DNA from: Saccostrea echinata
Lineage: Eukaryota
Reading direction: 5' to 3'
DNA: 64,000 bases
Assembly (NCBI RefSeq): GCF_033153115.1
Contig: NW_026889758.1
Span: 50,220,001-50,284,000 of the forward strand
Shown: positions 1-64,000 of the stretch, in pieces
Numbering within the stretch: position 1 is the stretch's first letter
Layout: each line of letters begins with the position of its first letter
The notes under the pieces: model-generated
What the model saw: the letters and a program-made list of their open reading frames with translations, nothing else
Database searches by the model: none
Told to the model about the DNA's origin: nothing
Translations under genes and position numbers: made by a program

Positions 1-3000
1 TGATCAGGGTCCATCATGTATGGCTTTTTCTTGGAATCTTTTTCGTTGTCCTCTTCATCCTTTTTCTCGTCTTCATCCTCTTCTGATTCATAAAAATTCT
101 TACTTTCTTCTCCAGTGCCCTGAAAATGAAAGAGGTATACTTCAATTGTTGATATAAAAGCCATGCATAGAATTCATGTGACGAAAACTTTCATTTCAAA
201 TTAACAGATAGCAGAGATGTTATTAAAGTATACATAATTATATGCAATGTACTTTCTCCACATTTCGGTAGAATCTTATTTTCCCCACACTTGTATAAGA
301 AATATTGAAACAATTTTTAATATCAAAGCCCCACTTACACCCTAGACTGGGTGAAATACATACATCTTGGTTGGGCGAGACAAACTGGGTCCTTGCATAG
401 CGGGTCATCATGCCAACTATGACCACCTGACCCCATTCCTCGACGTCCACCAACAGGTTGCAAAGCTTTCGGAAGTTTTTGTGAATCAGGTCAATCCTTT
501 CAGGACAAACCTCCTCAAAGGCCTGAATGGCACTACCAGCAACAAGCTATAAATTAAGAGCTCAACTATATTGACACAATAAATTGCCTATACATATTAC
601 ATAGTTGTATGCAAAACTTTCAGAATAAAAAATTCTAAATTTGCAACATAATGACATTTCTATATTTCATGCAGAGATAATACTTACTGTTGTTTTATCA
701 GCAAGTAATTTCTCAATGACTTCAACAAGTTGTTCCTTACTCTCAGGGTCAAGACTAAATAGAAATTAAAGGTTAAATACATGTACAAGACTGCTTTGCA
801 GTAACTAGTGCAACTGACACTGCAGGGCTCGACATTAACGCTTGTCCGCTTGTCCGGTACCAGTGAAAAAAAATTACGGACAAGTGAATATTGCTGGGCA
901 CTTGTCCAATTGGACAAGTGCATTTTAATGTAAAGAAGTCTCTAAATATTAAAAAGAACGACTGTTGAAAGTTTACCGGTACTTTAAGACGGAAACAGTA
1001 CATGAAAAACGAACTTCGATCCCGATATGGATCTCTGTGTTATTGAGTACACTCGATTGGGATTGAAGTTCACTAATTGCATACTACTGCAAAGGCATGG
1101 AACTTACGAAGTTTGGATTCTGTCTCATGTTGAATTTATGTTGTCAGGACAGAAAGTCTAGATAAAATTTTGTTTTATGTGTTTGTTGTATTTATAAATA
1201 ACATCATGCACATGTAATGGACTTATTTTTAGTTTTCCAGTTGACAGTATTATATCTTCATTGAAAAATTTTTGGACAAGTGAAGTTGAAGTTTGGACAA
1301 GTAAATGTCGTCGTCACTTGTCCGAATGGACAAGTCGGAAAAAAAGTTAATGTCGAGCCCTGCACTGTTGCAATGAAATGCTTAAAAAAAAAATACCCTT
1401 CATTACCTCAAATTGTACCTTTTTACAAATTATTTTACTAGCAGATACTGTATGTGTACTTAAAAAAGTGGGCTTCATATCTTAGCGGCTTTGACGCAGA
1501 TAACAATGCCGCTAAGAAGTCATTTATAAATACAATATACAGCACAGACATGTATAGCGCTAATTCATGATTTCGCCAACAACTCCATAGCCAGTGATTG
1601 CACTAAATTTTGAATATGCCAATTTATGTACACGTACAGTATTCTGTAATTATACATGTACTATCAAATTACAACAAAATCTAATTATAAAGAAAACTTA
1701 GCAGTGAATTTTTGCATAAAATCCTATTCAGTACCTGTAGAGCTTTGGTATTGCATGTGCTGCCGTCTTTCTGACATATGGTGACATGTCCATTACAGCT
1801 TCCTTGATAGCCAGCATCATAATCGGTGAGATCATGAGGACACGAATGCTGGACAGAACCCTCAAAGCACTGGCCCTGATCAGCTGATTGGGGTCCTTTA
1901 AGGCTCGCTGAAATGTGCTGATGGACAGGAGGGCCAAGTCTTGCTGTTCTTCTGCGTACCTTGTCAGGTAGACATAGACAAGTTTCTTGACCTGCAATAA
2001 GAAGACAAGAGGCTCATAAACAACAACACTCACCAATGTTACAATTTCTTTTCTAACAAATTATTTTTGAATGAAACTCCTTATGGTAGCCAAAAACTAA
2101 AGCATATATGCTATAAATACAGAATATTGACCAATTGCAGGTTTATAAATTTAAGTTTTCTTGATATTGAGGAAATCTGTAAAGGCATACATAGAATTTT
2201 AAATGTGCCAAACAACTCCTGATCAGAGAATCTCAAATGAACTTTTGCCTAAGGTGAACTGAAAATGGTCTATAAAATGTCCTTAAGAACAAGAATAAAG
2301 AAATTAAAAAAGTTGAGATTTCTTGGAACTAAAATCCTATGTTAATTGAAAATTACCATCAGATTTTCTTACCTCCAAGTTTTTAGAGACTACATTTTTC
2401 ACTACTGCAGGGAATAAATCTGAGGCATCTTTTCCTTTCGCTACCATCTGTCAAAGTATTACATTTAAAGAGTCATTATTTGGAAAATGAGACCCAAAAG
2501 TTATTGTTTGGAATAACACTTATGATACCCATACTCTCCATCATTTGAACCTTTGATGGGGTCATACTGTATAACATTTCTTGTCTTCTAAAACACTTAA
2601 AAAAAAATCAAATGCAGTGCAGATTCAAATTCAGATTACATGTATTTAACACATTCATTACTTCAATACATGTAAAAGTAACTACAGAATTAGTGCTGTT
2701 CAGAAAGCTTTGAAAAGGTATAATCTGTGCAATGTAAAAGTAAGTCACTTTAGGACAATAATATCCTAAATCTTTGATAGTTTCAGTGATTCAACTTGAG
2801 CAACAGGGCTGTGTTTTATAACGGACTTGTGACGAAGACCAAAATTTACTTTTGCAATTTATTTAATGATTTACCTTGATTTAATTGTAATTTTAAGAAA
2901 AATAAGAAAAAATCAGTTGTAACTATATATATGTATAATCTCATCAAATTATAAAGTTGATTAGATTTTAAAACAATGTGATATCTTCCAACTTAGTCTT

Positions 3001-6000
3001 TAGTTCTTTTGTAAAACAGGGTCCATACATTTATCACTATCTTTTGTTTGCATTTGATTCAAACTGACTAAACTGTCAGTAGCAAGAACTGTTACAGTTC
3101 CTGAAGACTTGAAAATCCTTTTGATTTCTATTAATTAATCATTATCAGAGGCTCTTTCATGAAGATCAGTAATATAAACTTCATCTTACAAATGATCTAA
3201 AGAACATTACCCCGATGATTCTTTTCATGGCATCTAACTTCAAGTTGTCTTTATTTCCATCTAACATTGCTTTTAAATCTTCATGCCTGAAATAAAATTA
3301 TTTCTTATAATAAACCTCTCATAAACACAGTTGACTGCATGGAGTTAATTTGAATTACCACAACAAAAAATCTTTCAACTACTGGCTTATGTCTTGGGTT
3401 ACCAAGGTTATGAAGTGGGACATTTTGATGGATCTGATATCCTAAAGTACAAGCTATAGTTATTACTCTGTCATATTGAATGTCCAGTATATAAACATTG
3501 CACATGCTTTTTACATTCAGCATATGGGAACGAAGAAAACATGAAATGTTCTATACACTCAATCAGACACACATTGCTCTACTTTAATCTTAAGTGACCT
3601 GTAAAGACATGAATTTCACTCACATGAAAAATATGAAATAAGAAAACCCAGCAATCCATACAAGCAGCTGGTGTTTTGATTTTCTTTAACAAATAACAGT
3701 AATTTACAATTAATTTTTTTAACAGAGAATGTGAATGAAAAAATAGGTGTATTAATCTATTATCACAAGTTTTTAAAGGTTAAATCTACAAGGGGTGTTT
3801 AATCTACAAGGGATGTGATATATACCAGCCTTGCAGAGCAGATTCATATCAACCCTGCAAGAGCTGCTATCAGCCCTGGAAACTGATACAGCTATTGTGA
3901 CATTGGCATATCATATATGGAAAAAAAAACTGTATTTATTACTAAGTATGTACTAAAGATTTGTATCACAAAGATTACATTGTGTTTGCTGATTCATATG
4001 TTGCACTGATTAAGCACCATGATCGCCAACAACATCCACCTAGTTAGAACTGAAGCAACTCTGAGAACAGACAAGGTGGAAGTTTGTCAGTGATCACAGT
4101 GTTTCAACAGTGCAAGTTTTGGGAAATAAAAATGTTAGTTAATCTTTCTACAACAAGTCTTGTACGAAGAGTTGCATTGATAATCAGAAAACATCCACTC
4201 CCAATTTCAATGATCGATTATTTTTTTCATGATTGATTATCAGATTCATACATCTCAAAGAGTTACCACTGCATTTAGCTCATTTCTGTTTTAAATTTAC
4301 ACACATAGGAAGAAAAGCACAAAGGTAAGTTGATTAAGAATCAAAATATGCAAATATAGAAAGTACAAGCAGGAAGGCAACATGGAAAACATGAAAATTA
4401 ATGTATAAATCAGTGTTTTCCCTAAGAACTGGCTGCCGGCCAAGTTGACCACTTCAATTGCTAAAAATGCTGCTTTGAAATAAAAAAAAATCAAATTTAA
4501 TTGTTGTAAGGTCCACAGAGATTTGTCGAAAACTTCAACCCAAAGTTGATCTCTAACCCTTTACTTTGAAATAAATGGAGAACACTGTAAATGAAGAAAT
4601 CCTTTAAAAATTTGCAAGATACTGTTTTGTTCAAATAAAAATTAACCTCTGATAATGATCGGTAAAATCGCTACAACTAAGCCTAAAAGGTTGAGCATTT
4701 CATATTAGAAGACAATAAGTGATAGGGATTTTTTACTCCATTTTGGGAATGGGGCTTAGACCCTTGGAATTGGAAATTTCAACATTTGATCACTTATTGG
4801 GAAATTATATTGCATGACAATTTTAAGGACATGAACAAAATTGATGAGTAAATTTGATCTAATTTATCTATCAATCAGAGATTATACCTATTAACAAACT
4901 GTCAGTCATCAACAAGACCATGCTTCCTAAAATTTTTGTCATTCCGTTGATTTCAGACCAATACCATACTTATTTTACCCATATTCTGGCCCAGTAAAGC
5001 TTGTTAGTTTTCGTGCATTTAAAAATTGAACACACATTTAAATTTGGTGGGGGGAGGGAGGAATTTAAAGTTGGGAATAGTGTCTAAATTCGGCCCTACA
5101 TAGGTTGGTGGAAACTCCCTGGTTGTAAGGAAAGCTGGTAACTATCTTGTAGGGAATTTTGCAAGATGTCCACTCTGACTCTCTTCAGCATTATTCAAAA
5201 TATAAAAGGGTAAGAGGTTAAATGTAAAGGTAAGAGTAAAGGAACCCCAGGATTAGGGTGGTGTGTGATATCAAAACACAGGCAAAAAATGAATTCAGCG
5301 TTTATATTCCTTATATAAGTGGTACCGATAAACGGTACCATTCCCAATACCAAAAAATGTTAATTTTTCCCAATTTTGAGACTAAAAATTCCCAATTCCA
5401 CTGCCAAGCAACAGACTACGATGACATCGTGTTTTGTTTTTTTTTTATATGAAATGTTGTACAAGTTGACTAATTGTTTCACTTCCGCTTAAATCGAAAG
5501 CAGAGATTAGTCGTAATATGGCAGGACCTGTGGTGTAGACAGCGTAGTGTACATTTTGACAAATTGAAAGCATAAAAATGCAAAAACAGGGAACATTGAT
5601 ATGAAAAACAATAAATACTTGTGTTGATTCTTTAAAACACAGTGTAATAGGTAATGAGGTTGGAATAAACGCAGAATACGTTTCATTTGTTTAAAAGGCA
5701 GAAAATTCTCCTTTGTTCTACTTCGATGCTATTTTTCCCAATTGAAGCGGTACTGGACCCTTTCCCCATGGGTAGAAAAAAATCGCTGGAATTGACAAGT
5801 AGTACCAAGGAAAAACCAAGACATTTATGGGAAATGTTTGTGAACCTTATATTGTTCAATACTGTTTATAACAATGGCTGTATCTAATGCTGTAGATAGA
5901 ATGTTCTATCGTTAAAATGATATTGTCCTATGGACCCGGTTTTATGATAGAATTCGTTCCGTGTATTGGCAATGTTGCAAAATAAACACGGGCGATAACT

Positions 6001-7681
6001 CGTACTCTGTGCATTTTCTATGAACAATCCAGAGAGTCAGAATGTCAACATGGCGTTAAATTTGAAGCGAGGAAAAAACGTTTAGAAAATGAGTTGAATT
6101 TTCGTATTTATATGGATTATTTTTTAAGTTAAAAGACATATACCATCTCAAAAAGGTTTGTTATGATTAATTTGGTAGTTATTTTCAGTGCAACTCCTTT
6201 TGTATTCTTCAAAATCATTTCGGAGTGGATCCACTCCGATTTGCTACATTACAAGTATATGGGACGTATTCTAACTGTGGTGAGGGCTTGTCCCGAGACA
6301 CAGTTAGATTATTCTAACTACTAATGCTGCATTTGTCCCAATAATCAAACCAAACATTTTTATCATTTAACGGTGCATAATGCAGCATTGAGTCATGGAC
6401 ATTAGTCTCCAACACTCTATACAGTCGTTTTACCAGTAACGAATATTTGCCAGTATCGAATATTTTTTTTATTCAATTATTCTTAACAAACATAGTGATG
6501 GGTTTAAAATTTTCTTACTAGGTAAATACAATAAAAGGATGAATATTCTATCCCTGTGTTGTGTCTTTGTAACATCTGCTGGATTATTTTTCATGCTATT
6601 TTACAATTTGAAACAATGACCCAGATTTGAACACGCGCAAGTGCAAGTCATAGAAAACGAGTGTGTGTGAACAAATGCGTCTAAATCAAACTTTTCAGTG
6701 TGTTGTTGATCCAGAATGAATATGTTATCAATATTTAGGATAACTGTAACTAGTTTAAATATTAAAATAAATAATAGTTGACTTTTAAATGAAATTATAA
6801 CATCCAAACTAACCACATGTTGTTTTCCTAGTTTCAAATCATGAATTTTTGAAGTTTGAAAAATGTTGTTTTACAGGATGCAAGAACTTGAAAAGCTCAC
6901 AGAAGTAAAAATACTATCAAAATAAATTACAAGCAAAGGTATTCCATGAAAATTATGTCTTTGAGATGGTTGATTTAATTTTGATAAAGCATATCATGAA
7001 AAGTTTATCATTAAATGCAAAATTTTTCATACTGTTTAGTTTTAGAAAAAAAATCATTTAAATCAACAAGTTATGTTAATATACTTTTTGTAGACTTTTC
7101 TTGAAGGCATATTTCAACAATAATTTCGACCAGCCGATTTTATTTATTGGGTCAGCAGTAGTAGAGGGCGTTCGATTCGATACTGAAAAATCAATTCGAA
7201 ACTAGGAAAATAGGGGGGTGTTGTAATTGACATCTCTGTGCCTGTATCATTCATATTTTGGGAGATTGGGTACCACTTATTTGAAAAGCATAGAAATACA
7301 AATTAAATAACAACCAAGAACATTTGGAACTTCAACCATGTAAGATGCGTGCAAGACGTAACAACAAACCGATTCGTTACCGGTAAAACGACTGTATTAA
7401 ATGATAATCATAATATCTGAATTTATCTGATTCTCTAAAGTTTGACGTCGTAATAGTAATAACTGGTAAAAAATATCAGGAGAGAAGATTAAATAGGGTG
7501 TCCGTGACTGTCATGTGAGGCTGACAGGTCATGTTTCTGCAATTCTGTACCGTTTAAAATTCTCATTAAAGAAGCTGTTGCTCGCAGGATCATTGGAAAA
7601 ATCTCCCTCTCCGCTACCAGTAGATGGTGGTTTGTCATTACCAAACCCAGTTCCACCCAACTGAAAGCTGTTGGACGTCAT
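1..7681 (-). CDS. AP3B1: AP-3 complex subunit beta (AP3B1/AP3B2 co-ortholog), 5' seven coding exons; gene continues beyond window start
   Basis: GT-AG exons in consistent phase: 7681-7551 ([44 protein letters not shown]), 3286-3211 ([25 protein letters not shown]), 2447-2373 ([25 protein letters not shown]), 1991-1735 ([50 protein letters not shown]...KLYS), 754-688 ([22 protein letters not shown]), 546-364 ([61 protein letters not shown]), 119-1 (acidic linker, KKPYMMDPD). Closely matches the beta-3 adaptin N-terminal trunk. Confidence 0.96.
823..1362. mobile_element. MITE with 17-bp TIRs and 5-bp TSD (hAT5-like)
   Basis: CAGGGCTCGACATTAAC at 823 and its inverse GTTAATGTCGAGCCCTG ending at 1362; flanked by the direct repeat CACTG (818-822, 1363-1367); repeated subterminal CTTGTCC/GGACAAG motifs. 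Confidence 0.85.
5296..5788. mobile_element. MITE with CAGCG...CGCTG termini and 5-bp TSD
   Basis: Short imperfect TIRs; GAATT duplicated at 5291-5295 and 5789-5793; repeated TTCCCAAT subterminal motifs. Confidence 0.6.
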
Positions 7682-7746
7682 CTTTCAGAAAGCCGCTGCC
7701 GTGGCAGGTGTTCCCAGTTTTCAATGGCTTCTGCTACAACTTCCGG
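7511..7746 (-). promoter_or_regulatory. AP3B proximal promoter / intron-1 motifs (ETS CCGGAAGT upstream, M-box TCATGTGA in intron 1)
   Basis: ACTTCCGG at 7739-7746, about 60 bp upstream of the ATG; TCATGTGA at 7511-7518 just inside intron 1. Confidence 0.35.
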
Positions 7747-8137
7747 TTATCTGGTGCGTTTGATTACATGATGATACGTCTTTCGTCTTGTGTTACTCGA
7801 GGGTGGTGGTGGTGGTATCTTTTAAGAATAGTCTTTTGCTGTACTTCTAATGTGAAAATATGAAGGCCTTTTAAACAGAGCTAAACAGAAAACTCTAGAG
7901 AACTCTATGGAACCTAAAAGAACTCTAGTTAAATTTGGTAAATTCAAATAAACAGATAAATGCTTGGATTATTGAGTTAATAATCATTTTGTATATCATG
8001 TTCTATTAATTAGATTAAATACAATTTTATTCCTTGGGTGTTTTCATTTGAAAATACTTGGAAAAAAAAGATTTTGATGGAAAATAATTTTTTTTTTGGT
8101 CATCCCGATCCCGATTGAATTTCTATACACATTATTG

Positions 8138-8420
8138 TTTGTTTGTATGTTGTTTAACGTCCCTCTCGTGAATTTTTCACTCACTTGCCGGTGGAGAGCT
8201 GCAAATTTTGTCCTATGCTCGGCACTTACGGCCATTGAGCAGTGAGGGGTCTTTTTCGTGCAAACACCTACTGCGACACGGGACCTCAGTTTATATACGG
8301 TCTCATCCGAAGGACCGGTCTCCACGTCCCACAGTGGGATTCGAACCCGCGACGTAAGGATCAACTCCTTACCTCGCGACTCTAGAGCAGACGCTCTAAC
8401 CACTGCGCCACGCGGGCGAC
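8138..8420 (-). mobile_element. Full-length tRNA-derived SINE
   Basis: Minus strand: A-box TGGCGCAGTGG, B-box GGTTCGAATCC, SINE body and (CAAA)-like tail; perfect 15-bp TSD CTATACACATTATTG at 8123-8137 and 8421-8435. Confidence 0.9.
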
Positions 8421-9174
8421 CTATACACATTATTGCATTTATACATATATGTACACTTTAGATTTGGAGTGAACTCAATAAAAGCGAAATTAGCGCTAAT
8501 CAGTGATTTTCCCTCCAGTGAGTAGTGCAAGAGAATTAATATCAGCAGTTTTGAGGGAAGGATCCTAAATTTTACAGATTTTTATTTTAGAATTAGGAAA
8601 CTAATTGGTCAGAGGTCTATCGATCTTCCTCGTGGTGGTGGTGGGGGGGGGGGGGGGCATATTATGTGTGCTCAAAAGTAAAATGAATGAATAAATAAAT
8701 TGAAATACTTAAAAAGAGAAAATAAAAAAAGAAATCAAAAGGATGTCGGGGCCTGCAATCCTTAGTTGTTCTTCTGATGTTAAAAAGCAAAAGATGGGAT
8801 TGGTTACCCCTATTTTCATTGACCACGCAAATATTGTCTGTTTAAAAATAGAGGGGTTTTATTTCTTAAAACAGTCGATTCCTCAGTTCCTGTGGATGTA
8901 TTTGGGGTTGAATAGGTTGATTTCAGGACGAAGATGGAAAAGAATAGATTAAAATGTATATTAATGAGAAATTTGCTATCAAAATGTGTAAAAGGAAGGT
9001 ATAGAGGGCCCATGTTTACCTTTTCCTCAAAGGGAAAGTGAAATATGCAGGGTAGTAGGGAGTACCTACATGTGATGCCATAGCAGAACCAGCAGATTCT
9101 GAATTTTCCCTTGTCAAACAATTTTTAAACACCTAGATATTTTGCAGAAAGAAGTCATTTTTAAACGGACAATT

Positions 9175-11760
9175 TTCCCTTGCCGACCGCAGGCAAAGGG
9201 GTGGTCGTAGAGGGGGAATCATTCGAAGAGGTGTAAGTAGACTCAGGCGTACCCAAAGGCCTTCTATCAACTGTACGACTCTTCGCTGATGATAATGTAG
9301 CATACATGACTATCACATCAGATGCGGATGCAGAGAAGCTGCGGGACGACCTAACCGAACTAGCAGTCTGGGAAAATGAAAAGCTCATGAGGTTCCACTC
9401 AGAGAAATATAATGTGCTAACTGCTAAGCATCACAAAGAATCGTAGAGTCATCAAGAACTATATCCTACATGGCCACCAATTAGAGCATATTCCTTCTGC
9501 AAAATATCTAGGCGTTACCATCTTGTCAGACTTGAAGTGGACTCAACATATAAATAACATCGCCGATAAAGCAAAGAGCACCATCGGCTTTCTCAAAAGA
9601 AACATCAACATATGTAATAACAACATCAAGGAGAGAGCATACAAATCATTAGTAAGACCAACTGTATAGAGTATGCCAATGCAGTCTGGAATCCTTATCA
9701 AAAGTCAGATGTTAACAAGAATAGATATGGGTTACCCCATATCCAAGATATTCGACTTTTAATTTATTCGAATTTTCATTGTGCTCAGATGATTTCTAAT
9801 AAAAAAAAAACAAGTATTTACTGACAAAACGTCAGAGATACTCAAGCTGTAGAAAGTCATAATAAAAGTGCCATAAATATCCTAAAACGACAAAATATTT
9901 AGGCTACTGGGTTTCAACATCTTTTGTTGAATAAAATATGCATGTACTAGGAAACAAACTGCATGTTCATATATATCGGTAGATGTAGATGCATGTAGTG
10001 ACTATCACAAAGTCGCTAAAAATAGTTTTAATTTCACATAGAACATAGACTAAATATAATTAATCATATAATTTTAAAAATGTATTTAACACCTTCATTT
10101 TCAGGAATATTTAAACCAAATAGCATGTTACAGGCCTGTAGCAACGTTTTCAAAGTGAAGGGGGGGGGGGCTCCGAAAAAAATCCCGCGTACTATATGGG
10201 CCTGTGCTACATGTGTACCATCTTTCCAATGATATAATCTTCTGTAAAAAAAAATTCAAATCAAGTTCAAGCCGTTATGGATTATGAAAGATAGCCCATT
10301 TTTTTTTATAAATAGCAAAACTATAGATCTATCAAGGATAGATTTTAATTTATTTTTTTAATTTTGTGCTATTAAATTACTATCATCCATAGGCAGATGT
10401 TAAAGATAGTCAACATGTCACCTTTTAGAACGAATGAACTTGTAATCAATGAACTTGTCCAGAGATGCATTGACGGCCGTTGTTAAACGCAAAGGAAAGC
10501 GCGAGATCGGTTGCGGCTATGGAGCATCACTGAATATTCCTTCGTCATAGGATAGAATCCGACATTTAACACTTAATATAGATTTTGAATATACAGATGT
10601 TTTGAAGATAAACTTAGTATATTTTCGTGTTTTTAAACTGAGTAGATCGATGACCTAGTCTCGTTTTAGACAACTCAGCCCCTCTAGCCCAATTTAGGGC
10701 TTGAGTAAAAAACCTGCACTTCTTATGAAACTGGTGTATAGTTCTAAACTTCTTCATTTCCGTAGCAAATACTGATACCCAGTCTACGTGATCTAAGCGT
10801 CTCTAGCAAACGGTGCACACACCTGTGCTTGCAAGACCAAATAGCCTAGGTCTACACACGTGCGAAGCTCCTTTCAGACGAGCTCGGAACATTACGTTGC
10901 TTTGCCGAGAGGTTACGATTGCAGGTGTTTAACCATAATAACCATTCCGTTATTCATTAAAAGAGAGAAAAAAAAAACACAGTTAATGATTAACATATCC
11001 ATTCAAAAGAAATTATAAGGCAATGAACGAACAATAATAATGACAGTAATATAACTGGTGAAAAGATTTATCATTATCAATCGAAGTATGACCTATATAT
11101 TTTCGGGAAAAAGACTGAGGAGGCAGCGAGCGTAGGAATATGAAAACTTTTTATTTGCTTTTCCGGGGAAAAGATGATTTTCTTAAAATCTTTTTACGTT
11201 AATTTTGTTTTCTTTAACGTATTAAATATACATCATTATTCTTAACATTTGTTGTAATCTTGTATCTACTGATCATGAATGGAACTATTTTCGTCGGAGC
11301 AATTGTGTGAAGAGTACCTGACTTTAGTAATATATCTTGAATAGATAATATGCACTGATCGAATATATTAATAAAATTGAAATGATTCAGCGCAGAGCAG
11401 CCCGGTATGTCCACAATAGATATCACATCATCTCGTCCGTAACCGAGATGCTCAGTCAGCTGAATGACCATCACTAAACAGCTAGATGAGCGGCGAAGGA
11501 TAGTTAGCCTCAGTGTCAAGTACAAGCTGGTTAACAACAGAGTTCAGATTGACACTAGCCAGAAACTTAGAATCCAAGACAGAACATCTAGAAACAACAA
11601 TATATTGGCATTTCAAAACCTTCATGCCGAACTTCAGTGAGGAAGGAATCATTCTACCCACGTACCATCGAGAAGTGGAACGCCCTATCCACCTCTACTG
11701 GGATGGCCCAGAGCCTTGACTGCTTCAAGGCTCTTCTCCGTCAATAAGTCCCCAGCCTAT
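9175..11760 (+). pseudogene. Decayed non-LTR retrotransposon reverse-transcriptase fragment, split by a Helentron-like insertion
   Basis: 9175-9713 translates (with stops and frameshifts) to SGVPKG...VRLFADD...AKYLGVTILSDLKWTQHINNI...GFLKRN...AYKSLVRP...WNPYQKSDV. It resumes at 11370 with NKIEMIQRRAARYV, in frame once 9714-11369 is removed. Confidence 0.9.
9714..11369 (-). mobile_element. Non-autonomous Helentron-like (HINE) element, copy 1
   Basis: AACAAGA end followed by the hairpin GATATGGG-TTAC-CCCATATC and sub-TIR ATATTCGA; inverse TCGAATAT at the other end; inserted at a TT/AA site without net TSD; highly similar copy at 38578-40326. Confidence 0.8.
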
Positions 11761-12060
11761 TGTTTTTTTTAAACTCACCTGTTAATAGACTATCACAATT
11801 TTATTATTTTTTTTTAACATGCGCACACCTAGTAGCATAATAGTCAGAATTTTGAAGGTGGTCGCTTACCGGTAGAAAATAGAAATTTTGGGATATGAAT
11901 TGTACTAGCTCTGTGCCAAGTTTCAAGTGAGTTGAGCCGGGTTGATTTTTTTAAAAAATTGATTTTTACATTACACATAAAGGAATGTATAGCAAAATAA
12001 AAAGTACCGTAGTTTGTGCCCTATAAACGGAGGTAGACATTCTTTTGTGTTATATGTATT

Positions 12061-12180
12061 ATTTAGAGAACGAGACAGGTACTGTATCGTTGATACAAAT
12101 TTGGGGTGGACGAGTGCGTAGTACGAGTCTCCACCCCCAAATTTGTATCTACGATACAGAACCTGTCTCGTTCTCTAAAT
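12061..12180. repeat. Long near-perfect palindrome (~47-bp arms), probably part of a palindromic non-autonomous element extending to ~13150
   Basis: ATTTAGAGAACGAGACAGGTACTGTATCGTTGATACAAATTTGGGG ... CCCCAAATTTGTATCTACGATACAGAACCTGTCTCGTTCTCTAAAT; related ATACAGAAC repeats and a hairpin at 13030-13130. Confidence 0.8.
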
Positions 12181-13813
12181 GATTTGCGACACGATCAATA
12201 AAAAAAAAAGCACCGCCTACTTCATACCTGTGCAGCATCCAAACTTCGCCCGCAAAGTTCGTTTGTTCTTTCTGTAGATGAGGCCTCGACGGGGAGTATA
12301 CATCCGGAGTATATATATATTTTCACGGACAACGTAAGATTTAGTCAGATTAGTTTTGACAACGGGGTAGACGTAACAGACTCGAAGTCAGTCTTAATTG
12401 ATAAGGTGGACGATTTAATCTTGTTGTAAATGCATATGGAGATTGATCCGAATTTATTTCAGGGGTCTTAAAATCTCAGTTAACTATAGATACACATACA
12501 GGCGATACAGACAGTTTTTCGATGGACTTTGATGTTACGGATTTTTATTTTCTTATTGAAATGCGACATTAAAAACGAAGTGAAAGAGATGTGCGGCAGT
12601 CGTCAGCGATAAGGATTTAAGATGAAATTAAAAAAAAAATCCTGAAAAATAGACTTGATTGAGTTTACACGAGAAGAGTGGAAAATGGGGGAGGGGTGCG
12701 AATTTCACGTAATGTATGCTGCATCCGCGAACCCATTGGCTTTACTATTTTGAAGGGGACACAAAAAAGCAGTGAAAGCAAACAGGTTTTCAGGAATTTC
12801 TCTAACATAGGATGTTTTCCATAATTGCGAATTTTCCTTTTCGTTTGGATCGAAATAACGTGTAGATTCTGTGTGGAATAATTTTTTAAAAGTGATTGAG
12901 AAATTTTGACATTTTACATTCCTAAGGAAATATTTCTTCAAAATTTATGATCAGCATTTAGCATTTACTATTTGTACGTGCTTTTGATAAATTGAATCAG
13001 ATTTATTTTTAGACCGTGCTGTATTTTAGATACAGAACAGTTGGCTAATACAAGACAGTATACAGAGCTAATACAGAACGGAAAGTAGCTCCGCCCACTG
13101 TATTTCCGTTCTGTATTGCTAATACAGAACAGCAAACTTCAAAGAAAAACACCGCAATCGTGTCACAAGAAACACCTGTTTGCGTGAAATTAGCCAGTTA
13201 ACTGTAGCTCTCGTAATTAAATCCATACATATAATCAATGTAAGAGGAAAGAAAGCATGTATTGCTGTATATTTGATGCCGAAAATCGCTATTTCTGAAG
13301 ATAGCTGATTCTAGATAAAATGGCAATCAAACTTTTTAGAAATTTTCAATTGGGGTCTTGACCACGTTGACTACGGTAACCTATAAAATATTGTGTCAAT
13401 CCGAATTCTGATTTGAAGTTAAAACAAATATAATAGAATTCCACGTGCAAAATAGAAAAAAGAATGCCTTGAAGCAAAATAACAAATTATATCAGGAGGA
13501 ATGAATGCCGTAAATGACATCCGAAGAATTAAAATCCCTGGCCTAAAAGTATATTTTGTCTGTTAGTTTATCTGTTGACAAATGTTAGCAAGTATACGGG
13601 GCCGAAAAGTTTATACATACTAGGTACATGAAACAAATGCAATTAAACCTTTACTATTTTTGATCAGTAATTCACGTTTTTTTTTTTTAAACATGCTGTC
13701 ATAATCATACAGTAATTGGTGAGTAATCAAACGCACCAGATGTTCCTCTAGTGTTTTCTTAAAATCAAAACGAAAACTCTTGAAATTCACGAATGTATTC
13801 AAATGATGTAATT

Positions 13814-13860
13814 TCATGTGACTGTCCTTACTGCGCATGCTCCATTTATGCGGAAGCCGG
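13814..13860 (+). promoter_or_regulatory. SCAMP proximal promoter motifs (M-box/CLEAR-like, NRF1-like, ETS-like)
   Basis: TCATGTGAC 13814-13822, TGCGCATGC 13832-13840 and CGGAAG 13851-13856, clustered 110-150 bp upstream of the ATG. Confidence 0.45.
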
Positions 13861-13964
13861 GATTCTGCCATATCTCGAAGACAAGTCATCCCCCAAAACA
13901 AAAATTACAACGCATGTCTAAACACTAAGGATAAAACGTCTTTGTTTTCATTAATTTGCGAACC

Positions 13965-16900
13965 ATGTCGGAAATAGATAGCAACCCCTTCGCTGATCCA
14001 GAAGCAGCAAATCCGTTTGCGGTAATTTATTCTAATAACATATTGATTAGGCTTAGCTTGAACACGTAATAAACAAAATCATATTTTTAAATCTCTCTTT
14101 TTTTTTAAATATATAAACATATTTGCAACAGTACGTTTGTCCTTTTTTATATCTCACGGATAGTTTAGGTTACTCCAAAAAAGAAAACACTGGGTTCATT
14201 AATCAATTAAACATAATCAGTGGGCGTGCTTGTAGTTTTTAGTTAGTCCTACTGTATTTAATATTTACAGATTAAAGCAACTTTAATCTCTCATTCATAT
14301 TTCATTGAACTACTGTAATTAATTTATGATATATATTTGTGAATTGTCCATTGTTGTGAACTGTTCTTTACAATGATTTAATGTAATGTTTCAATTTGAA
14401 AAAAAAAATATGCACAGGATCCCTCAGTCCAACAAGCAAGAGGTGGTCAGCAAACAGGAACAGGGGCAGTTGATGACTATAATCCATTTGCGGAGGGAAA
14501 CCAGACAAGACCTACAGCAGGGGTGTGTATTATATGATTTCGGACTTTTAAGAATACATGTCTAAAAAAATAAAACAATTTATATACACATCACTAAAAC
14601 TCTTTAGATGAAACAATTATTTGTCTTGTTTCTTCTTACAGTCAATGAGTGATGAACCACTAATAAAAGGATCATATAATTCTTATTCTTCGGTATAAAA
14701 TTGAAACACATGGGTTTTCCTTACTTATTTCTTGACCCATTCCCAATTATTTTTCCCAATTTTTACCATGTTATTCCCAATCAAGTTTCAAGTAAAAATA
14801 CTTATGAGTTAACATTTCCAATTCTGTGGAACTTGGACCCATAATGGGAAAAAGGTCAGGGAAACCCATAAACCCAAACTCACTTTTGTATAGTCTGAAA
14901 AAAAAAATGAAACAGGATATGTCTTTGCTTTTAGAAATCTATTGCAGACTTTGTTGCAAAGACCCATGCACACACACACACACATAAAATTATACCTGAT
15001 GCACAAAATAGCACTTGCACAGTTCTCAAAGTATATAGCTAGTTTCTGAATTAAAAGTCAAACAAGTTGCTTTATTAGTGTATGCATGAGATTTTAATAT
15101 TTTCCCAGCAAACAATACCACCCCCACAACCAGCTCAGACCCAACCAGCAATAATGCAGCCATCAAATGAACCTCCTCCATACTCAGAGAGTTCAGCCCA
15201 GAGAGTTGACACAGCAGACCTACAGAAAAGGCAAGAGGTAATGGCATATGCTTTAAACACTTCAAATGAACCTCCTCCATACTCAGAGGTTTCAGCCCAG
15301 AGAGTTGACACAACAGATCTACAGAAAAGACAAGAGGTAATGGAATATGCTTTAAAATAGATGACCCCTCAAAACCTGGTGATTCATACCAATATGGGTA
15401 AAAAAAGTGTGATAATAAGTGGTCACACATAATTTTAGGAATTTTTACAGTTGAAGAATAAGGTCACACTAAGACTGTTATAGACAATATATTCCTTACA
15501 ATACAATGATTAATCTGTGTTTTTGTCTGTAATAGAGACAGGGTTGCAAATAACATTTAAAACTTAATGGGCCATATGGGCCCCCAACTTAACATGTTCT
15601 ACTAGTGAGTCCACATTAATATTTTGGGGTCCATGAATTTTCTGTCCACGGAGTTAAAAAAAAAATCTCAATCTTTTCATGTCATGATCTCGTCAATGTG
15701 TAATTTGCCTTCTACAATCTTTTATTTTCCTGCAAATTTTGACAACCCTTGTATAAAATTCCATCTTTTCCTTTACTCTGAGACCTCACGTAGTCATAAC
15801 ATTGACACAATTCAGGGTCAAGAAAATGTTTTGTTGGAAAGAAACGGTGAATTTCACTGAAAGTGCCATTTAATAGTAGAATTAAACCGTGGTTGGGTTC
15901 TGGAAAAGTTCCAATAAAATTTTTACTCACCATATGGGCGATAAGATCCTAAAGAGTTTGTCACCCACAGACAAAATTACTCGCATTTTTCAAGTGGGTG
16001 AGTGGTTATTGCAACCCTGAGACATGCAACTTACCATTTTATATCACAATTAAAATGTTTTGTAGGAATTGGAAAAAAAAGCTGCAGAGCTACAAAGGAA
16101 AGAACAGGAGATGAGAAATATGCAGTACAATGGCAAGTATTGACTGTATGAAACTCCTGTTTGCCCAAATACAACATGCCAGTAACTTTTAAGTAGGACT
16201 TGACAAATTACATAGGGCTATTCCAGTTTCCAGGAAAGATGTTATTTTGATTTCATATTGATGAAGGCTTGTTATTATGTTTTTTCTCTGTAAGAGGGCA
16301 AGCTTACAGATTCGGTTCATTCATTATTCATCATGAGGGAGTTTATTCGCTTTAAAGGGTTTTTATCACATCTCAAAATTTTTTGATATGACAAAGTTTA
16401 CATGCTATTAAAATCATATATTTAAAAATCTTTGCTAGAAAATTAATATTTTTGATGTTTCAGTGATTCAAAGTTTGAATTTCTCAATATGCATATTTTG
16501 ATCGTCGATGTTACGTGCCATTGCTCTGACGTCATAGGTGTCAATCCTGGTCAAGCGAAGTACTTATTGTGTATACAAAAGGGCTCATTTGTTGTGTCTA
16601 TTAAACCTGTTAGAAAATAATTAAGTGATAATTGAATAATTGACAGCTTGTAAGGTATAATTTATGGCTTTATGATGCACAAGAAAGGTTTTAGGAAGAA
16701 TTTTTTCCCCACATTTCCTGGACTTGGTCGAGAGATGAAAGGGGGGTCTTTTTTTGCAAATGCGATGGCGATTATCTCCATTCAGAACAAATCATTATAC
16801 ACGATCTATCACGAATTTTTTTCTGTCCTATAAAATATTTTGAGGAAAGATACTTAAAAAAAAATAAGTGACAATCACGCATTTTTTAAAAAGTCGCAGA

Positions 16901-19900
16901 GAATCTAGTAGGAATGTTGTGAACTTCGTAATGGCGTACGGCGCCATTGAAGAAGTGTCATTTCTAGTACATGATATTCACTGCTAGAACAGATAGAAGA
17001 TATACAGGATTTATTTATTTTTGATTAATTAAAATAATAATGAAGGAGAATTTAAAATTCCCATATTTATAAATGTTTACTAAGTTAAACTTTAGTAATT
17101 CGTTCTATTTAGTTGAAGTCCCGAGTTGTCAACAGCTTTGTCTTCGGTGACCTCTCACTAATTGTCGGTATATTTTCTGGTTTTTCTCTCTGGTAGACGT
17201 TCATACCTAAAAGATTGACCGTCCATAACCAAAGAAATATAGTCGATGTCAAAATTTCAACCGGCCATACTGTGTATTCTATTTATTTAGCGTAAAAATC
17301 TATCCAGTATGTTTTTTCTTACAATAAGCTTTACGCGTTCTTTTGACCATTGACACCTATGACGTTTCAGTACCAAGTGACCCCTATCTAATTAGTGGAA
17401 ATTTTTACTCTGAGGACCCTATATAACGGAGGTTTTATCGTCTAATTACGGCCGTTTTCAACATTATTTCATAATTAAACGATAATTATATGTTTCAAGA
17501 ATATATTAGTGTTTCATTTTTAAGAAATTTAGATACGTGATAAAAACCCTTCAAGCCACAAGATAATACCATTTAGCCTTTTAGAAAACCCAATAATTCA
17601 TAGATGTTACAACCCTGTATAAATGAACAGAAACTGCTAATTTGTTACAGGTGCTCTGTATTTGGAAAATAATGCCAATAAAGCTATCTTTAAAAAATGT
17701 TCAGTTTGCCCTCTCCTGACTGACAAAGAATTGCCCAACTCAAACTTCTTAAACCTCTAGGAAATTAATTATATTTAAGGCCCGTCATGAATATGGCCGG
17801 AGCATATAGAGTTTGTCATTTCCATCTTTCCATCCTTCTGTCCTTCCGTTGCGCTTTGCATTTAGCTAAGTTCAAAGCTCAGTGTCAAAGAAACTATTCA
17901 AGATATATTTATCAAACTTCATATGTTGATAGATATTGATGAGAGTTATTCAACTTTTTTTTTACCTTTCTTTTGACCTTAACCTCACTTCTATTTAATT
18001 AGTATTTAGCTCAGTTTTAAAGACACTATTCAAAACAGTGTATTCAAACTTCATATACTGATGCATACTGATGTTAACTTTTCAACTGCTTTAATATTTT
18101 TTGACCTTGACCTTTCCTTTGACCTTGACCTCAATTTTCTTATATTAGTGTTTAGCTCAGTTTTAAATAAACAATTCAAGATACTTTTTTATCCAACTTC
18201 ATATGCTGATACATACTGACGAAAGCTATCAACTGCATCAACATTTTTTGACCTTGATTTTTCCTTTGACCTTGACTTTACCTCTCTTAAATAAGTGTTT
18301 AGCTCAGTTTTAAATAAACTATTCAGGATAGTGTTATCAATCTTCATATGCTGATACAAACTGAAGTTAGCTATTCAACTGCATTAATATTTCTTGACCT
18401 TTACTCTTTCTTTGACCTTGACCTCACTTTTCTCTAATTAGTGTGTAGCTCAGTTTTAAAGAAATATTCAAGATAGTGTTCACAAACTTCATATGATAAT
18501 GCATTCTGATTTTAGCTTTTCAACTGCATCAACATTTTTTTGACCTTGACCTTTCCTTTGATCTTTACCTCCCTTTTCTTAAATTAGTGTTTAGCTCAGT
18601 TTTATATAAATCATTCAAGATATATTTTATCCAACTTCATATGCTGATACATACTGATGGAAGCTATTCAACTGCATCAACATTTTTTGACCTTGACTTT
18701 TCCTTTGACCTTGACCTCATCTTTCTTAAATTAGTGTTTAGCTCAGACAGACATCAAACTTAGTATGCTGGTTATCCCTCCTGAGAAAATTTTGAGGTCA
18801 CAAACTCAGTATCAAACAATATAGACACAAGACTTAGGAAGATATTCTCAGGTCAATTTCTTGAGAACCTTTTTCTTTATAGACATCAGTTTTAGTATAC
18901 TGATACCCTCTAAGAAGTACTTTACCCCTAATGATATTGAGGTCTGATAAAGATCAAACTTAGTATGTTTGCCCTGTCTAGAAGATGACCTATTGTTTTC
19001 ACTATCATTACAGACATTCTAAATTTAAAGTTGTTCCCTTTTTAAAATTACACATTGGGGATGGGGCTTATATGTTTCTCAAACATTTCTTATATTCTTA
19101 ATATCAGCGATTAAACTTTTAGCTTATTTGTGTTTCACTTTTACTTTCTAGAGCGAGCAAACAACTGGCCACCACTTCCAAAGTTTTGTCCTGTTGGACC
19201 CTGTTTCTACCAAGACTTCAGTGTTGATATTCCTATGGAATTCCAGAGAACAGTTAAATTTGTATACTATTTATGGTTATGTAAGTTGAATTTATTGTGT
19301 TTATTTTTAAACATTGAAAAAAAGTTGTTAGTATAAAAGAGATTATTAATGCCTGCCCTGCTAAGGTACATGTACATTCTTTCTCTTTTGACTTTGAAAG
19401 GTAATATTTATTTTGTTCTGTTTCAGTCTATGTAATAGTTCTTTTTCTCAACATCTGGGCCAGTTTGGCGTATTTCATTGCTGATTCTGATGGAGGAGCC
19501 ACTTTCGGCATGTCAATAGTGTGGTTTGTCCTGTTCACTCCTTGTTCATTTATATGTTGGTATAGACCCCTGTACAAAGCATTCAGGTAAATTATGTTTA
19601 CTATTCCAATGTCAGTCACACTTTGTATAAAAAAAAAAACAAAAACAAAAAACACTTTACAGTTTACAGTTTGTGTCTTGTGAGATGGGGAGGGGTATAT
19701 TACCTGACACTAGTTACAAAGCCATTTAGTGATCTATATCTGGTGGGGGAATTATACAATGTGAATGATCAGAAACACATTTTTAAAAGTCTTGTTGCAC
19801 ATGTTTTAAAGAAGAAATATATATGTATGGCATATATTAGGGATGCACAATTTTTTTCGTATACCGGTAAATCATGATATTTTAATTCATGATAAGTATC

Positions 19901-22842
19901 AGGATATGGAGACTTTCATTTGTTATTATAAATTCTGGAAAAAAATCTTTTATTTTTTTTAATTACAATTATCGGAAGATTGAAAAATGTTGTTAAAAAA
20001 AGGCATCCTAACAATGAAATTATTAAGAATTTGGTTTCTTTCTTGTATCCCTCAACCAAATTGATAAAGTTTTGGTAGTTTAAACATCATTAAGTTCCAT
20101 GTGATTTAACTCTGAGCTAATGATCAGATCAACTACATTGTTGTATTGTTTATGGGATGCAAGCATAGAAATGGTTGTAAATGTCTTAATATACATCATC
20201 CTGTGTTCAACCATTTATGGATTGAACTTTGTGACCCCAGTGCTGGGGATGAACCGTTTTCATTGACAATAAAGCCTACTAATTTTTTGTTCAATTTTAT
20301 TTTAAGAAAATTAAAAATATAGATGAAAAAAAAAATATATATAGTTAGGTTTTCATAGCATTATATTTGTAAGAAAAATTATGGAGAGTAGTTTAAATCA
20401 TAATTAAAAATACTTGCAAAAATGTCCTGATATTTATCGTGATATTTTTGAAAAATCATGATATACCGTGATGCAAAATTCTTGATGATACCCATCCCTA
20501 GCATAGATGTACCACATATTGGTTAAGGCATTTATGTGTACATTCAAATCAATTTGTCTTCTAGTATATGATATTACTTGGGCTATATTCCCAAGATGTT
20601 ATATTGTTGACAGCTTTACATGTTTCTACATCATTGTATCTTGCACTGCTGAAATCTGCATACCTTCCCAAATCCATCCCCCTAAAATATCCATTTTTGT
20701 CACAAATCATCCAATTGCAAATAGCAGCACAACACAAAATTTCAAAGCATTAAGTCTATGTATCAGTTGTAAATTGTTATGTTTATGAATTTCAAGATGT
20801 TCACTTTTCCAACTTGTTTTATTTTATTTGAGCTTTGATGCTAGGAAAGCATATTTCTTTAATAGAAACTTGAATATTTTGATATAAAAAGTAAATTTTT
20901 AAAAAAAATTTTAATCAGTGAAAAATATTATCTTTGGAACTACTTTGTTAAGGCTTTCATTCTGTTTTCCAGATCAGACAGTTCATTCAGCTTTTTTGTA
21001 TTTTTCTTCAATTTCTTCTTCCAAGCCATTTGTTGTGTAGTCATGTTAATAGGGATAACAGATTTCACAGTGTAAGTATTCCAATTCACCCAAAGCTCTA
21101 GGTCTTGCACAATTTCTAGAACCACTCCACTCCTCCACTGTGCAGGATCTAGAGAAATTATTGACAAAAACATTGACCTATTGACCTTTGTTTTATTTTC
21201 AGAAGTGACAGCTCCTTCAACTTCTTTGTGTTTTTCTTTATATTTTTTTTCCAATTTATCTGTACGATAATTCAGTGTCTAGGAGTCACAGGCTACACAG
21301 TGTAAGTATGAGTCTATCTAAGTGTAAAACACATGCAGGGTTGTTATACAATTTGAAAATGAGCAAAGTAGCTCTGAAGGTTTGTATTATTTAACATAAG
21401 TGTTGAAAAATTGACTGCAAATTTCTATATGTAGTATTTTAATAATTGTTGCAAATTTTGGAAATGTCTGTTGTCAGGGTTTTAAGATTACCGATAGTGT
21501 TGGCCATAGACTTGATATTGCAGTGTATAGACAAAATCAGTTGACATTTGAACAAGGCAGTCAGAATGAATAAATACTGTTTATGATAAGGCAGAAAACT
21601 GTATAAAATCCTGCATTGGTCTGATTTTTGTCCCTCATTTTCCTTGTTAATTTATATTAAGTGGTAGGATGATTTGTATTTATTAAATAACAATGTATTA
21701 TACTTTGTATTTTATTTCAATAGTACCTTAATATTGTAAGAATGCTGTTAAAAAAGGGAAAACACGAGTTAAGATTTTGGGTTAGGTGACGTAATTTAAA
21801 AAACTACTCCTAGTCTGCGATGATTCAAAAATGAAAACAAAGATTTTGAATCGTGTAAACGTGTATATAAGGTATGAGGCAGTTTTTATTATTTTAAATC
21901 AAAACATTAGTGCCTTTCTAAACTTCATAGAAGTAAGATTAATTTTGACTGCCGTACTAGAAACAGTCATAATATGTTTATTTTTTTGAAAAAAAAATTT
22001 ATTGAGTTTTTCGGGTCTATGTTCCATGTGCCTTACTGCATCCCAGTTAAAACTGAATCTCTGTGTTTGGTCCAGTTAAAACTGAATCTCAGTGATTGGT
22101 CCACTTAAAAGTGAGTATCTGTGATTGGTCCAATTAAAATTGAATCTCAGTGATTGGTCCAATTAAAACTGAATCTCAGCAATTGGTACAGATGTTATTG
22201 ATTTTTATTTTATGATAATCATACTTTAATGCCGATTTTGATTTGCTAATACCTGATTTCAATTTCAGTGGCATCATCAATGGCCTCACCATGACTGGAT
22301 ACAAAAACAGTGGGAAGGGGGTCAGCCACGTAGGTGTGGCACTGGTCATGATATTTGTTGGCCTGATGTTTGGCCTTCTTGCCTTGTTAGATTTTATCAT
22401 GTTGGTCAAGGTATAGCATCCCAAATCATATGTTTTCTGTTATTTGCATGTTCAAATTATTTTGCTTGGCATTTTGTGTTTTCAAATACTGCATGTGGGG
22501 GTTTGCCTTATAACATTCAGAAGAAATAAGCCTCTACAGCACTCTCCATATAAAACCACTTGTATTTAAGACCCTCTAATGAATATACATATGTACCTAT
22601 CATGCATATTCAGCTTTGAATTTCTCCATCAAAAAAATTCCAAGCTATTTTATTTTTAGATTTTTTAATCTATATGTACATAAGGGGCATTCCATGTAAG
22701 GTTAACTTAATACAGAGATCAACTTATCGTAGCCCGATTAACCCACAATACTATAAATGTATTTATATTTAGTGTGCACAAAGTTTAATGGAAATTGAAT
22801 TTTCAGCAGATTAGTGTAGATTTAATTTAGCACATTTCTGAT

Positions 22843-22884
<42 letters not shown>

Positions 22885-25800
22885 TGACGTAGCAATGTTC
22901 TAGTACTTGATTTAACAGAAGTTGCTTTCTGCCAAAGGTGCTGAATAGAATACACAGCAAAATGTAATACTTTTACAGTAATCAACCCCACTCGAATTCT
23001 TTTGTGGGTACCTTTCATATTACATTACTGAGAAAAAAAAAAATAACACCATGGTTAATTCTGGTTTAAGTTGACCCAAAATAAGGTTGTGAATTAGCTT
23101 ATGATAATATCATATAAACCCAGATTTACATGAGCTGACCCTTTTTAACAATGTAGCATGATCTGCCCTAAAATGATATATTTGTCCTTAAATATGTCAC
23201 ACAAGTGTTATAATAAAGCAATTGATTACTTTTAAATCTTTTATCCTTTTAAAGTAAGAGGCTAGATATTCTTTTATAGATCAGTTTTCCAGATGAAGTG
23301 TTGATGAGTTTTCAGAATTTTTTTGTCTTTTTAGCTCACCTAAACTAAAGGATCAAGAGAGCTTTCTGATCACAAAGTGTCCAGTGTCTATCTGTCCATT
23401 GTATTTTGTCTGTAAACCTCTCTCATTTTCAACTTCTTTTTAAGAGACAATGGACCCATTTCAACCAATCTTGCCACAAAGGATCCATGTGAGAACCCCT
23501 TCTCACATGGATCTTGAAAGAAGTTTTGGGAAAGAAGTTTTGCTGTTCATTTGAACTAACATGAATCCCCATTCAAGAAGAGATGATTAAGAAATAAAAA
23601 TTTTGAGGGTCTTCTTCACGAGAAGCTAGGATAGAGCCATTTTAGTCGGTTAAAGTTATATAAAGCCATGTGTAGGAAAAATGTCAAGAAAATGGGGTCA
23701 ATTACTGATACTCATATTGTTACACACATGTACAAGCATCGTCATGCAGGGTGGGGCCTCAATAAGAGGTCAAAATTTAATATGAAATATTTAAGAGAAA
23801 AAAATTAAAAGCTTCTCAAGAGGTAGTCAAATAGTCAAGCATCATAATGTCATGTAGATGCATATACATGTATATACTACATGTAATTGTTATCTAGCGA
23901 CAAGCACTGCATCATGATTGGGAAGCAAAGTTTTATATAGAAACATGTAGACATTCACAAGGGGAAAATAAGTTGTAATTTGTAAAAATAACAACAAGCC
24001 TCAATATACTGTAAATTCAAATGCTCATATTTGGAGATCACAAAAAGGGATATCATTTAGCTGCATATTTTTATCAGGAAGTTAATGTTGACTCAGGTGA
24101 GCATTGTGGCCTGTGAACCTTTCGTTTTCAAGTTATCGAGGGTTAAATGAAGTTATTCTTTTTACTCTTTTTTTTTTAAGAATAAATTTCAGTAAATGTT
24201 TAAGTAATAAATGTCTGCAAGACATTGCTTGTCTAGTTTAACTGCCAAATTCATTCAAGATAGAGAAGTTGTTAACCTGTTTTAATAAAAACATAAAGCA
24301 AGGTAGATATTTTCATTATTTTCCTGGTAGGTAATATCCCTGCATGTCTGCACATATACCATTATTATTACGTTGTGGGTAGAAGGGTTGAAGGTCGACA
24401 GGAGTGGTTTTAGTCTTCGTCCCATATTTTTTGCTTCCCACTGCCATTGGATGTTGCCATTGAATGTAATCAGGTTGCCAGCAAATCAATCAAATGAGGT
24501 CATCTGATTTGACAACCACAGAGCCAATCAGATTAAAGATTGAAAAAAATCTCAAAAAGAGTCCAGGTTGTTGGCATCAGATGGAATCATTCGGTGAAGT
24601 GTAGCTTAGTTTGTGTTTGTACATGTCTTGATTGCATACTTTGTAGGGGATGGATTAATTCTCTGTCGACTATTGGTAAAAGTACTGGAGCTGGAGCTTT
24701 CATGCTCTTCATCTCCCTCTTCTTTTCAATCTGTGCTGTGCTTATGATAGTCATGTTACTTAAGGTTTGTATATAGAGAACAAATTTATCATTGTGCTAC
24801 ATGTAATGTAGAAGCTAATATATCCTTTAGAAATGTCACTTTGTAGAAGATAGCTAATCCTGTGGGTTGAATAATTTGATCTATATGTTTAACTCATCAA
24901 ATAACAATTTGAAATTTAAAAAAGACAGATTATCATACAATGCTTAAACTTTGTTCTGTTATATTTTCCACTTTTCTTTTTTTTTTTTACTAACTCTTAA
25001 TTTGCAAAGATGCTTATATATCTCTACATTTCTTAAAATGCATGCAAAATGCATACAAGTTAATAGTATTTTTATTTTTGTATTGAAATAAAAATTGGTT
25101 CTGTATTGATTTTCTCCATTGAGTATTTCTGTATTTCATGTTTCTAAGATAATGGATTTTTAGTTCACCTCAACGAAGTTGGGGGAGCTTATGTAATACC
25201 CTCTGCATCTGCGTCCATGGTTAAAAGTTTTTGGAGCAGATTTCTTTTCAAGTACTTCTATGCCCTATATCAATCAGAGGTGCATTAGGATGCCTCTAGT
25301 GTTTCATTGTACCAGTCAAGGTTTCAGATGCTGCAATTTCAGCTAAAGAATAACCAGTTTAATGTTTTTAGAGCAGGTTAGAGTTTTTGGAGCAGATCTC
25401 GTTTCAAAGTAACTATAATTCCTATGTTGACCAAACTTGTGTGGATGATACATCTAAGGATGCACACTACCAGGCTTGCTTCGGATATTGGATCTGAACT
25501 ACATTTTTCGGATGAGTGACCAGGTTAAAGTTTTTGGAGCAGGTCCATTGCCAAGAAGCTATAAGGCCTATCTGAACCAAACTTGCATGGATGATGCATT
25601 AAGGGACGGACACTTTCAAACTTGCTTCGGATGCTGGATTTGACCAACATTTTCTGGATGAGTGACTAGTTTTAAGTTTTTAGATAAGTCCATTCCCAAG
25701 TAACTGCAAGTCCTATCAGACCAAAATTGCGTAAATGTTGCATCTAGGGATGCACACTACTAGATTATTAGTAGGACTTTGCCTTACTTAAAGATAACAT

Positions 25801-26031
25801 TCGTTGAGGTAATCTCTGATTGTTTTTTCCTGTTTTCAGTACAGGAGATATTGTTTCTTCTTTCAGGTGCACAAAATCTATAGGAGCACAGGGGCCAGTT
25901 TTGACAAAGCTAAGCAGGAATTCTCCACTGGTGTTATGAAGAATGAGACTGTTCAGGGTGTAGCTGCTAATGCGGCTCAGGGCGCTGTCAAAGGCATGGC
26001 TAGTCAGTACGGATCCAATAACAAGTACTGA
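13965..26031 (+). CDS. SCAMP1: Secretory carrier-associated membrane protein (SCAMP1-like), complete, with alternative exons
   Basis: Exons 13965-14021 ([19 protein letters not shown]), 14418-14522 (third NPF), 15109-15237, 16066-16132 (coiled coil, GC donor), 19152-19280 ([25 protein letters not shown]), 19427-19586 (TM1-TM2, E-peptide [11 protein letters not shown]), 20973-21071 or 21203-21301 (SDSSF + TM3), 22269-22410 or 24647-24764 (TM4), 25867-26031 ([26 protein letters not shown]...stop). Confidence 0.95.
15163..15357 (+). repeat. 99-bp tandem duplication of the 3' half of SCAMP exon 3, including its splice donor
   Basis: TCAAATGAACCTCCTCCATACTCAGAG...CAAGAG|GTAATGG occurs twice with period 99; donors at 15238 and 15337. 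Confidence 0.9.
15539..16019. mobile_element. MITE with CAGGGTTGCAA termini
   Basis: CAGGGTTGCAAATAAC ... GTTATTGCAACCCTG; flanks AGAGA/AGACA (imperfect 5-bp TSD). Confidence 0.7.
16356..17550. mobile_element. Non-autonomous DNA transposon with TTAA-like target (Kolobok-like)
   Basis: TIR AGGGTTTTTATCAC / GTGATAAAAACCCT; flanks TTAA and TCAA; internal inverted pair ACGTCATAGGTGTCAAT (~16529) / ATTGACACCTATGACGT (~17349). Confidence 0.75.
17775..19092 (+). mobile_element. Helentron-like element with an internal array of ~146-bp repeats (~6 copies)
   Basis: TTTAGCTCAGT-anchored unit recurs at ~18005, 18151, 18298, 18445, 18590 and 18738, with TGACCTTGACC motifs; 5' (TCCA/TCCG/TCTG) microsatellite. 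Confidence 0.7.
19838..20500. mobile_element. hAT-type MITE
   Basis: TAGGGATG ... CATCCCTA termini with 8-bp TSD GCATATAT/GCATAGAT (one mismatch). Confidence 0.8.
20973..21071 (+). CDS. SCAMP1: SCAMP alternative exon 7a (TM3)
   Basis: ttttccag|A TCA GAC AGT...ACA GT|gtaagt; 99 nt; [32 protein letters not shown]. Confidence 0.85.
21203..21301 (+). CDS. SCAMP1: SCAMP alternative exon 7b (TM3)
   Basis: attttcag|A AGT GAC AGC...ACA GT|gtaagt; 99 nt; [32 protein letters not shown]. Confidence 0.88.
22041..22187. repeat. 30-bp minisatellite, ~5 copies
   Basis: Unit TCCA(G/A)TTAAAACTGAATCTCAGTGATTGG, ending about 80 bp before exon 8a. Confidence 0.85.
22269..22410 (+). CDS. SCAMP1: SCAMP alternative exon 8a (loop + TM4)
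   Basis: aatttcag|T GGC ATC ATC AAT...GTC AAG|gtatag; [47 protein letters not shown]. Confidence 0.85.
23328..24128 (+). mobile_element. Helentron-like (HINE) element, degenerate
   Basis: Starts TTTTTAGCTCACCT and ends CTCAGGTGAGC-ATTGTGGCCTGTGAACCTTTCGTT; same terminal architecture as 44709-46676. Confidence 0.75.
24647..24764 (+). CDS. SCAMP1: SCAMP alternative exon 8b (loop + TM4)
   Basis: ctttgtag|G GGA TGG ATT AAT...CTT AAG|gtttgt; [39 protein letters not shown]. Confidence 0.88.
25156..25770 (+). mobile_element. Helentron-like element fragment with ~150-bp tandem units
   Basis: TTTTTAGTTCACCTCAACGAAGTTGGGGGAGCTT start; repeated AAAGTTTTTGGAGCAG / ACCAAACTTGCATGGATG units; same family as 42236-43815. 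Confidence 0.7.
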
Positions 26032-28421
26032 AAAAACCACATATGCCCTCGCCAAGGCCAATATTGAAATTGTAGGAAATTACATGTAGAGGTGTCATCG
26101 GAAGACTTATTCAATTTATATGAACTTAATGTGGTACTGAAGTATTTTAAGTTATGAAGTTACAATTATTTATATTATCATTTATTGTTGAATGGCAAAG
26201 ACTTGATGTAGTCACATGTTTTGAATGTCCAAGTCATTTTTAGTAGCAGCCTGTGTTGATGTAAGGGAATTTCACCACATTCTTGTTTAGATATCGGGAG
26301 AAAGCCATGTAATGGATGTTGCTTATGCTTGCCCAGATGTAGAGAGAGAGAGAATGGAGATTAGCTTTAGTTTTATCATAACCTTTACATTTTTTTTAAA
26401 AAAAGAGAATTCCAGCACAGGTGTATAATTCATTGATATTGTCATGATTGGGTATTTAATTTTGTTTAAAGGAATTCCATTTCAAGCAAATGATCATTGA
26501 TGTAAAACTTTGAAATATCAAGATTGCTTTATTTGTATCATTGAACAGAGAATAATTTCATCATGCTATTTGCCAGCTTGATTTTATATCAGAATTAGTG
26601 TAACATAAGGTGTGCCTATCCCTATTTTTGCCAGCTTGTGAAAACAGTGCTTCATTCCCCTACAAATGCATTGGTCTGTAAAATCGACATCGGGAAGTCC
26701 AGTAGTAATGTAACAATTTGTATGTACATGTTTGTTCTGGATTTTGAGTAATGGATGAGTACTGTATTTGATGTTTTAGGTAGAGGTAATCTTCGTAAAT
26801 AGTTTATCATATAATTATTGATACATGTATAATTTTGGGGTGGGATTTAAGTCTTAGCATAGTCAAGAAGGTGTGCACTCAACATTTTTGAGAAATTCTG
26901 GTTTCTCTTAGTCATATTTTATCAATTTTATGTATATATATAAGATATCATGAAAGGCACTATAACTATATGAAGTTTATAGTTTTAAAAAGGCAAGCTT
27001 TTTCACGATATATGTTTTTCAAATTATGAAGGTCCAGTGATTGCCAAACTTTTCCTCCAATCCAATTCCTAATTGTGATTCAATGAAATTTGGACAATAA
27101 GATGTATCTGTGTACCTGTGTTTGTCATTCTGACTGTGTTTGATAGATCTTTGCCTGTGTTACAGATTTTTCCCAGCTCTTGTTGTGAAGGGAAGACTTC
27201 AACAATCATATCATCAGATTCTGTACATAATGTATTTGTTATACTTTGTTAATGATATTTCTTTTTTTTTCATCTCTTCTGTGTTGTACAACTTATTAAT
27301 TTCTATTTTCTTACTCCACAAAACAAAGCAATGTTAAAATTGATTCATACAGCATGTATGTTACGAATTACTGATGAAGATAATTAATTAAGCATTTGTT
27401 GTTTGTTGGTCACAAAATACTATTGTTTAATTTCACTGATTTATCACTTAAAAGTTTTTAATTTTGCACTAATTTTGATCCATCACTAAAGACAAGTTTT
27501 AAAGAAATGAAGTGCGTATTTGTGTAGAAATTATGACTTGGAATGTGTTGATTTTTTGTGCACGGTCTCTCTGACCATTTGGTGTTTAAATGTTACGTTC
27601 ATTAATCCCAAGTCACTAGTAAGTGCTATGTAGTTTGTTACAAATTATATTTACATCAATCTATTAAAGTTTAAAATGTGTCTAGAATTCTTTAAATATA
27701 CCAAGATAATGTCAATCCAAACACATTCCAGAAGGGATATATCGAAATGAAACATGCTTAGTATAAGTGATGGAAAAATTAAATGATTATTAGTCACTGT
27801 CATCAGTAGTTGCATGTAATTGTTGTCGTTTTGTGGGTTAAAACCTGTAAAAGAATTGCGTACACTTTCTGTTACTAAGAATAAATATATTTAAAGCTGC
27901 AGTTTTTTTTTATTGATTTATGGATGTTTTCAACCACTTTTTTTGGGGGGGGGGGGGGTATTGATATCGGTAGATCTTGCAGTATAAGACAAAACAAGTC
28001 ACCATTGCAAACACACAGGAAAAGAAGTGTTTGTTTATTAGTTTTTCATGAATCAGATACAGAAACTAATTTTGTAAATATCTTTAACAAAAGTCCAGAG
28101 GTGTCCCAAAGTAGCATTTTCGTCTGCATACTCATCTGAATTAGCATGTCGATAAGTATTGTGTAATTTATGGACAGAAGTGACCAAGGCATTGCCCCAA
28201 GCTTAGGCTCTTATCTGATGATAACGTTTAACAAAAGGCATTTACATGTCCAAAAATCACACGATAGAGTGTACAACAAACAGCCTAATCCTATATATTA
28301 CATTACACCTAACAAGAGAAGATAAAAAAAAGTCGCTAGGTAAAATGAGGTCGAAAGGCAGACGACAGTTTGCATCAAGTTGCCCGCAGAGCAGAAGTAA
28401 AACTGTTTTATCGAAATAAAC

Positions 28422-31400
28422 ATGGCAGTGTTCATCGCTGGTCTCATTGGTACAATTGTCTTCTATATCGTCATCCTGGTCATCGGACTGATCGCTGGAC
28501 GGAAGAAATCGACCAGTTCGGACACACAATTTCTGGCCAATAGGGACTTGGGACTATTTGTGAGCAGTTTTACGCTGTCTGGTAAGTATCCACAGAATTA
28601 ACAATAATAAAAACTTAAGAGGGAAACCAATTTTTTTACGCCGAAAAAAATATATGTATAATTTTATATTATGTCCAACAGTCCTAATCAGTGTCTACAA
28701 GTGCATATATGCTCGTACATCTTGCATCAAATTATCTCAGCCGATTTTGCATATCCTTTGTTAAGAAAGCCTCCTTTATGTACAAATAAGAAAATTTCAA
28801 CCCAACCAACATATTAAAATATCAAATGGCTTAGATTCTTGAGACGCTTTCAAGCTGAAAATGTTCATTGAGGGAGGCTAAAAAAGGCAACCAAGGTGAA
28901 ATCTCGCTAGCTCTTGCAAATTTTGATACTGCAAACATTTCTGTTATTAATTTCACTCGATGAGTTATTATCAAGAGGGGGTTCGGACCTGACATTGAAC
29001 CCTCCAGGAAACACTGGCCCCTCTTTAAACGGTAGGGAGAGTTATCTATCTGGAGAAAATTGACTAAGGAAAGTCCCCCACCCCACAGAGATAGGATTTT
29101 CAGGTTTGGGCAAGTTGTTTGTTGTTGTTTGTTTGGTTTTTGTTTTGGCTTGTCAAAAATTTGTGAGACTGACATTTATTACAGTTGATGTTGACCCTCC
29201 CCTAACCCCTCTGCCTTGCCAGGCATACGCAAGTGCTTCAACGTCATTTAAAAAGACCCCCCCCCCCCGCGAAAAAAAGACCTGTATTTCCCTTTGAATA
29301 AATGAATAAAAAAGAAGACATGCATTTCCTTTTGAATAAATGATAAAAAAATTCTGATATTAGATACGGTTTGTAACGTGCTTTTCGTTCTATATATATT
29401 TACATAATTTTCTGATATTAGATACGGTTTCGTTCTATATACGTGTATTTACATAACAATACTTTGTTAATAATGCGAAACCTATAAGAACAAATGAATA
29501 TAAATATACAGTGTAAACATATATACATATATTATTGATAAGATTCCCAGTTTTTATCAACTTCATAATGTGAATGTACGATGCGCACTAGAAATAATTA
29601 AGAAAATTAGCAGAATTTCAAAGTAGAAAATACCTTTAAATTGAAACGATATATTTCTACTTTACAGATAGGGCTAAGGATAGCGAGCACATCTCGTTGG
29701 ATAAAAATCATATCCCATAATAAAAGAGGGATGCCATTTCTACTTAATTATAAAATTTCACGATGAAGTAAGCAGTTTTAATGTTGAAATTCAGACTGAT
29801 TAACGTACATTTTTTTTCCTGGAAACTAGAATTTAGCTTCCAGAAATGCTGAAAGTTCAAAAGCTTCCCGGGGAAGGGGTGCCTTTATTTGCTTTCACGT
29901 TGTTGTCGATTTGCGATTATAGTCCGCTCGTCGTCTGTGAAATTTATATATATTTCTGTAGATAGTCGGTAACATACCGAGTCAAAATCAATCAACGCCA
30001 CTGTGCAATAATTACGGAGGCTTTATATAGAATTCAGTCCTGTTAAAATCCATTGTATTCTTAATTAGATCTTCAACTTCAGACACAGGTACAAACTGCA
30101 TAAAGAAAGCTCCAAACACTGTATGCTAAAAGCTATTTTTTCAGTTAGAGTGATCTGCACTTAGAAGAAAAATGGCAATAAATCAAATTTAACTGTATAT
30201 AGGACATATTTAATTAAAACAATGATCTAAATATTGTTAACATTTTATAAAAACAAGATAAAGTATTTTGGATTTTTTAATACATTGTTTTCATGTGTTT
30301 TACCCATTTATGCAAGCAAAAGTGATTCAATTCATTTGTATAAGTTAATTGTCTTTGACATTTTTTTTTTCCGGTGTAAAAAGACCGGTAATCTATATTG
30401 AAAATTCATACTTTCATAAGATTCAATTTTTTTCTAACCCCCCCCCCCCCATCATTTTATAAGTGTTTGGAGTTACTGAAATAAAATACTCAGCAATCTG
30501 TTTAGTTCTTTCGAATTGCAACAGTTGTGTTCTCAATGAGACTTGGTATACGAGTAGAATACAACAGGATGTTCATATTCCTTTTTTTACCTGATTTCCA
30601 CGAACGATGTAAATATAAAATGTGATATTTTTTAAAATCTTTAATTTGATTGGTATTAAATTCAATCAGTTATTTTTGAACAATTGGTAATTTAGAATTA
30701 ATTTCACCAGCTGTACAGGGAGAGGGGGCTGCCTTTAAAGCACCCCCCGCTACATCCCTTTAAGGTGCATGGGGAAATTTCTCAAACAATTTATACCAAA
30801 TTTACACCAATTTAAATTGGTATATTAATTTTTTCATGATTCTTAAGCTAAATGCTCCTCTGCATTTCGATTAAGCATTGTGAACCGAAACCATTAGAGC
30901 TACAGTCTCTTCACAGACATATGTTTCTTAATACACGTGTGATTATTATTTTTATGGTCAGATTTGTTACATTGGAAGTCTTAAACCAAGATTTAAGAAG
31001 GAACACTTATGTTTATGTCTTTGACTTTTGAAGAATATTTTGATCGTATGCACCATTGGTGAATTGATAATTCTTTATTTTAGCTACAATGGTAGGTGGC
31101 GCTTATATTAGTGGAACAGCCTCAGAAATTGCAACGAAGGGATTGGTGAACACCGTAGCGCCCATTGGATACAACATCGGGATAGCAATTGGTAATTTAT
31201 GTTATTTATCGAGGAGAGCGTTTTTGTTTTTTGATGTTTTATTTCACTTTTCGTTTTAATGCATTTATACATGTATGTACATGTATATATTTATGATAAC
31301 TTTTTTCGCGCATTCTTGATTCGATCTGTCTTAAATTGTCTTAATTCATTACAAAATCACAAACTCTCACAAAGATAGTCCATTCTAATACATGTAATTT

Positions 31401-33727
31401 AAATAATGATGCCTGTTTTTTTTTTTTTTGTAGCTGGAGTGGTTTTTGCACCGAAGGTTCGACGGGGAAATTACACCACCATCTTTGATCTCTTTCAGAT
31501 CAAATTCGGCAAAAAGATGGGAGCTGTTTTATTCTTCAACGAACTTTTTGCAAACATTTTCTGGGAGGCTGCTATACTTGGAGCATTAGGTTTTCAACTA
31601 TTATACAGACTTTCATTATATCTTATATGAGAGAAATATTATAGTTCTGAATGTTTAATAGATATCAAACAGAATAAATTTCACATCATGTTCAACAGTT
31701 CACAACTATATGATGACCTTTAAAACCTACCTCTGCAATGCGAATAATTGCCCCATTTTACAATTTGTTTATGTAATTAGATTCTTTTATGTCATCTATT
31801 ATGCACTGGAATGGATGGGTTGAGAATGTTCTCAGAAATTACATTACATGCCAAATTAAGATTATTTATATGTACTGTAGAAGAGAATTCACATTCAATT
31901 TAACAAACGTTTATTTGAATTGAATTGCACACCCCCCCCCCCCAATCTTGCTAACGCAAGAGATGATTGTTCCGATGACCTAAGCTTTGTTTACACTTAA
32001 GCTGCAACTATTTCGATCTAGGGTGTCTCCTACTGACTTAATTAATCAATGCTGTAGGTTCCGTTGTTATAGTCCGTTACTTCGTGAGGACGATGTAGTT
32101 GTACGTTCCCCCTCTCCCAAGCACATGGCAAACATTTTGAAGTTTTCGTATAAAACTGCAAAAAAAATTTTAAACATCAGACCCAACGAGAAGAGGAAAA
32201 TAGCTAATGTGTTATTTGAATGCGCAATCTGCGACTTTGTCGAAGACTATTTACTGATGTAGACCTGGAAATCCTGAAAATGAGAAAAGGTTTCATGCAA
32301 CAGAGAGATGCATTGTAGATGCAGAAACTGTAGCGTTATGGTTTTATATTTTAGTCTTTGACCATAACGCTACAGATCCCTAATGCAAATATTGTGCAAT
32401 TTACGACGCAAGATTTTCTGTGCACGCTTGGGGTGTATTTGGGAGTATTTCTCTACTTTTCAGCATTGGACAATCAACTGACTTTTATTTCCCAATTCTA
32501 GACATATTATATTACCATCCTGCATATTTTATCCACCCTCTATAGTCGTCTACACAGACCATTAAATTCTCGTTTTGATTTTTTGTCGGATGGCAGACAG
32601 ATGAAAACAAGCGAGTTTTTTTGGTCACTTTAAATCCTTATACATCCTTCTACGTAAGGGGGAGTTAGCGAGTGGCCAAATCAGAATACCAGACCTAATA
32701 TGAAATATATTCACTGTGTGTTTCTTTTCTTAGGGGCCTCTCTAAAGTCTATTATCGGACTTGATATGAACGTGGCTGTTATAACATCTGCTTGTGTAGC
32801 TGTAGTCTATACTTTCTTTGGTGGACTCTATTCTGTCGCATACACGGATGTGATTCAACTCATTTTCATTGGAGTTGGCTTGGCAAGTGAAATATTTTTG
32901 TAATATTTAATGTGTAAAATTGGTCATATTTGGCTCGTAAGTAAAAAAAAAAAGGAGTAAAATACATGTACATGTATAATTCAGGAGTCTTCACAATGAA
33001 GTGCGACTTAATGTTTAAATCTTTTCGTGATTTTAACTACTAGTATTACAAATAATTTAAAATCATTGTAGACATTAGCTTTGCCATTTGTATTCACGAA
33101 CGAATCCGTGGACCTGTCCAGAGTTGAGGGCAAATGGCTAGGAACTGTGGCCACAGAACACATAGGAAACTATATCGATACCTTTGCTGTTGTTGTGTTC
33201 GGTGGAATTCCATGGCAGGTATAATTTTAAGCCATCACAGGGTGCAAATTCTACTTGCTCAAATAAGGAAGTGGCCTGAAATCTTTCTCTTTGGTGATTT
33301 TGAAGTTAGTATTAGGGCGTTTTTAGAAAATCAAAAGATATGCTCCGATTAAAGGGAACTTATGTTTCCAGCATTGAAATCTCACAGATTCTGTTGTGTG
33401 TGTCACCTGGTTCAGAAATCTGTCTGAAATACTTGAGAAGCAATTACGAACAAAGATAGTTCGCACCTACATGTTTTAGCCAATACTGTAATATTTTTCA
33501 ATTTTATACAGTCATATTACCAACGTGTACTGGCCTGTCATTCACCATCTTTGGCCCGAAACGCCACCTTGGTCTCCATCATATATTCCATGCTTCTGTT
33601 TCTTCCACCTGCTTTCTTGGGACTTGCAGGTGCCTCGGCAGGTAACAGTTAATGATTTCGGGGCCATAAATGTGTCATAATGTGGAAAATTGTTCATGTA
33701 TTTTCAAACTTACATTAAATGTCCGTC

Positions 33728-33759
<32 letters not shown>

Positions 33760-35614
33760 GATTACAACCCCCTTGGCAAGCAAAAGATCGTTTCTCTGGT
33801 TTTCAAAAAAGAGTAGGCTCATTGGGGGCCGCCAGGGAAACCCAAAAACTTTCAACCCGGAACGTAAACTTTAACCGCCGAAATATGGCTGAAATATTGC
33901 CGACTCGGCGTTAAACAATAACAATCAATCAATCAAACTTGCATTAAAAGACACAGATTAGCATCGAATCCTCGAAAGTTTAGTAATAGTAAACCAATAT
34001 AATCTTATATTTGTTTTCATCTTTCTCAAGAATATACATGTACATGTATTCTTTAAACAGAACAGAATTGATGGCAGATGCCTGTTTTGTCACACTGACT
34101 GTTTTGATTAAGTTTTTGTTAATTCTCAATAGATTGGAATGCCACAAGCTATGAGGGTAGTCTTCCATTAAGTAATACAGACTGGGAGTCAATTCTTCCC
34201 ATGGTTCTTCAGCACCTGTGTCCCACAGCGGTAGCAGTTATTGCCCTTGGTGCGCTCAGTGCAGCTGTCATGTCGTCCGCAGATTCCATTATTCTGGCCG
34301 TTGGCAGTGTGGTGGCGAGAAATATTTATCAGAATATTATAAGGCCTAATGTGAGTGTAGATAAGACATGCTAAGCTAATTCAGGGAATTTATGTCCCCC
34401 ACTCAATGACAGAAGTTTGTTTAAGATATTAGACAGAATTAACAATTAGTAACAGCATACAAGTCTGTAATCTTGACCTTTGACCTGTTCACCTCAAAAT
34501 CAAAGCTAGGGGTCAATAGACATTATTGAAGTGAAATGGTACGAATTGGGTCAATAGACAATATTGAAGTGAACTAGAAACAAATTCGTACCATGGCCTT
34601 GACTCCGTCACCTTTGGCTTCAAAAATAGAGGGTCTTTAAGTTAGAGTCACTGCTTTAAGTTCACTGTAAAAGCTCAAAGAGAACTGAAAATTTCCTGGA
34701 AAATATTTGGCCTCAAAATCAACGGGGCGTTACTGAAATCATAGGGGGTTATGGTGTAAATTTTCATTGCAAAAACCTAAGGACTTTTAAAGATACAATC
34801 CGGAAACGAAAGTATTACAAACAGATAGAATGATGGGCAAACAGAGGAACAAACCCAAATTAATACCCCCCGCGAAAGCAGGGGACAAAAAACCCCAGTA
34901 CCACCTTATTATGTATAAACCATTATATCATTTTTAAATTCGTAAAAGGAATACAATTTAAAAAGGATATGGTGGTCTATACATAATTATTATGAATAGA
35001 CCATTATATCCTTTTAAAATTTGTATAAGTAATATTGCTCTGTTTTTCAGGCATCAGACAGGGAGGTTGTTTGGGTCTTCCGTATTTGCGTAGTCATTGT
35101 TGGCATCCTGGGAACAGTTTTTGCTTTAACAGTACAGAGTGTATATGGATTACTGATACTTTGTGGAGACCTCATGGCCGTATCGCAATTCCCACAGCTG
35201 ATTTGCGCCCTGTGGTTGGATGTTGGAAACACCTATGGAAGCCTGGTGGGCCTTATCGTCGGTCTATTACTGAGGATCCTCGGCGGAGAACAAGTGCTTG
35301 GAATCGATGCTGTTATTAAGTATCCATTTTATGATGTAAAGCACAATCAGCAAAAGTTCCCTTTCAAAGTCGTCGCTATGCTTTGTTCCTTGGCAGCAAT
35401 CATTCTGACATCTTATGTCACTCATTTCCTTTTTACACGTCATTACCTTTCAAAAAAGTTTGACATTTTTCGTTGCTTTCCTGTTGTAGAGAAGGAAATT
35501 CGTCTCGAACACGAAAATGATTTAATGCTTCAAAACAAAAATAAGAATTCTGACCCAAACCTTGAAAATTCTGACGAAAAGGCTACTCTTACAACGGATC
35601 AAAATTTTCAATAG
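28422..35614 (+). CDS. SLC5A7: High-affinity choline transporter-like sodium:solute symporter (SLC5A7/CHT1 family paralogue), 8 exons, complete
   Basis: Exons 28422-28581 ([22 protein letters not shown]...[16 protein letters not shown]), 31084-31191 ([13 protein letters not shown]...APIGY), 31434-31589, 32734-32882 ([18 protein letters not shown]; GC donor), 33072-33218 (FGGIPWQ), 33512-33641 (SYYQRVL), 34133-34350 ([14 protein letters not shown]), 35051-35614 (FPQL...LRILGGE...QKFPFK...stop). Confidence 0.92.
33720..33933 (+). mobile_element. 5'-truncated SINE
   Basis: TGTCCGTCGGATGGGACGTTAAATGG ... GGCGTTAAACAATAA(CAAT)n tail; 15-bp TSD CAAACTT(A/G)CATTAAA at 33705-33719 and 33934-33948. 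Confidence 0.8.
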
Positions 35615-35665
35615 CAGACAAAACACAACAATCGGCATAAAAATAAACATTTATGTTTAATGTAC

Positions 35666-60865: not shown

Positions 60866-63800
60866 ATACAGAAAGTTACATGTACGGCACGTGCATCGTT
60901 TTTCCTGAAATCAGTTTATTGATTTATCGATTTATAATTATAATTTAAATGAAATTGCTTGTGAATCAAATTTTGTTCGGTTTCAAAATAGTCGTTTCTG
61001 TGAACGGATAGGTATTACTGTAGCTGATTTATCGGTTTATTGACCAGTAAGCACTTTGTCTAATTCTGCCAGTTAATGAAGAACACGGGAACAGTGATAG
61101 CCACAGACACTAATTTAACTAAACTAACTGCTTGATAAGAGATTGATTCCAAGACACTTATTTACAAGGTCGCCAACATTCTTCATGATGTAAGATTACG
61201 CAATCTGACAGTATTACAGGTATTTCGTAAGGGTATGGGCCAGTTACACAGACACCTGAAAACTTGTAGCCTACCGCTGATTATAATTAGTTCATCTACA
61301 ATGCTGTATGTTCAAATTATTTTTTAGGCTCATATAAACAGCTAATAAAAGAGCCGTCCTTTCTGATTTGACGATACATGTACGTGAAATTTGTTGAAGA
61401 GCCGCATGATTATATTAATTTCAAAAAGAAAGGAAATAGAAATACAGTCAAATACTAGCTATGAAATTATTCTGAAAAGAATGTAATGATTTTATTTACA
61501 ACAATAACCAAAAAAAAAAAAAAAAAAAGAAAGATCATGTTGATATTTCTGTTTAGCGCATATTTGTCAGAAGCTAATTGTGCAACATATTCCTAAATGT
61601 ACACGTGTTTATTCTTTAATATCATACTGTTACCATCTCTATCTAGCATCGTTTTTCATGCTTATACTTATAACAGATACGTATACAGAAGCATTTTTTC
61701 TTCAAGAAACCAATGACTGTGATAGAATCTCGCAGAAAAATAAACGCATAGCTACATGTAACCAAGAACACAACCACACTGGCACTGGCAAATCGTGAAC
61801 ACTGTATTTAATGCATTTTAACAGAAATGATATGGCATTTTTAAAAAATCTATTTTACTGTGCACTATTTAGCAATGTCATGATCATTTATGTTGGAATT
61901 ATTGATTTTAAAAAATATATACGATATTTCAGTTGACGATATTTCATCAAATTTTACCACAAGCACTGGCATTATACGTTCTTTTTTTAAATTTGAGAAT
62001 TAATTAATTTTGAATGACTTTAAGAAAAAGATAGATAAAAAATAATTACACAAGTATTATTATACAATTTGATAATACTTAAAAATTGAATTAAAAATTC
62101 ATTTAATTAATGCAGGCCGTAACCTTTAATGGCTTACACCCCCCTTTTTTTGACGCTATTAAAAATCGACAACACTTTACAGGTAACAACATCTAAGATA
62201 AAGAATAACGGTAGCTGGCCCCGCCGCGGTGTACACACGGTCGCAGGTAGTACCGCGATCAAAACCCGCGACGGTGTAACGCGGAAAGGATTAACACACC
62301 GCCGAGGGAACGCGGTCTAATACGGGATCCGCGTTGCCTGTACTGTATATTAGAAACTTGTTGCAATGTGATGCTAGTTGTGAAGTTTTTAAGCTCTCTG
62401 TTTTTGTTTTTGATTTTTATGTGTCTTCCATACGCAATTCTTTCCCATTTCAGATGGAAGTCAGAGCATCAGATATCCGGGTGTCAGAGAGAGTTTGTAT
62501 GTCTTCAATCACCATCGATGGATACACAACAGTGTACAATGAACTCACTGATGAGGTACCTATAATATTGTATATTTTTTTTCTTTGTGCAAATATTCTT
62601 TTCAATAAAACTTTTCCTACTTAGGTCCCTTTTCTTAAAAGTTGAACAGCCATTTCCATGAACAGTACTCTTTGGTTAGATTAAAAAAAAGAAATGATTT
62701 TGTCTTCCTTTGTAGATTGATCCTGCCACTGTGAAGAGTCTAGATAAGAACTTATTCCTCAGTGATGAGATTAAGGAGGTGTACAGAGAAATCATGAAGA
62801 CTGTCCCTACAGACCATCTTAGGCTGGATGATGTAAGTTACTGTGAATCTCAAATATTCTGTTCTACTTTTTTACCTTTAAACTAAAGTTGTTTACCCTT
62901 ATGGAAATTGTCCTAGATTTTAGTTACGAAGATAAGGATTATGGATATACCTCCAGAAATTAGGCTTCCTAATTGAGTTCCAATTTTTTATTCCTCTTAC
63001 ATATCCTTGAGCAATGATAAGAATTCACACAAATGCCTCAAAGATAAATGTACTGATGGTATATACCTAAGATTGTTATTATTAAGGCTGGGATGGTACA
63101 TCTTTTACATAGTTAATGAATTTTCATTTTACATTGAAATAAAAAAAAATATTTCTTCACAAATAACACTTATCTATTCACAGATGTATATTTGTTGTAA
63201 AACAAAAATATTTGTTGTGAAACAAAAATAATTTAACAAAAGTGGTGTTAATTATTACACATTTCATATTCATATGTAAAAATAATTATATTTTAAACCC
63301 AAAACATAAGTACAACAAAAAAAGTCTGAAGATTTCTTTTTTGTATCGATATTTCAACACAAGTAATTATACCAGATATTTCGATATATTGTCCCAACTT
63401 ATTATTTACGTACATGTATGATACATGTTAGCAAGACAGAAGATAAAATATTAATCAAAAATCATTTACAGGTACCCGGTATATATCTAGAAGTTTAATA
63501 TATCACATGTACATAGCAAAATTAAGCAGGATATTGTCAAATTTAGAATCCTGACAAAAAGCTCAAATTAAAAAAAAGAGAACATTTACATTACTAAAAA
63601 CTACTGAAAGGGTAAATACTTCTAATGTACTACATGTATATACTTTAGGAAAGATACTGTGTGAATCAAGTATGTAAATGATTTTCTTTTCTTAGGATGA
63701 AATGGTTCAAAAAGCTGCTGATGATGTTAATTTATCAGGCACTATGGCTTCCTCCACACTGGCAAAGAGGCGAAGTCAACGAGTGATTAACCCTGCCCTG

Positions 63801-64000
63801 AATCGGGGTCAGAAGGCCCCATGGGGGGAAATGGATCCCAAACAGTGGGTCAGAACGTAAGTCAGTTATAATTATAGTTCTAGGGTTGTAAAGCAAAATG
63901 AAACTTACCAAGATGTTGGTGATATAATTGTTTCTCTATTTTAGACCCCACAACCCTCCAAAGAATTTCTTAGGAGAAGATACATTTCATCCAACTGTAA
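53648..64000 (+). CDS. CCDC87: Coiled-coil domain-containing protein 87-like, first 20 coding exons; continues beyond window
   Basis: Phase-consistent GT-AG exons: 53648-53836, 54185-54257, 54492-54544, 54762-54875, 55520-55591, 55716-55812, 55978-56059, 56295-56448, 56548-56619, 56804-56894, 57091-57142, 57449-57491, 58035-58175, 58429-58578, 58833-58933, 59199-59259, 62454-62555, 62716-62832, 63696-63856, 63945->64000. The segments [11 protein letters not shown]...[20 protein letters not shown]...[44 protein letters not shown] and YNELTDEID...LDKNLF resemble CCDC87 from memory. The gene model is firm; the name is less so. Confidence 0.8.
59351..62345. mobile_element. 3.0-kb non-autonomous DNA transposon with perfect 27-bp TIRs and TA TSD
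   Basis: TA|CAGTACAGGCAACGCGGATCCCGTATT ... AATACGGGATCCGCGTTGCCTGTACTG|TA; CCGCG/CGCGG-rich subterminal blocks; (GA)n at 60823-60862; no transposase ORF. Confidence 0.92.

Follow-up and report, generated by a model that had tools for sequence, protein, structure and literature searches.

The single SCAMP gene of the rock oyster Saccostrea echinata carries two neighboring exon positions, each duplicated in tandem, from which splicing very probably picks one exon 7, encoding the third membrane helix (TM3), and one exon 8, encoding the extracytoplasmic TM3-TM4 loop together with TM4, so that each mRNA specifies one of at most four proteins; with the same high degree of confidence, the second membrane hairpin is expected to be the only part in which these proteins differ. 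SCAMPs, a conserved group of tetraspan proteins found on secretory and endocytic carriers, have a poorly understood membrane core, and the family is characterized by four membrane helices, N-terminal NPF repeats, and a conserved stretch after TM2. The gene lies within the window, that is, the whole stretch of 64,000 nucleotides analyzed here, and its relevant features are listed in the table.

Features of the SCAMP gene in the window (positions counted from the first letter of the window)
Feature	Position	Strand	Description	Basis or remark
SCAMP coding region	13966..26031	+	ATG to TGA stop	tblastn with S. echinata RefSeq X1, X3, X4
Cassette exon	14642-14692	+	additional to the nine exon positions	
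Exon 6	19427..19586	+	constitutive; TM2 and the conserved stretch after TM2	last 2 bases form a split codon
Exon 7a	20973..21071	+	alternative TM3 exon, 99 nt	splice sites, Pfam, RefSeq X2/X4
Predicted stem	21096..21154	+	16 bp, in the 131-nt 7a-7b intron	fold of 21072-21202
Exon 7b	21203..21301	+	TM3 exon seen in all 4 runs, 99 nt	splice sites, Pfam, RNA joints
Exon 8a	22269..22410	+	A-type TM3-TM4 loop and TM4, 142 nt	RNA joints, AF2 model
Exon 8b	24647..24764	+	B-type (GW...) TM3-TM4 loop and TM4, 118 nt	RNA joints, Pfam, AF2 model
Exon 9, coding part to stop	25867..26031	+	acceptor common to 8a and 8b	tblastn, RNA joints

The identity of the gene is clear from several searches. Every exon is 100% identical to the S. 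echinata RefSeq isoforms X1, X3, and X4 (tblastn), and the translation of exon 6, used as a query, matched 349 SCAMP-like proteins at E <= 0.001. A whole-genome search with the Pfam SCAMP profile PF04144 (cut-off 27 bits) recovered exons 6, 5, and 7b with 61.8, 49.5, and 27.5 bits, respectively, and detected one SCAMP locus; the only other genomic match to the profile, a poly-F run, was rejected as a SCAMP. The same profile is present on all related full-length proteins checked, and three NPF motifs are visible in the protein along with the conserved stretch after TM2. The coordinates, lengths, open frames, and translations given for the four alternative exons in the initial annotation were all confirmed, and no further copies of exon 7 or exon 8 were found in the introns by tblastn with 22 SCAMP proteins. 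In the AF2 models, with pLDDT of ~77-96 in the TM region, the helices span residues 148-181, 183/185-217, 220-242, and 262/270-296/303. Exon 7 corresponds to the helix 220-242, and exon 8 to a short loop helix followed by TM4 (251-263 and 270-303 in isoform X7, with 8a; 251-258 and 262-296 in isoform X8, with 8b), 8a contributing 8 extra residues to the TM3-TM4 loop compared with 8b.

Exons 8a and 8b are a proven alternative pair, both spliced directly to exon 9. In all four contig runs sampled (X1, X3, X4, and X6, from two studies and under three organism labels, presumed to be RNA), we found the GT..AG joints 21301->22269, 21301->24647, 22410->25867, and 24764->25867, and contigs join 7b-8a-9 and 7b-8b-9 exactly. 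The word depths of the 8a and 8b contigs are similar within each run (11.5 versus 15-24; 42-51 versus 44-48; 147 versus 121-205; and 231 versus 390-532). Variants of run X6 in 8a yield the S. cucullata peptide, and 7 of the 8 differences listed for this run in 8b fall, by hand count, on third codon positions; we count this run as a second species supporting the use of both exons. Contigs in these runs show presence, not absence, and no joint from 8a to 8b is among the 15 joints listed for the four runs, a listing that leaves 63 others aside.

The exclusivity at exon 8 has an evident basis in the reading frame. The two exons, 2236 nt apart with no coding sequence between them, have canonical borders (acceptor caatttcag/T and donor GTCAAG/gtatag for 8a, ctttgtag/G and CTTAAG/gtttgt for 8b), and, as had been stated in the initial annotation, they share phases and cause a frameshift when combined. 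Both lengths are 1 mod 3. Read in frame after 8a, 8b runs into a stop at codon 4, and with both copies skipped, exon 9 reaches a stop after 23 codons. Since the frame is lost both on double inclusion and on double skipping, exclusivity here is enforced at least by the frame itself, and the wrong products would presumably be removed by nonsense-mediated decay.

By itself, 8b matches PF04144 positions 125-164 (E 2.8e-4); 8a has no Pfam SCAMP match at E <= 10. A profile-profile comparison by hhalign of 52 A-type with 52 B-type exon 8 peptides gave a probability of 98.1% (E 7.7e-14, 39 columns), and controls against the TM1, TM2, and exon 7 segments of the same proteins all remained below 1%. Judging from these alignments, 8a and 8b are homologous, members of two exon lineages that we denote A and B.

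The exon 7 pair is also recognizable as a duplication, as claimed in the initial annotation. Exons 7a and 7b match the same part of PF04144 (positions 91-120, E 1.4e-5, and 91-121, E 3.8e-6), are identical at 62 of 96 nucleotides (24, 23, and 15 of 32 at the first, second, and third codon positions), and have diverged strongly at synonymous sites: by the Nei-Gojobori method, pN is 0.25, and pS, at 0.82, is saturated. By this measure, 7a is under purifying selection relative to 7b. By eye, its peptide is conserved to within 5 changes in six oyster species (S. echinata, S. cucullata, M. gigas, C. angulata, O. edulis, and C. virginica), each time next to a 7b form. A search for the exon pairs in other lophotrochozoans, suggested in the initial annotation, found the exon 7 forms in oysters and the exon 8 pair in molluscs; among the taxa examined, only oysters, mussels, and one pearl oyster have the TM3 pair.

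The use of the two exon 7 copies is uneven in the RNA. Of the junctions singled out for counting, those of 7b with 8a and 8b and of these with exon 9 were seen in all four runs, and that of exon 6 with 7b in run X6, where the sequence at a loose end at 21198 runs from the last part of exon 6 into 7b; no joint touching 7a is among those listed for the four runs. The depth of 7a is 0 in runs X1, X3, and X4 and 0.14 in run X6, these runs do contain assembled pieces of the neighboring introns, at depth 2-4, and the only exon 7 copy observed in the four runs is 7b. The oyster SCAMP proteins from Logan contigs comprise 14 with 7b+8b, 2 with 7b and no detected exon 8, 1 with 7b+8a, and 2 with 7a+8b. 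This distribution could mean that the working switch is the exon 8 pair only, 7a being an unused relic here and its RefSeq isoforms combinatorial predictions. We consider this quite improbable because, apart from the low pN relative to pS and the conservation of the peptide across six species, both 7a splice sites are intact (acceptor ttttccag/A and donor CACAGT/gtaagtat, compared with ttattttcag/A and the identical donor context in 7b), and full-length 7a+8b proteins of 342 aa were recovered from a Crassostrea-like oyster (P0300 on 2 contigs, P0301 on 1) on contigs whose lengths, 1402 and 1531 nt, are possible only for spliced RNA. Rather than one exon of each pair being spliced and the others unconserved, both 8a and 8b are spliced and 7a is conserved, with its splicing unseen in these runs. 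Exon 7a would then be a functional, minor or condition-specific alternative to 7b.

Whether exon 7 is chosen as strictly as exon 8 is a separate question. Both copies are multiples of 3 in length, and the frame stays open in every combination, so exclusivity at this position cannot come from the frame. RefSeq isoforms X9 and X10 of Ostrea skip exon 7 entirely, and a GenBank model from Pinctada (P0287) has both copies in tandem; given these models, strict exclusivity at exon 7 is not established. Exon 7 might accordingly be looser than mutually exclusive, with both-in and both-out products, that is, five-helix and three-helix proteins, also being made. This alternative appears unlikely, if slightly less so than a relic status of 7a: no 7a-7b joint (21071->21203) is among the joints listed, 7a lacks depth in three of the four runs, the model from Pinctada is unreviewed and bears the name 'hypothetical protein', and with an odd number of helices the conserved C-terminal tail would be expected to end up across the membrane from its proper side.

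Under the preferred choice of one exon 7 per mRNA, exclusivity could result from splice-site competition or from the shortness of the 7a-7b intron, 131 nt with no coding sequence, and its predicted stem. The fold of this intron has a free energy of -27.8 kcal/mol (z -3.45; 1 of 200 shuffles as stable), and the 16-bp stem, the only stable local element, leaves flanks of 24 nt and 48 nt within the intron. Competing RNA structures are among the controls of exclusive splicing (PMC6071210). An inverted-repeat scan of 19587-25866 yielded 75 pairs, the longest 25 almost all A/T-rich, and no docking-selector pair was found in it. Among known cases, exclusivity may be enforced by the frame or sterically; the exon 8 pair resembles the former in its frame, and the exon 7 pair has a short intron with a stable stem, so that for SCAMP both are putative mechanisms.

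The exon 8 pair is not oyster-specific and looks far older than molluscs. A ("non-W") and B ("GW") forms, labels that we assigned from within-species isoform pairs, were found in five phyla and more than 25 species, and alternation between them is seen in molluscs, chelicerates, crustaceans, amphioxus, and one sea urchin. In a tree of the exon 8 peptides, a branch supported at 98/91 and recovered in 100% of 200 bootstrap trees has all 22 A exons, from molluscs, arthropods, amphioxus, and sea urchin, on the same side, and in no species does the A exon cluster with its own B. In the sampled vertebrates, all 13 readable proteins, each named as a SCAMP1 or SCAMP2 type, are of type B, whereas all 76 readable insect matches are of an A-like type. 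We are inclined to interpret the TM4 choice as an ancestral bilaterian switch, the one SCAMP gene of the protostome-deuterostome ancestor having carried A followed by B, with the alternation retained in molluscs, chelicerates, crustaceans, amphioxus, and sea urchins, A fixed in insects, and B in vertebrates. To the same moderate degree, it seems plausible that bivalves added further layers, namely, a second pair, for TM3, in oysters and mussels, and extra copies of exon 8, to a total of three or four, in Mytilus, Mya, and Ruditapes.

The A/B tree is built on 43 columns, with a warning of few columns and with long branches flagged, and the peptides are short; cross-phylum HMM ranking is mixed, mollusc HMMs placing 3 of 6 arthropod A exons and arthropod HMMs 8 of 12 mollusc B exons correctly, and the labels are of our own assignment. 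These features could suit an independent origin of the pairs in each phylum, alike by convergence, the oyster pair being a mollusc invention. Such repeated invention is improbable, only marginally less so than an unused 7a, because it would have to accommodate the clean separation of A exons in the tree with no species' pair together, the correct ranking of 11 of 12 mollusc A exons by arthropod HMMs and of both amphioxus forms by either set of HMMs, and the order of the copies in read-through models containing both, where A precedes B in Amphibalanus (P0177) and Mya (P0333), as in the window.

Tandem-duplicated exclusive exons are known in other membrane proteins, including exon 5N/5A of Nav, exon 8/8a of CaV1.2, and exon 3A/3B of SLC25A3. 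SCAMP resembles these in having homologous exons that lie next to each other, share their phase, and swap a TM segment, a single copy entering each mRNA as seen for exon 8 and presumed for exon 7, and also in the apparently ancient origin of the copies and purifying selection on both, but differs in that a small tetraspan trafficking protein has two such clusters in succession. Exclusive exons arising by tandem duplication are treated generally in PMC8373072, with PMC9741552 and PMC5740500 as further work; SCAMP as a host of exclusive TM exons is absent from the literature that could be searched. The vertebrate paralogues SCAMP1-5 and the single Drosophila Scamp (PMC4235465) belong to the same family and share the four-helix core with the oyster SCAMP, in which the diversity is found in the same protein. 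The accessible portion of the Drosophila Scamp paper is silent on alternative TM exons (PMC4235465). The proposition of the initial annotation that splicing here replaces the five vertebrate paralogues fits only loosely: the A type, with all readable vertebrate proteins being B, has no vertebrate counterpart in the sample, and the TM4 pair seems to predate molluscs by far.

The exons themselves are not new data. RefSeq (Gnomon) lists secretory carrier-associated membrane protein 1-like isoforms X1-X8 for S. echinata, with peptides identical to the window, and already models all four combinations thought possible in the initial annotation (X1, 7b+8a; X2, 7a+8a; X3, 7b+8b; X4, 7a+8b); matching sets exist for S. 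cucullata, Magallana gigas (Crassostrea gigas), Ostrea edulis, and Crassostrea virginica. These isoforms are automatic models whose exon combinations are possibly combinatorial and unproven by long reads, and the annotation, while containing exactly the exons of the window, carries no comment on duplication, exclusivity, age, or function. The belief that the arrangement was undescribed is therefore incorrect for databases, which have it for this species and C. gigas, and stands for papers, none of those searched describing alternative exons of oyster SCAMP; a functional comparison of SCAMP isoforms was likewise not found in the literature searched.

For oyster biology, the practical gain is smaller; the isoforms are already in RefSeq. 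The isoforms would be expected to differ in contacts of the TM3-TM4 hairpin or lumenal loop, be it with other SCAMP subunits, cargo transporters, or a type of membrane, and an ancient switch of exactly TM3 or the loop with TM4 is a natural experiment that marks the surfaces for partner choice or sorting. The losses at exon 8 in our samples are reciprocal, flies having kept A and vertebrates B, so that neither model group shows the pair, which would account for the absence of the switch from the literature searched. If this is true, work on each of the two best-studied animal groups has dealt with only one half of the ancestral SCAMP, and the switch escaped notice; findings in one group might then fail to apply to the other half of the ancestral SCAMP repertoire. 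Moreover, should the A and B forms act with distinct partners or on distinct vesicle populations, the exon 8 choice would amount to a conserved and as yet unexplored level of control over membrane traffic.

The SCAMP gene of S. echinata carries two consecutive pairs of alternative exons, 7a and 7b for TM3, and 8a and 8b for the TM3-TM4 loop and TM4. The positions given for these four exons by the initial annotation are exact, with canonical AG/GT sites and open frames, and the S. echinata RefSeq isoforms X1, X3 and X4 (numbered separately from the sequencing runs discussed below) are 100% identical to the window on every exon. Exons 7a and 7b, each of 99 nt, give one base to complete the exon 6 codon and leave two bases over; in 8a (142 nt) and 8b (118 nt) a single base completes the preceding codon, and the exon finishes at a codon boundary.

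Exons of the SCAMP gene and splice joints recovered from assembled sequencing runs
Feature	Position	Strand	Remarks
SCAMP gene	13966-26031	+	exon reading and RefSeq isoform mapping
Exon 1	13966-14022	+	
Exon 2	14418-14522	+	
17-codon cassette exon	14642-14692	+	between exons 2 and 3; in long RefSeq isoforms, missing from those of 342 aa
Exon 3	about 15109-15238	+	second donor at about 15337-15338
Exon 4	end 16132	+	then apparent GC donor
Exon 5	19152-19280	+	
Exon 6	19427-19586	+	
Exon 7a	20973-21071	+	
Exon 7b	21203-21301	+	
Exon 8a	22269-22410	+	
Exon 8b	24647-24764	+	
Exon 9	25867-26031	+	stop codon 26029-26031
Joint 7b-8a	21301->22269		GT..AG; 4/4 runs
Joint 7b-8b	21301->24647		GT..AG; 4/4 runs
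Joint 8a-9	22410->25867		GT..AG; 4/4 runs
Joint 8b-9	24764->25867		GT..AG; 4/4 runs

Exons were searched singly, without a joined spliced model, and full-length comparisons were made through RefSeq proteins; the search for related sequences began from exon 6 alone against a representative library and went on to full-length proteins. When 22 SCAMP proteins were compared with the introns by tblastn, only 7a, 7b, 8a and 8b were recovered and no decayed extra copy of exon 7 or 8 was found, the remaining matches being of low complexity with E > 0.3. The sole other genomic match to the SCAMP family PF04144 (candidate C5, 28.7 bits) is a poly-F translation of a T/A tract with stops and was rejected as a second SCAMP locus.

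Two peculiarities lie further upstream. A near-identical tandem duplication (15166-15345) takes in the final 99 nt of exon 3 with its donor and the opening bases of the intron, and use of the second GT donor that it contains would add 33 in-frame residues, an insert that is found in RefSeq isoforms of S. echinata and S. cucullata (392-400 aa), the isoforms of Crassostrea and Ostrea being at most 368 aa long. The intron after exon 4 apparently starts with GC (G|GCAAGT, 16132-16138) rather than the usual GT, and the RefSeq protein has N-E-R where the two exons meet, consistent with a GC donor.

Homology of 7a and 7b, as initially proposed, holds: the two exons share 62 of 96 nt and match the same positions of the Pfam SCAMP profile (91-120 and 91-121). 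Identity by codon position is 24/32, 23/32 and 15/32, so that third positions are nearly random, and by the Nei-Gojobori method pS is 0.82 (14.75 differences over 18 sites) and pN 0.25 (19.25 over 78), a pattern that is the signature of an old duplication with both copies retained as coding. Exon 8b matches profile positions 125-164, and a Pfam search with 8a alone gave no SCAMP match. When exon 8 columns cut from alignments of 52 8a-carrying and 52 8b-carrying proteins were compared by hhalign, the two profiles matched over 39 columns with a probability of 98.1% (E 7.7e-14). All controls, in which the exon 8 profiles were compared with the TM1, TM2 and exon 7 segments, stayed below 1%; 8a and 8b therefore resemble each other by descent and not through shared hydrophobicity.

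One exon 8 is used per mRNA. As had been anticipated, inclusion of both copies shifts the frame, 8b read after 8a reaching a stop at codon 4, and skipping of both leads to a stop after 23 codons of exon 9; because both errors run into early stops, the reading frame polices the exon 8 cluster, and the wrong products would presumably be removed by decay. Use of both copies is borne out by assembled sequencing runs. Six runs were found, none of them recorded as RNA, five of which contain 0.35-0.42 of the sampled words, and contigs of four (runs X1, X3, X4 and X6) were placed on 20100-26099. All four contain the GT..AG joints that link 7b, 8a, 8b and exon 9, for which spliced RNA is the sole possible source; since the 30-letter sides of these joints are remnants of branches between de Bruijn contigs, the 8a and 8b paths coexist in each sample. 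Word depth of the 8a and 8b contigs is of similar order in each run, contig depth being a poor measure. Run X6 bears a different organism label: translated by hand, its differences within 8a yield the peptide of S. cucullata, and 7 of the 8 differences from the window listed for 8b fall at third codon positions.

For 7a, the same runs count against the proposal. The bin that covers it (20900-21099) has depth 0 in runs X1, X3 and X4 and 0.14 in run X6, neighbouring fragments of intron have an assembled depth of 2-4, and none of the 15 joints listed for the four runs, a list that leaves 63 others aside, touches 7a, contigs being no proof of absence; use of 7a in these samples is very low at most. 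Among oyster SCAMP proteins translated from Logan contigs, 7b+8b accounts for 14, 7b+8a for 1 and 7a+8b for 2, and in 2 others 7b is present but exon 8 went undetected. The two 7a+8b proteins, whose variable region is identical to that of C. gigas, are 342 aa long; their contigs measure no more than 1402 and 1531 nt and must therefore come from spliced RNA. Thus, 7a is a real yet minor exon, at least in Crassostrea.

In the same four runs, summed contig depth is very high in two intron stretches, 25100-25800 (peak about 59,000 at 25500-25699) and 23300-23499 (about 2,400). These stretches show many back-joints and include, at 25374-25760, 2.7 tandem copies of a 146-nt repeat; they have the look of a dispersed family of transcribed repeats and not of SCAMP sequence.

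All four exon combinations are annotated in S. echinata (RefSeq isoforms X1, 7b+8a; X2, 7a+8a; X3, 7b+8b; X4, 7a+8b) and also in S. cucullata, Magallana gigas, Ostrea edulis and the older C. virginica set; among the C. angulata isoforms examined there are three, 7b+8a being the missing one. Further RefSeq models (P0410, P0336 and P0343) depart from this scheme: in C. virginica X6 a portion of 8a runs in frame into 8b, suggestive of a donor inside 8a, and O. edulis X9 and X10 skip exon 7 entirely; all three may be minor products or model artefacts. The 7a peptide differs by at most 5 changes (counted by eye) between oyster genera. Exon 7 has two forms in six oysters; one Pinctada model carries it as a tandem pair, and Mytilus has two forms that are more alike; a single form is seen in scallops (13 isoforms from 4 species), Mya, Ruditapes, Dreissena, Haliotis and amphioxus.

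The exon 8 pair has a far wider distribution. Its copies fall into two lineages, A (8a-like, without W at the second residue; median length 42 aa) and B (8b-like, with GW; 39 aa), which alternate within species in bivalves, gastropods and Octopus; in the arthropods Limulus, Centruroides, Oratosquilla, Macrobrachium and Palaemon; and in the deuterostomes Branchiostoma (two species) and the sea urchin Diadema. Macrobrachium has two A forms and one B, Mytilus three exon 8 forms, and Mya and Ruditapes four each. Outside the window, exon order was taken solely from database models in which both copies are read through (Amphibalanus P0177 and Mya P0333), and in these, as here, A precedes B.

In a tree of 62 exon 8 peptides, with A and B labels set by us from isoform pairs, a single branch separates all 22 A exons and 6 unlabelled rows from the rest; its support is 98/91 and it recurs in 100% of 200 bootstrap trees, on an alignment of only 43 columns that drew a "few columns" warning, five long-branch flags and one odd-composition row. 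No species pairs its own A with its own B, and the B side also holds Hydra and four vertebrate rows. Cross-phylum HMMs agree with the labels for amphioxus and for 11 of 12 mollusc A exons, are clear for chelicerates and are ambiguous or mixed for crustaceans. A search with a fly protein yielded the non-GW exon in all 76 readable matches (insects and two Daphnia), 18 more lacking the motif under the pattern used. In vertebrates, the exon is GW in 13 of 13 readable proteins, all named as SCAMP1 or SCAMP2 types, 6 of the 19 sampled being unreadable by the pattern and SCAMP3-5 lying outside the sample by name.

The choice between 7a and 7b cannot be policed by frame. The 131-nt intron between them is predicted to form a 16-bp stem (-27.8 kcal/mol, z -3.45), flanked by 24 nt on the donor side and, on the acceptor side, by 48 nt that contain three UUGAC-like motifs; hypothetically, the stem would shorten the effective donor-to-branch distance and thereby hinder 7a-to-7b splicing. 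A stretch in the loop of this stem (21119-21131) can pair with 24400-24412, about 235 nt upstream of 8b, over 9 perfect bp, or about 13 with one G-U as read by eye, a 9-mer match being, by rough estimate, near chance level at these lengths. A long-range scan for inverted repeats returned 75 pairs, and no docking/selector site was accepted from it, the top 25 being nearly all A/T-rich. An array of five tandem copies of a 29-nt unit (22043-22187; 87% matches) stops 82 nt before the 8a acceptor; the unit starts with CCAAT and ends with ATTGG, could form a hairpin, and the array may be a minisatellite or serve splicing control.

AF2 models of isoforms X7 (7b+8a) and X8 (7b+8b) have confident membrane cores (block means about 77-96), with exon 7 forming helix 220-242. 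In 8a the loop helix has 13 residues and the linker 6, with TM4 at 270-303, and in 8b the loop helix has 8 residues and the linker 3, with TM4 at 262-296; given these differences in helix and linker, the swap is predicted to alter the length of the lumenal loop and the whole surface of TM4.

The initial statement that no description of this arrangement was known fails for databases, since RefSeq contains the exons and all four combinations for S. echinata and C. gigas (the old "PREDICTED" label stands on one of the C. gigas accessions, version.1). Literature searches turned up no paper that describes alternative TM exons for a SCAMP; supplementary exon catalogues could still name SCAMP in some species. 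The Drosophila Scamp paper describes a single gene and, in the portion of its text consulted, does not discuss alternative TM exons (PMC4235465), a silence that, to that extent, fits flies having the A type only. Of greatest interest is that the TM4 switch appears to be as old as the Bilateria and to have been lost reciprocally from the two main groups of model animals.
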